Shown here: positions 1-64,000 of the stretch, one piece after another
Layout of the letters: each line of letters starts with the position of its first letter
How positions within the stretch are numbered: position 1 is the stretch's first letter
From: an uncultured Planctomycetaceae bacterium
Lineage (GTDB): Bacteria; Planctomycetota; Planctomycetia; Planctomycetales; Planctomycetaceae
Length of the DNA stretch: 64,000 nucleotides
NCBI GenBank assembly: GCA_963813715.1
Contig: CAWFAK010000012.1
Span: 64,001 to 128,000, forward strand
Reading direction: 5' to 3'
Program-made: the position numbers and the translations under genes
The notes under the pieces: generated by a model
What the model was told of the DNA's origin: nothing
What the model saw: only the letters and a program-made list of their open reading frames with translations
The model's database searches: none

Positions 1-124
1 AATCCCCGGGAAATTCATCCTAACACGGCGGCCGGACGAATTCGACTGGACGGCGACCCTGCCCCGGTTCGAACGCGAAGCACCGCGCCGGTTTTGAGGT
101 TTTTCAGTCGGGCGGAGGCTGCTC

Positions 125-445
125 TCAGCCGGGCGAGTTTGTCGTCTCGGTCGACCCGGCGTCCGGTTGCGGGATCGGTTCGGCCGGAGCGTGTCGCTCA
201 TGCGGATGGCCCGCCACCGTCGACGGGGTCCACGACGGCGGGTCACTGGCCGGAAAAGTCTCCATCCCGGCTTCGTCGACGAGAAAGTCCTCGAAAGGCG
301 CGTTCGGTGCGGCTTCCGCCTGTGTGTCTTCGTCCGGAGAGGGGGAGGCATCCTCATCGCGCACGAGTTGTTCGGAGAGTTTACGTTCATCGGAGAGGGT
401 GACCTCGGTCGCCTGCTCCGCATGGTCTTGTTTGCTTTCGAGCAT
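125..445 (-). CDS. small acidic hypothetical protein with DEAxxExFPASDPPxW motif
   Basis: 106-aa ORF containing VDEAGMETFPASDPPSWTP, a motif typical of a widespread small uncharacterised protein family; GAGG RBS-like sequence upstream. Confidence 0.65.
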   Translation of the reverse strand: MLESKQDHAEQATEVTLSDERKLSEQLVRDEDASPSPDEDTQAEAAPNAPFEDFLVDEAGMETFPASDPPSWTPSTVAGHPHERHAPAEPIPQPDAGSTETTNSPG

Positions 446-993
446 CGGCTTATGCCTCTCTTAGAAATCTCGAGATCGCCGCGTGCCGCGCTGCAGTCCT
501 TAACCCGTGCCGCGCTCTGCACCTGTGGAGACGTGCGGCGCCGCACCTCTGGGCACATCCATTGTTCCGCCCACTAAGCTCTCTACTCTGCACGTTTGGG
601 GCCTTTAGCTTGCGCGATTTTGCAGATTGGCTCAACGCGATGGTCAGATGATGACCACCTATCGAGTAACGCCACGTCGGCCGCCGCGCGGCGATCTGCC
701 CTTTTTCTGGAACTGCTGGATGCCGCTAATCTTCCGACCCCTTCCGATCTTACCTCGCCGCTGACACCAACTCCCGACGCTCGCCGCGCTCGGTGCGTAG
801 TGCACCCTTGATTCACCCATGGCCGGTTGATTCCGGATGCCGCGCTCAAGCAACTGTATCGATCCAGTCCGAGTTGGTTGCAGCGCGTCTCCGCGCCTCT
901 CTTTCCGCTACGGGCGGGTCGCGTCTATCGCCAGACCGCGGCGGGGATCCAGGCGACCGAGTTCTCCCGGCCGATGGGCGGCAGCTTCGCCGC

Positions 994-2082
994 CTACTCG
1001 CCGTCCGCCGCCGCTGATTTCATGTATTCGCGCAAGAGACACGTGGCGTAACTGCCGCAGGGCAACTCGAAGTCGAGTCGCAAGTCCCTCTCGCTTGCTT
1101 GCACGACCAGGTTGGTCGGCCAAACAAGCAGTGGTCGGCGCGTGCCGCTGGTGAGTTGTGAATATCGTGTGAAGTCGGCCGCCGTGAGTCCCCAATCATC
1201 CAGCACCCCTTGCTCGAGTTCGGCCGCGTCGCCCTGCGGGTGCGCATCTTGGGCCCGAAGATCGGTCCCGTGATCACCGTTTCGCGAGCGTCGAAGCGGC
1301 GCTGTTCGACGGCCCGATCTTCCACCACAAACGGCCCGCCGCTCGCTGCCACTTGCATCACATCGCCGGCCAGCACCGTGTGCAAGCGGCCGCTGGTGAG
1401 CCGTGCGGCGAGCACCGCGTTGAACAGGGCCGACTGCACGGAAGACAGCGCCATCCGCAGCAAGAATCGCCGTTTGGCAGGCGGAATCGAACGGGGCGAC
1501 GCACGTCCACTGATCAGATCGAGGCCCAGTTGCAGCGTTTGCTCCGCGTGGCCGAACCGCTGCTCCCCGAAGTAATTCGGAAATCCTAAACGGCCAACGA
1601 CCTCGGCGATGTATTTCGCGCTCGGCCGCGCCGTCGACCACGTCGCGCAGCAAAAGCGAAAAGCGATTGCCGCGCAAGTGTCCCGTGCGGAGCTTGTTGC
1701 CATGCCGCGCGCTCTTTAAAACACTCACGCGATCGCTCGCAATCTGGGCAACGTTCGCCTCGCAGCGGGCAGGAACGGAAATCCACTGGCGGGTGACTGC
1801 GCGGCGATCTTTCACTCCGGCCATGCCGATGTCGGCCGAACGCACGTCCAGCCGACGGGCCAGGTGTCGCAGCAGCTCGTCGGCCGACAGATCCCGTTTT
1901 TCCAGCCACAGAAACAGGTGTTCGCCCGCTCCGCTCGGCTCGTAAGCGGCGATTTCCTCGACCACAAAATCGTCCGGCTCGCGCTTGAGCGTGCCACCCA
2001 CGCCGGGCAACTCCGGGGTCAAATAGGGAAGAGAGGCGAAGGCGGCGGTCCGTGTTTTGCGGTCGTGCGGGCGCATGTCCAT
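994..2082 (-). CDS. truD: tRNA pseudouridine(13) synthase TruD (split by frameshifts)
   Basis: DFVVEE, AGVKDRRAVTRQW, KLRTGHLRGNRF, FPNYFGEQRFG and C-terminal RRPL...FELPCGSYAT motifs, spread over ORFs 994..2082 and 1020..1703. Confidence 0.9.
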   Translation of the reverse strand: MDMRPHDRKTRTAAFASLPYLTPELPGVGGTLKREPDDFVVEEIAAYEPSGAGEHLFLWLEKRDLSADELLRHLARRLDVRSADIGMAGVKDRRAVTRQWISVPARCEANVAQIASDRVSVLKSARHGNKLRTGHLRGNRFSLLLRDVVDGAAEREIHRRGRWPFRISELLRGAAVRPRGANAATGPRSDQWTCVAPFDSACQTAILAADGAVFRAVGPVQRGARRTAHQRPLAHGAGRRCDASGSERRAVCGGRSGRRTAPLRRSRNGDHGTDLRAQDAHPQGDAAELEQGVLDDWGLTAADFTRYSQLTSGTRRPLLVWPTNLVVQASERDLRLDFELPCGSYATCLLREYMKSAAADGE

Positions 2083-2156
2083 GTAACATTCCAGCAGCCG
2101 GTCGTTCGATTCTCCGGCAAAGCGGTTGTTTTATCTTCCGGCAAAGCCGGTCGTCT

Positions 2157-2162
2157 TATAAT
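2157..2162 (+). promoter_or_regulatory. putative -10 box for ppa
   Basis: perfect TATAAT about 90 nt upstream of the ppa ATG. Confidence 0.45.
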
Positions 2163-2251
2163 GTGCTGACCCGCGCGGCTCATCCCCACGACGGCCGACG
2201 GGCCTTGCCTGTCGCCCGGGCACGCGGCGTCTGCTCTCTCAAGGTACGAAA

Positions 2252-2821
2252 ATGAACACCCACCCGTGGCACGACATCCCCTTGCCGAGTGACATCGTCG
2301 AGTGGTTTCCCGTCTACGTCGAGATCCCGCGGGGCTCGAACGTCAAATACGAGCTCGACAAGGCGACCGGCCTGTTGATGGTCAGCCGCGTGCTGTTTAG
2401 CGCGGTCTACTATCCAGCCAACTACGGCTTCATTCCGCAGACCTATTGCGAGGACGGCGACCCGCTCGACGTGCTGGTGCTCGGGCAGGAACCGGTCATC
2501 CCGCAGGCCGTGATGCGGGCGCGAGCCATCGGCGTGATGCCCATGCGTGACGAAAAGGGGCAGGACGACAAAATCATCGCCGTCCACATCGACGACCCCG
2601 AGTATCGCAGCTATCGCGACATCGAGGAACTGCCCGACTATCGCACGCTGCAACTACAGCGGTTCTTTCTCGACTACAAGGTGCTCGAAGGCAAGGAAGT
2701 CGTCATCGACAAGCCGCTCGGGGCCGAAGACGCGCTCAAGATCATCCACCAGGCGATCAGCGACTACGACCGAAAACGCCGCCAACTGATCGCCAAGACG
2801 CGCAGCCCGTTTGACAATTGA
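2252..2821 (+). CDS. ppa: soluble inorganic pyrophosphatase (family I)
   Basis: [41 protein letters not shown]. Confidence 0.95.
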
Positions 2822-2972
2822 TGTCAGATCGTTGACGTCGGAGCTGAGTTGGCCGCTGACGTTGGAGGTCGGACCTCTGGCGTCTGATCGCTGACGTCGC
2901 TGGCGAGACTCGCGCCCTGCCGGTTACAGTGCCGCCTACTTCTTTCCGCGGCAACGGGGCCCGAGTTGAGTT

Positions 2973-4530
2973 ATGAGCGTCCGCACGGCCGGGCTGGTCA
3001 CGGTTACGCTGTTCTACGCGATTTTTTTCGCCCTCGGGACCTACGTCGGCCGGCGCACGAAGAAGAACCAAACGACCGACGGGTTGCTCCTGGCCGGCCG
3101 CCGGTTGCCCCTCGTGCTGGGCGTGCTGACGATGACCGCCACCTGGCTCGACGGCGGCTACATCAACGGCACGGCCGAAAATGTCTACGCCAACGGCATC
3201 GTCGCCACGCAGGCCCCCTGGGGTTACGCGCTGTCGCTGATTTTGGGCGGGCTGTTCTTCGCCGCTCCCATGCGGCGGCACGGCTTCACCACGATGGTCG
3301 ACCTGTTCGACCGCCGCTACGGCAAAGAGGCGGCCGCCGTGCTCTTCGTGCCGGCAGTGCTCGGTGAAATCTTCTGGAGCGCGATGATTCTGGCCGCGCT
3401 CGGCATGACCTTCAGCACGATTCTCGAGATCAAGCAAACGCCGGCCGTCTCTGCTCTCGACGGCCATCGCCGTCGCCTACACGGTTCGCGGCGGACTGTG
3501 GGCGGTCGCCTGGACCGACGCACTGCAGTTCTTCTTCATGGCCGGCGGGCTCTGCCTGTCGATTCCTTTTCTGCTCGATCACGTCGGCGGACTATCCCAC
3601 GTCTGGACCGCGTACCACGACCAGCTTGGCACCAACGCGTCGCTCGTGCCTCCGGCCGCGGCGTTCCAATTTGCGAATTGGCGCGAGTCGTGGGGCTGGG
3701 GGTGGCTCGACACGGCGCTCCTCTTGATCTTCGGCGGCATTCCCTGGCACGTTTATTTTCAGCGAGTGCTGGCCTGCAAGACCGAGCGGACGGCCGTCGC
3801 CTTCTCCGTCTGCGCGGGCTTTTTGTGCCTGGCCATGTCGCTGCCGCCGGCCCTGATCGGCGCGATCGGCCGCACGATCGACTGGTCGCAGGCGCCGGTC
3901 GGTCCGCCCGAGAGCGCGGCCATGATCTTGCCCTATTTGCTGCGGAACCTGACGCCGCCGCTCGTGGCGGCCGTCGGCTTGGGGGCGATCGCAGCGGCCG
4001 TCATGTCATCGATCGATTCATCCTTTCTCTCGGCCTCGTCGATGTTCGTCTGGAACGTGTATCGACCGATCTTTCGCCCGGCCGCCGGACACGCGGAGAT
4101 TCGCCTGATGGTGCGCTTGGCCATTCTCGTGGCCGGCGGCGCGGCGGCCTCTCTGGCGCTCGCCACGACCAGCATTTATTCGCTGTGGGTGCTCTGCTCG
4201 GATCTGATTTACGTAATCCTGTTTCCGCAATTGGTCTGCGCGCTCTTCGTGCGCTGGACTAATGCGGCCGGCGCGATGGCCGGTGCGTGCACCGGGTTGG
4301 CACTGCGTGTGGCCGCAGGCGAGCCGACGCTGGGCATCCCCGCGCTCCTGCCGTTGCCGATCGACAGCCAGCACGGGTTCTACGTCTTCCCCTATCGCAC
4401 GGCAGCCATGCTGGCCGGATGGCTGGTGCTCTTGGTCGTCTCCCGTTTGACGCAAACAGCTTTCCCGCCGCGGAGTCTGGCCGTACCATCGTCGGACGGT
4501 CCCCTTCCCCAGTCAGACTCGCCCGCATGA
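2973..4530 (+). CDS. sodium:solute symporter, high-affinity choline transporter (SLC5A7/CHT1)-like; frameshift near 3455
   Basis: TATWLDGGYINGTAE, GGIPWHVYFQRVL, AAVMSSIDSSFLS, SDLIYVILFPQL; many TM helices. Confidence 0.85.
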
Positions 4531-5261
4531 GCGATCCCGCACCACAGATCTATTCGCCTCGGGAAAAACTGTTCGCCTACGCCGTCCACGCCTACACGGC
4601 GATGGGGCTGTTGTGCGCCGCGCTGATTGCCGCCGACATCCTGCAGCAGAACTATCGCCGGGCCTTCCTCTGGATGATCGTGGCCGTGCTGATCGATGCC
4701 ACCGACGGCACATTCGCCCGCAAGTTCCGCGTGAAGGACGTCGTGCCGCACATCGATGGCCGCAAGCTCGACGACATCGTCGACTACGTCAATTACACGT
4801 TCCTGCCGCTCATGATGATCGCCGGCGCCAATTGGCTCCCCGCGCCCGGCTGGCTGTGGATCAGCGTGCCGCTGGTCGCCAGCGTGTTCGCCTTCGTCAA
4901 TACCGGAGCCAAAGAGGAGACGAACGGCTTCTTCCTGGGCTTCCCCTCCTATTGGAACGTGTTCGCGTTTTACACGGCGGTCTGGTTTTCGGAATTCGGC
5001 CGCGGCCTCGTGCTGGCGATCGCGCTTGTGCTCAGCGGACTGAGCGTGCTGCCGCTGCGGTTCGTTTATCCGAACCGCGCGCCGCGATGGCGGATGCTGT
5101 TCATCGCCGGCGGGCTCGTCTGGCTGGCCATCATCGGCGTCATTCTCTGGTACTACCCACAACAACCGGTGCCCGCCGCGCTCCTCTGGATCTCGGCCGT
5201 CTATCCGGTGCTCTACGTCGTCGCGTCGCTGTATCTCGACCGGCGGCTGCGCGAGACCTGA
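4527..5261 (+). CDS. pcs: phosphatidylcholine synthase (CDP-alcohol phosphatidyltransferase family)
   Basis: VHAYTA, DATDGTFAR, IDGRKLDDIVDY, FLGFPSYWN, FVYP; ATGA overlap with the symporter stop. Confidence 0.8.
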   Translation: MSDPAPQIYSPREKLFAYAVHAYTAMGLLCAALIAADILQQNYRRAFLWMIVAVLIDATDGTFARKFRVKDVVPHIDGRKLDDIVDYVNYTFLPLMMIAGANWLPAPGWLWISVPLVASVFAFVNTGAKEETNGFFLGFPSYWNVFAFYTAVWFSEFGRGLVLAIALVLSGLSVLPLRFVYPNRAPRWRMLFIAGGLVWLAIIGVILWYYPQQPVPAALLWISAVYPVLYVVASLYLDRRLRET

Positions 5262-5310
5262 ACTGCGATTCGACTCGAGGCCGCGAATGACTGGTCGGGG
5301 TAGTCCGCGA

Positions 5311-5937
5311 TCAATCCGTCCGCCACATTCGAATGAATTGGGCAACGTCCTCCTCGGAAAGCGCGACATGCGATTTCGTCATCGCATTCAGGATGACGGT
5401 GATTTCGGGTGAAATGACGCCGGCGAGACGACGGCCGATCATCGACAACAGGTGGAAACCGATACTTCTGTTGGCTGCGTTCACGTAGGCACCGACGAAC
5501 TCGCCCGCGGCTTCCTCCGTGCTGAAAATTGGGAAGCAAATCTGGTGGCCGGCTGGGAAAAAGAAAGGCGTCGCAGCTTCGCCGTTCTGCTTCATTTGAG
5601 CAAATTGGGCGGCATCCCTCTCTATGCGTGCCAACAGTTCGGCCTTCGAAAGGTTCGTGGCATCGAGGCCGATAGGATCCGGTGTCGATAACACGTGGAC
5701 CCCGGTCCGTCCCAGCAAGTCCAAAAACGCCGTTCGATCGCGGCCCCGTGCCAGTCGGACCAGCCGATCACCGCGCCCGAAAAGATTTGTGAGCCGTTGT
5801 CGCAGGGCCAATTGTTCCCTCGATCGAAAAGTAGCGAATGCGGAGTCGTTTCGGCTTAAGCCGTCATCGGCCGGGCGCAGACGCCGGGCCGGCACGATTG
5901 CGTCCTCGTGCGAAATGCTGGCTTTGCGGCGTTTCAT
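5311..5937 (-). CDS. hypothetical protein
   Basis: 208-aa ORF with globular-looking composition and lower GC; start uncertain. Confidence 0.5.
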   Translation of the reverse strand: MKRRKASISHEDAIVPARRLRPADDGLSRNDSAFATFRSREQLALRQRLTNLFGRGDRLVRLARGRDRTAFLDLLGRTGVHVLSTPDPIGLDATNLSKAELLARIERDAAQFAQMKQNGEAATPFFFPAGHQICFPIFSTEEAAGEFVGAYVNAANRSIGFHLLSMIGRRLAGVISPEITVILNAMTKSHVALSEEDVAQFIRMWRTD

Positions 5938-5997
5938 TAACTGCTCGTCCTTTGCTTGTTATCGGCCCAACACTCCTTCCGGTCAGCGCGAACGCAC

Positions 5998-6531
5998 TCA
6001 GGGCAAAAAACCCCGCTCGCGGAGTTCCTGGATGTTGTCCGACGCGCTCTTCCACACCCGCTCGGCCGCGTAACGCAAGAGGGCGATGCCGGCCAGTTCC
6101 GGGGGAGCCGTCAGGATGGCCGTGTGATCTTCTTCTTCGTTATCGAGCTCTTTGTTGAGGCGATTGACCACTTCCTCGACGCTGTCGCTTTGCACCTGCT
6201 TGGGGCCGCTGGCGTTCGTCAGCTTCAGGTGCGAGAAGCCGGCTGTCCGAGCCAGCAGGAACTGGGCCACCTCCGCGTTGCTGTCGCTGTCGAAGAAATT
6301 CTGGAATTCCGGGCTGGCGCTCTGAGGCGTGATGATCGTCGGCCGCGCGATCCGCACCTCACCGCGGGTCAGCGAGACGGTCTCTCCCGGCCGCGGCGCG
6401 CTCAACACCAGAAAGTAGGGCAGCAGCGATTCGCCGAACGTAAACAGCGAATAGTGCACGTTCCGCCGAATCGAAACGGCCTCCCAGGCTGCGCGAAACC
6501 GCTGCTCCTGCTCGAATTCGTTGAACCACAT
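5998..6531 (-). CDS. conserved hypothetical protein
   Basis: ORF from MWFNEFEQ with typical codon usage; TATAAT 9 nt before the ATG. Confidence 0.7.
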   Translation of the reverse strand: MWFNEFEQEQRFRAAWEAVSIRRNVHYSLFTFGESLLPYFLVLSAPRPGETVSLTRGEVRIARPTIITPQSASPEFQNFFDSDSNAEVAQFLLARTAGFSHLKLTNASGPKQVQSDSVEEVVNRLNKELDNEEEDHTAILTAPPELAGIALLRYAAERVWKSASDNIQELRERGFLP

Positions 6532-6674
6532 GACGTTGGAATTATAGCCGCCCGAGCCAGACACCACATCCGGATGCCCGAGTCGGATGCCACAGCCTGC
6601 CGACACACTCGGCCAGCCCACGTCGACTGCCAACGTGCGCCGACGCCTGCCGGCCGATCGTTTACGATCAAGGC

Positions 6675-7631
6675 ATGGAACAGTCACTCGATCGCCGCGA
6701 GCCGCAGGTCTTCCTCAACGGCCGGATGGTCCCCGCGTCGCAGGCTCACCTCACCGTGTACGACGCCGGCGTGGTGCTTGGTGCGACCGTCACCGAGCTG
6801 GTGCGGACCTTTCGCCATGAGCCGTTTCGGCTCGACGACCATCTGCGGCGGCTGGCCCAATCGCTGCACTTCGTCGGCTTCGACATCGGCCTGTCGATGG
6901 AAGAGCTGGGCCGCACTGTGCGGAGTCTGGTCGCGAACAACGTCGCGCTGCTGACTCCTGAGGACGAGCTGGGCCTCGTGATCTTCGTGACCGCGGGCGA
7001 GTATCCGACGTACGCGGGCGGAGCGGCGGGCAGCGTGCGAACGACGCCGACGGTCTGCGCCCACACGTTTCCGCTGCCGTTCGAGTTGTGGGCGGCCAAA
7101 GTGCAATCGGGCGTGCACCTCGTCACACCGTCGATCCGCCACGTGCCGCCGCAGTGCTACGACCCGAAAATGAAGTGCCGCAGCCGCATGCACTATTACC
7201 TGGCCGATCAGCAGGCGCGACTCGTCGATCGGGACGCCTCGGCACTCCTACTCGACCTGGACGGCAACGTCACCGAAACGGGGGCCGCGAATTTCCTGAT
7301 GGTCGAGGACGGGACGATCGTCTCGCCGTCGCTCCGCAACACGCTGCCGGGCGTGAGCCGCGCGACCGTCATCGAGCTGGCGGCCAAGCTCGGCATCCCG
7401 TTCGCCGTCCGCGACTTCCAAGTCTTCGACGCAGTGAACGCCGACGAAGCTTTTTTGGCGAGCACGCCCTACTGCCTGATGAGCGTGACCAGGATCAACG
7501 GCACGCAAATCGGCACGGGGAAGCCGGGCCTGATCTATCAGCGGCTGGCGCAGGCGTGGAGCGAGCGCGTCGGCCTCGACATCGTGCGGCAAGTCGTCGA
7601 CGGGGCGAAGCGGCGAACGGCGAAGTCGTAG
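6675..7631 (+). CDS. PLP-dependent class IV aminotransferase (BCAT/D-amino-acid aminotransferase-like)
   Basis: FLNG, FRLDDHLRRL, KCRSRMHY, ETGAANF, LPGVSR, ADEAFLAST. Confidence 0.9.
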   Translation: MEQSLDRREPQVFLNGRMVPASQAHLTVYDAGVVLGATVTELVRTFRHEPFRLDDHLRRLAQSLHFVGFDIGLSMEELGRTVRSLVANNVALLTPEDELGLVIFVTAGEYPTYAGGAAGSVRTTPTVCAHTFPLPFELWAAKVQSGVHLVTPSIRHVPPQCYDPKMKCRSRMHYYLADQQARLVDRDASALLLDLDGNVTETGAANFLMVEDGTIVSPSLRNTLPGVSRATVIELAAKLGIPFAVRDFQVFDAVNADEAFLASTPYCLMSVTRINGTQIGTGKPGLIYQRLAQAWSERVGLDIVRQVVDGAKRRTAKS

Positions 7632-7682
7632 ACAAGCCGCTGAGATTGACGGGGAATTGGACGAGCCCCGCCGCGTGGCGGC

Positions 7683-10600
7683 TCAGCGGTACGTTCGAAC
7701 GGGGCGGAAACCATAGGTGACGGCGCGATAACCCGGCACGTCGGTGCTCCGGTTGGGGGAACGGATGATCGATGATCGGCTCAAGAACGCCCCGCCGCGC
7801 AAGATGCGGCCATCTTCGGCTTTCACGGGCTGCGTCGACGGTGCGTCGTCGAAAATCTTGTTCGGATCGTCCGGATATTCGCGGAAGACGTCGTAACACC
7901 TTTCCGCCGCGTTCCCCAACATGTCGAATAACCCAAAATCATTCGGCTTCAGCGCGCACGTGGGCCACGCGCGAGTCTCGCTGTTGGTGACGAACCACGC
8001 ATATTCCGGTAGAAGCCGCTCGGATGATCCGTAGTAGCGGCTCGTCAACGTTCTCGCTCGACACGCAAACTCCCACTCGGCTTCGGTCGGAAGCCGATAG
8101 CCCGTCAATTCCCAAAACTTATCCTTGGCCTTCATGCCCGGACCGTAAACTCCGCCTTTGGGGTCGTAGCACCATTGGTCCCTGGGGATTTTCTCCTCTT
8201 GGCTTAGCCAATCGCAGTAATGGACCGCCTCATACCATGACGGCATTGTCTGCGGTGAATCTTCGGTTCGAACGAACTTTTGCAGCTTCGAGAAGCTTGC
8301 CTGATCGTGCTTGACGACATTCAGGAACCGGTGAAATTGGGCCACGCTGATTTCTTGAGCACAGATCGCATACCTCCGTCCAATGTGTCGACGGTGCCGA
8401 GTTTCTTGGGCTGCCCGACCCGCCTCGGACTCGGCCGATCCCATCCAGAACCAGCCCTCCCGCGCATCGACGATGACAAACGTCTGCTTCTGATTGTTGA
8501 CGTACCATTGGCGAACGCTGCTGGCATTTCCGTGATTCAATTGCGTGTCGTCACCCTTGAGCTTCTCAAGCACGGCTTCCACGCGGTTCGCTTGCCCCCA
8601 TTTTCGCAGCAGCCACTCGACCGCGCCGTGCATCCCCGCGTCCGGGTCGTTCTCGTACACGACCACGAGCTTCTCGATCAGCGGTTGCCGCTCGGCGGGA
8701 GACAGCTGCGTGTCCGTAAACTGCCCCAAGGTCAGCGCCAAGGCCCGACGAATCGTCACGTCGGTCTCCGAATCGAATCTTTGGAGGATGGCCTGAGGGT
8801 CGCCCCCGAGCGGGCCGAACCAATGAATGACGTAACTGCGAACTCGGGGGTCGGGACTGAACTTGAGCAGCGACCAGACACTTTCCGAGGCCCCCAGCCG
8901 GAATCAGCAACACGCCGGAATTGGCCTGTCGCTTTGCCAGGAATTCCTTCTGATCCTCGGTCGCTGTTTCCGGTAATTGTTTGCCGATTTCTGCTTGAGC
9001 CAGCCGGACCGCTTCGTCCTTGTGTGGAGCGAGCGCGTGGAAAATCAACGGGAACTGAAAGTCCTCGGAGTCGACCAGCAAGTTGAACAACTCTTCCGGC
9101 TGGTTGGCGGCATAATCCGCCAGGGTTTCCGTGGCGAAGCTACGTGCCTGTTCCTTTCGCTTCGAATCCCGATAGATCAAGGCAAGCGGCTTGATCAACT
9201 GCGCGTGGGCGGGTCGGAGAGCTTCTCGCCAGGCCACGAGCGCCGAGGCTTCCAAGGTCACCAAGTGATCCGCCACGATCGTGTTGATTTGGCCCCATTG
9301 CGGGTCGTCGGGCTGGTAGCTGGCCAAGGCACAGGCGGCCTGAAATCGCTGTGCCGTCTCTCGATGCTTGTCGAGCGCCACATCCCATAGCGGCCCAGCG
9401 ACGCTGCCCCGGTGTGGCGACAGCGCGTCTCGCACGACGGCAAACCGGCTCGGCGACACTCGCAGCAAATCGTCCCGCAGTGGGGCAAGCTTGCTTTGAT
9501 CCACCGGAAGCAGTGCCAGATCCAAATGCAGCTTTTGATTGGAGCCCGGTTTTGCGTCGCCATCTTCGCGTCGGAGGAGCGGGTCAGCCCAGCGGCGGTA
9601 GCCGTGCAGCTCGCGAATAATGCCGGGCACTTCGGCACTGTCGGCGGCGAGGAGCCGTTTCACGAGGGCGGCCGCGTAATCAGCGTGACGGCTCTCCTCA
9701 ATCTGTCGGGAGACCGTCACGCCGAAGATCGCCAGAGCGATTAACGCGGCGGCCGCGATCCCGACTGCGCAGGCCATGAAACCGCCCCGCGTTGCTCATC
9801 ATCCTGCGCTCGTGGGGAGTCCATTTCCTTTGATCGGTCAGCAATCGAATGTTGAGAAACTCCCAGAACGACGGCAGATGACGGCTCTCTCGCTTCTCCT
9901 TCCAATGAGCCGCGCGGTCGGCCAGTCGCAGCTCGGCCCGTCCCCGCCGAGTCTCCCTTTGTTTGCGGGTCAACCACTCCCGCAAGGAGGGAACCAGGTA
10001 ATCGTGCGTAAGCTGGTAATACTTGTGCCCGGAGTCGACCTTTGGGTGCGGCAAATCCGAAGCGATGCCTTCCGGGTCGGTCGGCGTGATCAGCCGGACT
10101 TCGTTGTCCAAGATTCGAATCAGATCCTCGAAGTCCTTCGGGCGATCTGCATATCCCGAGGCGTCCAGGAGCTCCTGGCGGGACTGCATCTTCCCCTTGA
10201 TGTCCGATCCTTGCTCGGGGAGCAGCGTTTTGAGGACCGCACGGGCCGCTTTCTGATGGAGGCGGTGACTTGGGTTCGCGCTGGGAGCGCTGAACGTTTC
10301 TTCCAAAAAGGTGACGCCGACGCCTTCCGTGCCGCCGACCCCTTTCAGAGTGGCGAGCGTCCAGGGCTTGCCCTTGACCATGTCGGCAAACAGGGCGAGC
10401 CGCACCGAAATCACCCGGCCATCTTGAGCCAGGCCGGTCACGGCTTGATCCAGGAACTCCTCCTGGTCTTTAGACAAATTGTCCGGCAGAGCCCCGAACG
10501 CCCGGCCGAAATCCGTCAAAACTTTCCGGGCATGCCGCAGATCGAACAGGTCGACCAAAGCGATGTTCTGGTCCGGAATAAGATCGACTTCCAGCGCGGC

Positions 10601-12044
10601 CAAGAACCGGCTCACGGCAAGCCAGAAGTCGTCCCGAACCATGACGATCGCCTGGACTGCGCCGGCCGTCGCACTGCCGAAGCGCTCGGACCAGTTCTGT
10701 GTTTTCGTCCTGTCGCTTCGCATGCAGCCACTGCTCAAACTGGTCGAGAACGACAAGCACCTTCTGATTGTTCTCTAATCCCTGCCCTTGTCGCAGTGCG
10801 GCAACGGTGCCCGTCAAATCCAGGTTGTCTGGAAGTTGAGGACACCGCTCTCGAAGACCTCGGAGCAGGCGAGTCTCCGTCCCTTCGGCGGTCGCCTCGA
10901 CATAAACCGAACGGACGCGATCGGCCAGCCTGGGCAAGAGCCCGGCCTTCATCAACGAGGATTTGCCGCAACCGCTGGGGCCATAGATCAGCCCGACCGT
11001 GAACGCGAGTTCGTTCTCCGACTCAATGCGGTGCTTCCAGAATTGAAGGCTCTCGGGTAAGCCGTCCTTGTCGCGAGGGCCGGGCAGCAATTCGAGAAAA
11101 AAATCGGCATCTTTGGCATCGAACGACCGGAGGCCCTTGGGGACGATGGCGAGCCGACGGGCAGGCGCTGGGACGACTTTCGGTCTGGGGGACGGCGGCT
11201 GCCGTTTGGGAGCGAGCAACCGGCCGACGCCGTCCGGCCGTTCAACTTCGGTATACCACTCCAGGATTTCCGCGAGTTGCGACAACGCCCGTTCCGCATC
11301 ACCCGACGTGACCGCTTGGGTTCGATTGGCGGTTACTGCCGTCGAGAGCAGCGCATCCAGTTCGAACTTGTCGGGGAGATACCACTCGTGGAGCAAACGC
11401 TCGACGATTTTCTCGAGAGATCGAGTGCCGGCCGGTTCGCCGATCCGCCGTTCGTAGATTTCGCGAGCGATTCGTTCCAACACTTTGCGGGCGCGGTTGA
11501 GGCTCCAGTCAGGATCTCTGTCCGCAACGTCTCGCGCCCTTTGCAGGCCGTCCCAAAGTTCTTGCTGATCCTTGATGAGATCTTTGAGGCTGTGGATCAG
11601 CCGGTCGACGTAGACATTGAACTCGGGACCCAGTCGGACCTCTGCGGCATTCCGATAGGCAAGCTCCTGCATTCCGCTGGGCAGGGCCGCACCAGTCGGC
11701 ATGGAAGCGCCGTCCACGAGGACCGGAATGACCGGAACCCCGAGCGACAAGGCGGCTTCGATCTCGATGCGGACGTAATCGTCCGGATCCTCTAAGCGCC
11801 GCGCACCCTGCTTCGGTCCCTCCGTGTACGCAGCGTCGAGCCAACGAGCTCCGATCACCGCCAACAGAGCATCCGATTGCTCGACAGCGCCGCTCAATCG
11901 ATTGCGAAAGTCAACGCCCGGCGGAATGGAATCGATGTCGTAGAAGACCGACCCCGACTCGAACTGGTTCTGCAAACGGCCCTGCAGGCGCTTGGTGACT
12001 TCGGCGCTGTCCTGACGGCGGTAAGAGATGAAGACCTTGGGCAT
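7683..12044 (-). CDS. large TIR + STAND-type (nSTAND1-like) NTPase + FGE/SUMF1-domain protein; frameshifts near 10665, 9760 and 8900
   Basis: KVFISYRRQDS and DDYVRIEIEAAL (TIR); GPSGCGKSS Walker A; LVVLDQFEQ Walker B; YQLTHDYLV; YRLPTEAEWEFACRA, PNDFGLFDMLGNAAE and GFRPVR (FGE-sulfatase). Confidence 0.85.
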
Positions 12045-12148
12045 CGCAGAGTTTCAACTCGGTCTGCGACGGGCCCCTGAAAACGTACGGCTCAGAGCTC
12101 GCCGCGCGGGATCCCGCAACGTTTAGCCAAGAGTGATCAGGCTGCCGC

Positions 12149-13325
12149 CTATTTTGGCAAATCGAGCGGCGCGTAGTAGGGCTTCTTCGACTTCGTGACC
12201 TTGGTCAGCCAGTTGCGATTCTGGGCCTTTTTGTCGGTGATCGCCCAGTCCTGCCGGTGGATGTTCCAGTTGTCCGGGTCGAGCGCCTCGGCCTCGGCAA
12301 AGTATTGCTTCGCCTTTTTCAGATCCTTCTGATTCGAGAAATACACGCCCAGCTCGAACAGCGACTGGGCCCGTCCTTCGTCGAGCGTCCGCGGGTGGAC
12401 ATGCTTGGCCATTTCGGCCGCGGACCAGATGAACTTGCTCTTGGCACCGTTTGTCACCCAGTCCTCGACGGCCGGCGCGTAATCGTCGGTGCCGAACTTG
12501 ATCATGCCCAGGTTGTGCTTCTTGGCGTACGTCCCCTCGTTGAGCCGCACGATGTGCCCTTCCTCGTCGATCCACGCGGCGGACGGGACGTTCACGAAGT
12601 TGTAAAGCGCGCTGATCGTGTGACTCGGATCGACGATCGTGACGAAGCTGACGTGCGCCGAATCGAACGTCGGGCCCGCCGCCGCCTCGCCGCCGCTGTC
12701 TTCGGCGACCGAAATGATCTCGAACCCGCGGTCCTTCAGCCGTTGGTAGATCGGCTCCCAATTCTTGACGTCGAATCGGCAGCCGCACCAGCTCGCCCAA
12801 GTCATCAGCACCACTTTCTTGCCGCGAAAATCGGACAAGCGAATCAGCTTGCCTTTGCGGTCCGGCAGCTCGAAATTGGGTGCCACGGCCGACTTCAAGA
12901 AAGGCGTGCGCGTCTCGGGAATCGGGCCGAAGCTCCAGGTGCCGCTTTCGCGATCGACGGCGAACGGCTGCTGGATCTTTTGGGCCAGTCCCGTCGACGT
13001 TGATCCATTCCTGGCCGTCCTTCTTCTGCAGCAGGGCGGCGTCTCCCTTTTCCGTCAGCTTGATGCACACGTCGCCCACGCAGAGCACGCCCGGCGGCTT
13101 GAGCGCCAGGCCGTTGATCCGCTGGAGGTCGGCCGCTGTTACCCACAAGTCGCCCCCCTCAATCTTCGGCTGCTCGATTTTGATCGTCGCGCCGTTGGAG
13201 AGCACGGTGGCCGCCGGATGCGAGGCGGGCGCCGCCGGTTCGCTCAGCAGTCGGCCGCCGCTGGCGACGAGAGCGAATCCCGCGAGAACGGCCGCAATCA
13301 CAAGCGATGAGTGGACGCGAACCAT
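12149..13325 (-). CDS. secreted redoxin/AhpC-TSA-like thioredoxin-fold protein with C-terminal TPR-like helices; frameshift near 12990
   Basis: signal peptide; LCVGDVC; APNFELPD..G..IRLSDFRGKKVVLMTWASWCGCR; NVPSAAWIDEEG. Confidence 0.8.
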
Positions 13326-13430
13326 GTCGAGCCTCGTTTGAGGAGAGGGTGCCGAGCTTCGGGCAGAATGCCCCGTTCGATGTTACCGTGCCATGTTACT
13401 CGCAGAAGGCACAGTCGACCACGCGGGGCA

Positions 13431-14813
13431 CTATTTGGCGGCCTGAACCGCGTGGACGCCCCGGTCCACGCCCGTGGCGATGATCTCTTCGATATCGGGC
13501 GCCCAGCGTTCGGCCGGCATGCCGTAGACCAGCATCGACGTGTTGCCTTCGTAGCCCCCTTCCTTGAGCACGCGGACCGAGGGGATGTAGGCCATCACGT
13601 CGTTGGCGTAGGCGCTGACCCACGTTTCGGGGCCGTAGCGCTCCTTGAAGCGCAGATCGAAGTCGACGACGACCTCGCCCCCGAGCGCAATCCACAATTG
13701 CTTGCGCCCCAGCCACCACACTTCGATCGGATAGGGGTATGTCCGTGGCAGCGCGCGGCCGGCATCCAGCTCTTTGAGCAGCCGCGTCCCCCACCGCGAC
13801 ACGTAGCCCGCGCGGTCGCGGGCACGGGCCTCGAGCTCCGCTCGCGTCGGCTCGGCGCCCAAGTGCAACGTCACCGTTTCGTAGTGCTCCTCGAGTTTGG
13901 GAGGCAGCGAGTCCAGCTTGCCGGCGAGCACAGCCTCAACCGCCGTGGTCATCATGCCGCCGTATTTTTTCGCCAGCTCGACGGTCCGCCGCGGAATGGG
14001 ATTCTGATCGGCCCCGCAGCCCATGAAAAACAGAGCCGTCGCGCCGGGGTGCGCCGCCTCCAGATTGCTCTCGGCAAAGCCGGCGTAGTCGCCGTTCCAC
14101 TGTTGAATGCTCAGCGTCGTGTTGTGACAGGCGTAACCGAAGACAACCGCCAGCAGTTGTCCGCCTGCCCGACGAACGGCCAGCACGGGAACCGAGTGAT
14201 CCGAGGGCCCGCGGAGTGAATGGCTGGCCTTGAGCGCGGGAACGTCCGGCTCGCGATTGTTGCGGCGATTGACGGCGAAATCGGTCTCGCCCTGACCGAC
14301 GGCCACGCTCGCCGGCACGAGCTGCGTCAGCGCCTCGCCGACGGTCCGCACCATCGTCGACTCCAACTCGCTCGAATAGGCCTCGATCTTTTTCTTTTCG
14401 GCATCGTCGAGCGGATAGGCATCGTAGAGGGCGCCGCGGAGCACCGGGCCGCAATGTGTGTGCGACGCATTCAGCATCACCGCCTCGCGTGGCAGCCCGA
14501 ATTTTTCCTTGAGCGCCTGCGTTACGTGCTCGGAGATCGAACGGGGGATGCCCAACAGATCGCTGCTGACCAGCACGGCTCGACGCCCGTCGGCGTCCTC
14601 GAGTGCCAACACCCGCACGTAAAGCTCGTGCAGCGTGCCGGAGGCCGGACTGGTGCGCGCCGCATAGCCGGCCATCCACAACGGCTCTTTCGGCGTGATG
14701 ACGGCCTTGGCCGTCCCGGCCTTCCACAGCGCGTCGGCGGCCTGCGCAGGACTTACGGGCAGAACGGTCACCCAGAGGATGCTGAAGGTGAACAGGACGC
14801 GGCGGGCGGTCAT
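13431..14813 (-). CDS. neutral/alkaline ceramidase-family secreted protein
   Basis: signal peptide; ITP..PLWMAGY, ASHTHCGP, FGYACHNT, GCGADQNP, GGEVVVD, YIPS..EGGYE. Confidence 0.85.
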   Translation of the reverse strand: MTARRVLFTFSILWVTVLPVSPAQAADALWKAGTAKAVITPKEPLWMAGYAARTSPASGTLHELYVRVLALEDADGRRAVLVSSDLLGIPRSISEHVTQALKEKFGLPREAVMLNASHTHCGPVLRGALYDAYPLDDAEKKKIEAYSSELESTMVRTVGEALTQLVPASVAVGQGETDFAVNRRNNREPDVPALKASHSLRGPSDHSVPVLAVRRAGGQLLAVVFGYACHNTTLSIQQWNGDYAGFAESNLEAAHPGATALFFMGCGADQNPIPRRTVELAKKYGGMMTTAVEAVLAGKLDSLPPKLEEHYETVTLHLGAEPTRAELEARARDRAGYVSRWGTRLLKELDAGRALPRTYPYPIEVWWLGRKQLWIALGGEVVVDFDLRFKERYGPETWVSAYANDVMAYIPSVRVLKEGGYEGNTSMLVYGMPAERWAPDIEEIIATGVDRGVHAVQAAK

Positions 14814-14823
14814 CAGGGTTCTT

Positions 14824-16321
14824 TCAGACGAGCACGTCGCGGATGACAGTTCCTTCGACGTCGGTGAGTCGGCGGTCGATGCCGTTGTGGCGGACGGTGA
14901 GGCGTTCGTGGTCGATGCCCAGCAGGTGCAGCATGGTGGCGTGGACGTCGTGGCAAGTGGTCGGGTGGTCGCGGTCGGCCGGCTTGTAGCCCCATTCGTC
15001 GCTGGGGCCGAACGTGGTACCGCCGCGAATGCCGCCGCCGGCGAGCCAGTTGGTGAACACGAACGGATTGTGGTCGCCGCCCGCTGCCACCCTGGGCGCA
15101 GGGCATGCGGCCGAACTCGGTCGTCCAGTGGATCAGCGTGTCGTCGAGCAGGCCGCGCTGCTTGAGGTCGAGAATCAGGGCCGCCGTGGCGCGGGCCATG
15201 CCCAGCGCCAGCGGCCGATGGTCGCGGGCGATGTCTTCGTGCGAGTCCCAGTTCCGCCGCGGGAAGCCGTTGTCGTTGCCCGACCAGATCTGCACGAAGC
15301 GCACGCCCCGCTCCAAGAGCCGGCGGGCGATCAGGCACTTGCGGCCGAAGTGGTCCGTCTCTTCGCGATCGTTGATTTCCGATGGGAACGCGGCCGGCCG
15401 TGATCGAGTCCGTACATCTTGAGGACGTGCTCCGGTTCGCTCGACAGGTCGAGCGCCTCGGGCGCGCTCAACTGCATGCGGGCGGCCAGCTCATAACTGC
15501 GGATGCGGGCTTCCAGTCGCGAATCGCCGGGCCGCGATGCCGCGTGCTCGCGGTTGAGTTCGCTCAGCAGTTCGATCGAGCGGCGGCGCGAGCGCTGCCG
15601 CCGTCGTGGCCCGGCGGCGCGTGCAGGTCGGCGATCGGATTGCCTGCGCCGGGACGCAGGATCGTTCCCTGGTGCTCGGCGGGGAGAAAGCCGGCGCTCC
15701 AGTTTTTCGGGCCGTTGGAGGCGAAGCCCCGATGGTCGGGCAGCACGACGAACGTCGGCAGGTTTTCGTTCGCCGAGCCGAGGGCAAAGCTGACCCACGC
15801 AGCCTGCGCCGGGAAAGCCGGGCCGATCGAAGCCGGTGGCCTGCAGATAAGTGCCCTGGCTGTGCACGCCCGTTTTGCCGACGAGGTTATGGACGAAGGC
15901 CATCTCGTCGACGCACGCGCCGAGCGGCGCGACGATTTCGTTCAGCATCTTGCCGCACTGCGCCGTAGGGCCGCCATTTCCAGGGCGAGCAAAACGTGGC
16001 GCCGAGCCCGTCCTGAAACAGCTCGACGTGCTCGCCCGCGTCCCACTTCTCGCCATCGCGCTGATGCAAGAGCGGCTTGTAGTCGAACGTGTCGAGATGA
16101 CTGGCCCCGCCCGCCATGAAGAGCTGGACCACCCGCTTGGCCTTGGCCGGATGATGCAATCGCTCGAGCGCGCCGCCGCTCCGCGGTTGGCTGCCTGCCG
16201 CCAGCAGGCCGTCCCCGTTGAGCAGATGCGCGAGCGCGATTCCGCCCAAGCCACCGCCGAGTTCCCATAAGAACTGGCGGCGGCCGAGTGGCGTCGGGGT
16301 TTCGCGTTGCATGGTTGGCAT
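14824..16321 (-). CDS. DUF1501 family protein (several frameshifts)
   Basis: twin-arginine-like [72 protein letters not shown]. Confidence 0.9.
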
Positions 16322-16333
16322 TTCGGGGGAGAG

Positions 16334-18737
16334 CTAATCGACGTACACAAACTCGTTCAGGTTAAACAGGAGCCGGCACGCTTCGGCCAAGCCGAATTCG
16401 CGGGCGAACCCGGTTAAGCGCCGCGATTCCGACGCGCTCGGCCCGCGTTGCAGCGTCGCGCGCACGGCCGCGGCAATCTGGCCTTCCAAGTCGGGCGACT
16501 CGGTGCGCACCCGGTCGGCCAAGTGCTCGGCCATGCGAATCATGAACCGGTCGTTCAACAGCGCGAGCGCTTGCAGTGCGGTGATCGATTCGTCCCGCTT
16601 CTCCACAATCTGCGACGGGTCGGCACAGTCGAGCGCCTCCAAAAACGGATCGGGCTGCGAACGGACGAGGAACCGATAGACGCAGCGGCGATGCGTGCGG
16701 CGATCATCCGGATCGGACTTGTCGTACTCGTAGTGCGGCGAGTGTTCGGGCTTCTCGATGAGAAACGTTTGAAACGACGGGCCGAACATCCGTCCCTCGA
16801 GCCGGCCGCTCGCCGCCAGCACGCTATCGCGGAGCGATTCGGCATCAAGTCGCGTGCGATTCATCCGCCACAGCCGAGCATTGCCCGCGTCGACCAGCTC
16901 GCCGCGCGGGGACGACGTTGACGCCTGCCGATAAGCCGCGCTTGTCACGATCAGGCGATGCAGGCGTTTGAGCGATTGGCCGCCGTCGCGAAAATCGGCC
17001 GCCAGCCAATCGAGCAGCTGCGGATGCGAGGGCTGCTGCCCCATGCGGCCGAAGTCGCTGGGACTGTCGACGATGCCGCGGCCAAAGTGATAGAGCCAGA
17101 CGCGATTGACGATCGACCGCCACGTGAGCGGATTGCGACGATCGACGATCCAGCGGGCCAGCGCGATCCGCCGTTCCTGTTCGCCGGCGCCGGCCGGCAA
17201 TTCGATTCGCCAAGGAACGTCTTTGACGATCGGCGGCGTCCCCGGGCCGACGAGCTTGGCTGGCCGGCGGACGTCGCCCCGCTCCAGCACGTGAATCACG
17301 CGGGGCCGACCGCCGTTGGCGCCGGTGCCGCGAAACGCGCCGCTTCCCTCAAAAACCGTGCCGCAGTAGACCACCCTCTGCGCAGGCAGCGTCGCCAGCG
17401 CAGCCATGAGCCGGCTCCGCTCGGCCACGACTCCGGCCGCCGCCGTCGCGACGGTCGAACCATGTGACGGCAGCGGTTCGAGTTGCGCAAGCGGTCGGCC
17501 AATTGGCGGCGACGCCGAGCCACGGACGGGTCGACATCGTACGAGCGGTCGGCCCGGTCGATGGCGGCAAAGACGGCCTGCAGGCTGTAGTAATGCTCCT
17601 GCGTGAGCGGATCGAATTTGTGATCGTGGCACCGCGCGCATTGCACGGTCAGGCTGCAAAATGTGTTGAAGGTGGTGGTCACAATGTCGTCGCGGTCGAG
17701 GTTCCGCGCGATCTGGCCGTCGATCTTCGTCTCCGGCACCTCCGCATGCCCGATGAAGTCCCAAGGCCCGGCCGCCAGAAAGCCGGTGGCCTCGATGCCG
17801 TCTCGCGAGTCGGGCTCGAGCGCGTCGCCGGCCAGTTGCTCGGCGACGAACTGATCGTAGGGCCGGTCTGCGTTGAACGCGCGAATCAGGTAATCGCGAT
17901 AGGGCCAGGCGTGCGGCCGCGGCTTGTCCTTGTCGTAACCGTGCGTCTCGCCGTAGTGCACGACGTCGAGCCAGTGACGGGCCCAGCGCTCGCCAAAATG
18001 TGGCGAAGCGAGCAAGCGATCGACGAGCTTTTCGTAAGCCCGCGGATCGCGGTCGGCGACGAACGCTTCCACCTCCGCGACGCTGGGCGGCAAGCCGAGC
18101 AGGTCGAAGGACAGCCGGCGGATCAGCGTGCGGCGATCGGCCTCGGGCGCGGCGCCAGTCCGGCCGACTGTAGTCCGTCGAGAATGAACGCATCGATCGG
18201 CGTGCGAACCCAGCCCGTGTTCTTGTCGGGGGGGCTAAACGACAAACTGGGAATCGACGAACGGGGAATCGGCGGTTTGGAAAGCGGCCGCAGCGACCAC
18301 CAATCGAGCGGGTCATCTTTGAGGACAACGTTGGCCGGCCACTCAGCCCCCGCGGCGATCCAATAGCGGAGCGCCTGCACTTCAGCGGCCAAGAGCGGCT
18401 TGCCGTTCTTGGGCATCTCCGGCTTGTCGCCCGAAACGACTTCGATCAGCCGGCTCTCCTGCGGCTTGCCGGGAACGACGATCGGCGAGCCATCCGCACC
18501 GGCCGCCAAGCCTTTGGCGGAGCTGAGATCGAGTCGCCCCTTCGCTTTGGCCCCCTGATGGCAGCGGAGGCAGTGCTGTTTGAGGATGGGGGCGACGCGA
18601 TCGCGGAACGCGTGCGGCTCGCCGGCTTCTGCCGCTGACCACGCGCAGAGCGCGGCCGTCAGCAGCAAGGCGAAAAGCGTCAGCAGACATCGCGTCGGCA
18701 AGCGCGACTCCCGGCAGGACTGTCGCACGCGGGCCAC
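16334..18737 (-). CDS. planctomycete cytochrome c + DUF1549/DUF1553 (PSCyt2/PSD1) protein (frameshifted; start approximate)
   Basis: [64 protein letters not shown]. Confidence 0.9.
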
Positions 18738-18783
18738 TCGGGGAGTTTTTCCCGGGTCGCACAGGCGCGGGGGGATCCCCATC

Positions 18784-19821
18784 TTAATCCGCGTCGGGAC
18801 TTCCGGCCACGACCGCCTTCGAGCCGGGCTGTTCGGCCGGGGTGCCGTCCGGGGACGCCGGCCCATTCGCGGCCGCCTGACGACGAACGCGACGCTCGAA
18901 CAGCAGGTAAAGCGGCGCGGCAACCAGCAGGGGCAACCAGTTGTAGAGCACGCGAAAGACCACGCATGCCGCGAGGAAGGCCGGCTGCTGCTCCTTCGGC
19001 GCGGTCGCCACGATCACCGCTTCAAAAACTCCCGCACCGCCCGGCGCGTGAGTCAGCACGCCGGCGACGATCGCCAGCAGGTAAACGCCCAGAATCTCGG
19101 GGTATCCCACTTGCAGGCGGGCAGGAAAGAGCACCCAAAAGCAGGCCGCCGCCACCAAAAAGTCGAGGGCAGCCACGCCGAGTTGCGCGCCCGACATCCA
19201 AAACCCAGGAAACCGCCACTCCCGGCCCCAGAAATGGATGGGACGCTTCCAGAGGGCCGAAACGAGCAAGTAGGCCACGGCCATGCCGATCAGCATCCAG
19301 GCCAGCGAATTGGTGTTCTCGACCGGGATGTTGAGCTCCGGGGCGATGTCCCTCGGCGACAGCAGAAAGACGACGCCCGCCAGCCCGAAGACGCCAAACC
19401 AAAAGGTGATGCCCAAGATCATCACCAGTTGCACGATCTCGGCCGGCTTCAGTCCCCACAACGAATAAAAGCGGTAGCGGACCGACCCGCCCCCCAACAG
19501 CGAGCCGAAGTTGTAGCTCATCGCAAAGCCGACAAATGAGGCGAAGGCAATCCTCCGTAAAGGGAGCGGATGGCCGGTCGACCTGACGGCGATGTAGTCG
19601 TACCCCATCAGGACGATGTAGTTGATCACCGTCAGCCCGATGCAGAAACCCATCCGCCAGGGATGAATTTGCACGAGGGCCTTGCGGTACTGCTCGAGCG
19701 AGTGTTGCCGCAGCTCGCGAAACAGGATCACGCCCGCGAGGACCACGATGATCAACACGAGGATCGGCGCGAGTTTATGGATCCAGTCGGCGACGCTTGC
19801 GCCTCGTCGTTCCTCAGACAT
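18784..19821 (-). CDS. stand-alone lysylphosphatidylglycerol flippase-type membrane protein (MprF N-terminal / UPF0104)
   Basis: GYDYIA, GGGSVRYRFYS.WG, HAPGGAGVFEA, FRVLYNWLP; about 8 TM helices. Confidence 0.8.
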   Translation of the reverse strand: MSEERRGASVADWIHKLAPILVLIIVVLAGVILFRELRQHSLEQYRKALVQIHPWRMGFCIGLTVINYIVLMGYDYIAVRSTGHPLPLRRIAFASFVGFAMSYNFGSLLGGGSVRYRFYSLWGLKPAEIVQLVMILGITFWFGVFGLAGVVFLLSPRDIAPELNIPVENTNSLAWMLIGMAVAYLLVSALWKRPIHFWGREWRFPGFWMSGAQLGVAALDFLVAAACFWVLFPARLQVGYPEILGVYLLAIVAGVLTHAPGGAGVFEAVIVATAPKEQQPAFLAACVVFRVLYNWLPLLVAAPLYLLFERRVRRQAAANGPASPDGTPAEQPGSKAVVAGSPDAD

Positions 19822-19854
19822 CGTCCCCTCGCGCCCGTGAAATTGCCTCCCCGG

Positions 19855-19883
19855 ACGCTATTAACTCCGTGGGGCAGTGTCAA
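19855..19883 (-). promoter_or_regulatory. putative sigma70 promoter for the MprF-like gene
   Basis: TTGACA-17 nt-TAGCGT on the minus strand. Confidence 0.5.
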
Positions 19884-19991
19884 ACGGGCGACTGTCAAAT
19901 CGGGGCGAGGTCAATAGCTCCAGGCAGGGTCAAATCTCGGGCAAGGGGCGCGGTGTCATCCTAAGCCAGGCAATCGCGGTCGCGAAATAGG

Positions 19992-21001
19992 TCACTCCCT
20001 GCGGGCCAGTTGGTCCTCCGTTCGCGGCGGGCAAGGCGCCGTGCGCGCGGCCACGCTCTCGCCGGGCAGGCATCCGCTTTGCGCGGTGAGCACGTGGGTG
20101 TGGAAGCCGGCCGACACGCTTTGACGAAACAGCCGCTGCGACGGCCGAGGAACCGGGAGCTCCGATGGCTCCGCGTTCTGCGTCAGGTCAGTCGCAGCGG
20201 CCGTGTTCGAGGTTTCCGGCGGCCGGCGCTCGAAGCGCGTGCCCTTGTCGTCGGGGGGCGGTTGCCGTTTGGGAATGGTGGTCGGGGCGACGCCTGGAAT
20301 TGGATCGCCAAGCGGCCCCGCCGGCGGATAGCCGGGTCGGTTGATCGCACCGGGCGGGAGGGCGGGATTGGTCTCGAAAGTGGGGCAGCAGCCGTCTCCA
20401 CCGGGGGCGGGCGCTCCGAGACAGCTTGCCCCGCAGCTGCCGCCGCCCGCGCCGCAACCGGCTGGTCCACACGACGGGCCACAAGATGGGCCGCAAGACG
20501 GACCGTACGACGGACCACAAGCCATACCACACGGCGGCCCGCCGCATGGACTGCCACAGAATGGACTGCCACAGACAGGACTGCCGCAAAACGCGCGCCG
20601 CCGCACGGTCCGCCGCAACTGCCTCCGCACGGCATGCCGCAAGGGGCGCCACAGGGCGGCGAACAGCAGCGTCCACAGACGGGGCCACAACCTCCGCAAC
20701 TCCCACACCCGCCGCCGCACGGCGATCCACAACACGAGCCGCAGGGCGGACAACAGCGTCCGCCGCCGAACAAGCTGAGACCGAAGGGCGCACGGGGACA
20801 ACCACAGCCCGCCGAGCATCCAAAGCCGTAGCCCCCCGACGGGCAGCAGCAATTGGGTGCCGGCGAGCCGAATCCGAACGAACCAAATCCGGGCGAGCCG
20901 CAGCCGGGCGAACAACCGCCGCCCCCGCAGCCCGAGCCGCAACATTGTGCAAGGGCCGTCGCTGAACCAAACAACAGCGCGCCAACCGCCGCCGTCAGCA
21001 T
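19992..21001 (-). CDS. secreted Cys/Gly/Pro-rich low-complexity protein (frameshift near 20595; start may lie further upstream)
   Basis: hydrophobic leader ending ALA-QCC, followed by about 40 Cys in CGxP/CGxS repeats across ORFs 20183..21382 and 19992..21020. Confidence 0.7.
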
Positions 21002-21697
21002 GAAGACGCGGCGCGGCCACGTGTGAATCGGCGCAATCGGCGCGCCGAAGACAGTTGAATCAAGAGTCGCGGGGACCGGGGACGACCACCAGACCGAGGC
21101 CGCCAGTGGACGCGACGTCCCCTCCCCGGAATAACGAGCGGCCGGACAATGCGGCCGTCGCGCCGTACTCGGAACGGGTACTGGAACGAGGACAGGAACG
21201 CGGACGATAGCGAACCGGCTCCCGCCCGGCAGCGAGTTGCCGCCACCGCGGGAAGCGGACGGAGGGATCAGCCAGTTTCGCAGGCGGCGGGGACTTGGCG
21301 CCCGTCCGAGCTGGCGTACCCCGAATGAGAACCTGCGCGCAGCAGCACGCGCTGCTTCAATCAACCCTGACATGGCAGACACCTCCGGCGAAGCGCCGAT
21401 CGAGTGGAACCAGCGGCCCCGCAGGGAGTGCTGTCACACGGACACGCCGCGGCAAGCTGTCCTTCCGCTTTGCAATCAGCATGCCGGGGCCGCAGTTGTC
21501 ATGTCGGCGCCGCCCCCGCGTGCGGCCGACCTTCGCCCAACTCGCCGAAGCCGCGCGATTTCGCAAAGTTCGACGCGAAAGCACAGCGCGGACACCTGAA
21601 GTGCCCCACAGGACCGGACAAACGCCTGCCGTCCGATTGCACTTTTTGCATTGCGCAGACGGAAGAATCGGCACTCAGCCGTAACGCCAAGGCTCGC

Positions 21698-22162
21698 TCA
21701 GGCGGTGACGAAGCTCATGTGCAGCTCCGCATGGCGGAGGCACATTTGGGTGCACTCGTCGACGGTCATCGGACCGAGAAACGGATGCGCGGCTCGTTTT
21801 TGCTCGTTCTTCAGTCGCTCGGTCGAGCGACGCAGGTGCTCGAGCGCCGCCGTCGCATCCATCGCGTCCGGCACCAGTACAGCCGCGGCCCTCGGGCTCA
21901 GCTTGAAGCCGGGGGTCAGCCCCTTGACGAGCAATCGCTTCTTGAGAAAGAACCGACCGACGGTCCGGATCGGCAACGGGGCCTGAAACCCAAAGCCATC
22001 GATCATTTTGTCCTGCGCGATGGCGAGGTGCTCGAGAATCTGCCCGAGCGACCAGGTGCCCGTCGTGGCCGAGTTCGCGCTCACCGCCCGGGCGGCGTCG
22101 GCGACGACTTCGTCGAGGGTTCTGTATCGAATGCGTCGGCGAGTCGGCGTGGCACTGGCCAT
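21698..22162 (-). CDS. DUF1569/DinB-like protein
   Basis: GTWSLGQILEHL, HPFLGPMT, LRHAELHMSF. Confidence 0.8.
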   Translation of the reverse strand: MASATPTRRRIRYRTLDEVVADAARAVSANSATTGTWSLGQILEHLAIAQDKMIDGFGFQAPLPIRTVGRFFLKKRLLVKGLTPGFKLSPRAAAVLVPDAMDATAALEHLRRSTERLKNEQKRAAHPFLGPMTVDECTQMCLRHAELHMSFVTA

Positions 22163-22458
22163 AAAAATCGCTCCAGGCAGAGGTGCGGTCTGAGGTGCAG
22201 ACCCGCCAGTCAGTATACGGACGCTTCCCGCGGCGAAGCAAAGTCCCAACGGAAACAACGCCCCAACGGAAACGGCAGCGGGACGGCGACAGCACCGCGC
22301 CCGAACGCCGAACCGGCGAGGATGAAACTCCCGAGATAGAGGCCCGCGGGGCGGCTCTGCTAAGATTCCGGGTGACCCGGGCCTGTGGCTTTGGTACAAC
22401 GACACTCTGACTTGAATCCGCGTCGATGATGTGGCACTGGCCTCGCAAGGACCGTTCG

Positions 22459-22842
22459 ATGGGTCGGCTGGAGCAGACTCAGTTCCACAAGGTCTTCCTG
22501 ACCGAACTCGAAGGGCACACCCTCGTCGTGGCGCCTCGGGGAGACGCGGTCGGCTTTCGCGATTCGGACGTGGCCGGCGAACTCAGTAACCTGCTCTCGC
22601 TCATCGGCACGCCGGGCATCGTCAATCTGGTCGTCGACCTGAGCAGCTCCGAGTATTTCGGCTCGACGATGATCGGCGCGATCAATGAGCTGGGCACCCG
22701 GTTCCGCGAGATCGGCGGGAAGACCGCCTTGTGCGAAGTCTCGCCGCAAATGTCCGACGTGCTCGAGATCATGCACCTGGGCGACGTGTGGATGAAGTTC
22801 GACACGCGCAAAATCGCCCTGCGCTACATGAGCAAGTTTTGA
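22459..22842 (+). CDS. STAS domain protein (anti-sigma-factor antagonist-like)
   Basis: [25 protein letters not shown]. Confidence 0.8.
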
Positions 22843-24365
22843 GCGCCGACGTCCTGCTTGCCGCGCTCAACGCCCGCTATGCGCACGCGGCCTTCGGCCT
22901 CCGCTACCTGCTGGCCAACATGGGCGAGCTGACGCCGCGGACCGAGCTGGTGGAGTTCGTCGCAAACTCGCCGAGCGAACAAATTCTCCAGTCGCTGCTC
23001 GCCCGCAATCCCCGCATTCTGGGGCTGGGTGTTTACATCTGGAATGTGGAGGCAGCCACGCGGCTCGTCCGGGAATTGAAGCGGGTGCGGCCCGAGCTGG
23101 TCATCGTCCTCGGCGGACCGGAAGTCAGTTATGAAACCGACGACCAGGAGATCGTGCGGCTGGCCGACTACACGGTCTGCGGAGAAGCCGATCTCGCCTT
23201 CGCCGCGCTCTGCCGGCAAATCCTGGCCGGCGACGCGCCCGAGCGCCGCGTGATCGCAGCCGAGATACCCGTCCTCGACCGGCTGGCGCTGCCCTATCAC
23301 CTTTACACGGACGAAGACATCGCCCGGCGGGTGATTTATGTCGAGGCGTCGCGGGGCTGCCCCTATTCGTGCGAGTTCTGCCTGTCGGCGCTGGAGATTC
23401 CCGTCCGCCAGTTCGCGCTCGATCCCTTCCTGGCGGCTCTCGGCGAGCTGTTCGCGCGCGGCACGCGTCAGTTCAAGTTCGTCGATCGCACGTTCAATCT
23501 AAATCTGCGGACCAGCCGGGCGATTCTCGATTTCTTTTACGAGCGGTACGAACCGGGGCTGTTTTTGCACTTCGAGATGATCCCCGATCGCTTCCCCGAG
23601 GCGCTTCGCGACGCGATCCGTCGTTTTCCGCCCGGGGCGCTGCAATTCGAGGTCGGCGTGCAGTCTTTCAACGAAGAGACGGCCGAGCTGATCAGCCGCC
23701 GGCAGGACAATCGCAGGCTCGAGGAAAATCTGCGGTTTCTCCGCGCGGAGACCGGCGTCCACGTCCACGCCGACCTGATCGTCGGCCTGCCGGGCGAGTC
23801 GCTGGAGAGTTTTGGCGCCGGGTTCGATCGGCTACTCGCCCTCGGCCCGCAAGAAATTCAGGTCGGTATGTTGAAGCGGCTGCGCGGCACTCCCATCATC
23901 CGGCACGACGTCGAGTGGGCCATGCGCTACAGCCCGCGACCCCCCTACGAGATTCTCTCCAACCGACTGATCGACGAGCCCACGATGGCGCGCTTAGCCC
24001 GCTTCGCGCGGTTTTGGGACCTCGTCGCCAACAGCGGCAACTTCATCGAGTCGGCGCCGCGACTGTGGCGCGACGGTTCGCCCTTCGCCAGCTTCATCGC
24101 GTTTTCCGACTGGCTCTATGCGCGACTGGGCCGCACGTGGGCAATTCCGCTGGTCGAGCTGGCTGAAAGCGTCTTCGTTTATCTGGTCGATGTGCTCGGC
24201 CACGACGCGCAAGCGACGGCCGAGACGATCTGGCGGGACTACCAGCGCGGCAACCGCCCCGACCGCCCCGCCTTCTTGAGCCCGTACGTCGAGCCGCCGT
24301 CCCGTCGCGCACTGCTCGGCCAACCGTCCCGCGCCCGCCGCCAGGCACGCCACCAACTTTCGTAG
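22839..24365 (+). CDS. B12-binding radical SAM protein (DUF4080-type)
   Basis: [55 protein letters not shown] start overlapping the STAS stop. Confidence 0.88.
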
Positions 24366-24627
24366 CCGACTCACCGTTGGGGCGAGGCACGGACAAATCG
24401 GCGCAGGTTCTCAAGGAAATGCACCGGGCGACGAATAGCTCTCCAGGCGAAGCTGCGCCTGCATGACTGCTCCGCCCCAACTCCCGAACTCCCTGAGACC
24501 TTGGATGGTTAAGCCATCCGTTTGAACGGGCGCACCGAGCGAATTCCGCTCTTCTCGCGCAACTGTCGCGCGCTTAGGATCCGGCGAAGACGACACGCCC
24601 GCTGCGATTTTGAGGAGACTGCCGACC

Positions 24628-26442
24628 ATGTCCACTCCCGTGGCTCAGACAGAATCGATCCCGCAGCCCATGATTCCGGTCGCCAAGCCGCGGCCGCGGC
24701 TCCGCGTTTGGCCGGCCGTGGTCATCGCCGTTGCCTATTGGGTCGCGATCGCGACGATCGTGAAACTCGACATGGTGATCTCGCAGACCTTCTTCTCGAC
24801 AGTGATCACCAGCTTCGTCACCGGACTGGCGTTCATAGTCTGGCTTTACTCCCGCCGCGCGCTACCCGGCAAGGATCGGTTGATTCTGTTGGCCGCGCTG
24901 ATCGTTGCCACGGCACTCGTCATCGTGTTGGGCGATCCGTCGGTCGGTCCGATGGGACTGATCTTTGCCGGACCGGGAATTCTCTGCACCGCCGCCGCGG
25001 TCTGGCTGTTGATCGCCCGCAAGTGGTCGACAACCGTCATCCGCAACGGGCTGTTGGTGCTGCTGGCGTTGGTCTGGGGTCAATTTCTGGCGGTTCGTAT
25101 CAACGGCGTCGACGGACGTCAGTCCGCGTCGATTAGCCCGCGTTGGCAAAAGACGGCCGAAGACCTCTATCTGGCCGAACGCGCATCGACGTCGACCGCG
25201 GCGACGCCGGCGAACGCCGAGCCTGCTGATACACACCCGCTAACGCTGGCCTCGGGAGATTGGCCCGATTTCCGCGGCGAAAACCGGCAAGGCGAGCTCC
25301 ACGGCGTCAAAATCCCCACGGATTGGAAGGCCGCGCCGCCGAAGCTGTTGTGGAAGCAACGCATCGGCCCCGCCTGGTCGTCGTTCGTGGTGTTGGGCAA
25401 TCGGCTGTTCACGCAGGAGCAGCGCGGCAAAGATGAAGCCGTCGTCTGCCTCGACGCAGCCACCGGCAAGGAGCTGTGGGCCCACCTCAACGACGGACGC
25501 TTCTCCGACGGTCAGGCCGGCGCGGGCCCGCGGTCGAGCCCCGTCTTTGCCGACGGCCGAATTTACACAATGGGCGCCACGGGCGTCGTCAATTGCCTCG
25601 ACGCAGCGACGGGCAAGCAAATCTGGTCCAAGGACGCGGCGAAAGAGGCCGGAGCCAAAGCTCCGATGTGGGGCTTTTCCAGCTCGCCGCTCGTGACCGG
25701 CGGCATGGTCATCGTCTATGCGGGCGGACCGGGAGATAAAGGCCTCCTCGCGTATCGGACGAAAGATGGCCAACTCGCCTGGTCCGCGGCGACCGGTCCG
25801 ATCAGTTACAGCTCGGCCCAGCTCGTGAAGTTCGGCACCGAAACGCAAGTCCTCTTCCTCAGCGACAACGGCTTGATCGCCATCGATCCGGCCACCGGCA
25901 AGCAGCGGTGGAGTTACGATGCGCCTGCTCCCCAGATGTGGCGCGTCGCTCAGCCGCGACAGATCGACGGCTCGGCCATTCTCTTCGGCTCCGAGGATCT
26001 GGGTCTGGTGCGGCTCGACCTGACGCCGCACAGCGACGGCACCTGGACGACGAACGTCGCCTGGAAGTCTCAGGCCCTGCGCCCGGCGTACAACGACTTC
26101 GTCTACCAGGACGGATTCGTCTACGGCCTCGACAAGGGCCTCTTGTGCTGCGTCGACGCCAAAACGGGCGAACGGCGCTGGAAGCAGGGCCGCTACGGCT
26201 TCGGCCAGATCCTGTTGCTGGCCGATCAGAAGCTCTTGTTTGTGATTTCCGAGTACGGCAAAGGCGTGCTGGTGGTGGCCACGCCCGAGCACTTTCAGGA
26301 AGTCGGGGGCTTCGAAGCGATCAGCGGCAAAACCTGGAATCATCCGGTCATCGCCCACGGCCGCCTCTACGCCCGCAACAGCGAAGAAATCGCCTGCTAC
26401 CAGCTCGCGCCGCCCGAGACGCACACGGCACAGGCGCGCTAG
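24628..26442 (+). CDS. membrane-anchored PQQ-like/BamB-like beta-propeller repeat protein
   Basis: N-terminal TM helices; DWPDFRG; repeated CLDAATGKELW; WNHPVIAHGRLYARN. Confidence 0.85.
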   Translation: MSTPVAQTESIPQPMIPVAKPRPRLRVWPAVVIAVAYWVAIATIVKLDMVISQTFFSTVITSFVTGLAFIVWLYSRRALPGKDRLILLAALIVATALVIVLGDPSVGPMGLIFAGPGILCTAAAVWLLIARKWSTTVIRNGLLVLLALVWGQFLAVRINGVDGRQSASISPRWQKTAEDLYLAERASTSTAATPANAEPADTHPLTLASGDWPDFRGENRQGELHGVKIPTDWKAAPPKLLWKQRIGPAWSSFVVLGNRLFTQEQRGKDEAVVCLDAATGKELWAHLNDGRFSDGQAGAGPRSSPVFADGRIYTMGATGVVNCLDAATGKQIWSKDAAKEAGAKAPMWGFSSSPLVTGGMVIVYAGGPGDKGLLAYRTKDGQLAWSAATGPISYSSAQLVKFGTETQVLFLSDNGLIAIDPATGKQRWSYDAPAPQMWRVAQPRQIDGSAILFGSEDLGLVRLDLTPHSDGTWTTNVAWKSQALRPAYNDFVYQDGFVYGLDKGLLCCVDAKTGERRWKQGRYGFGQILLLADQKLLFVISEYGKGVLVVATPEHFQEVGGFEAISGKTWNHPVIAHGRLYARNSEEIACYQLAPPETHTAQAR

Positions 26443-26570
26443 GGACAGGCTCACTCCTCGGAGGGTGAAGCTATGAGGAGCGGTAAGAGGTAGGCCGAGC
26501 CGGTTGGTGGTTGTGCTTGAACGTGGTAAACGGAGTTTGTTGCCAACCGTTTCCACAAAAGGACACCGCC

Positions 26571-27591
26571 ATGAAATTTGCCGGCTGCGACCTACACAAG
26601 CAGACTATCACGATTTGCGTCGTCGACCAATTGCGGCGGGTCTTGGAGCGTCGGACCGTGCGTTGTGGCGAAGAGCGGAGCATCCTCGCATTTTTCGAGA
26701 GGCTCGGGGAGTTCGAGGCTGTCGTGGAAGCGACCGCCAGCTACGAATGGTTCGTGCGATTGATCGAGCCCGTGGCCCATCGCGTGTTGTTGGCTCACCC
26801 CAAGAAGCTGCGTGTGATTGCCGAGAGCACGCGTAAAAGCGATCGGCTCGACGCGCAAATCCTCGCGGAGTTCCTGGCCTTGGAGATGATTCCGACGTCT
26901 TACCGCGCGACTCCGCGGCAGCATGAGCATCGACGACTGGTGCGTCAGCGGGGCGGCGTTCAACGGCGATTGACCTCCGTCAAGAACCGTCTGCGCCGCA
27001 TTCTCTGCGACTACAACGCGGATCGTCCCAGTCTGTTCACCGTGGACGGGTTGGCGTATCTCGCCCAAGTGCCTCTCTTGGGAGCGGATCGGTTCGCCGT
27101 GGATCAAATGGTCGAAGAGTTGCACTTCGGGAGGCGTCAGCTGCTGGCCGTCAACGCCCGGCTGAAGGAGTTCGCCGAGGCGGCGCCGCTTTGCGAGCAG
27201 GAAAGCGCGGACGCTGTTGCGGACGATCCCCGGAGTGGGCTTCGTGACCACCGAAGTTGTGCTGGCCGAGCTGGCAGACATTGATCGCTTCGGTTCGCAA
27301 AAGCGGGTCGTCGCTTACGCAGGGCTCTCACCGGGTCAACGCGAGAGTGCGGGCAAGAGTCGGGAGCTGCACCTGGAGAAGAACGGTTCGACGCTGCTGC
27401 GCTCGACGCTGGTCGAAGCCGCCTGGCGGCTGGTTCAGCACTCGTTACGTTGGCGTCGGATTTATGAACGATTGAAGTTGCGCGTGCGTGCCAAGAAGGC
27501 GATCGTCGCCGTGGCCCGCCGGTTGTTGTGCCTGATGACAGCGATCTTGAAGACGGGCCAACCCTACTCGCTCAGCCAGCAACCGACTTAA
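26571..27591 (+). CDS. IS110 family transposase/recombinase (frameshift near 27210)
   Basis: GCDLHK, VVEAT, KSDRLDA (DEDD); TIPGVG; AYAGLSPGQRESAG with the conserved Ser; KKAIVAVARRL. Confidence 0.92.
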
Positions 27592-27649
27592 ATCCCTGAC
27601 CTTGGCAGGAGAGCACAAAACAAAACATCGATCGAAAGCGCTGCGACGA

Positions 27650-27800
27650 CCCACAGACGACCCCGCCCCCGGCCATGAAGGCGTTCCCTCAAAAGAGCGA
27701 CCTTCGAAGGGTGAATGGGGCGTCTCTCGAAAGTCGGCTTCCTGGCGACATCGACGGACCTGTTCCAGACCGTTGGTGATCCCGAATAGATGGTTGAGCG
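27650..27800 (+). ncRNA. putative bridge RNA / seekRNA (ends approximate)
   Basis: two stem-internal-loop modules whose loop segments match the target flank (CCCCGGCCA, AGGGTG) and the donor junction (GCTTC, ATAGATG). Confidence 0.72.
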
Positions 27801-27866
27801 TACCGCATCGCCCAGATCACCACTTCAAACGCAAAAACCAACCCTTGACGCTACCCTTCTCATAGA

Positions 27867-27983
27867 TGGCCGGGGCGCTCCGCGTAGCGGAAGCCCCGGA
27901 ACATCGCCGACATCATTTCGTTAGTCATGCCTCTTTGAAGTGCCAAGACGGGGGCTTCCGCGACGCGGAGCGCCCCGCCACCC
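27867..27983. repeat. REP/REPIN-like inverted repeat pair (IS target)
   Basis: (GGG)TGGCCGGGGCGCTCCGCGTAGCGGAAGCCCC and inverted copy GGGGCTTCCGCGACGCGGAGCGCCCCGCCACCC about 50 nt away. Confidence 0.75.
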
Positions 27984-28069
27984 GTCGGGACCCGGGACTG
28001 GCCGAAGACCTCCGCGCAGGCTATAGAATCTCGCCCCGTTCGGGCTGATCGCAAGGGCCGGCTATCAAC

Positions 28070-28101
28070 AAAAAAGCCCGCGGACATTCCTCCGCGGGCT
28101 T
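28070..28101 (-). terminator. intrinsic terminator
   Basis: GCCCGCGG/CCGCGGGC stem with U6 tract on the minus strand. Confidence 0.75.
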
Positions 28102-28133
28102 GTGTGGTGCTCAGATTGCCACGGGGCAAACGC

Positions 28134-28796
28134 CTAGTCCTTCTTCGCGTTGTGGCTGATGGGAATCGTCACGCAGTACTTGCCGAACATGTTGATCACC
28201 AGCGTCGCCTTGTTGTCCTTGACGTCTTTGATCGTGAGCGCGAGATCGGCCTTGGGCGCGTCGGTGGCCTCTTCGAACGACGACTTCGACAACGGCTCGT
28301 TGCCGCCGCTATACACGTGCAGCTGCCAATCGTCTCCCTCGGCGTGCTTGACGCTGCAGACCAGGCAGGTAATGTCGCGTTCTTCGTCTTCGGTCTTGAA
28401 CTTCAGCTTGCGGAGCTGCTTGTCGGTCGCCGGCTTGCCGTCGACGAGCGGATTGAACTCGGGCGACATGAAGATATAGCACAGGCCGACGCCGCGGTCC
28501 TTCTCCGAGTCCTTGGTGTCGCGGTCTTCGCGAAAGCCTTTGAGCGGGACCAGGATGATGCCCTGGTGCGCGTTCGGATTGAGCAGTCCGACCGCCTTCT
28601 CCGCGTCGGGATCGACTTTGACGGGCAGGTCCTTATAGGTCTTGGTGAGTAGCTCGGTCAGCTTGGCTCCGAATTCCTTCGCGACGTCCGGCTCCATTTC
28701 CGCGAGCGGGCTGTCTTCCGCCCGGCACTTGGTGCCAGCCCACAACACGCACGCCGCCGCACACAGGAAGATCGGAATCAGCTTTCTGGCAAACAT
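28134..28796 (-). CDS. secreted hypothetical protein (paralog 1)
   Basis: signal peptide; aligns along its length with 29100..29813. Confidence 0.85.
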   Translation of the reverse strand: MFARKLIPIFLCAAACVLWAGTKCRAEDSPLAEMEPDVAKEFGAKLTELLTKTYKDLPVKVDPDAEKAVGLLNPNAHQGIILVPLKGFREDRDTKDSEKDRGVGLCYIFMSPEFNPLVDGKPATDKQLRKLKFKTEDEERDITCLVCSVKHAEGDDWQLHVYSGGNEPLSKSSFEEATDAPKADLALTIKDVKDNKATLVINMFGKYCVTIPISHNAKKD

Positions 28797-29048
28797 GCTC
28801 GTACCCTTTGGCCGCAAGGTGAGATTCGTTTGACTGCCGAGGCAAGAAATTTGACGACAGCGCCGGCGCCCGCAGTTCCTACCGCCGCCGGAGCAAATGG
28901 GTTTCAGGAAAACGGGCCGCTGGGCTGCGCGAAGTGCGCGGCTCGCGTTCCTGCCCCGCCGTGGCGGTCGTTCATTCTATGTCGCCCGCGCCGCCCTGAC
29001 CATGACGGGGCGCGCGGGGCCGCCACCGGTCCCAGGTTACAAAAGCGC

Positions 29049-29080
29049 AAAAAAAGCCCGCGGACCTGGGGCCCGCGGGC
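29049..29080 (-). terminator. intrinsic terminator
   Basis: same GCCCGCGG stem with U7 tract on the minus strand. Confidence 0.75.
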
Positions 29081-29099
29081 GGAGAGCTGTCAGCACGAT

Positions 29100-29813
29100 C
29101 TACTTTTTGGAGTCGGCCTTGGTGTCTTTGGCGTCCTTCGTGTCCTTGGCGGCGTCTGTTCCCTTGTGGGCGATGGGGATCGAAGCTGAGTACTTGCCGA
29201 AGATGTTGAAGACCAGGGTGGCCGAGTCTTTCTTCGGATCTTCGATCGTCAGAGCCAGGTCGGGCTTGGGAGCGTTGCTCGCTTCGCCCCAGTTGGTCTT
29301 GATGATCGGATCTTTGTCTTTGCCCCAAACGTAGAGCTCCCAGTCATCGCCTTCGAGATGACGAATCGTGCACAACAGACAGGTGGCGACGCGCTCGGCG
29401 CCCCCTTGACCGTCGTCGAACTTGATCTGGAAGGCCTTCTTGCCGTCGACCGGTTTGCCGTCGATCAGCGGGTTGTAGGTCTGCGACATGCACAGGAAGC
29501 ACACGCCGACGCCCGGATCTTTTTCGACTTCCTTGTTCTCGCGGTCTTCTTTGAAGTTCTTGGCCGGGACCACGATGATCCCCTCGTTCGACTCGGCGTT
29601 GAACAGGCCGCTCGCCTTCTCGAAATTCACTTCGAACTTCGGCTTCGCGTCCTTGTTTTCCTTCGCGAACTGCGTGTGGATCATTTCGCCGAATCGCTTG
29701 GCGATTTCGGGATCCAATTCGGTCAGCGGCGTATCGGCCGCTTGCGCCTTTGCCGCGAACGACAGCATCGAAACCGCGAGGACAAAGACAGAGAACACTC
29801 GTGTCACGACCAT
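29100..29813 (-). CDS. secreted hypothetical protein (paralog 2)
   Basis: signal peptide ending AQA; shares GII.VP.K.F.EDR, FNPL/YNPLIDGKP, EGDDW.L.V and ATLV.N.FGKY with paralog 1. Confidence 0.85.
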   Translation of the reverse strand: MVVTRVFSVFVLAVSMLSFAAKAQAADTPLTELDPEIAKRFGEMIHTQFAKENKDAKPKFEVNFEKASGLFNAESNEGIIVVPAKNFKEDRENKEVEKDPGVGVCFLCMSQTYNPLIDGKPVDGKKAFQIKFDDGQGGAERVATCLLCTIRHLEGDDWELYVWGKDKDPIIKTNWGEASNAPKPDLALTIEDPKKDSATLVFNIFGKYSASIPIAHKGTDAAKDTKDAKDTKADSKK

Positions 29814-30181
29814 GAAACACCCCACAGACAATTGAGTAGGTTTCTTCCCGACGTCGGAAAGCTTGACAACCCAGCCAAAACGGGCCAGCCTTCGCGCCGG
29901 CCAACGCCTCGAATCACGCCAGAGCGTCGTCACCTTGTCTCGCAGATCCGCGGAGTGGTGGCGACGCCACGACGACGCCGTTCGCTTGGACCTCGGCGAT
30001 TGCCGGGCGGACGGTTCAAGTCATCTTAGGGGGTCGCCCTCCGCTTCGCCAACCAAAACGCTCCCCAGCCCCCAAAAACTCACACAGGATAGCTCACGCG
30101 GGCCGTGACCCATGAACAGAATTTGATCCGGGGGAACCGCCCAGCTTCGCGCGGACCGCGCTCCTGCCAAAAACTCAGCCT

Positions 30182-31194
30182 TCAGCCCGCGGCCACCGCC
30201 ACGAAGCGACCCGTCCGCTGGCTCTCGAACACGGCTTCGATCACCCGCATATTCGCCACCGCGTCCGTAATCTTGGGCAAGGCCGGCGTGCCGTTCCGCA
30301 CCGCCCGCGAAAACGCGTCTCCCTGCAGCCCGTACTGGTTGCACACCGGCAGCAGAATCTCCTCGACGGGTCCGCCCGGCTTGTTCCCCGCGTAGTGCCA
30401 AATGCGGGCCGGGCGGTCGGGCGGCGCGTTGAACGGGATCTCGATCTCGATTCGTCCCTCCGTCCCCAGCAGGTTCACCCGCTGATAGGGCGCCAGTTGC
30501 GTCGAGCAGGTGAACGTGGAGGTGCCGGTCTCGAAATCCAAGATCGCCGACGCCAGCCGGTCCGTCCCGAATCGCGGGTCGAACTCGACCCAGCCGGCCA
30601 CGCGCTTGGGCTCGCGCCGAAAAACAGCCGCGAGAGCGAGATCGGATAACAGCCGATATCCATCACCCCGCCGCCGCCAATGTCGGCCTGATTGCGAACG
30701 TTGGCCGGATCGTCGTTGTAATAGGAGAAGAAGTTTTGAAGCGTGCGGAGCGAACCGATGCCTCCGTCCCGCACGATCGCGCTCGCCCGCTGCCACTGCG
30801 GGTGGTGCGGATAGACAAAGGCCTCGACGACCGAGAGCGTCGGGTGTCGTTCCGCCGCGGCCACCAGTTGCTCCGCCTCGGCCGCGGAAAGAGCGATCGG
30901 CTTCTCGCAGAGCACGTGCTTGCCGGCCTCGAGCGCGCGGATCGACCAGGGAACGTGCAGATGGTTGGGGAGCGGATTGTAGATCGCCTCGATCTGCGGG
31001 TCGGCCACCAGCGCTGCGTAGGAGCCGTAGGCGCGGGGAATCCCCAACTTCGCAGCCGCTGCGTCCGCCCGCGACTGTTCCCGCGAGGCAATGGCCACAA
31101 TCTCGCAGAGCTCGGCCTGCTGCATCGCGGGAATGACTTTGTTCACCCCGATGGCCGCCGTGCTCAACACGCCCCAGCGAACTTTTTGCATCAC
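30182..31194 (-). CDS. Gfo/Idh/MocA family oxidoreductase (frameshift near 30620)
   Basis: VRWGVLSTA, YNPLPNHLH, GKHVLCEKP, GGG.MDIGCY, GTEGRIEIEIPF. Confidence 0.9.
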
Positions 31195-31317
31195 GGCCTC
31201 TTGTCGTCTCTCGCCACGCGTTTCCGGGTTTTGGGTTCCGTTCTAGCCTTGAATCGCTGACACTGGCAAGTCGCCGTGTGACGGGGCCAGAGTTCACGTC
31301 AGCCGCGAAGGCGTGCC

Positions 31318-31821
31318 GTGTACGAAACACTCGAGACCGAGCGACTGAAACTCCGCAAGTTCGTCGAGGCCGACCTCGACGACTACGCGCGGATGTGCGC
31401 CGATCCCGAGATGATGCGGTACATCGGCACGGGCATGCTGCTTTCGCGCGCGGACGCGTGGCGCTCGCTGGCCATGCTCTTGGGTCATTGGCAGCTGCGG
31501 GGCTACGGCATGTGGGCCGTTGAAGAGAAGGCGACCGGCGCATTCATCGGCCGGCTCGGCCTGCACTATCCTGAAGGTTGGCCCGGGATCGAAGTCGGCT
31601 GGTTCCTCGATCGGGCGCGCTGGGGTCAAGGCCTGGCGACCGAGGGGGCGCGGGCGGCGATCGCCTTCGGCTTCGAGCGTCTCGGGCTCGAACGCATTTG
31701 CAGCGTGATCCATCCGCAAAACACGGCGTCGATCCGCGTGGCGGAAAAACTCGGGATGACCGCGGAACGCCCGGCCCAAATTCTCGGTGTCGACGTGGTG
31801 ATCTACTCGCGCCCTCGCTGA
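31318..31821 (+). CDS. GNAT (RimJ/RimL-type) acetyltransferase
   Basis: LETERLKLR, WGQGLATE, NTASIRVAEKLG. Confidence 0.9.
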   Translation: MYETLETERLKLRKFVEADLDDYARMCADPEMMRYIGTGMLLSRADAWRSLAMLLGHWQLRGYGMWAVEEKATGAFIGRLGLHYPEGWPGIEVGWFLDRARWGQGLATEGARAAIAFGFERLGLERICSVIHPQNTASIRVAEKLGMTAERPAQILGVDVVIYSRPR

Positions 31822-31833
31822 TCGGCTCGCACA

Positions 31834-33880
31834 TTGAATCCCGCACCCGCCAATTCCGTGAATCGCAGCACGCCGCTGACCGAGTTGACCGATTCGCGCG
31901 AGTGGCTCGAGCCGAACGGGGTGGGAGGCTACGCATCGGGCACGGCCAGCGGGCTGCGGACGCGCCGCTATCACGGCCTGTTGCTGACGGCGACCACACC
32001 GCCGACGGGCCGCGTGATGCTCGTCAACGGCTGCGACGCGTGGATCGACACGGGGACCGAGCGGCTCGCGCTCTCGAGCCAGCGTTACCTGCCCGACGTC
32101 GTCGCACCGGATGCCCGCCCGTCGCTGCGGTCGCTCACCTGCGATCCGTGGCCCACGTGGTTGTGGTCGCACGATTCGCTCAGTGTGTCATGCGAGCTGT
32201 TCGTGCCACACGGAATCTCGGCCTGCTTGCTCCGTTGGCAACTGGCGGCGGGGTCAACCGTTCCCGGCGGCCGCCGTCTGCGAGTTGTCGTCCGCCCATT
32301 TCTGTCGAGCCGCGACTATCACGGCACGCAACACGAGAATCCGGCCTTTCGCTTCGCCGCCACGCCGCATCCGCTGGGCGTCACCTGGCAACCGTACCAG
32401 GGCCTGCCGGCCGTGACCGCCCTCACGAACGGCACGTACCAGGCCGAGTCGTACTGGTATCGCAACTTTCTCTACACGTGTGAGCGGGAGCGGGGCCTCG
32501 ATTTCGCCGAGGACCTGGCGTCGCCCGGCACGTTCACGATGGATCTCGAACCGGGGGCCGTGCTGATCTTTGCGGCCGAAGGACACGTCGAGGCGCTGAC
32601 CCGTCTTGGAGCCAGCGCGAATGAAATTGCCGGCAATCTGGTCGACAGCGAGCGGCAGCGCCGGGCCGCCTTTGCGAACCGGCTCGCGCGCTCGGCCGAC
32701 GCCTACCTGGTGCGGCGCGACGGCCCGGCAACTTCCACCGGTTCGACCGGGAAAACCAAAGCGGATGCGCCCGCCGCCGGCCGCACGATCATCGCCGGCT
32801 ACCCCTGGTTTACCGACTGGGGCCGCGACACGTTTATCGCGCTGCGCGGTCTGTGCCTGGCGGGCCGCCGCCTCACCGACGCCGCCGACATTCTCGGCGC
32901 ATGGGCGGGCACGATCTCGGAAGGAATGCTGCCCAACCGGTTTCCCGACCTGGGCGCCGCGGCGGAGTACAACTCGGTCGACGCGTCGCTTTGGTACATC
33001 GTCGCGGTCGACGATTTTCTCCAGCGATCGAAGAGCGAGGGTCCCGCCGCGTCGCCCGCGCTTGTCCAACGGCTGCACGACGGCCGTCGGTGCGATCCTC
33101 AACGGCTACCACGACGGCACGCGCTACGGCATTCGCTGCGACGCTGACGGCCTGTTGCGCGCCGGCGTGCCGGGCGAGCAGCTCACCTGGATGGACGTGA
33201 AGATCGGCGACTGGGTCGTCACGCCGCGCATCGGCAAGCCGGTCGAGGTCGCCGCACTGTGGCTAGCCGCACTTAAGATCGGCGCTCAATTCGACAGCCG
33301 CTGGGGCGACGTGTACACACGGGGCCGACAATCGTTCCGCGCACGGTTTTGGAACGAATCGCAAGGCGCGCTCTACGACGTCGTCGACGCCGATCATCAG
33401 GCAGGCACGCTCGACGCGTCGATCCGACCCAATCAGCTCTTCGCGGTCGGCGGTCTGCCCGAAAATCTGCTCGACGCCGGCCAGGCGCGGCGCGTGGTCG
33501 ACCTCGTCGAACAGCGGTTGTGGACGCCGCTCGGGCCGCGGTCGCTCGACCCGGCCGATCCTCGCTACGCACCGCATTACGACGGCCCGCCGAGTCAGCG
33601 CGATCCGGCTTATCATCAGGGAACGGTTTGGCCCTGGTTGGCCGGCGCATTCATCGAAGCCTGGGTCCGCGTTCGCGGCAACTCACCCGAAGCCCGAGCC
33701 CTCGCGCGGACAAAATTCCTCGAACCGCTCCTGCAGCAGCTCGACTCGGCCGGTTTGGGGCACTTGCCCGAAGTCGCGGACGGCGAGCCGCCGCACACGC
33801 CGCGCGGCTGCCCGTTTCAGGCCTGGTCGCTCGGCGAGCTGCTGCGCGTGCAGACGCTGCTCGCGTCGAGCACTCGCTGA
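31834..33880 (+). CDS. glycogen debranching enzyme / amylo-alpha-1,6-glucosidase (frameshift near 33080)
   Basis: EWLEPNG.GGYASGT, RRYHGLL, IAGYPWFTDWGRDT, QLTWMD, RPNQ, AYHQGTVWPW, GCPFQAWS. Confidence 0.92.
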
Positions 33881-34130
33881 ACGCCGGCTCGCACCTGCGA
33901 CTGGGTCTCAACGCCCGGCCGAAGGCATGGCTAGTGCCGGTGGCGGCTTCGTGCAAGCTCGCGAGTCGGAGGGCGGGCAAGTCCGCCAGGCGATGTAGCC
34001 CACGTCGAGCGCAGTCTTTGCAAAAAACCACCGGCCGGGTTGCAATGACGCCTTGTCGCATTGCCATGGCGGGTGCGTCGTGGCCGACTTCGTGCAAGTG
34101 CTCGAGTTCACTCGCGGCGGAGGACAGACA

Positions 34131-35026
34131 ATGGAATTGCGACAATTCGGCCGGACCGACATGCGGGTCAGCGTGCTGGGATTCGGCGGCGCCGAGATCG
34201 GGTTCGAGTCGGCCACGCCGGACGACGTGACTGCCATTCTGACGCCGGCCTTCGAGACCGGCCTCAACGTGATCGACACGGCCGAGTGCTATATGGCCAG
34301 CGAGGAACTGATCGGGCAAACCGTCAGCGATCGGCGGAAGCGGTATTACCTGTTCACGAAGTGCGGCCATCCGGAAACCCCGAGCGTCGGCGATTGGCGC
34401 AAGAAATCGCTGCTCGACAGCATCGTCCGCAGCCTGCTGCGACTCAAAACCGATCGCGTGGACTTGATTCACCTGCACACCTGCTCCGAAGACGAACTGC
34501 GCAAGGGTGAAGTCATCGAGGCGCTGCAAGAGGCCCGCGAAAAGGGTTACACGCGCTACATCGGTTACAGCGGCGACAGCTCGGCCGCCCGCTACGCGAT
34601 CGAGAGCGGCGTCTTCGATTCGCTGCAGACCTCGGTCAATATCGCCGACCAGGAGGCCCTCGAGCTGACGTTGCCGCTCGCCCAGCAGAAAAACATGGCG
34701 GTGATCGCCAAGCGGCCGATTGCCAACGCGGCCTGGCGGTATGCCGATAAGCCCCCCAACTCGTATCACGTCGCCTATTGGGAACGGCTGCAAAAGCTGA
34801 ACTATGACTTCTTGAAAGGCGACCCGAAGCAGGCGGCGTCGATCGCCCTGCGGTTCACGCTCAGCGTGCCGGGCGTTCACACGGCCATCGTCGGCACCAA
34901 GAACCCGACGCGCTGGCGGGAGAACGCCGATCTGCTCAACGCCGGCCCGCTGCCTAAAGAGCAATTCGACGCGATTCGCGCCGATGGAAGCAGGTCGCCG
35001 AAAAATCGTGGATCGGGCAGACCTGA
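34131..35026 (+). CDS. aldo/keto reductase (frameshift near 34980)
   Basis: VSVLGFGG, IDTAECY..SEE, TKCG, SL.RLKTDRVDL..LH. Confidence 0.9.
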
Positions 35027-35169
35027 TCAGAACGTTGGTCGCCAGCCACCCGAAAATTCAGCGAACGCTCCAAGAACCGGCGACTCCAGGCGAATAACAG
35101 CCCGCGGCCCGATTTCCACGGAGGGAAACTCGCGCGCCGCGGCACGCTCCCCTTCACGGAGTCCAGGTG

Positions 35170-35837
35170 ATGGCCACGACCACAACGAAAAAAGGCTACC
35201 GCGGCATGGGCATGGAAGGCCCGGTCGCCCGCTGGTATACGCGGATTACGCGTCCTTCCCTCCCCGAGTTCCAAGCGCTGGCCCGCCGCATCGCCGAGCA
35301 GGTGCCAGCCGGCGGCAGCGTGCTGGAGGTCGCTCCCGGGCCCGGTTATTTCGCGATTGAGCTGGCCAAAATCGGCGGCCGACACGTGACGGGCCTGGAT
35401 ATCAGCCAGACGTTCGTCGAAATCGCGAAAAAGGAAGCCGCTGCTGCGGGCGTCGAGGTCGAGTTTCGCCAGGGCAACGTCTCGGCCATGCCGTTCCCGG
35501 CCGACAGTTTCGACTATTTGCTGTGCCGCGCAGCCTTCAAGAATTTTTCGGACGCGCCGGGGCGCTGGCCGAAATGCATCGAGTGCTCAAGCCGGGCGGC
35601 CGCGCGCTGATCATCGACCTCCGCCGCGACGTCACCCCCGCGGCCATCCGCCGCGAAGTCGAAGGCCTGAAGCTCGGCCGCCTCAACACCTTCATGGTGC
35701 GACAAACGTTTCGCTTCATGCTCATCAAGCGCGCCTACACGAAAGGCGAATTCCGCGAGCTGATCGCCAACAGCCCGTTCCAATCCGGCGACGTGAAAGA
35801 GTCACTGATCGGCGTGGAAATCACGCTGACGAAGTGA
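35170..35837 (+). CDS. class I SAM-dependent methyltransferase (frameshift near 35555)
   Basis: VLEVAPGPG, GLDIS, MPF..DSFD, EMHRVLKPGG. Confidence 0.88.
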
Positions 35838-35905
35838 GCACACAGGTCGGCCGTCCCTCAGTGGCAGGAGCCGGACAGAAGCGCATCCCGCTCTCCCAGC
35901 GTAAT

Positions 35906-36370
35906 TTACTGCACCGCGTCGAGTTTCCGCCGCTCGAAGCACCGCGATCGGTCGATCAATTCCTGGGCCAGCGGGTGCGTCCCGAGCATGAGGAACCGGA
36001 ACGGCGCCTCGAAGCGAATCGTCTTGCCGAATCGGCACGACGGCTTTAGCCACAGGCCGATGGATTCTGGGTTCGACATGTAGGAGGCGTCCACGTCGAC
36101 GATATTCGCGATCGGAAAGCGATCCTCTTCGCCGCGATGGCGGACGATCAGTTCGTCGCCGTCAATCCAGACTTCATCGACCAGCGGGAAGATAAGCCAC
36201 CACATCAGTACGGCTCCGAATGCCGCCATGCCTGGCGGAATCAAGAGCACCTCCGGCGACACTTTTCCCTCGAACATCAAAGTCGCCATGAGGAGGGCCA
36301 GGAAGCCGAACCAAAACGCGGGGAACGCCTTCTTGTACCACCACGTCATTTTCGACGAGATCAAGCGCAT
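35906..36370 (-). CDS. hypothetical 2-TM membrane protein
   Basis: two N-terminal hydrophobic helices followed by a LVDEVW.DGD.L beta domain. Confidence 0.7.
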   Translation of the reverse strand: MRLISSKMTWWYKKAFPAFWFGFLALLMATLMFEGKVSPEVLLIPPGMAAFGAVLMWWLIFPLVDEVWIDGDELIVRHRGEEDRFPIANIVDVDASYMSNPESIGLWLKPSCRFGKTIRFEAPFRFLMLGTHPLAQELIDRSRCFERRKLDAVQ

Positions 36371-36478
36371 CGGCAGCTCTCAGTGCTCATCGTTCCGATG
36401 CGTTGAGCGTGTCACCGCTCGAATCACCCCGCGAGGGGCATCCCGGCAAACGTCCCAAGACCGCCGGCGGTCACTCGA

Positions 36479-37363
36479 CTAGTACAGCGCCGTCGCCAGC
36501 TTGCGGCGGTAGGTGCCGACGAGTTCGGAGCCGGCGCCCAGCGTGTCGAAGATGCGGATCATGGTGTTCTTCGCCTCGACGCCGACGCCCGCTTTGTCCT
36601 TGTGGATGATGTCCAGCAGGATCTGCAGCGCCTCTTCGTGGCGGTTGGCGACGGCCAGCGCGTCGGACAGCTTGAGTTGTAAATTGAGGTCCGAGGGCGC
36701 GGCGGCGGCCGACTTGCGGGCTTCGTCGAGCGGGCCGGCTTCGGCCGCAGCAGCCCGCAGCTCCAGCTGGGACTTCACCTTCTCGGCCTCGGGCTCGAGG
36801 TAGCCGCGCGATTCGAGGTCGGCGATGATCTTCCGCGATTCGTCATCGAGATTGAGCTTGAGCAGCACGCGGGCCAGCGCGATCTTGATGAACGCGTTCT
36901 CCGGATCGAGCGCGGACGCCTCGCGATAGGCGGCCATCGCGGCCTTTGCGTCAGTTGCTTCCAGCTCCTGACCCTTTTTGAGCAGCTCCTCCGCCTTCGA
37001 CGGCAGGAGTGAATTGAGCCATTCGCGGAGTTTTTCCTCCGGGTGGACGCCCATGAACTCGCTGACCACCTGCTGATCGCGCAGGGCGACCACGTAGGGG
37101 ATCGACTGCACCTGGAACGCTTGCGCCACCTCCGGGTTCTCGTCGATGTTGATCTTCACCAGCTGAAAGCGGCCGGCGAATTCGTTCGTCAGCTTTTCCA
37201 GGATGGGCGTCAGCTGTCGGCACGGAGCGCACCAGGGAGCCCAGAAATCGACGACCACGGGCCGCTGATCCGACGCGCGAATCACGTCGGCCTCGAATTT
37301 CGGCGTCGTCGTTTCGGAAATCCACGGTGACGATGCGGCCACGGCTGTGCGCTCCCGAATCAT
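36479..37363 (-). CDS. ybbN: thioredoxin-TPR chaperedoxin YbbN/CnoX
   Basis: VVDFWAPWCAPC, TPR-like helices, C-terminal YRRKLATALY. Confidence 0.88.
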   Translation of the reverse strand: MIRERTAVAASSPWISETTTPKFEADVIRASDQRPVVVDFWAPWCAPCRQLTPILEKLTNEFAGRFQLVKINIDENPEVAQAFQVQSIPYVVALRDQQVVSEFMGVHPEEKLREWLNSLLPSKAEELLKKGQELEATDAKAAMAAYREASALDPENAFIKIALARVLLKLNLDDESRKIIADLESRGYLEPEAEKVKSQLELRAAAAEAGPLDEARKSAAAAPSDLNLQLKLSDALAVANRHEEALQILLDIIHKDKAGVGVEAKNTMIRIFDTLGAGSELVGTYRRKLATALY

Positions 37364-37799
37364 TGCCGAGCAGGCGATGTTGAACGTCAGACTCGAAAGT
37401 CAGTGTAGAGAATGCCGCGTCGCCCCCGCCACTGCGAAGCCTCGTCGGGTGTGACCAGCTCGCGAAGCGAGCGCCGGCACACCATCTTTTCAACCGACGC
37501 TGCCGCGCAGGCTCGATGTTGCCAAAAGGCAACACGGCACCCCAATTGATTTTTCGCGAACAATGCGCCGCCCGGCGCGACCGACGTCGGGCCGTCCTTG
37601 CCCTACAACCGGCCAGAACGCTTCGCGATCGGCAATCTGCCGACGGCCGAACCCCTGCCGCGAACGGCAACCGACGGGCCATGCCGCCGCGCCCCATACT
37701 TGGACCTAAGACTCGGGACACGCACGCGCTGCGTGACCTGTCCCGTGCTCGTCTGTTTCATTCTGCTCGGTTGTTTCACTCTGACTGTGGCGAAGAGCC

Positions 37800-38447
37800 G
37801 TGCGCATTGCACCGATTGGCGCCGGCATGGAGGCGTGGCACTCGCAACCCTTGTTTGAGCTGCGGCCGGCCGCAATCCGCGAGCGGGCCCTGCCGCCGCC
37901 GTTCGCCTGCGCCCCGTGCCAGCCATGGGCCCGCGATTTCTTCCGCGGTCTCCCCCGCTTCTGCTTGTTGCCCTTGTCCGGCCCATTTGAATGCCGTTGC
38001 GGCCTCTTAGGCTGCCGCTGCTTCCCGTTTGTGTGCTGCTTTCCGTTCGATCGGTGCTTTCCGATCGAGCGCTGCTTTCCGTTTGGCCCCTGTTTTCCGT
38101 TCGGTCCGGGGGAATGCTGCGGTCCGTTCAGCTGGTGGTGCGGGCCGTTCTGGTGGGGCGAGCGCTGCTGCGGACCGTTCGAGTCCTGCTGCGGGCCGCT
38201 TGACTTCTGGTGTGCCGAGTGCTGTCGCGGCCCGTTTGCCTGTTGCGGTCCCTGCTGGTGCGGGCCGTGTGCTTGCGGCGGCGGCTATTGCTGCTTGGAC
38301 GGCTGCCCGTCGATCGAAACGATCCTGCTCGAGCGGGCCAAAGCCGGTGTGCTGACGCGGATGCTCCACTTCGACTGGCAGCTCAAGCATGGCAATCGCG
38401 TGTCGCACGGGCTGAACGCGGGAGTCGTGCTCGACGTCAGAGCGTAG
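37800..38447 (+). CDS. Cys/Phe/Pro-rich repeat protein (N-terminus uncertain)
   Basis: repeated CFPF and CCGPF units in one frame. Confidence 0.55.
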   Translation: MRIAPIGAGMEAWHSQPLFELRPAAIRERALPPPFACAPCQPWARDFFRGLPRFCLLPLSGPFECRCGLLGCRCFPFVCCFPFDRCFPIERCFPFGPCFPFGPGECCGPFSWWCGPFWWGERCCGPFESCCGPLDFWCAECCRGPFACCGPCWCGPCACGGGYCCLDGCPSIETILLERAKAGVLTRMLHFDWQLKHGNRVSHGLNAGVVLDVRA

Positions 38448-38492
38448 CGCGGGGCGTGAAGGGCCAGCTGGCGCTCTACGATGCGCAGCCGG

Positions 38493-38936
38493 TTACGAGC
38501 TCGACGAGTCGTCCGACAACAGCCGCACGTCGCTGCTGCTCTGGGCCGAGTCGACCGGCTCGAAATCTTCCGCCGACAGCTCCTGCGGGTTGATTTCGAC
38601 GGTTTCCTCGTCGACCCCAATGCTCTCATCATCGTCCTCGCCGGGGATGCTCGGCCCCAGGTGGACGCGGAACTTGATGCTGGCGAAGGCCAGCTCGTCG
38701 CCCGGCAGCAAAGCGCCACGGGTGACTCGTTGGCCGTTGACCTTGGTGCCGTTGGTGCTGGCCAGATCGCGGATGAAGAGCAGCCCGTCGGTCTTGGAGA
38801 TCAGGCACTGCAGCTTGGAGACGCTCGCCGATTCGATGGCCAGATCGCACAGCTCGCGGCTGCGCCCGACGATGGTAACGTCCCGCGTGATGGTATAGGC
38901 TGCCCCGCCGTCGACTGGGATCAATTTGGCTTGCAT
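38493..38936 (-). CDS. FHA domain protein with acidic tail
   Basis: IVGR..CD, SVSK.QC, RDLASTNGTKVNG, L.PGD.L. Confidence 0.88.
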   Translation of the reverse strand: MQAKLIPVDGGAAYTITRDVTIVGRSRELCDLAIESASVSKLQCLISKTDGLLFIRDLASTNGTKVNGQRVTRGALLPGDELAFASIKFRVHLGPSIPGEDDDESIGVDEETVEINPQELSAEDFEPVDSAQSSSDVRLLSDDSSSS

Positions 38937-39222
38937 GCACTCCACATCCGCTCGGTACGAAATCCGCAGCGTCCGAACCTGCAGCGTCTGAATCTGCAAT
39001 CGGGGCGTCCGGCTGCCCGCGCAACACTCCTTATTCGGCAATCAAAGGGAGGGCGTCCAGTCGATTTCGCGCGTGAGATGGGCGCTGGTTGCGCGGCCTC
39101 ATCTTCGATTGTCCGCAACCGGGAGTCGAAGTCAAGCCGGCCCCCAGCGGGCTTTTCGTAAAACCTTGTAATTAAAAAGCTTGCGATGTTCCCGCCGGGC
39201 GAGAACGGGGCCGGCCCGTGCC

Positions 39223-39251
39223 TTGACGACCGCGCGCGGCGCTGCTAGGTT
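39223..39251 (+). promoter_or_regulatory. putative sigma70 promoter of ppdK
   Basis: TTGACG-17 nt-TAGGTT with extended TG. Confidence 0.5.
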
Positions 39252-39479
39252 TCGTCCCGGCACAACCGACGGGAGCCAGGTTCGTCGGCCTCGCTGCGGA
39301 CCCCTGCTCGGGCTTCCTGAGCTCGAGTCTTCGCATCCGGTCGCAAGCTGCGCACTGCGCCCAGGACCGACGCCGAACAGACGGCCTCCGACCGCCGCCC
39401 TCGGACGCGGCCCCGTCGCTGAACCTGCCGGGGCTGGCCCGTCGACGGGCGCCCCACGACGAGCCACAAAGGTTGCAAC

Positions 39480-42232
<2,753 letters not shown>

Positions 42233-42540
42233 TTGAGCGCGAGCTTCTTGCTGAAAGCCATCGTGCGACGCGGAGAGCCTGTCAAGATCTCTGCCTGGAG
42301 GCCAAGCACAACGTGGCGAAGACTCCCGAGCCGAAAATCAGCACGAGGCCGATCGCCGTCGGCTTGAAGTGTTCGTTTGCGATGCCGTAGATCGAGATCG
42401 CGATCCCGCAAAGTGCCAATGCGGCGGCAGTACAAACGATGTAGTCGACAACGGTTTTCCCCCGCCAACTAAGACGGGTATCGCCTCCCGATTATTCCGG
42501 TCAGCCTCTGGGATTTCTTGGTTCCGGTCCGCCCATGGGT

Positions 42541-42649
42541 TTGCGCTGAGACCTACGGTTCGCCTTCGAACAGCTCCTGCCGCTGCTTGTTCTCTTGCTC
42601 GCCGAGCTCTTTGGCGTTGATGGCGCCGGCGCGTTGGAGCATTTGCCAC
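42541..42649 (-). repeat. orphan copy of the 3' end of the Ser/Thr kinase gene
   Basis: 105/109 nt identical to 47071-47179; encodes WQMLQRAGAINAKELGEQENKQxQELFEGEP*. Confidence 0.92.
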
Positions 42650-42733
42650 TGCTCGGAAACAATTTGCGATTCGCCTCGCCGCGCGGCACAATTCCTCAAT
42701 CTGTCGAAGTTCCTCGCGGAGTTGAGCGAAACC

Positions 42734-43998
42734 ATGGTCGCGCCCTCTCAGAGCCCGGCGGAACCGACCGCATCCGACAACATCGAGCTCCCCGAAGAGC
42801 TGCGGGCCCCGCCTCCGCGCGAAATCCCCGAGGCGATCAAACAGGGGCGGCTCTATCTCAAAAATCGAGCCATGAGTTGGACCCTGGCGGTGTTGGGGAT
42901 GGCCTGCGTGCTTGGCGATGGATTGCCGTTTATCCAAACATTGGCGCTTTATTTTTTGCCGCTTGAGTATTTGCTTTGGATTGGAATCGGACTGTGCGCT
43001 TGTGCGGCCTACGCTTATCTCGGGCCGCGTGAACTGAGGCGGGCGAAACAGTACATCGAGCAAGGCGAGGCGGCGTTCGGCCGGGTGACCAGCCTCGTCA
43101 AGACGCCGACAATGGTGCAGCACGGCCGGGCCGTATCCTTCGCCATCGTCGCCAACGTGCGACTGCGGAACCCCGAGAGCGGCGTCGACTGCCTGCGCGA
43201 GATGAAAAGCCGCAGCTTCGTGAACAAAGCGAAGCAGGTGCGATTTCGAGTGGGAGACCTCGTTCCGGTGGTTTGGTTCCCGGGAAAGTTCGAGCGCACG
43301 GCCCAGATCTATGATTTCCTGGAAGTTATGCCGGGACATGATCTTCGCGATGAGTCCACGCCGAAGCCCCTTTGGATGTTGATTGGGATAGCCGTCCTGT
43401 TGCCGCTCTTTTTCTTCGTTCTTGCCTGGAACGCCTATGCGATGGGGCGCATGAACCGATCGAGTTCACCGTGCGGCAGGGGATTTTGCCGTTTGGCGTC
43501 GGAGGCAGCGTCGCCTTTGCAATCATGGTTTGGATCGGCGTCGTTCAGCTCGCCAAGCGGAGGGAAATGAGGCGGCGAAACGCCGAGGCGGTCGCCACCG
43601 GCGGGATCGTGGAAGTCGAGGCCAAGCGAGGCGTGCGCACCAAAGCCGTGCAGTGGGTGCTCCTGCCGATCGGCGCCGTTTTGATTGGCGGCATGTCGTC
43701 ACTCAGCCTCTGCTACGGCGCCAACGCCCTCTTCGACAAGTCAGCGGCCAGGCCTGTTTCGATCTTCGTCACCGAAATGATTCAGGAAACGCACGAAGGG
43801 ATCTTCCGCGAGTACAAATTGAAATATCGTCGCGCCCAAGACCCAGAAGTGCATACTTTGATGACGACGCCCCAGCACCTTTCGGAGTTCAAGGTGCCAT
43901 TCGGGGTTGCGCAGGTGCGTTCCGGCTGGCTGGGGTGGCCTTGGGTCGAGACGGTTGACCCAGCGGCAGTCGCGCCGCCGGGACCAGGACAGAAGTGA
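42734..43998 (+). CDS. hypothetical multi-pass membrane protein (frameshift near 43450)
   Basis: ORFs 42518..43570 and 43372..43998 join into a protein with about 5 TM helices. Confidence 0.7.
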
Positions 43999-44075
43999 AC
44001 AAGGCTGTCGGGCAGGCCGTGAGTCTGCCGGAGGGTTGGGTCGGTGGTCGCTGTTGCCCGGGTAAACCACAGCCT

Positions 44076-44105
44076 GCCGCAGCGCAAGCGGCGCTCGCGA
44101 AGTAA
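44076..44105 (+). repeat. orphan copy of the ppdK 3' end
   Basis: encodes AAAQAALAK*, identical in protein to 42203-42232, with only synonymous changes. Confidence 0.7.
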
Positions 44106-44129
44106 CGATAGCGCCGTTCGCGAACCAAC

Positions 44130-44166
44130 CCCGGCGAGCCGCCCGCGTGAGCTGGCGGGTGCTTCG
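44130..44166 (+). repeat. REP-like element copy 1
   Basis: CCCGGCGAGCCGCCCGCGTGAGCTGGCGGGTGCTTCG; 35/37 identical to the reverse complement of 45420-45456. Confidence 0.8.
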
Positions 44167-44179
44167 TTCTGCCTCCTGC

Positions 44180-45373
44180 TCAGTGCGTGACTTTCAAATT
44201 GGGCACGGCGCGGATGAGCGATTTGACCCCGGCCACCGTCACGTCGGTGCCCTTGAGCGTCAGTTTCCGCAGCGCGGTCAAACCGGCCAGCGCCGCCAGG
44301 CCCCGATCCGTGATGGAAGAATTGGTTAGATCAACTGCGCGGAGCGTGGTCTTCCAGACCTCCAAGTGGTTCTGTAGCCCAAGCAGCTGAAAGTCGCTCA
44401 ACCGATGCGTGAAAAGAATCTCGATCAGCTTTCCGTTGTCGTCGAAAAACAGGGCACCGCCAGCATTCGTGATTGCCAACTGGGACAGGCTCTCGGCATG
44501 AGACAGATGGGTCACCTGCAGCTGAGGCAAAGCCTTCCTAAGGCTGGCGACGCCCGCGTCCGTGACGTCGGTGTCCGAGACCACCAAGAGCGCCAGGTGA
44601 GTCATGTTTTTCAAATGCATGAGCCCGGCATCGGTAATCGCGGTCCCCTTGAGGTTGATTTGCTCGATATTGTTGATTCCTTGCAGCGAGGCCAGACCCC
44701 CGTCAGTCACCTTGGGGCCACGCAGATGCAAGCCGGTCACCGAGCTCAGAACTTTGATCTTTGGGGCGATCTTCGTCAGCAGCGCATCGCCCTTTGATTC
44801 GTCCACTTTGACATAATTCCTGGCCGGTCCCGGTTGCGTCTCATCGGAATCCGCTTCTCCGCCCAGGTCCCGAATCGCCAAAATCGCTCGGGCATCTCGG
44901 ACTCTCGTGAGCGCGGCGGCGGACGTGTCACGGTCCAGGGTGAACACGCAGTACCATCCACCCGCGCCAGCTTTGGCCGAAAAGTCTCTGCCCCGCGCTC
45001 CTTGGTCGATCCGCAACCTGAGCCGATTCTCGTCGAACGCGTAAATGCCGCGAAAAATCAGTTGAACCGGCCGGTTTTGACCGGCGCCTCCCATCACAAC
45101 CGTCCGAGATAGATCGATTTGCTTGGGATCCTTCGCAGAATCAACCGTGTAGGAGAACTCAACGCCCGGGTCTGGCACCGACAGGAACAAAACCTTGTCC
45201 CCCTCGAACGCCAGTTGCACGCGCAGCATGGCGACGCGGGACTCGGCGGGGCAATCCACGTTGGTGACGCGCCAGATGCCCTGCAGCCGCTTTGGGTCCT
45301 CAGCAACCCGCGTCGTCTGCGCCCAGGCTGACGCACTGCTCAGAAGTAGGATGGCGGCAATCGTCCGGAACAC
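44180..45373 (-). CDS. secreted TIGR03067-like domain + leucine-rich repeat protein
   Basis: signal peptide; LQGIWRV, KDPKQIDL, GIY.FD..RLRL; VTDGGLASL/ITDAGLMHL LRR units. Confidence 0.8.
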   Translation of the reverse strand: MFRTIAAILLLSSASAWAQTTRVAEDPKRLQGIWRVTNVDCPAESRVAMLRVQLAFEGDKVLFLSVPDPGVEFSYTVDSAKDPKQIDLSRTVVMGGAGQNRPVQLIFRGIYAFDENRLRLRIDQGARGRDFSAKAGAGGWYCVFTLDRDTSAAALTRVRDARAILAIRDLGGEADSDETQPGPARNYVKVDESKGDALLTKIAPKIKVLSSVTGLHLRGPKVTDGGLASLQGINNIEQINLKGTAITDAGLMHLKNMTHLALLVVSDTDVTDAGVASLRKALPQLQVTHLSHAESLSQLAITNAGGALFFDDNGKLIEILFTHRLSDFQLLGLQNHLEVWKTTLRAVDLTNSSITDRGLAALAGLTALRKLTLKGTDVTVAGVKSLIRAVPNLKVTH

Positions 45374-45419
45374 TACCGATCCTTTACGCGCCACGCAGTC
45401 GCCGGACCGCACGAAAGCT

Positions 45420-45456
45420 CGAAGCACCCGCCAGTTCACGCTGGCGGCTCGCCGGG
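45420..45456 (-). repeat. REP-like element copy 2
   Basis: inverted partner of 44130-44166. Confidence 0.8.
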
Positions 45457-45469
45457 CGAACACCGTAGG

Positions 45470-47016
45470 TTACTCCGGCCACAACGCTGAAGTTCGGTCC
45501 CGGTGTGGTACCAGGAAAAAATTGCTGCGCTCCAGGCGGCCGCTTAAACCGCCGGTTACTACAAAATCGACGAGGTAGACTGGCTGAGCCCCAGACTTGA
45601 TCTTCTCGATCACACCCGTCATGCCGATCGAAACTTTTGGAGAGTACTCCGAGGGAACGACCCGGACGACCACCAAGTCGCGGTACTGCGGTTCGTCGCC
45701 GCAGAGCGAGCAGGCCTTGGGAACCAGGTCGCCGATGCGAAGTTGGGGCCGATTCTTCTGATACCACTCGTCGGTCGCGTCGCGGCCCAATTCGTAGATC
45801 GCGTTGCAAACGGGACACTTGCCGAACGGGAGCGCCGCCGCGGGGGTGAGATTCGCATCGGTTGGCTCGATGAGTCCTAACCGGCGCAGGATCTCGGCGA
45901 CGTGGCGGGTGACGTCCGCGACCGTCTCGCGCAGCACGATGTCGAAGTCCGCGAAGGTCGTCGGTCGCCAGTCCGCGATCAGGCGTGCGATTACTTTGGT
46001 CTGGTCGTCATCCCTAAGATGCCACCACTTGTCTTTCCCGTCGACGAGCCCTCCGATCCGGTAGATTCCTTCGGAAGATTGCCGAGCGAAGTCCTCTTTG
46101 GGCGGATCCCATTGGGCTGGCGGCGAATTGGGATCGGCGCAGAGGATGACGTTGAGGGTGAAATCGTCGATTTTCGAGGCTTGGTCCGACTGCTGAAACC
46201 AGAGATAAACGTGCCACCCCGACGGCCGCGCCGTTCCGGCGTCGAATGTGCTCTCCCCGGGCGGGAGTCGCCCAGCGGGCTCTGTTAACGAGCGCACGAA
46301 TGGGAAGGACAGCTCCCATTGTTTCTTGAGCGCCGTGATCAAGGCGAGAAATGAGCCACTTTCCGGCGCCGGCGTCGACGAACCCTCCGGCAGCGAATTC
46401 GAGACCACCATTCGTCGCATCAGCGCGCGGCGCGATTCGGCTTTCAGCTCTTCGTCTGAGATCCTGCTGTCGACAGAGGCCTGGGCCGGCGTCGGCTGTT
46501 TGGTCTGCAAAGCCTGCATCCGCCACTGGAATTGGAGGTCGTCTTCGCGCGACGCGGTTCGCGTCACGCTCAAACCGGGGCGAGCCGCAAGCGCCGCGCC
46601 CAATCGCTCGCGATGATCGCGCAGAAGTTCGTCCGGCGGGGTTGCGGCGGGGTGCCTTTTGCAGTCGATCCCGGGATTGGTCGCGCCGGCGCGCTCTCCA
46701 GCGTGTTGGTTGTCGTCAAAAAAGTTCCATCGTTCAGCTCGGACCCCAGCTCGATCGTCTGGATGTTGAGAGTCCGCTTCGGGGTGATCGATTGGAGGTG
46801 ATAGTGATAACTCGAGATTGTCCCATCCGCGCTCACCATCGCTCGAACGAACGTCCGCAGCTTGGGAAATGCGCGGGTCAACGTCAGGTTCTCCCGGTCA
46901 CCGAGCAACCGAAAGCCGAGCGACTCGATCGCAGCCTGAGTCTCGTCGTAGAAGTCGTGATCCGCCGTTAGAAACTTTGCCGGATCGACCCATTGATACT
47001 CATAGCGATCGGGCAT
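45470..47016 (-). CDS. hypothetical protein(s), probably one frameshifted gene; C-terminal CxxC..CxxC pair
   Basis: ORFs 46570..47016 and 45470..46603 overlap; CPVC and CSLC near the C-terminus. Confidence 0.55.
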
Positions 47017-47038
47017 GGCGATTCCTCGGTCGACGCTG

Positions 47039-47057
47039 ACGCTGGCGGCTCGCCGGG
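47039..47057 (-). repeat. REP-like element copy 3 (partial)
   Basis: ACGCTGGCGGCTCGCCGGG identical to 45438-45456. Confidence 0.7.
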
Positions 47058-47082
47058 GTCGACTCGCGCCTTGCGCTGGGAC

Positions 47083-48729
47083 CTACGGCTCGCCTTCGAA
47101 CAGCTCCTGCAGCTGCTTGTTCTCTTGCTCGCCCAGCTCTTTGGCGTTGATGGCGCCGGCGCGTTGGAGCATTTGCCACAGGTCGGTGCTGAGCTGGGTG
47201 CGGCGTTGCGTGAGGTCGCCCAGGTCGTAGATCAGGGACTGCGACTTGCGGTAGTCCTTTTGCAGCGTGGCGATGACCGCTTCGCCCGCGACACCGATCG
47301 AATGTTCCTTCGGGTTCTCGCGGCCCATGCCGTCCAGCTCGCTGAAGAGTTTGCCCGCTTCTTTGAGGCGCAAGGTCCGCAGGTAGAGCACGGCCAAGCG
47401 TTCCTTCGCCTGCACGGTGTAAACGCGGTCGTCCGGGAAGTAATCGAGGACGGCCTTCCAAGCGTCGGGGTCGGAACGGAGCTGCCTCGCCCGCTCGAAT
47501 TGTTTTTGCGCGTTGATCTCGCGGGGCGCGTTTTGCTTGATCGTCGGCGTCTGTAGCGGATCGGTCGGCCGCAGCCACCAGCCGACCGCGGCCGACGCGC
47601 TGCCTAGAATCAAGGCCGCGATGCCAAGCGCCGTCAGGTGCCGGGAGAGGGGCCAGTCGAGGAAGCGTTCGCGCCACGTCGGCGGGCCGCTCGGCGCCGC
47701 GACGGTGGCTGCGCTCGGGCTCGACGCAGGCGTGGAGGCGGCCGTCGGAGTGGTGATTTCCGAAAGCCGCACGGCGCCGGCCGCGTTCGGATCCTCTTTG
47801 ATCATCCGTCCGACTTTTTTGAGATCCTGCGTGATCTCGCGGGCGTGCTGGTAACGGTCGGCCGGGGCGCGGGCCATCATCTTGTGGACGATTTCCGAAA
47901 TCACCGGCGGCAAGTCGGGCCGCAGCGTCGCGAGATCGTCGGGCGTGTGCGTCATGTGCTGCATCGCCAGCGTCAGCGTCGTGTCGCCGCGGAACGGCGG
48001 ACGGCCCGACAGCATGCGATAGCACGTCACGCCGAAGGAATAGATGTCGCTGCGGTGATCGACGCTCTCGCCGTTGATCTGCTCGGGGCTCATGTAGAGC
48101 GGCGTGCCCATCGTCATGCCGACCTGCGTCAGCTGCTGCACGCGATGCTCCGATTCGGCCAACTGAGCCAGACCGAAGTCGGCGACCTTCGCCTCTCCTT
48201 TGCGGGTGATGAGAATGTTCTCGGGCTTGATGTCGCGATGGACGATGCCCGCCTCGGCGGCGGCCGTCAGCGCCGAGGCGACTTGCCGCATGATGTGGTA
48301 GGCGACCAACAGCTCGGGGGGACCGCGGCGATTGAGCAGTTGCCGCAGGTTCATCCCCTGCACGTATTCCTGGGCGATGTAATATAGGCCGTCCTGCTGG
48401 CCGAACGAATACACCTGCACGATGTTGGCGTGCATCAATCCGGCGGCCGACTTGGCCTCCAGTTCGAACCGTTTGAGGATCGTGACGTCCGACAGCAGCT
48501 CGGGCCGCAACACCTTGACGGCGACCTGCCGATGCAGCGAGGTCTGCTCGGCCAGGTAGACTTCCGACATGCCGCCGCGACCCAAGGGCCGCAGGATGCG
48601 GAACTCGCCGAGCTGTTTGATCCCGTCTTCGGAGATTTCCTCGAAGAGCTCGGGCGCAGTCGCGTCGGAGCGGCCAGAAGCGAGATCGGCCCCACTCGGT
48701 GGCGATTCGTCATCCGGCGACGCTGGCAT
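47083..48729 (-). CDS. Hanks-type Ser/Thr protein kinase with TM helix and extracytoplasmic helical domain
   Basis: LGRGGMSEVY, VAVK, HRDIKPEN, DFGLA, GTPLYMSPEQ, SDIYSFG. Confidence 0.95.
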   Translation of the reverse strand: MPASPDDESPPSGADLASGRSDATAPELFEEISEDGIKQLGEFRILRPLGRGGMSEVYLAEQTSLHRQVAVKVLRPELLSDVTILKRFELEAKSAAGLMHANIVQVYSFGQQDGLYYIAQEYVQGMNLRQLLNRRGPPELLVAYHIMRQVASALTAAAEAGIVHRDIKPENILITRKGEAKVADFGLAQLAESEHRVQQLTQVGMTMGTPLYMSPEQINGESVDHRSDIYSFGVTCYRMLSGRPPFRGDTTLTLAMQHMTHTPDDLATLRPDLPPVISEIVHKMMARAPADRYQHAREITQDLKKVGRMIKEDPNAAGAVRLSEITTPTAASTPASSPSAATVAAPSGPPTWRERFLDWPLSRHLTALGIAALILGSASAAVGWWLRPTDPLQTPTIKQNAPREINAQKQFERARQLRSDPDAWKAVLDYFPDDRVYTVQAKERLAVLYLRTLRLKEAGKLFSELDGMGRENPKEHSIGVAGEAVIATLQKDYRKSQSLIYDLGDLTQRRTQLSTDLWQMLQRAGAINAKELGEQENKQLQELFEGEP

Positions 48730-48936
48730 GCTCGATCGATCCTCAAAAACAGGCGGCACTTACAGTTGTACAAAGGCGCGGGAACGAGCCGCAAGCTGTC
48801 CCGGCGGCCCCGTGACTTTACCCCGGTTGCCGGGGTCTTGTATCATGGTTTGTCGATGCGTTATTGGTGAGCGCTCGCTTGGGCCGCTCCCATCTGCGTC
48901 GACTTCCTTGGGTCGAACTGCTGAAGAGGAACGCGC

Positions 48937-50503
48937 GTGCCGATTCAAAGCCCGAACGCCTTGCGCCGTTGCCAGTGGCGGGCTTTTGCGGCGATCGCAG
49001 CGTTCACCCTTCTGACGAGCGGCGTCCTGACGAGCGTCTCTGGCGCCGCCGAAAAACCGGCCGAGACAAAGAAAGCCGACCCGCCTGCCAAGGCATCCGC
49101 CGCGGCCAAGATCGCCAAAGCCGCCGACAAAGCTAAGCCAGCCGCCAAGTCGCCAGCCGGCGAAGTCGACCGCGGCAAAATCACTCGGTCCGGTGAGCTA
49201 CTACCGCCAGGTACGGCCCATCCTGCAGCGCTCGTGCAGCGGCTGTCATCAGCCGGCCAAAAAAGGGGGCGGGCTGCAGCTCACCTCTTATGAAGAGCTC
49301 AAACACGGGGGCGAAAGCGGAGCCGGCTTTACGCCCGGCAAGCCTGACGAAAGCCCCGTCGTCCAATACATTTCCGGCGACAAGCCGGAAATGCCCAAGA
49401 GTGGCGACAAGCTCAAGCCAGTCCAGGTTGAGCTGATCCGTCAATGGGTGGCTCAAGGCGGCAAGGACGATACGCCGGCCGGCGTCAAAGACCCGGTGAC
49501 CGCGGAGAATCCGCCGAAGTACGCGAGCCCGCCGGTGATCGCAGCGCTGGCGTATTCGCCCGACAGTAGCCTGCTGGCCGTCTCGGGCTTTCACGAAATC
49601 CTGCTTCATCAGGCCGACGGTTCGAAGCTCGTGGGACGGCTCATCGGCCGCGCCCAGCGGATCGAGTCGCTCGCCTTCTCGCCGGACGGCAAGATCCTGG
49701 GAGCCGTCGGCGGCACGCCGGCCCTCCTGGGCGAGGCCCAGTTCTGGAACGTCGCCGACAAAAAGCTCACGCTGGCCCTGCCCGTCACCTACGACTCGCT
49801 TTATGGGGCCTCGTTCAGCGGTGACGGCAAGCTCTTCGCCTTCGGCGGGGCCGACAACCGGGCGCGGATCGTCCGCGTGCCGGACGGAAAAGAAGTGATG
49901 CGGTTTGACGCCCACTCCGACTATGTGCTGGGGACGACGTTCTCACTCAAGAACGATTACCTGATCACCGTCAGCCGCGACATGTCGATGAAGCTGATCA
50001 TCGTCGAGAACGCCCAGTTCGTCGACAACATCACCAGCATCACGCCCGGCGCGCTCAAGGGCGGCCTGGCCGTCGTCGAGCGGCATCCGACCCGCGAGCA
50101 GGTGATCTGCGGCGGTTCCGACGGCGAGCCCAAGCTCTATCAGATCTTCCGCACGAAGACGCGGGTCATCGGCGACGACTTTAACCGCATCCGCGGTTAC
50201 GAAGCGTTACCCGGCCGCATCTTCAGCGTGCAGTTCAATAAGGACGGCAGCCAATTCGTGGTCGGCGCCAGCACGGCTACCTCCGGCACCGCCCGCATCT
50301 ATAGCACCGACGACGGCAAGCTGCTCCACGATCTACCCAACATCGCCGGCCCCGTGTACGCCGTGGCCTTCCGGCCAGACGGCAAGCAAGTGGCCGTAGC
50401 CGGCTTTGAGGGGAAAGTCCGCCTGTACGACACGGCCAGCGGCAAGCTGGTCAAAGAATTCCTGCCAGTTGAAATCACGCCTGTTCAGACCGCCGCCCGC
50501 TGA
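48937..50503 (+). CDS. planctomycete cytochrome c domain + WD40 repeat protein (frameshift near 49190)
   Basis: signal peptide; VRPILQRSCSGCH..EMP; repeated SLAFSPDG WD40 blades. Confidence 0.88.
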
Positions 50504-50654
50504 AGCCTCCCACGTGCTCCCGCGCCGAAGACATCCGGACTGGGGGGCGACCTGCCTTGCAAAGTAGTTTCCGTTCCCTGATAAGACGAATCGGATGCCG
50601 GAGATTGGACCGCTCGGACGCGGCGCCTGCGCCGGCCAGCGAGGAGAACGAAAT

Positions 50655-53124
50655 ATGAAAACACGAACCGCAATCGCGATGGCCGCGCTGGCTGTCGCAC
50701 TGGGCGCGAGCGCTCAGGCGGCCAACGCGGGCGCCTCCGCCCCGCCGGCCAAGACGGCGGCCCCCGCCAAGTTCACCACGCTGGAAGTCTTCCCCAACAA
50801 GCTCGAACTCAGCTCGGTCCGCGATACCCGCCACGTGCTGGTGACCGCCGTCGGGCCGAACGGACTGCACCGGGACGTCACCGCCGACGCCCACTTCAAG
50901 CCGCTCTCTCCGAACATCACCGTCGACGCGGACGGCTTCGTCGTCCCGAAGGCAAAGGGCGATGCCGAGCTGTCGATCTCCGCGGCCGGGCTCGAGACGA
51001 AGATTCACGTGCACGTGGCCGATGCCGCGGAGCAGCCCGTCGATTTCGTTCGCGAAGTCATCCCCGTGTTGGGCAAGGTTGGCTGCAACCAGGGGACGTG
51101 CCACGGTTCGCAGGCCGGCCGCGCCGGATTCAAGTTGTCGCTCCGTGGCTACGATCCGCTGTTCGACTATCGCGCGCTCGTTGACGACGTGTCGGGCCGC
51201 CGCTTCAACCGCGCCATGCCCGCTCAGAGCCTGATGCTGCTCAAGCCGACACAGGGCGTCCCCCACGAAGGGGGCTACCTGTTCAGCGAAGACTCGCGCT
51301 ACTACAAACTCTTGCACGAGTGGATTGCCGAGGGCTGCGTCTATAAAGACAGCACGCGCGTCACCAAGATCGACGTCTTTCCGGACGCGCCGGTGCTCCA
51401 GAACCCCAAGGAGACGCAGCAGCTGGTCGTCATCGCGCATTATCCGGACGGCACCTCGCGCGACGTCACCCGCGACGCCATCTTCGACACCAGCAACTTC
51501 GAGGTCGCCGTCGTCGGCAAGTCGGGACAGGTGGAAGCCGTCCGCCGTGGCGAGGCGGCCGCCCTCGTCCGCTATGAAGGGCAGTACGCCGTCGCTCCGG
51601 TCACCGTCATCGGCAGCCGCGATGGTTACGCCTGGAAGGCGAGCCCGCAGTTCAACTTCGTCGACAAGCACGTCGACGCCAAGCTCGAAAAGATGAAGCT
51701 CTGGGCCTCCGACCTCTGCTCGGACGCCGAATTCCTCCGCCGCATCTCGCTCGACCTGGTCGGCCTGCCGCCGACGCTCGAGCAAACGCGAGCCTTCCTG
51801 GCCGACCCCCGCGACTCGCAGGCGAAGCGACAGGCAAAAGTCGAAGAGTTCTTGGCCAGCTCCGGCTACGTCGATCACTGGACGCTCAAGTGGAGCGACT
51901 TGCTCCTCAATAGGCGGAAATACGTCACCGAAAAAGGGGTCTGGGCCTTCCGCAACTGGATCCGCCAGTCGCTTGCGGCCGACAAGCCCTACGACCAGTT
52001 CGTCTACGACCTGATGACGGCGAGCGGCCATTCGCTCGAGAGCCCCGCCTCCAACTATTACCGCATCGCGCGCGAGCCGAGCATCGTCATGGAGAACATG
52101 ACGCAGGTCTTCCTGGGCATCCGCTTCAACTGCAACAAGTGCCACGACCATCCGTTCGAGCGTTGGACCCAGCAGCAGTATTACGAGCTGTCGGCCTATT
52201 TCTCGGCGGTCGGCCGCGCGCCGGCGCCTCGGCCGATGACGAGATCGTCTACACGCTGCGGGCACCCGAAGCCGTCGTCAATCCGCGGACCAACACGGCC
52301 GTCAACGCGTCGTTCCCCTTCCACTACACGGGGATGGACGTCGGCACGAAAGACCGTCGCACGGAACTGGCTCGCTGGCTGACGTCGAAGGACAACCCCT
52401 ACTTCGCCAAGAGCCTGGTCAACCGCTATTGGAGCTACTTCCTCGGCCGCGGGATTATCGATCCGGTCGACGACATTCGCGCCGGGAACCCGGCGTGCAA
52501 TTCCGAGCTGCTCGACGCGCTGACGGCCGACTTCGTGGCTCACAACTTCGACCTCAAGCATCTGATTCGCTCGATCGTCAGTTCCCACACCTATCAGCGG
52601 ACCTACCGCACGAACGAGTGGAACACCGACGACGCGACCAACTTTTCGCACGCTTATCCGCGACGCCTGACGGCCGAAGAGTTGTTCGACGGGCTGATGG
52701 TGGCCAGCGGCTCGCCGTTCAACATTCCCGGCGCGCCCCCGGCTTCCGCGCCGCCCAGCTCCCCGACCCGCAGATCGACGTCGGCTTCTTGGACATGTTC
52801 GGCCGCGCCCCCCGCGAGTCGCCCTGCGAGTGCGAACGCACGAGCGCCGTCAGCCTGGGCCAAACGCTCAGCCTGATCAACGGCCCGACCATCTCCGACG
52901 CCATCGCCAACCCCAACGGCCTGATCGCCCGCCGCGTGGCCGAAGGAGCCAAGCCGAAGGCCCTCGTCGAGGACATTTACTTATCAGTCCTCTGCCGCCT
53001 GCCGACGCCGGACGAATCGAAGAAGGCCGAGGCGTACCTGGCCGAAATCAAAAAACCGACCGAAGCCGCCCAAGACCTGATGTGGGCCCTGATCAACAGC
53101 CCGGGGTTCTTGTTCAACCGGTAA
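50655..53124 (+). CDS. DUF1549/DUF1553 protein with Ig-like domains (frameshifts near 52230 and 52740)
   Basis: GCNQGTCHG..G..GFKLSL.GYD, FLRRISLDLVGLPP, CNKCHDHPF, NPYFA..VNR.W, CECER, DLMWALINS. Confidence 0.9.
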
Positions 53125-53149
53125 GGTGCGCGGGATTTTCGTAGCTTCC

Positions 53150-53191
53150 GTAGGGTGTGTCGAGTCCGCCATCGGCGGACGCTGGCACACC
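53150..53191 (+). repeat. GTAG-type REP-like palindrome
   Basis: GTAG followed by nested stems GGTGTG/CACACC and GTCCGCC/GGCGGAC, just after a stop codon. Confidence 0.55.
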
Positions 53192-53293
53192 ATCCCGCGC
53201 CGCGATTCAAAGTGCGCGCCGGAATGAAGCAAGACGATCCTCGGTCCAACGCCTCCGCTTGGACCGAGGGAAATCAGCGCGAACAAGAAATCA

Positions 53294-53322
53294 TTGACAA
53301 GCGGACGCCCGCATCCCATCCT
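53294..53322 (+). promoter_or_regulatory. putative promoter of the pqq operon
   Basis: TTGACA-17 nt-CATCCT. Confidence 0.4.
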
Positions 53323-53387
53323 GAGTGCTGCCGAGTCGCGGCGAGCGCTCGTCCGACCGGCAAGCCGTCATCAACAAGGTGAAGCGA

Positions 53388-53525
53388 ATGCAAGACGCCT
53401 GGATCAAACCGGCTGCGGAAGAGTGCTCGGTCAACGGCGAATGCACGGCCTATGCCGGCGTCGATGCCGCCCAGATGATGGCTCAGGAAGCACCGGCCGT
53501 CGCGGCGACCTCGGAAGCGGACTAG
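53388..53525 (+). CDS. pqqA: PQQ precursor peptide PqqA (45 aa)
   Basis: MQDAWIKPAAEECSVNGECTAYAG...: WxKP and E-x-x-x-Y motifs, immediately upstream of pqqB. Confidence 0.85.
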   Translation: MQDAWIKPAAEECSVNGECTAYAGVDAAQMMAQEAPAVAATSEAD

Positions 53526-53534
53526 TCCGCCGCC

Positions 53535-54484
53535 GTGAAAGTCCGTCTTCTCGGCACGGCCGCCGGCGGTGGCTTCCCGCAGTGGAATTGTGCCTGCCCC
53601 AATTGTGATGGACTGCGCCAAGGGACGCTCCGCGCGCGTCCGCGTCGCGAGCTGTGCGTTGCGATCTCGGGGAACGACAGCGACTGGTTCCTGATCAACG
53701 CTCCGCCCGACCTGCACGCGCAAATCGCCTCATTCCCGCCCTTGGCCCCGCGCGGCGACGTGCGATCGACTTCGATCGCCGGCGTGCTGCTCACCAGTGC
53801 CGATCTCGACAATGTGCTCGGCCTGATGGTGCTGCGGGAAGGGCCGCCGGTGCACGTGTATGCGACGCCGGGCGTGCAGCGGCGCTGGAAGTCGGCGGAC
53901 TCGCGTTCTCGCAGCTCTTGGCGAATTACGCCCCGCCGGTGTGGCACGAACCCGCCACGTCGCGCTCGCCGCTGCTCCCGCAAAGCGGCCGGACGAGCGG
54001 ACTGGAGTACCAGGTCTTCGAGGTCGACTCGCACCAACCGCGCTACCTGGGCTCTGAGGATTCCAGCGTGCGCGAGGTCGTCGCCGATCGCAGTGGTTAT
54101 GAGTTTTGGGTCACCGCCAGCGGCAAGCGGCTGGTTGTGCTGACCGGAGTGTTGTCTCTCACTCCCGACGTGCACACGCCGACGGTCGACCATCGCGAGC
54201 GGATTCGCGATTGCGATCTCTTGCTGCTCGACGGTTCGTTCTGGAGCGAAGACGAGCTGCGGACGAAAACTTACAGCGGGCGAACGGCGTCGCAAATGGG
54301 CCACCTTCGCGTGGGAGGCCCGGGCGGCAGCCTCGACTTGATCAAAGACCTGAAACCCCGCCGCGCGATTTACATCCACATCAACAATACAAACCCGATG
54401 TTGAACGAGGACTCAGCCGAACACAAAGCGGTGCGCGCGGCGGGCGTCGAAGTCGGCTATGATGGGCTGGAAATCGAGTTGTGA
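53535..54484 (+). CDS. pqqB: PQQ biosynthesis protein PqqB (frameshift near 53890)
   Basis: LGTAAGGGFPQWNCACPNC, WFLINAPPD, LREG, DGSFW..DE, MGH, IHINNTNP, DG.EI. Confidence 0.92.
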
Positions 54485-54520
54485 TTGCGCTCACGGCAAG
54501 CAGCGATGGGGCAAAGGGCG

Positions 54521-55249
54521 ATGGCCGACGACAACGGCGAACTCTGGGACGAGGCGACGTTCACGGGGCGGCTGCGAGCCGTCGGCGAGAAAAGCTATCA
54601 CGATCGCCATCCCTTCCATCGGCTGATGAATGAAGGGCGGCTCAGTCCGCCGCAAATTCGCTGCTGGGTCGCCAACCGCTTTCATTATCAGCGGCACCTG
54701 CCAATGAAGGACGGGGCGATCATCGCGAACTGCCCCGAGCCCGACGTACGTCGCGCCTGGCGGCAACGCCTCGTGGACCAGGACGGAGCCGCGGCCGGCG
54801 AAGGCGGCATCGAGGCCTGGCTGCGGCTGGCAGAAGCGACCGGATTGACGCGCGAGGAAACGTGGGACGCGCGGCACGTCGTTGCTGGTGTGCGCGATGC
54901 GGTGGCCGATTACGTCGAACTGGCGCGGACGAGTCCTTGGCCGGTGGCGGTGGCGTCATCGCTCACGGAGCTCTTCGCCCCCGATTTGATGAAGACTCGC
55001 GCGGCTGCGTTCCGAGAGCACTACACGTGGATTCCCGCCTGGGGCCTGGCCTACTTCGAATCGCGGATCACGATCGCCCGCAAAGACTCCGAATTCGGCC
55101 TGGCCACCACGCTCGCCTACTGCAACACGCCGGATTTGCAACGGGGCGCGGTCGCCGCTCTGGCCGAAAAGTGCCGGATCCTCTGGACGCTCTTGGACGC
55201 CATCGCCGAGGCTTGCCACGCTGCCGCCGCGGAACCCATCGATGTCTAG
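54521..55249 (+). CDS. pqqC: PQQ synthase PqqC
   Basis: YHDRHPFH, WVANRFHYQ..P.KD, GGIEAW, AVASSLTELFAP, YF.SR. Confidence 0.92.
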   Translation: MADDNGELWDEATFTGRLRAVGEKSYHDRHPFHRLMNEGRLSPPQIRCWVANRFHYQRHLPMKDGAIIANCPEPDVRRAWRQRLVDQDGAAAGEGGIEAWLRLAEATGLTREETWDARHVVAGVRDAVADYVELARTSPWPVAVASSLTELFAPDLMKTRAAAFREHYTWIPAWGLAYFESRITIARKDSEFGLATTLAYCNTPDLQRGAVAALAEKCRILWTLLDAIAEACHAAAAEPIDV

Positions 55250-56804
55250 CCGCGGCGACGATCGACCGGCGCTGGCCGGCAAAACACGCGTCCGCCGCGA
55301 TCCGGTCACGGGCGAACCGCTGCTGCTCTACCCGGAGGGACTGTTGCGACTCAACCGCTCGGGTGCCGCCATCGTCGCCTTGTGCGATGGGCGGCGGAGC
55401 GTGCCGCAGATCATCGCCGAACTCTCTGAGAAGTTTCGGCCGGGTTCCCGCGAAATCGGCGCCGAAATAGGCCCCGATGAAATCACCGACGACGTCGGCA
55501 CGTTCCTCGAGGAGTTGGATGCCAAGGGATTACTCGCCTGGAACGTCGAGCCGGCGACCGACCTCGACGGCCTGCCCGATCTTGTGTCGCGGGCGGTCGC
55601 GCCCGACCCTCGGTCGCAGACCGACGCGCCCCACAAGATCGCTGGCGATCGCCCGCTCGGGTTGCTCGCCGAGTTGACCTATCGTTGTCCGCTCGGTTGC
55701 CCGTATTGCTCGAATCCGACCAGCCTGCGTCACGACGGGGCCGAATTGACGACGGACGAATGGCAACGCGTGATCGACGAGGCGGCCGAACTGGGCGTGC
55801 TGCACGTCCACTTTTCCGGCGGCGAGCCCCTGTTGCATCCGGGATTAGTCGAGCTCGTCGCCACGGCGCGGGCGGCCGGCCTCTATACGAACCTGCTGAC
55901 GAGCGGGATTCCGTTCTCTCGCACCGCGGCGGAATCGCTGCGAGCAGCCGGCCTCGACCACGTGCAGCTCAGTCTGCAGTCCGACGAAGCGCCTCTGGCC
56001 GACACAATCGCCGGCCGCCGTTCGCACGCGGACAAGCTCGCTGCCGCCCGACTGATTCGCGAGCTGGGCTGGCCACTGACGCTGAACGTCGTGCTGCATC
56101 GCCCGAATGTCGCTCGAATTCCGCAACTGGTTGCCCTGGCGGAAGAACTCGACGCCGACCGCTTGGAGCTGGCGAACGTGCAGTTTTACGGCTGGGCCCA
56201 TCGCAATCGAGACGCGCTGTTGCCGAGCATTGCTGAACTGCGCGAGGCGGCCGCCTGTGTCGCAGAAGCGCGGACGAAACTGCGAGGACGATTGCGCATC
56301 GATTACGTGCTGCCCGACGCGCTGGCCGATCGGCCCAAACCGTGCATGGAAGGCTGGGGGCGTCGCTACCTCACCGTCAATCCGCAGGGAGACGTGCTCC
56401 CCTGCCCGACCGCGTCGTGCATCGAGTCGCTGCGGTTCGACAATGTCCGCCAGCATTCGCTCGGCTGGATTTGGCGTGAGTCGCCGGCGTTCAACCACTT
56501 TCGCGGCACGGCCTGGATGCCCGAGCCGTGTCGGAGTTGCGACTGGCGGCACACCGATTTCGGCGGCTGCCGCTGCCAGGCCGCCCTGCTGACGGGCGAC
56601 GCCGCCAACACCGATCCGGCCTGCGCGCTCTCCCCGCACCGCGCCCGGTTGATCGAGGCGTTTCAGCTCACCAGGGACGCGCCCGCCGCCGACCCGCTCG
56701 CCACCAACACTCCGGCGAATACGCCGTTCGAATACCGCCGCAATCCTCGCAACGGTTTCGTGGCCGCCGTCTCGATCGCCGAACGCGGCCCCTCTCGCGA
56801 CTAG
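55242..56804 (+). CDS. pqqE: fused PqqD (RRE) - PqqE radical SAM/SPASM protein
   Basis: N-terminal LLYPEG.L.LN..G..I..LCDG.RS (PqqD), then ELTYRCPLGCPYCSNP, HFSGGEP, RPKPCMEGWG, DFGGCRCQA...DPAC (PqqE). Confidence 0.9.
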   Translation: MSSRGDDRPALAGKTRVRRDPVTGEPLLLYPEGLLRLNRSGAAIVALCDGRRSVPQIIAELSEKFRPGSREIGAEIGPDEITDDVGTFLEELDAKGLLAWNVEPATDLDGLPDLVSRAVAPDPRSQTDAPHKIAGDRPLGLLAELTYRCPLGCPYCSNPTSLRHDGAELTTDEWQRVIDEAAELGVLHVHFSGGEPLLHPGLVELVATARAAGLYTNLLTSGIPFSRTAAESLRAAGLDHVQLSLQSDEAPLADTIAGRRSHADKLAAARLIRELGWPLTLNVVLHRPNVARIPQLVALAEELDADRLELANVQFYGWAHRNRDALLPSIAELREAAACVAEARTKLRGRLRIDYVLPDALADRPKPCMEGWGRRYLTVNPQGDVLPCPTASCIESLRFDNVRQHSLGWIWRESPAFNHFRGTAWMPEPCRSCDWRHTDFGGCRCQAALLTGDAANTDPACALSPHRARLIEAFQLTRDAPAADPLATNTPANTPFEYRRNPRNGFVAAVSIAERGPSRD

Positions 56805-56829
56805 CTGTTTGCTTTCCCTTGTTGCGAGC

Positions 56830-58020
56830 TCAGTTAGCGATCCGCATCAAATCGCCAATTCGCTGTTCCAATCTCTCCTCATGGAGAAGCTTGGCGACGA
56901 TTATGCCGCGCTCATCGAGGAGGTAGGTGGCCGGTGACGTCATCACGTTCCATTCGCGGGCAATGGGCCCATTTTCGCCGTCAAACAGACAGGGCCAGTT
57001 CATCCCCTTAATGGTGGCCGTCTTTTTCGCTTTTTCCAGCGACTCGTCAGTGCAGACGCTCACCATAGCAAACGGCCGGCCCTTGTACTTTTCGAGCAGG
57101 CGTTGATGGCAGGGAATCTCGTGCATGCAACCGGGACAGCCGGTGAACCAAAATGACACCATCACGACGCGGCCCCGGTTTTGGATGAGGTCGAACGGGT
57201 TTCCCCCCAGGTCAGTGCCGACAAGCTGGGGCGCCGCCGCTCCAATCGTGAGGTGCTCCCACGCATGAAGGCTCTTCTTGGCCTTCTCGCCCAGATTGGC
57301 AACGCCCTCGAAATAGTCCGCGGTCGCCGTGACGGGAATGTCGGCATAATCCCCCAACACTTCGCGAAACAGGCGGATGCTCTCGGCCTTGAACCGCGGC
57401 GCGTTGGCGGGAACCAGGTCCTTTCCCCAATCGGGTGACCGCTGCCGGAAAAGATGGAGCACAAACTCGTCGCGCCTGGCGTAGGGCTGGGCAAGCTCAA
57501 TCCATTCGTAATTCTGGGCAAGTAATTCTGCGAGCGCGGCAATCGCATAGCCCCGTTGCTGACGCGGCAAATCACCGCGTTTTAGCAAACCGCGCAGAAA
57601 CCGTTCCTGTGCCGGTCCGCGACGATCAACCGCCTCGAGGCACATCAAGGGAAGCTCCGGCCGGTGCGTGTGAAAGGCCCCGAGGATTTCCCAGGCCTTT
57701 TGCTCGGCCGCGAAGATCCGCCGGTCCTCGTTGCTCCGCCGCGCGATCACCCATTGGCAGCAACGGTACGCGACCTCGTCGTCGGGCTTTTCTGCGGCTA
57801 ACTGGATGAAGAGTGGAATGTAGCGCAGGCCCGGCCAAACTTCGTAGCGGTGGATCTTCTCTGCCGCCGTGGACTCGTTGGTCGAGGGAATTTTGCGGAA
57901 CTCTTTTGCTTCCGCTTCGTAGTCGCGAAGCAGCGTATCGCACTGGGCGGCCCGGTCTGCCCCCAGCGCCATCGGAGACGTCGCGCACAGCGTTCCCACA
58001 ACAGCAACGAGCCAACGCAT
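56830..58020 (-). CDS. secreted TlpA/redoxin family thiol-disulfide oxidoreductase
   Basis: signal peptide; C-terminal IGAAAP.L.G.DL.G...RGRVVMVSFWFTGCPGC..E.P; P.TYLLD..GII. Confidence 0.85.
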   Translation of the reverse strand: MRWLVAVVGTLCATSPMALGADRAAQCDTLLRDYEAEAKEFRKIPSTNESTAAEKIHRYEVWPGLRYIPLFIQLAAEKPDDEVAYRCCQWVIARRSNEDRRIFAAEQKAWEILGAFHTHRPELPLMCLEAVDRRGPAQERFLRGLLKRGDLPRQQRGYAIAALAELLAQNYEWIELAQPYARRDEFVLHLFRQRSPDWGKDLVPANAPRFKAESIRLFREVLGDYADIPVTATADYFEGVANLGEKAKKSLHAWEHLTIGAAAPQLVGTDLGGNPFDLIQNRGRVVMVSFWFTGCPGCMHEIPCHQRLLEKYKGRPFAMVSVCTDESLEKAKKTATIKGMNWPCLFDGENGPIAREWNVMTSPATYLLDERGIIVAKLLHEERLEQRIGDLMRIAN

Positions 58021-58651
58021 GGCGTTCTCCTGCGCGTGGAACATCGAATTGAAGTTCTCAGCGGGCTTTTACCATTGGGGGTCCCCGCGGTCCAGCCTTG
58101 CTCAGCCTGCGCGTCGCGCCCAGCAATGCGGCCGGCAACCACAGGTCGAACAGAAAAACTGATCTTGGCCGAATTGCGATTTTATGGCTGAATGAAAAGA
58201 AGCGGTTGCGCGCGAGCGCATCTTTGCGCGCGGTGGACGTCCGTGTGCGTCCTGGCGAAGGACCTGACCGGAGCGGTGCGCGGTGGGACCAGTTTCGACT
58301 CACGGGTGCTCGCAGCAATCGAGGGCAACGAATTCGTCGTTAGTTTCCCAGATCGAACCGCCTGTGCGACGGAAAAACATCAGCGAACGGAAGTTAGGTC
58401 GCGGCGGCCGGTCAGAACACAGGGAGCGGAATACGTATTTGGACGGTGGGTCCAGTTGTCCCGGCGGGTCAACCTGAAGTGGACCCGGCGTGACGGGTCT
58501 CTCACATTTAATATAAGGGGGGCGCGGAAAAGTGGTCCCACCGCGCGGCGACCAGGGTTAGGAAAATTAGTGGTCATTCGTAGTGTGCCGGCGGCCCGTA
58601 TGCGGGGTTGGTCACATCCTATGAACACCGTCACACCGGACGGACGCGAAT

Positions 58652-58683
58652 AAAAAAGTCCCTGGCCGGTTGGGCCAGGGACT
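58652..58683 (-). terminator. intrinsic terminator of the Cys-rich gene
   Basis: AGTCCCTGGCC/GGCCAGGGACT stem followed by a U tract on the minus strand. Confidence 0.8.
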
Positions 58684-58718
58684 CGTGGTAAAAACTCGCG
58701 TTCGCGAAGTTGTATTTC

Positions 58719-59192
58719 TCAGCAGGTGCCGCAGCAGCAGGGCGTGTTGTTGAAGCAGACGTAGCAGCAGCAACCCTGCTCGAGGCAGGTGTGCAGCGTC
58801 GCGCAGCAGGACTGCAGAATCGCAGAGCACGCCTTATCGCCGCTGGTGCAGGTGATCGTGCAGCCGTCCTTCGTGTTTTCACACTTGCAGATGCCGCAGG
58901 TCAGGTTGCACTGGCAGACGCAGAGGCCGTTAAGCGTGCAGCAGCAGGAGCACAGGCCGCCGGCCAGGGCGTCGCACAGGTGGTGCAGCGTGTGGCAGGC
59001 GACGTCGTCCGGGCAGTGGCAGTGAATCTTGAAGCCGCCGGTGCACTTTTCCACCTTCATCGTGCAGCGGGGGACGACGCACCACCCTGCGGCGGGGCCG
59101 CCGGCCGACAGGCCGGCCGGCGAGGGCGAAACGGCCGAAGCACCGGCCGCACCGAAGAACAATCCCCGCTCCAAAACCATCGTACTGGACAT
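58719..59192 (-). CDS. cytoplasmic Cys-rich protein (31 Cys in 157 aa)
   Basis: AAAGGAG RBS, own promoter and terminator, internal two-fold repeat. Confidence 0.85.
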   Translation of the reverse strand: MSSTMVLERGLFFGAAGASAVSPSPAGLSAGGPAAGWCVVPRCTMKVEKCTGGFKIHCHCPDDVACHTLHHLCDALAGGLCSCCCTLNGLCVCQCNLTCGICKCENTKDGCTITCTSGDKACSAILQSCCATLHTCLEQGCCCYVCFNNTPCCCGTC

Positions 59193-59384
59193 GGACTCGA
59201 CTCCTTTCAAGAGCCGGCCGCACGTGGGCTGCGTCTCTGGGACGCAGCTCGCCAGCCGGCAGGGAACGTCGACGCGCTCCGGCCGACGCTCGGTCGGCAG
59301 CGCCGAGGCCCGACAGTGCCAGCCCCGAAAGCGGGGGCGGCAAAAAACTCCTTTTAGTCACCCCAACGATGGTAGACCGTAGGA

Positions 59385-59413
59385 CTTATAGCTTTTGAAA
59401 CGGCGACTTGCAA
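59385..59413 (-). promoter_or_regulatory. putative sigma70 promoter of the Cys-rich gene
   Basis: TTGCAA-17 nt-TATAAG. Confidence 0.6.
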
Positions 59414-59695
59414 TTGAGTTGGCCGTAACTCTGGCCGCGGCAACGCCAAGACTGCGCCACGACTTGGGCCGCGGACGAATCAATCCTTATGGACTGCTCC
59501 CTCGCGAACGCATGCTCATGTCGCTGTCCCCAGAACATCTCCGGGGCTCTCGCGGCGCGGTAACGCTTCGCACTCGACCGCAATGAACATCGAGAGCCCG
59601 GACGCCGTCCGCGGCTCTTTTTTCGTCTCGACGCGCGGACACGGCCGCTCGCACGATCGGCCGGTCCGCCGCCCTTGGGCCGCAGGAGTCATTCG

Positions 59696-59953
59696 ATGAC
59701 GACCAATCGCATCACCGCCTATCTGTCGGCCGACGCAGACACCACGCTCGCGGAGAACGCCATGCCGCAGAACTCGCCCAGTTTCCACAACCCGCTCGCG
59801 CCGCCGGCCAATTTCGCACCGGTGCCCGAAGCGCTACTGCAGAACGTCTCGCCGCCGCAGCTCGCCTGGCAGCAAGAGCTGTATCGGGCGGCCTACCAGT
59901 CGGCGCTGGCGGCGATCGCGGCCGAAGCAACGCGACGCGCGCAGCGGAACTGA
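59696..59953 (+). CDS. small hypothetical protein
   Basis: AGGAG RBS 7 nt before the ATG; amphipathic WQQELYRAAYQSA helix. Confidence 0.55.
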   Translation: MTTNRITAYLSADADTTLAENAMPQNSPSFHNPLAPPANFAPVPEALLQNVSPPQLAWQQELYRAAYQSALAAIAAEATRRAQRN

Positions 59954-60015
59954 ACGGAGCTGACGGGTCAGCCATCGCAGTGCGGGGCGCGAATTCAAAC
60001 CGAGTCGAGCCGCGC

Positions 60016-63000
60016 TCAGAACCCGTGCACCAACCACCACACGCTGGCCAGCAGGGCCGCGGCTGCCGCCACGCCTCCCGAGATGATCGCCAGGCGCTTT
60101 TTCGATTTGCCGACGATCGGCGCGGCGGGCGGTTCTCCCACCCGCTCGGTGCCGGAGACTTCGACGGCCGGCGCCAACTCCAGAATCAGCGAGTCTTCCC
60201 GCTCGAACTTGCGGCGGAGATCTTCGATCCGCTGCAACTGCTGGTTGATGGCGTCGACCGACGCTTCCTTGACGGCCCCTTTGTCCGCGGCGGCGTTGGC
60301 GTTCGCGGCGGACTCGATCGCCTTGGGCTTGCGGCTCGCGCGGACAGCGGCGTCGGCCGCCAGCACGTACGACGGATGTTCCCGCGACGCGGTGTCAGCC
60401 AAATCGAAGTATTTCGCCTGGCCCGCGTCGAGTCGCAAGACCATGAACAGGCTCGCGCTGAAGCGGTCCCAGTGCGAGGCGCTGGCTTTCGCGGCGCCCT
60501 CGCCGGCCGTGAGCTTCTGCGGCATCGCATAGATCTCGACAAATGAGCGGTCTTGAGCGGCTGATGCGTTGGGATCGGGTCGCGCGGCCGGCTGACCGGC
60601 GGCCGTTCGAGCGGCCAAGGCCGAAGGTTGCCAGGTGCGGCACTCGCGCGCGATGAACTCGACGCCCGGTCCGCCCAACTGCCGATCGAGCACAGAGAGT
60701 TCGGTCAGGAGGTCGGACAACTTCGACGACGAGGCCGAGCCCGGTTCGACGATCATCCGCAGCCGCGGACCCTCGACCCGCGGTCCGGCATCGGCAGCGG
60801 CCGCGGTTTTTCCAGTCCGCGCTCCTGCGAGTCCCCCCGCCCGGCTGATCAGCGAAAAGACTTCCGCCAGCTCTTCTCGCTCGATTTTGAGCCGCGTCCG
60901 CTCCTCGTGCAGGCGGCCGAGCAGGACCTGCAGGTCGGCGACGGTTTCCTTGGGCGTTTGCGTGAGGCTCCAGGTGTGGAGCGAGTCCTCGCCCGGCTGC
61001 AGCCGCTTCCGCTCGTCGCGGAGCTGCTTGAGCGCCTTGTGGATGTCGGCCTCTTTCTTGGCGACCTGGGCCCGCTCTTCCATGTACGCGACCCGCGACG
61101 CCTCGAACTTTTCATTCTGCTGCCGCAGCTCCGAGCGGGCCGCTTCCAGCTCTTCGCGGGCGATTTTGAGCAGCCGCTGGTCGGCCTCGTATTGGGTCCG
61201 CAGCTCGGCGTATTTCTTCTTGTCGCGCTCGACGTCCTTTGCCTGCTCGCGGGCCTTGGTTCGGTCGTGCTCGAGGTGCTGGCGGGCCGACTCGACGGCC
61301 GCCTTCTGGTCGCGGATGTCGTCGTGCGCCGCCTGCAATTCGTCCCGCTCGGCCTGGATGCGGGCCGACTCCGACTGGACGTGGGCGATCTGGACCTTGA
61401 ACTCGGCCAGCTCTTTGTCGAGTTGCCGCCGCCGCTCGTCAACGTCTCGCCGCAGCTTCTCGGTTTCTGCCCGCTCCTTCGCGGAGGCCGCCTCGCGGGT
61501 CGTCACGCTTTCGACCGCGTGGTCGAGCTGCTTTTGCCGCTCGGTCAGCGACGACTCGCGCGTGTCAAACTCCCGCAGACGGCTTTGCAGTTGCTGCTCG
61601 CGGAGAGCGAAGTCGGCTCGTGTCGCCTCGGCTTTGGCGACTTCGGCCCGGAACTTCTCCACCTCCGTCTTGAGCGTTTCCCGCTCGTCGGCCAGCGACT
61701 GCTCGGCAGTCGACAGCTCGTCGCGACGGGCCCGGAGTTCGTTCTGCTGCGTGCGGAGCTGCTGCTTCTCTTGCTTGAGTTTTTCCGCCGCCTCGCGCAG
61801 GTCGATGGCCGCCCGCTCGGCCTGCTCGGCTTTGACCACGAGCGTCGTCCGCTCTTCGTCGAGCCGCGTCTGCAGGGCACGCAGGTGCCCTTCCCGTTCA
61901 GCCAACTCCTTCGACCGATCGGTCAACTGCTCGGTATCGGCTTGGAGCCTTTCGAGTTGGCCAGCCAGCCGCTCGCGCTCGTCTTCGAGGGCGTCCTTCT
62001 GGCGATCAAGCTCGGCCTGCACGCTCGCGGCCTGCGCCGCCTTTTGGCCGAGCGACTCGCGCTCCTTTTCGATGTTCCCCTTCTCGCCCTGCAGCCGTTC
62101 GATCTCGGCCAGCAATTTTTCGCGTTCGGCGGAGACGCGGGCCCGCTCCTCCTCGATCGATTCCTTTTGCCGCTGCAGGTTGGCCTCGTCCGACTCGCTT
62201 TGGGCGGCCCGATGGCCGAGCGATTCGCGCTCTTTTTCGAGCTGCGCCTTCTCGCTTTGCAGCCGCTCGATCTCCGCCAAGAAGTTCGAGCGTTCTTCGC
62301 CCAGACGGGCCCGTTCGGCCTCGAGCTGCGCCTGCGTTTGCTCCAAGTCCTTTTGCCGCTGCTCCACCCGCGCCGCGGCTTCGGCGGCCGCTTCTGCCGC
62401 CTGGGCATCGTTGATGCCCGCGCGCGGTCGAGGTCGAGTTCGGCGGCTTGGCGGTCCAGATCGGCCTGCTGCGTTTCGAGTTCGCTCTGCTTCGTCTTCA
62501 GCGCCTCGCGATCGGCTTCGAGCGCCTGCCGCTCTTCCTCGAGTTTCGCTTCGAAGGCGCACAGGTCGTCCTGCCGGGCCCGCAACAGCTCGGCCGCCTC
62601 GCGCAGCTTGAACGTGGCTGCCAGGTCGTCGGACGGGGTGACCTGCGGCTTTGCCGGCTCGGCCGTTTTCGCAGGCTCGTCGCCGCCAGCAGCCGCGGGC
62701 TTCGCGGGCTTCTTCTTGGCACCGGCCGCACCCTTACGAAACAGTGCGCCCAGGATGCCGGTCTCTGCCGGGTTTACTTTCTCGCCGATGGCCGGGAACT
62801 TGCCCAGATGCATCCGGTGAAGCATCTCCCAGTCGAGGCGGGCCGCGCGGGGAACATCGTCCCGAATGGCAGCCGCCGCATCGTAAGCGATGGCAGCCGC
62901 GTCGGCGACTTTATCGCCCACGGCGTTGAGATCCTCACCGTCGGCGACCGAGCGTACGGCGGAGGCCGCGTCGATCGCCGCATAGGCCGCGTTGGCAGCG

Positions 63001-63293
63001 TAGGCAGCGGACGAGTTCCCGTTCTCCTCGCCGCTGACCAGGATCATCGCCTTGACGGCGGCTTCCTCGGCCTGGGCGAAGAGGTCGGCGTCGGGCTCTT
63101 CGTCGGCCGCGACTTGTTCGGCGATGCGGATCGCGTTTTCGATCGCCTCGACGCATGCGGCCGACTCGGGATTCGCGGGGTCGGGTGCATATTCGGATTG
63201 CACCCGCCGGGCGCAGCGGGCCGCATAAGCGACCAGCGCTCGCAAAGGAAGTTGTTTGAGATCGGTGGCGGTCTCGACGGCGGGCGAACCCAT
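60016..63293 (-). CDS. large coiled-coil protein with Ala-rich N-terminal domain and C-terminal membrane anchor (frameshift near 62420)
   Basis: several hundred residues of E/K/R/Q heptads; terminal KKRLAIISGGVAAAAALLASVWWLV. Confidence 0.8.
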
Positions 63294-63563
63294 CCTCATC
63301 CTCGACTTCGGCAAGCAAACGGGAGGCTGCGCACTCCCGGCGCAGCCGATGCGGTTGGCCCGTCCCCGCACGACAAACCTAGCTCACATCCGCCAATTCG
63401 CCCGACCGGCGAGCCAGCCGCGTCCGCGAAATCTGGACGTCGTAACAGTAGGAGCGGCCGGCAGACGCGGCGCCAGCCGTCAGCACCGTTGAAATCGGCA
63501 CAGCTGCGCCGAAGCGTTCGCGAGGCGGCCACTGCACGAGCAAGGCCCACCGGGCGACGCGGG

Positions 63564-64000
63564 CTAGATCTTCTTGTGCTCGAGCAGGCTGCGGGCTTCG
63601 TCGAACTGCTTGCGGAGGCCTTTTTCGACCTTTGGATAATGGAGAGCCAGCTTGTGGATTTCCCGCGTGATGATTTCGGCCACGAGGGCCCGCGTCACCC
63701 ATTTGTGGTCGGCCGGAATGACGTACCACGGGGCCCACGCGGTGCTCGTGCGGCTCAAGCACTCTTCGTACGCGGCCATATAGTCGCCCCAGTAGCGGCG
63801 TTCGTGCACGTCGCCGGGAGCGAACTTCCAAAATTTGTTCGGCTGCGAGAGACGCTTGAGAAACCGCTTGCCTTGCTCCGCTTTGGAGACGTGCAGAAAG
63901 AACTTTACGATCCGTGTGCCGTTGCGGTCGAGGTGCCGCTCGAAATTGTTGATGTCGTCGTAACGGGCCTCCCAGAAATCCTTCTGCGGCTTACCCTTCG
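63564..64000 (-). CDS. ppk2: polyphosphate kinase 2 family protein, C-terminal part (runs off the window)
   Basis: RYDDINNFERHL..NG..IVKFFLHVSKAEQ..RF..R..WKF, TSTAWAPWYVIPADHKW. Confidence 0.9.
   Translation of the reverse strand, partial: KGKPQKDFWEARYDDINNFERHLDRNGTRIVKFFLHVSKAEQGKRFLKRLSQPNKFWKFAPGDVHERRYWGDYMAAYEECLSRTSTAWAPWYVIPADHKWVTRALVAEIITREIHKLALHYPKVEKGLRKQFDEARSLLEHKKI

Follow-up and report, generated by a model that had tools for sequence, protein, structure and literature searches.

Guide RNAs of the IS1111 and IS110 groups

SeekRNAs have been shown by Siddiquee et al. (2024; PMC11187229) for four members of the IS1111 group, ISEc11, ISKpn4, ISPa11 and ISPst6. As described by these authors, the elements encode a transposase of about 340 amino acids, have a long non-coding region downstream of the gene, and carry subterminal inverted repeats with short terminal extensions. 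In their seekRNAs the top-strand complement precedes the bottom-strand complement in the 5' to 3' direction, with an overlap of both matches at the crossover; the order of the matches is reported to be reversed between the IS1111 and IS110 types (PMC11187229). For 93% of the IS1111 elements in ISfinder, Durrant et al. (PMC11208160) predicted a right-end bridge RNA; many of these RNAs, according to the authors, seem to hold their donor guides in a multiloop. In the IS110 group, the bridge RNA of IS621 and ISCro4 (Durrant et al. 2024, Hiraizumi et al. 2024) has two internal loops, each with one strand per DNA strand and both including the 2-nt core; on each loop's 3' strand, extra bases beyond the 3' end of the guide match the product. 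In IS621 the handshake guides are described as following, on the 3' side, those guides that base-pair to the top strand (PMC11208158, PMC13626964).

The window, that is, the whole stretch of 64,000 nucleotides analysed here, contains at 26468-27868 an IS110-family, IS1111-type insertion sequence that shares with the seekRNA-encoding elements the features given for them above. Downstream of its gene lies the region of a predicted structured RNA of about 190 nt, the two internal loops of which very probably guide recombination to the target and to the element's own ends. Architecture and guide order match those of the published IS1111 seekRNAs and bridge RNAs, so the element is a member of an already known kind, and the concept is unchanged, such RNAs having been predicted by Durrant et al. 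in most IS1111 elements (PMC11208160). It differs from the four seekRNA elements in its serine motif, which is GLxPxxxxSA and not SG or TG, and in belonging to a clade known from sequence alone. Unlike in many of the predicted IS1111 RNAs, the donor loop is a plain internal loop, by way of a short outer stem.

The two internal loops, the distribution of their strands between the two DNA strands with the core in both, and the extra product-matching bases are as in the IS621/ISCro4 RNA. Unlike in those elements, the RNA lies at the right end and not the left, and the guide order relative to the gene is reversed; in contrast to IS621, the handshake bases here come 3' of guides having the sequence of the top strand. 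The two arrangements are most simply reconciled by reading the opposite DNA strand, on which the element would have the guide order and handshake place of IS621, with a CA core instead of CT, and this reading fits the reversed match order of IS1111 and IS110 types described by Siddiquee et al. (PMC11187229).

IS621 of E. coli and ISPpu9 of Pseudomonas putida (PMC12288879) are IS110 elements that occupy a fixed point of a REP sequence in several copies per genome, as the element described here also does, with a different REP family and a host from a different phylum. Extra copies of the small-RNA gene are reported for ISPpu9 (PMC12288879); unlike in that case, we found no solo RNA copies in the genome, the eight RNA matches all lying within the eight copies of the element. 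Supplementary file 2 of Durrant et al. (PMC11208160) holds unnamed recombinase rows of the same clade, with at least 31 occurrences of "Planctomycetes", so these proteins are not new to the literature. A literature search for Planctomycetes, IS110 and bridge RNA together found no paper.

The insertion sequence and its target site

The element, its ends and its neighbours are as follows.

24610-26442, + strand: gene for a 610-aa PQQ/BamB-like beta-propeller protein with N-terminal membrane segments
26463..26467, + strand: left target half GGGTG, its last two bases (TG) being the core shared with the right end of the element; precedes all eight copies
26468..27868, + strand: whole insertion sequence, 1401 bp (1400 bp where the extra A is absent)
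26471..26477, + strand: left subterminal inverted repeat CTATGAG, preceded by a 3-nt terminal extension (AAG), reverse complement of 27859-27865
26571..27591, + strand: IS110-family DEDD transposase gene (PF01548, PF02371), broken by an extra A at 27202
27859..27868, + strand: right subterminal inverted repeat CTCATAG and terminal ATG, of which TG is the core
27869..27899, + strand: right target half GCCGGGG and the REP-like hairpin opened by it
28134-28817, - strand: gene for a 227-aa protein without a Pfam match

The genome (18 contigs, 7.49 Mb) contains eight copies of the element that are about 98-100% identical. All eight start with AAGCTATGAG and finish with CTCATAGATG, and the sequence outside is unrelated from the first base. 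In a genome of the same genus (G002) the orthologous intergenic REP-like region, 95% identical to that of the window up to 25 nt before the junction, is free of the element and reads ...GTGAGGATGGCCTGGGCGCTCCGCGGAGCG... without interruption, which supports the element boundaries. The ends given in the preliminary description, 26468 and 27868, thus agree with the genomic copies and with the empty site. Subterminal inverted repeats of at least 7 bp with terminal extensions are an IS1111 trait; in the window the repeat is 7 bp long and each arm is 3 nt from its end, while in homologues it reaches 9-11 bp and both sides change together. The element also resembles IS1111 in its non-coding portions, with 277 nt downstream of the transposase gene (27592-27868) vs 103 nt upstream (26468-26570).

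The eight copies share the insertion site GGGTG^GCC(G/T)(G/A)GG, the right flank being GCCGGGG in four, GCCGGGC in two, and GCTGGGG and GCCGAGG in one each. Empty sites have a single TG and occupied ones have a TG at either junction, as expected of a shared 2-nt core and not of a duplication. A TG core had been proposed at the outset, and it is consistent in all eight copies and, at the left junction, in 28 of 28 groups of relatives defined by their guides. Sequence-specific insertion without target duplication, with a core common to the target and the joined ends, is characteristic of IS110 elements.

The hairpin GCCGGGGCGCTCCGCnnnGCGGAAGCCCCGG adjoins six of the eight copies, and a loose pattern for it gives 55 matches genome-wide; a first REP pattern that allowed one mismatch was too loose (633 hits) and was dropped. 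The bare 12-mer GGGTGGCCGGGG has four unoccupied occurrences in the genome vs two for the reversed control, without enrichment, so the site is rare and not abundant. About 50 nt separate two REP-like elements of opposite orientation, at 27869-27899 and 27949-27986; the latter is a GGCGGGG variant and is used by none of the eight copies.

In the window the two halves of the transposase are in different frames as a result of the one extra A at 27202, a +1 frameshift; a Pfam search placed PF01548 at 26571-27284 and PF02371 at 27217-27591. The intact 339-aa frame is present in four of the eight copies, the split seen in the window in three, and further indels in one. The extra A itself occurs in four copies, namely that of the window and those at C12:9579-10978, C7:224426-225826 and C7:435600-436998 of the same genome (G000), which are at different sites. 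The same frame-breaking insertion at different sites implies that the defective copy itself multiplied, presumably using the enzyme and the identical RNA of intact copies. The element had been described as intact or recently active; with four intact copies and about 98-100% identity this holds for the family in the genome, and it fails for the frameshifted window copy. About 55 sites in the transposase gene vary among the eight copies.

The intact transposase scores 217.8 bits against NCBIfam NF033542, "IS110 family RNA-guided transposase" (cutoff 140). It has the N-terminal RuvC-like DEDD domain and the C-terminal Tnp domain with a conserved serine that are typical of IS110; D7, E53, D91, D94 and S259 are invariant in 22 relatives, and S259 aligns with the SG serine of ISCro4. 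The only solved structures matched were those of IS621 and ISCro4 (PDB 8wt6, 9t56), by the C-terminal half alone with E about 1e-13, so that the IS1111 branch is matched only distantly and is without a close solved structure. Among 8000 metagenome proteins scored, 3538 were related at E <=0.001, and the best 120 were 63-98% identical to the intact protein. The nearest named transposases found, ISHvo9, ISAtu7, IS1328 and ISMch4, are at most 36% identical, which fits the earlier suggestion of a new planctomycete member; the best hits to these four cover 84-98% of the query at 30-33% identity, their assignment to groups being presumptive. The nearest of them, ISHvo9 of Haloferax volcanii pHV4, is likewise of the IS110 family, with 33% identity over 84% of the query, and differs in its archaeal host and in that its locus (L139) has no match to the RNA model described below. 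Residues 210-310 of the intact transposase, taken from the L002 copy, match NCBIfam NF052498, "TIGR-Tas system RNA-guided endonuclease", weakly (25.5 bits, cutoff 100).

Comparative structure and guides of the predicted downstream RNA

The predicted RNA and its guide strands are laid out as follows.

27629..27819, + strand: predicted bridge RNA (seekRNA) gene, with a closing helix and two modules
27655..27725, + strand: target-binding module, with outer stem 27655-65/27716-25, inner hairpin 27678-27704 and the internal loop between them
27667..27676, + strand: 5'-strand guide CCCCGGCCA, complementary to the top strand of the core and right flank
27708..27715, + strand: 3'-strand guide AGGGTG, identical to the left flank and core, then AA, the first bases of the element
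27726..27798, + strand: predicted donor-binding module, with outer stem 27726-30/27794-98, hairpin 27744-27783 and the internal loop between them
27737..27741, + strand: 5'-strand guide GCTTC, complementary to the core G and left-end AAGC; the next base, C, mismatches the core T
27786..27793, + strand: 3'-strand guide ATAGATG, identical to the right end and core, then G, the first base of the right flank

The preliminary description had read these elements from the letters, and each lies where it was placed: the outer stem GACGACCCC (27656-64) with GGGGCGTC (27717-24), the inner hairpin GAAGG (27678-82) with CCTTC (27701-05), the second-module hairpin CATCGACGG (27749-57) with CCGTTGGTG (27770-78), and the loop strands CCCCGGCCA (27667-75), AGGGTG (27708-13), GCTTC (27737-41) and ATAGATG (27786-92). 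It had also proposed folding 27592-27868, and this gave no signal (z = -0.68) and a minimum free energy structure without the outer stem. The shorter stretch 27629-27819 folds with -71.5 kcal/mol (z = -2.14; three of 200 shuffles fold as well); the fold consists of the closing helix and two stem-loops, the first of which has the internal loop that had been proposed.

The main support for the RNA structure is comparative. A scan of species-representative genomes yielded 134 encoding stretches, of which 80, mostly from Planctomycetota MAGs, were kept; their non-coding ends can be aligned. In the RNAalifold consensus of a 30-sequence alignment, 20 of 28 pairs are compensated. The structure tested was the fold of the window copy, in which the nucleotides of the guides were kept unpaired. 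Of 1420 cells 80.6% are paired, a share that drops to 34-42% on shifting the partners by 1-3 columns, and compensatory changes on both sides are seen in 37 of 51 pairs; derivation of the fold from one of the aligned sequences favours the first measure and affects the compensatory counts less. Five structure measures were reached by none of 500 shuffles. The parts of the structure fare as follows.

Outer stem, module 1: 99.7% of cells paired; compensatory changes in 5 of 10 pairs
Inner stem, module 1: compensatory changes in 8 of 8 pairs
Hairpin, module 2: compensatory changes in 12 of 13 pairs
Outer stem, module 2: compensatory changes in 3 of 5 pairs
Closing helix: 69% and 35% of cells paired in its two parts; poorly aligned

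The arms of the closing helix nevertheless pair better with their own partner (-30.3 kcal/mol) than with the arms of others (-24.5 kcal/mol), a difference reached by none of 10000 permutations.

At E <=1, Rfam 15 gave no match apart from two sub-threshold microRNA hits attributable to chance. R1, a covariance model built from the two modules, matches 73 of the 80 clade loci, the model-building rows among them by construction; the loci without a match are L017, L033, L048, L080, L083, L084 and L090, and in L017 and L048 at least the sequence ends too near the gene to hold the RNA. With stricter filters, R1 matches three of 151 sampled Planctomycetota genomes, that of the window among them, and it has no match in the loci of ISHvo9, ISAtu7 and IS1328. 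Among the eight genomic copies, differences in the RNA region are confined to 27688-27692, the apical loop of the first-module hairpin, where one copy has three substitutions and another lacks 1 nt.

The aligned pairs include 162 G.U cells vs 77 A.C cells, which assigns the fold to the + strand, the same sense as the transposase gene. This strand bias, together with the invariant G.U pairs in the structure, bears on whether the guides might work at the level of the element's single-stranded DNA, in the manner of IS200/IS605, and not as RNA. Sequence by itself does not separate DNA from RNA, and the RNA-library contigs described below give no transcript ends. Besides the bias, what speaks against such a role is that the enzyme is a DEDD/serine protein of the IS110 family, relatives of which are described as using RNA (PMC11208160, PMC11187229), and that the guide region lies 50-240 nt inside the end and not at the cleavage site. 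We regard a single-stranded DNA guide as very unlikely and continue with the RNA.

Each of the four guide strings occurs once in the 267-nt non-coding end, at the place given above. Under a first-order Markov model of this end the expected occurrences are 0.0007 for CCCCGGCCAT, 0.03 for AGGGTG, 0.003 for ATAGATG and 0.25 for GCTTC, so chance is excluded for the first three, and GCTTC is not significant by itself. The caution with which the 5-nt GCTTC match had been put forward was therefore in place, as its mismatch with the core T at the next base also shows.

In the first loop, the 3' strand is identical to the left target half GGGTG, and the T that follows CCCCGGCCA is complementary to the A that precedes the core at the element's right end. 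The same relationship was sought in homologues, where junctions were located by conserved end motifs: 67 loci, own copies included, have both anchors and provide 34 distinct 5'-strand windows, 30 of them with a usable right junction. The longest exact match between the reverse complement of the 5' strand and the group's own core and flank averages 6.9 nt, vs 3.65 nt for the flanks of other groups, and the match over the 30 groups was reached by none of 20000 permutations, which like our other permutation tests ignore relatedness among groups. For 28 groups the junction window gives 7.0 nt, vs 3.46 for a window 20 nt further out and 3.57 for the same sense. The own right flank is best or tied in 20 of the 30 groups and matches over at least 8 nt in 15; in the other 10 another group's flank matches better, and these failures include a decayed copy (L014), apparent off-target insertions (L021, L051) and misread anchors (L035, L077). 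Nine loci lie outside both model building and the first table, and their matches are 9 nt in four, 5-6 nt in four and 4 nt in one. Examples of guides and flanks are as follows.

Window: guide CCCCGGCCA, flank TG-GCCGGGG
L016: guide CCGGGGCC, flank GGCCCCGG
L022: guide GGCGTGCCA, flank TG-GCACGCC
L059: guide CTCAAAGCC, flank GGCTTTGAG
L085: guide GACCGAAGCC, flank GGCTTCGGTC

The 3' strand behaves in the same manner towards the left flank, with a contiguous match of 5.3 nt vs 3.5 nt over 28 groups (none of 20000 permutations). Guides other than xGGGTG, with matching flanks, are found in 11 groups: the guide of L051, GCTATAGTG, matches its left flank at 9 of 9 positions, that of L040, TTACCCTG, at 8 of 9, and the L059 type has GAGCGATTG. 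Homologues with other targets and unchanged loops had been named as the finding that would overturn the guide reading; instead the loops change with the flanks on both strands. As in bridge RNAs, the loop strands are complementary to both target strands and vary with the target.

The matches could also be fossils, from a captured REP target or an old junction, or belong to a 3' UTR structure that has nothing to do with targeting. In favour of this are the many GC-rich, REP-like repeats of the genome and the partial complementarity between the two strands of the first loop. The explanation is extremely unlikely all the same, given that the guides on both sides are rewritten in step with the flanks of each lineage and that the loops are bounded by stems kept paired through compensatory changes.

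In the second module ATAGATG and the right end are invariant in relatives, so pairing with the right end can have no covariation signal. The 5' strand changes along with the left end: among 27 groups, which have G, A, C or T variants at the third position of that end, 21 carry the complementary base opposite it, the misses being L016, L027, L029, L052, L081 and L085. In 33 of 34 groups the nucleotide that follows ATAGATG is also the one that opens the right flank (G in 24, C in 8 and A in 1; L028 is the miss), which ties the second module to the target or recombination junction and upholds the initial reading of ATAGATG-G as a handshake position. The base after the AGGGTG guide corresponds to the first base of the left end of the element, which is invariant. 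The bases after the two 3' strands, AA and G, are probably handshake positions that favour the product.

These data also bear on the proposal that the RNA seeks the target only, the ends being recognised by protein through the subterminal repeats and the second module being a scaffold. The invariance of ATAGATG and the right end would fit, as would the shortness and imperfection of the left-end guide and the changing together of the two subterminal repeats, as a protein or hairpin site would change; Siddiquee et al. describe target matches, and not donor matches, in the short seekRNA (PMC11187229). Such a division of labour is nonetheless improbable: the internal loop contains 7-8 nt of identity with the right end, in the same geometry as in the target loop, the left-end guide follows four different left-end variants, and the base after ATAGATG tracks the first right-flank base, which links the module to a recombination junction. 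The reading in which the second loop guides the element's own ends is the one retained below.

Expression, proposed recombination and related loci

Eighteen RNA-labelled runs contain part of the element. In all four RNA-library runs compared, which come from four studies, single contigs span 26463 to about 27883-27904; none of these contigs has the extra A at 27202, so the intact variant is common in soil and rhizosphere samples. The contigs are compatible with transcription and are not proof of it, as such libraries can hold DNA and contigs show neither ends nor strand. Neither a joint of the right end to the left end nor RNA ends were found among the contigs of the four runs, which makes them uninformative on a circle or a processed RNA.

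A scan of 26350-28000 found no sigma-70-like promoter inside the integrated element. Over the same interval one terminator-like site was found, inside the gene, which is fewer than shuffles give. Near the right end there is one further feature.

27845..27850, + strand: TTGACG, a -35-like hexamer exactly 18 nt from the right end

All of 29 guide groups share TTGAC at exactly this distance, and joining of the ends would put GAnnCT at the -10 position. From their sequences, TTGAC and GAnnCT could make up a promoter that exists only once the circle has been excised. A circular intermediate with a promoter at its junction is a trait of the IS110 family; such a promoter is known in IS621 and reportedly exists in ISEc11. 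The window copy is 25 nt downstream of the beta-propeller gene and in the same direction, and read-through from that gene could be another source of the RNA, by analogy with the read-through supply of RNA reported for IS621.

By the precedent of the family, the RNA would be made and used by the recombinase, the guides would act as RNA, and circle formation and chemistry would follow the same pattern. The first-loop strands at 27667-75 and 27708-13 would serve as target guides, and the second-loop strands at 27737-41 and 27786-92 as guides for the joined ends of the circle (CATAGA-TG-AAGC). The RNA-loaded recombinase would bring circle and target together, with strand exchange at the shared TG, so that the intact enzyme with its RNA would join the donor CATAGATGAAGC to the target GGGTGGCCGGGG. 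The product would be an element at the foot of a REP-like hairpin, without duplication. Being frameshifted, the window copy would be mobile only with enzyme from one of the four intact copies, the RNA region of which is identical or nearly so.

We see an even chance that the clade is an uncatalogued, compact (339 aa) IS1111-type lineage that follows the two-loop plan of IS621 with the opposite DNA strand first and that has been naturally reprogrammed more than 30 times. If so, it would supply an orthogonal scaffold ready for use, and a natural collection of data on how guides relate to targets, handshake positions and the tolerance shown by the second core base among them. On our reading the element is a clean natural example of bispecific RNA-guided recombination, from a phylum for which the literature search found no paper on it. 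The comparative data, which comprise 34 different target guides and their flanks, a handshake position that covaries and the calibrated R1 model, lead to testable rules on guide length and mismatch tolerance, which could feed tool development.

Two Gimesia MAGs (L019 and L020) have unusual junctions, GGG-TG-AAAC on the left and AGA-TA-AGCCCGA on the right. Their top-strand target guide specifies TA and their left-end guide TT, and GGTGAGCCCGA and GGTAAGCCCGA are both present as empty sites (26 matches vs 11 for the reversed control). From junctions, guides and empty sites together, the second core base seems not to be strictly matched in that lineage.

In L071 and L065, which are from the same MAG, a second partial 3' end of the element follows the right end (from 2948 and 2949 onward, respectively). 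In L071 it begins right after the DNA encoding ATAGATG and is repeated at least twice; in L065 it begins right after the DNA encoding the left-target guide and AATG. The guide-coding DNA of these two loci seems to have been used as a pseudo-site for recombination.

Follow-up and report, generated by a model that had tools for sequence, protein, structure and literature searches.

Orphan 3' gene ends in a variable slot between ppdK and a kinase gene of an uncultured soil Planctomycetaceae bacterium suggest 3'-end displacement

Introduction

How do second copies of the 3' ends of two convergent genes come to lie in the interval between them, with both genes whole and no recombinase nearby? This question is raised by a window of 64,000 nucleotides (contig CAWFAK010000012.1, positions 64,001 to 128,000) from an uncultured bacterium, in which ppdK and a Ser/Thr protein kinase gene enclose a slot of variable content. 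The host belongs to a genus of soil Planctomycetaceae. Its genome assembly (G000, 7.49 Mb) is a MAG, 83% complete and in 18 contigs, and the contig that carries the slot is 463 kb long. Evidence on the junctions was drawn from contigs of four soil runs (X1-X4) and from three JGI metagenome contigs (L030, L031 and L032), which were assembled from samples other than those four runs.

Results

Organization of the slot

The order of the features (Table 1) is as described in an initial annotation of the window, except that two hypothetical ORFs, not one, separate the LRR gene from the kinase gene. The annotation had also described a unit of ppdK end, cargo and kinase end occurring twice, which does not hold, as the membrane gene separates the kinase-end copy from the ppdK-end copy. 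Its small "2-TM remnant" proved to be an intact gene of about 56 aa, for which all four soil runs insert a T behind 42430 and which L032 reads as one ORF.

Table 1. Features between and including ppdK and the kinase gene, in window coordinates
Feature	Position	Strand	Support
ppdK, pyruvate, phosphate dikinase; left conserved flank	39480..42232	+	82-90% DNA matches, genus genomes
Real ppdK 3' end; reference copy of 28-nt repeat	42203..42230	+	repeat search
Small two-TM protein gene, ~56 aa, TTG start	42282..42451	-	intact ORF in L032
Orphan kinase 3' end; ~33 terminal codons with stop, then 12 nt of 3' flank	42541..42656	-	
Membrane protein gene, 421 aa, no known family	42734..43998	+	intact in L032
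Orphan ppdK 3' end, AAAQAALAK + stop; putative displaced resident tail	44076..44105	+	
REP element copy 1, 37 nt	44130..44166	+	
LRR protein gene	44180..45463	-	Pfam LRR_6
REP copy 2, inverted relative to copy 1	45420..45456	-	pair 95% complementary
Hypothetical gene, 377 aa, no family	45470..46603	-	
Hypothetical gene, 148 aa, no family	46570..47016	-	
REP copy 3, more diverged	47035..47077	-	pair 79% complementary
Ser/Thr protein kinase, 558 aa; right conserved flank; 3' end with flank (47071-47186) parent of orphan copy	47083..48759	-	Pfam Pkinase, E 1.3e-49

The 2-TM gene is single-copy in G000 and has DNA matches of 85-87% to a small gene at other loci of G003, G006 and G009. The membrane gene has no match in Pfam, PADLOC or NCBIfam and is split in G000 by a one-base indel at 43450 into overlapping ORFs in two frames (42518-43570 and 43372-43998); a homologue in G004 (55% aa) stands in an unrelated context. 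The LRR protein, which shows a weak TIGR03067 planctomycete domain (37.1 bits, cut-off 40.15), shares 57% aa with the product of a G007 gene sitting directly between ppdK and the kinase gene, and the LRR gene is the ancestral neighbour of ppdK. The 377-aa hypothetical gene is common to G000 and G002, and a variant contig in X1 and X3 omits it (joint 45358>47084); neither the 377-aa nor the 148-aa protein matched a family in Pfam, PADLOC or NCBIfam. Three 37-nt REP copies, which the annotation did not mention, are located at the cassette borders; the second of them overlaps the annotated 5' end of the LRR ORF. The REP family counts 39 copies genome-wide at up to 8 substitutions, and three of these copies flank a Y1 transposase gene.

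The G000 assembly is error-prone, with false single-base indels at 42430 and 43450 according to clean metagenome contigs. Three-frame translation showed many frame changes across ppdK in G000, which in L032 is a single open frame of 964 codons ending in ...AAAQAALAK; assembly errors account for the frameshifts in ppdK, the membrane gene and the 2-TM gene.

As the annotation had stated, no recombinase is nearby. None of the genome's 11 tyrosine recombinase (PF00589) matches lies on the 463-kb contig, and no recombinase or transposase family was matched by any of the 8 slot ORFs or by the 70 flanking ORFs of at least 140 aa between window positions 30000 and 60000, i.e. within about 12 kb.

The junctions are present in independent assemblies

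An assembler could have concatenated two strain haplotypes of the slot, a suspicion nourished by the error-prone assembly, with ppdK in three frames and indels at 42430 and 43450 that clean contigs (and, at 42430, the four runs) contradict, and by the incompleteness and fragmentation of the MAG. Each junction is, however, bridged by contigs of the four independent soil runs and the three JGI contigs. The passage from the ppdK end over the 2-TM gene into the kinase copy is covered by X1 rec 1 and X2 rec 10 (both 42093-42611), by X3 rec 17 (42201-42648) and by X4 rec 25, and that from the kinase copy into the membrane gene by X4 rec 26 (42599-43122), X2 rec 14 and X1 rec 3 (42620-44614), which also spans the membrane gene, the ppdK copy, the REP and the LRR gene. 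X2 rec 15 covers 43980 to 47141. L030 (42064-44809, 96%), L031 (42130-43735, 98%) and L032 (39400-45364, 92%) are colinear with the window, and one 2756-nt metagenome contig runs from the real ppdK end through the kinase-end copy, the membrane gene and the ppdK-end copy into the start of the LRR gene. No single record among those examined covers both kinase-end copies. Depth is even over the slot at roughly 6-10, and the ppdK-tail copy is also present in G002, a different species-level genome. An assembly artefact is thus extremely improbable, and the chimera of strains that the annotation had named as one possible refutation is not what the contigs contain.

Two orphan tails

Both duplicated ends reported by the annotation are real. 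The kinase tail (42541-42656 versus 47071-47186; 116 nt, 95%) formed one two-copy direct family in the repeat search and occurs twice only in the 7.49-Mb assembly (blastn, query 42000-47400). Its coding part differs from the real kinase end by two synonymous changes and one Leu>Arg replacement, all three unique to the orphan copy. The kinase end that the orphan resembles most is G000's own (95%, versus 92% to that of G002), with which it shares 12 nt of 3' flank that are absent from the G002 kinase. It breaks at about 42650 with 1-2 nt of microhomology to the region upstream of the membrane gene, a junction of illegitimate type.

The ppdK tails (42203-42230 versus 44076-44103) are identical at 25/28 positions; on inspection by eye, all three substitutions are synonymous, and the stops are TGA and TAA. 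Two matches at up to 3 mismatches were reached in 0/100 window shuffles, and at up to 5 mismatches the tail occurs genome-wide at those two sites only. Neither orphan tail is a chance match. Because the orphan kinase tail has an extra A at 42647 in L031 and L032, and the orphan ppdK stop is altered in L032 (44104 A>C), neither orphan appears to be conserved as coding sequence, and the kinase tail holds no conserved ORF.

The orphan ppdK tail resembles the tails of other lineages more than the resident real tail. Together with the following REP (44076-44172) it matches the real ppdK end and REP of G002, G006 and G007 at 78-79% over about 100 nt, and a contig of one soil run links ppdK (to 42165) via 37 nt to a tail of the 44076 type. 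In G007 the order is ppdK-REP-REP-LRR-REP-kinase. The orphan ppdK tail and its REP thus represent the ancestral ppdK/LRR junction, which G007 retains intact.

Turnover of the slot in relatives

The kinase flank was found beside ppdK at 77-81% DNA identity in G003, G006, G007 and G009 and at about 91% in G002. Six genus genomes in which ppdK adjoins the kinase gene hold five different slot contents, so the invariance among relatives that the annotation had named as its other possible refutation is not seen either. Over 42648-48900, G002 aligns colinearly at 91%, and it contains the copy of ppdK tail and REP; it is without the kinase copy and has at that place a REP and an AA_permease_2 gene, with its cargo bounded by 65-nt tail+REP repeats. 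Since G002 has the ppdK orphan and not the kinase orphan, the two orphans differ in age and history.

A predicted short allele (ppdK - 2-TM gene - kinase) was not found among species-representative genomes and metagenome contigs searched for exact matches to a 32-nt degenerate pattern of the 2-TM gene. The pattern matched three species-representative loci, in all of which the 2-TM gene is at other loci, and three metagenome contigs, 3/3 of which have the stacked form. No donor allele was found, and no homologous crossover inside ppdK or the kinase gene was located.

Orphan tails at other loci

The annotation had presented the slot as a possible cassette-accumulating hotspot. A scan of the same genome for orphan 3' tails, which it had proposed, yielded at least four further loci, so the ppdK-kinase slot is not special. 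These involve genes for a MoxR ATPase (134 nt, 88%; 4.7 kb), a hexapeptide transferase (148 nt, 90%; 4.2 kb), MetH (92 nt, 91%; 0.7 kb) and an aldo-keto reductase, the last with two successive orphan tails. The polarity is the same throughout, with the intact gene followed by cargo and then the orphan tail downstream, and a genome-wide search located no tyrosine recombinase (PF00589) near these four loci. In G003 and G009, metH has one tail only, directly adjoined by the neighbour that lies behind the orphan in G000, and the 684-nt cargo had no DNA match in any of the 11 other genus genomes. Relatives thus retain the uninterrupted state, and at metH unrelated DNA has been cleanly inserted between the tail copies.

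Discussion

Origin of the orphan tails

We consider it somewhat probable that the orphan tails were left as scars by two separate events of 3'-end displacement, similar to homology-facilitated illegitimate recombination (HFIR), in a variable slot driven by recombination. DNA from a related strain with other slot content would pair by homology inside a conserved flanking gene, and its other end would be joined illegitimately within the last 30-100 nt of the resident gene copy, either by HFIR or by the equivalent route in which a fragment is closed into a circle by end joining and then integrates. An intact 3' end would arrive with the incoming DNA, keeping the flanking gene whole, and the resident tail would be shifted downstream with its old neighbour still attached. 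In a first event, before G000 and G002 diverged, an allele ordered ppdK-REP-LRR-...-kinase (as in G007) would have gained, with the anchor in ppdK, a ppdK 3' part and cargo ending in the membrane gene, leaving the orphan ppdK tail before REP and LRR. A second event, in the G000 lineage only, would have joined the short allele to a long, G002-like allele and left the orphan kinase tail with the 2-TM gene on one side and the membrane gene on the other. Donor strains and the direction of transfer follow from this scheme as proposals, as do the route of DNA entry and the enzymes, presumably RecA for the anchor and Ku-type end joining or replication slippage at the other end. Homologues of Ku, ComEC and DprA are present in the genome, which makes the process plausible and nothing beyond. 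The annotation's idea that alternative alleles of related strains were stacked thus agrees with the best reading of the orphan tails, as slot alleles joined in series.

The circle with both gene tails that it envisaged is not required, as one homologous crossover and one illegitimate join per event suffice. A Campbell-type variant would have a linear piece of the long allele, starting upstream of the membrane gene and reaching into the kinase 3' end, circularised by end joining and integrated by a single crossover in the 116-nt tail of the short allele, with an analogous earlier event at the ppdK tail. Any A-X-A direct repeat can formally arise thus, the identical runs of roughly 45 nt in the kinase repeat (manual count) are enough for RecA, and one illegitimate join (closure at ~42650) plus one homologous crossover equals the count for HFIR. 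We nevertheless regard this route as unlikely, given that the ppdK repeat of only 28-30 nt, with an identical run of 16 nt, is marginal for homologous integration and that no circle junction or excised form appears among the joints listed; the outcomes of circle integration and HFIR cannot be told apart from sequence alone.

Integrase-mediated islands offer another model: direct repeats of a gene 3' end flank the insert, the target gene remains whole and several elements may accumulate, as here. Decayed site-specific elements of this kind (genomic islets, CIME-like), with the tail in the attachment site, the integrase lost or acting in trans and accretion in tandem, would match this classic signature of duplicated 3' ends, the 65-nt repeats around the G002 cargo and a low-divergence block between G000 and L032, whose edges lie near the two ppdK-tail copies (25 differences in 42185-44174; flanks with 33 in 285 nt and 67 in 726 nt). 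Allele replacement in ppdK and LRR, on a strain background of about 99%, accounts better for this block, because divergence in X1 rec 6 is only 0.7% for the two hypothetical genes. The lack of recombinases in and around the slot and of PF00589 at the other loci speaks against islets, as do repeats that are irregular in length (28 to 189 nt), diverged by 4-12% and each ending at their own gene's stop codon with no common site; with six different genes involved, many site specificities would be needed, and we hold this origin to be improbable. Duplication of gene ends within the genome (in tandem or by template switching), followed by indels and drift and with no foreign DNA, could account for the proximity of the kinase copy to its own kinase end and their common 3' flank; the copy's unique differences and this flank would fit such duplication with drift just as well as a close-relative donor. 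A tandem event, however, predicts adjacent tails and duplicated cargo, neither of which is seen, and the orphan ppdK tail is nearer to other lineages' tails and still joined to the ancestral REP-LRR. With the clean insertion at metH and homologues of cargo genes at unrelated loci in relatives, this explanation has little probability.

Comparison with known systems

Displacement of 3' ends resembles several known processes. HFIR was reportedly described by De Vries and Wackernagel in 2002, Prudhomme et al. in 2002 and Meier and Wackernagel in 2003, and C-terminal displacement arrays reportedly by Jackson et al. in 2009. To our knowledge, HFIR has never been demonstrated experimentally in Planctomycetes. 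As in HFIR, homology to a shared gene would anchor one end here and the other would be joined without homology, with foreign genes added beside the anchor and junction microhomology of 0 to a few nt. Unlike HFIR experiments, the present case is inferred from natural genomes of uncultured Planctomycetaceae, the slot was acted on from both convergent flanks of one interval, and displaced resident tails persist as recognisable orphans. Experimental demonstrations concern only a few species, namely S. pneumoniae, A. baylyi, P. stutzeri and, by conjugation (PMC3240628), E. coli.

The annotation's term "undescribed" is too strong, as an origin by HFIR, with 3' regions displaced and orphaned, has already been proposed for Rhs loci and for T6SS effector-immunity arrays (Kirchberger et al. 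2017, PMC5361080). In Rhs/CDI/T6SS arrays, successive incoming modules take the place of a gene's 3' part and push its former 3' end, with the genes downstream of it, further back. Strings of orphaned 3' ends result without an integrase, a layout shared by the aldo-keto reductase locus; in the arrays, the displaced ends are variable toxin tips that selection maintains together with their immunity genes. Here, the displaced ends are conserved, apparently non-coding tails of ordinary genes (ppdK, kinase, MetH, MoxR, transferase and reductase), and the cargo has no relation to the anchor gene. Like integrons, the slot piles up cassettes at one place with short palindromes at their borders; unlike integrons, it is without an IntI-type integrase or attI, its palindromes belong to the genome-wide REP family and cassette orientation is mixed.

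The slot would thus be another instance of a 3'-tail displacement process already known from Rhs and T6SS arrays. The leftover ends of both genes would record past recombination that added genes and left the old ones unbroken.

Architecture of the interval between ppdK and the kinase gene

The window corresponds to C12:64001-128000 of the source assembly (G000), which comprises 7.49 Mb in 18 contigs and is 83% complete. Its close relatives are metagenome-assembled genomes (MAGs) named "Planctomycetaceae bacterium", and the runs that contain the stretch are, by their labels, mostly soil metagenomes. The interval between ppdK and a convergent Ser/Thr kinase gene contains displaced copies of the 3' ends of both flanking genes, referred to here as orphan tails (see table). 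The kinase orphan, which together with the real end accounts for both copies of this repeat in the whole assembly, spans, as read from the sequence, the final ~33 codons with their stop codon plus 12 nt of 3' flank; this flank is common to the G000 kinase and absent from the kinase of the congeneric genome G002. Three coding differences separate the orphan from the real end (two synonymous and one Leu>Arg), all of them private to the copy. The ppdK orphan encodes AAAQAALAK followed by a stop codon, with three changes that are all synonymous. A chance match is ruled out in this case, as two matches to the ppdK-end 28-mer at ≤3 mismatches occurred in none of 100 shuffles of the window and no third copy was found in the genome at ≤5 mismatches.

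The initial annotation had read the order as ppdK end, small two-transmembrane (2-TM) remnant, kinase-end copy, membrane gene, ppdK-end copy, leucine-rich repeat (LRR) gene, hypothetical gene and real kinase end, which agrees with our reading apart from four corrections. The supposed 2-TM remnant is an intact small gene, with a TTG start and about 56 aa in L032, a metagenome contig from JGI, and the space separating the LRR gene from the kinase holds two hypothetical ORFs rather than one. A 37-nt repetitive extragenic palindromic (REP) element, of which three copies stand at the cassette borders, was added to the layout. Furthermore, frameshifts in ppdK and the membrane gene are limited to this assembly.

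Duplicated gene ends, REP elements and contents of the homologous interval in relatives. Locations without a contig name are window positions; C5, C9, C12 and C17 are G000 contigs.
Feature	Location	Size and identity	Remarks
ppdK	39480-42232 (+)		
Ser/Thr kinase gene	47083-48759 (-)		
Kinase-end repeat	42541-42656 / 47071-47186	116 nt, 95%	repeat search
ppdK-end repeat	42203-42230 / 44076-44103	25/28	repeat search
REP element copies	44130-44166, 45420-45456, 47035-47077		repeat search
MoxR AAA_3 ATPase orphan	C17:1074603 / 1079414	134 nt, 88%	
Hexapeptide transferase orphan	C9:39906 / 44233	148 nt, 90%	cargo BlaR1-like M56 peptidase and BlaI-like repressor
MetH orphan	C5:544575 / 543799	92 nt, 91%	cargo BamE-domain gene
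Aldo-keto reductase, two successive orphans	C12:298068 / 301199 / 304758		distal one shorter, frameshifted
Interval in G007			ppdK-REP-REP-LRR-REP-kinase
Interval in G003 and G009			REP and 464-aa M50-peptidase/TPR protein
Interval in G006		3.4 kb	no family match
Interval in G002		91% (colinear part)	REP, AA_permease_2 gene, then stretch colinear with window 42648-48900

Support for the arrangement in independent assemblies

In the G000 assembly, ppdK is split over three frames and the membrane gene over two. These frameshifts and that of the 2-TM gene are consensus errors, because L032 contains intact frames for ppdK, the 2-TM gene and a 421-aa membrane protein, and because all four public soil runs analysed (X1-X4) insert a T behind 42430. 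Many single-base indel errors are present in the assembly; those at 42430 and 43450 are contradicted by clean contigs, the former also by the four runs. Gene calls on this MAG will be fragmented as a result, and this is probably one cause of the 83% completeness figure.

Contigs of X1-X4, at a depth of roughly 6-10 across the interval, bridge the path from the ppdK end through the 2-TM gene to the kinase copy, the junction between kinase copy and membrane gene (contig 26 of X4 holds 51 nt to the left of it), and the path from the membrane gene through the ppdK copy and REP to the LRR gene. Contig 15 of X2 spans 43980-47141 and reaches the real kinase end. In addition, colinearity with the window is seen in three JGI contigs of other assemblies: L030 over 42064-44809 (96%), L031 over 42130-43735 (98%) and L032, part of an 80.7-kb contig, over 39400-45364 (92%). 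No single record among the X1-X4 contigs and these three JGI contigs holds both kinase-end copies; the run contigs break within the kinase repeat, as expected of a true repeat in de Bruijn assembly. An assembly chimera of two strain haplotypes, the outcome against which the initial annotation had asked for a check, is ruled out by these bridging contigs, and the structure is real. The orphans lack coding conservation in these contigs, with an extra A at 42647 in both L031 and L032 and a changed stop of the ppdK orphan at 44104 in L032.

Turnover of the interval in related genomes

Variable slots between conserved flanking genes whose content changes by recombination constitute the 'HGT hotspot' concept. 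The ppdK end and the kinase orthologue were searched in 12 genomes of the genus; six of these (G000, G002, G003, G006, G007 and G009) have the two in convergent orientation and within 7 kb. In G010 they are placed on separate short contigs, and in the other five genomes the best kinase-like matches lie elsewhere and are possibly paralogues. Different genes occupy the space between the same two conserved flanks, with five contents in the six genomes, as G003 and G009 share one; the cargo turnover anticipated in the initial annotation is thereby confirmed. A variant contig in X1 and X3 joins 45358 to 47084, taking the 5' end of the LRR gene straight to the kinase stop and skipping both hypothetical genes, a G007-like arrangement in the same soils that is borderline, the shorter side being only 30 nt.

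The 2-TM gene, which has its sole G000 copy here, has a small counterpart of 85-87% identity in G003, G006 and G009, at other loci, and a homologue of the membrane protein (55%) is set between unrelated genes in G004. No defence-system or other functional label could be assigned to the cargo: PADLOC families returned no match among the cargo proteins, NCBIfam none except for the LRR protein (sub-threshold TIGR03067), and Pfam offered no label either. Around the 2-TM gene of G003 (2400-4700 of the excerpt L016, G003:C1:419500-426000), the sequence is a patchwork of several families of multi-copy intergenic repeats, and every family has numerous matches dispersed across the G000 contigs. Gene order is poorly conserved in the genus, because the flanking genes of this excerpt map to different G000 contigs.

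Displaced gene ends elsewhere in the genome

A comparison of the genome with itself yielded 95 local low-copy repeat pairs, from which 35 short, high-identity pairs were picked by eye. Seventeen of the 35 had a stop codon at an equivalent position and, in one copy, a frame of at least 120 codons; the kinase pair served among them as control, and two of the pairs come from the aldo-keto reductase locus. Alignment, translation and Pfam were then applied to five further loci, of which four (encoding MoxR, a hexapeptide transferase, MetH and an aldo-keto reductase) were accepted; a scan of the genome for other orphan gene tails had been asked for in the initial annotation. The fifth, C5:235831/237575, was rejected, its 406-codon frame being antisense to a real gene on the minus strand, upstream of which the repeat lies. 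Just upstream of the window, C12:58860-59018 and 60783-60940 form a 159-nt direct repeat (92%, 1.8 kb apart) without the equivalent-stop signature in the orphan-tail scan.

At every accepted locus the order is intact gene, cargo, orphan, with orphans 0.7-6.7 kb downstream and unrelated cargo. An intact anchor, foreign cargo and a truncated tail in direct orientation were found at the kinase, ppdK, MoxR, hexapeptide transferase, MetH and aldo-keto reductase genes. In G003 and G009 the MetH tail is single and directly adjoins the neighbour that stands behind the orphan in G000, and a DNA search with the 684-nt MetH cargo returned no match from the 11 other genomes of the genus. Several amino-acid changes are present in the orphans of MoxR, the transferase and MetH. 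The ratio of synonymous to non-synonymous changes was considered as a means of separating imported alleles from decaying duplicates and was set aside because the numbers are too small and mixed.

Recombinases and repeat elements

The initial annotation had noted that no recombinase was nearby, and the domain searches bear this out. None of the 11 PF00589 matches of the genome is located on C12, the contig that contains the window, and Pfam scans, which also covered serine recombinases, detected no recombinase or transposase family in the eight ORFs of the interval or in 70 flanking ORFs of ≥140 aa (30000-60000). The Y1-transposase match nearest to the interval is at C12:190957, about 80 kb away. 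The neighbours of the interval are ordinary genes for oxidoreductases, a glycogen-debranching enzyme, an FHA-domain protein, PSCyt/PSD1 proteins and pqq functions.

The GC-rich 37-nt element has 39 genome copies at ≤8 substitutions. Three of them (C7:398130, 398264 and 398904) flank a match to PF01797, the Y1 (IS200-like) transposase family, at C7:398553-398843. Short, imperfectly palindromic (with a hairpin recognized by eye), multi-copy and intergenic, the element is classified as REP/RAYT-type. Copies are present at cassette borders both in G000 and in the relatives.

Site-specific integrative elements and CIMEs carry a tyrosine or serine recombinase in or beside the element, whereas none was found here. 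Such elements would also have an identical attachment core and the same ends in independent insertions. The two ppdK tails share an identical run of 16 nt, and the kinase tails one of roughly 45 nt; no two orphan loci agree in the length or the target of the repeat, and each element is represented by a single insertion. Integrons are characterized by IntI, attI and attC, whereas no integrase was found in or around the interval, and its border palindromes belong to the 39-copy REP family.

History of the two orphan tails

Window positions 44076-44172, comprising the ppdK copy, a spacer and REP, are 78-79% identical to the real ppdK end and REP of G002, G006 and G007. Homology of the orphan starts at 44072-44076, with no extended homology at the breakpoint. 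One run contig follows ppdK up to 42165 and enters 44076 after 37 nt, which is precisely the length that is missing, and in G007 the LRR gene adjoins ppdK directly. Taken together, the match to real ppdK ends, the run contig and the G007 adjacency identify the orphan as the old ppdK end, still joined to its old neighbour. On these comparisons, 42231-44075 is the segment that was added upstream of the orphan, together with a new ppdK end. An orphan joined to its ancestral neighbour was thus found at both loci compared, ppdK (G007) and MetH (G003 and G009).

G002 possesses a ppdK orphan (its positions 3867-3931 vs 89-152, 77%) and no kinase-end copy in the interval, from which it follows that the ppdK event predates the G000/G002 split and that the kinase event belongs to the G000 lineage alone. 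Homology between G000 and G002 stops exactly at the inner edge of the kinase copy. At this junction G000 reads ...TTTGCCA(A)C/TGCTCGG and the real kinase ...TTTGCCAC/AGGTCGG, so only 1-2 nt are shared between the kinase copy and the sequence upstream of the membrane gene. Illegitimate junctions with no or few nucleotides of homology were therefore observed at both the kinase copy and the ppdK orphan.

The predicted short donor allele (ppdK, 2-TM gene, kinase) did not turn up in an exact search with a 32-nt degenerate pattern of the 2-TM gene, although it may still exist. This pattern matched three species-representative loci (G003, G006 and G009, with the gene at other loci) and three metagenome contigs, all of the stacked form. 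A hint of an imported ppdK, in the higher identity to G000 of the G008 gene (90.5%) than of the G002 gene (88%), was set aside, as the G002 value is lowered by indel errors in both assemblies.

Proposed mechanism and alternatives

Homology-facilitated illegitimate recombination (HFIR), with one homologous and one illegitimate end, is the simplest process that accounts for the orphans, because an intact gene is followed by foreign DNA and by a truncated tail in direct orientation on the ancestral neighbour, the junction lacks homology and no recombinase was found. A homologous crossover inside the anchor gene, with a donor-derived 3' segment, would also be expected; for ppdK, comparison of G000 with L032 gave the drop in divergence at 42184 that is described below, on an unreliable G000 consensus. 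HFIR is described for transformable bacteria and for E. coli conjugation (PMC3240628, PMC2884548). It has also been proposed to explain T6SS effector-immunity arrays and, at Rhs loci, "strings of orphaned 3' regions" (PMC5361080). With these T6SS and Rhs precedents 3'-end displacement is an already known process, and the label "undescribed", which the initial annotation had considered possible for the hotspot, goes too far. The interval would record two events of this kind, with the ppdK flank as anchor of one and the convergent kinase flank as anchor of the other; what we infer are the donor strains, the direction in which either event ran and the way the DNA entered. Two events support the earlier idea of stacked alleles, and the single-crossover circle carrying both tails that was suggested with it is not needed. 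An end-joined circle could also integrate via the 116-nt kinase tail, and by sequence such integration cannot be told apart from HFIR. HFIR would depend on DNA uptake and RecA; G000 encodes homologues of Ku, ComEC and DprA, which makes its steps plausible, nothing more. The Ku homologue, at G000:C14:17842-18360, has a counterpart in one of 14 control genomes and bears on end joining.

The 2-kb block between the ppdK-tail copies (42185-44174) could move as a unit. It is about 1% diverged between G000 and L032, compared with about 10% in the flanks; 33 differences fall in 41900-42184, 25 in 42185-44174 and 67 in 44175-44900, and divergence in 150-nt windows is 8-20% across ppdK up to 42184 and ~1% thereafter. 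However, the two hypothetical genes are likewise <1% diverged (12 differences in 1.7 kb in contig 6 of X1), the ppdK consensus of G000 cannot be relied on, and chimeric contig ends may occur. The low divergence of the hypothetical genes sets the strain background at about 99%, and it is more likely that strains about 99% alike had ppdK and the 3' half of the LRR gene replaced by diverged alleles; their conversion tracts would run only as far as homology with donors that lack the slot. The ppdK end of L031 is of a third type, with 16 differences from G000 in 42142-42184 and then none until 42405. We give the divergence pattern around the block little weight as evidence. In the 3' half of the LRR gene (44175-44620), two alleles about 10-13% apart occur in strains about 99% identical elsewhere, one in L032, X1 and X2 and the other in G000 and X4, with L030 being a mosaic (G000 type at 44181-44214, L032 type at about 44245-44700). 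Such a split resembles the outcome of allele replacement, or of diversifying selection on a surface-type protein.

Implications

The duplicated gene ends are a real feature and a good natural example of 3'-end displacement in a variable slot. What is new is the setting, namely ordinary genes, both flanks of one interval and several loci in one planctomycete genome. To our knowledge, natural footprints of one-sided (homology-facilitated illegitimate) recombination have rarely been documented beyond toxin loci and laboratory transformation. In this uncultured soil planctomycete at least six genes, all ordinary, carry orphan-tail scars, one of them with two in series; one interval shows them at both flanks, and relatives keep the ancestral states. 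If this held across the genus, it would help to explain gene gain without mobile-element machinery in these large, poorly syntenic genomes, and the pairing of an intact gene with a directly repeated orphan 3' tail would provide a simple sequence signature for ordering acquisitions in metagenome-assembled genomes. That recombinase-free 3'-end displacement is a routine, genome-wide mode of gene gain in this planctomycete lineage, with the conserved 3' ends of ordinary genes as reusable docking sites, is an idea we hold only tentatively and consider rather unlikely. In that case, DNA arriving from relatives with another gene order would bring its own tail copy and new neighbours, and an interval between two convergent conserved genes would load from both sides and accumulate cassettes, with the orphan tails recording the order of events. 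For annotation, orphan tails are best left out of the gene set, and the broken frames of ppdK, the membrane gene and the 2-TM gene reflect errors of assembly rather than pseudogenes.
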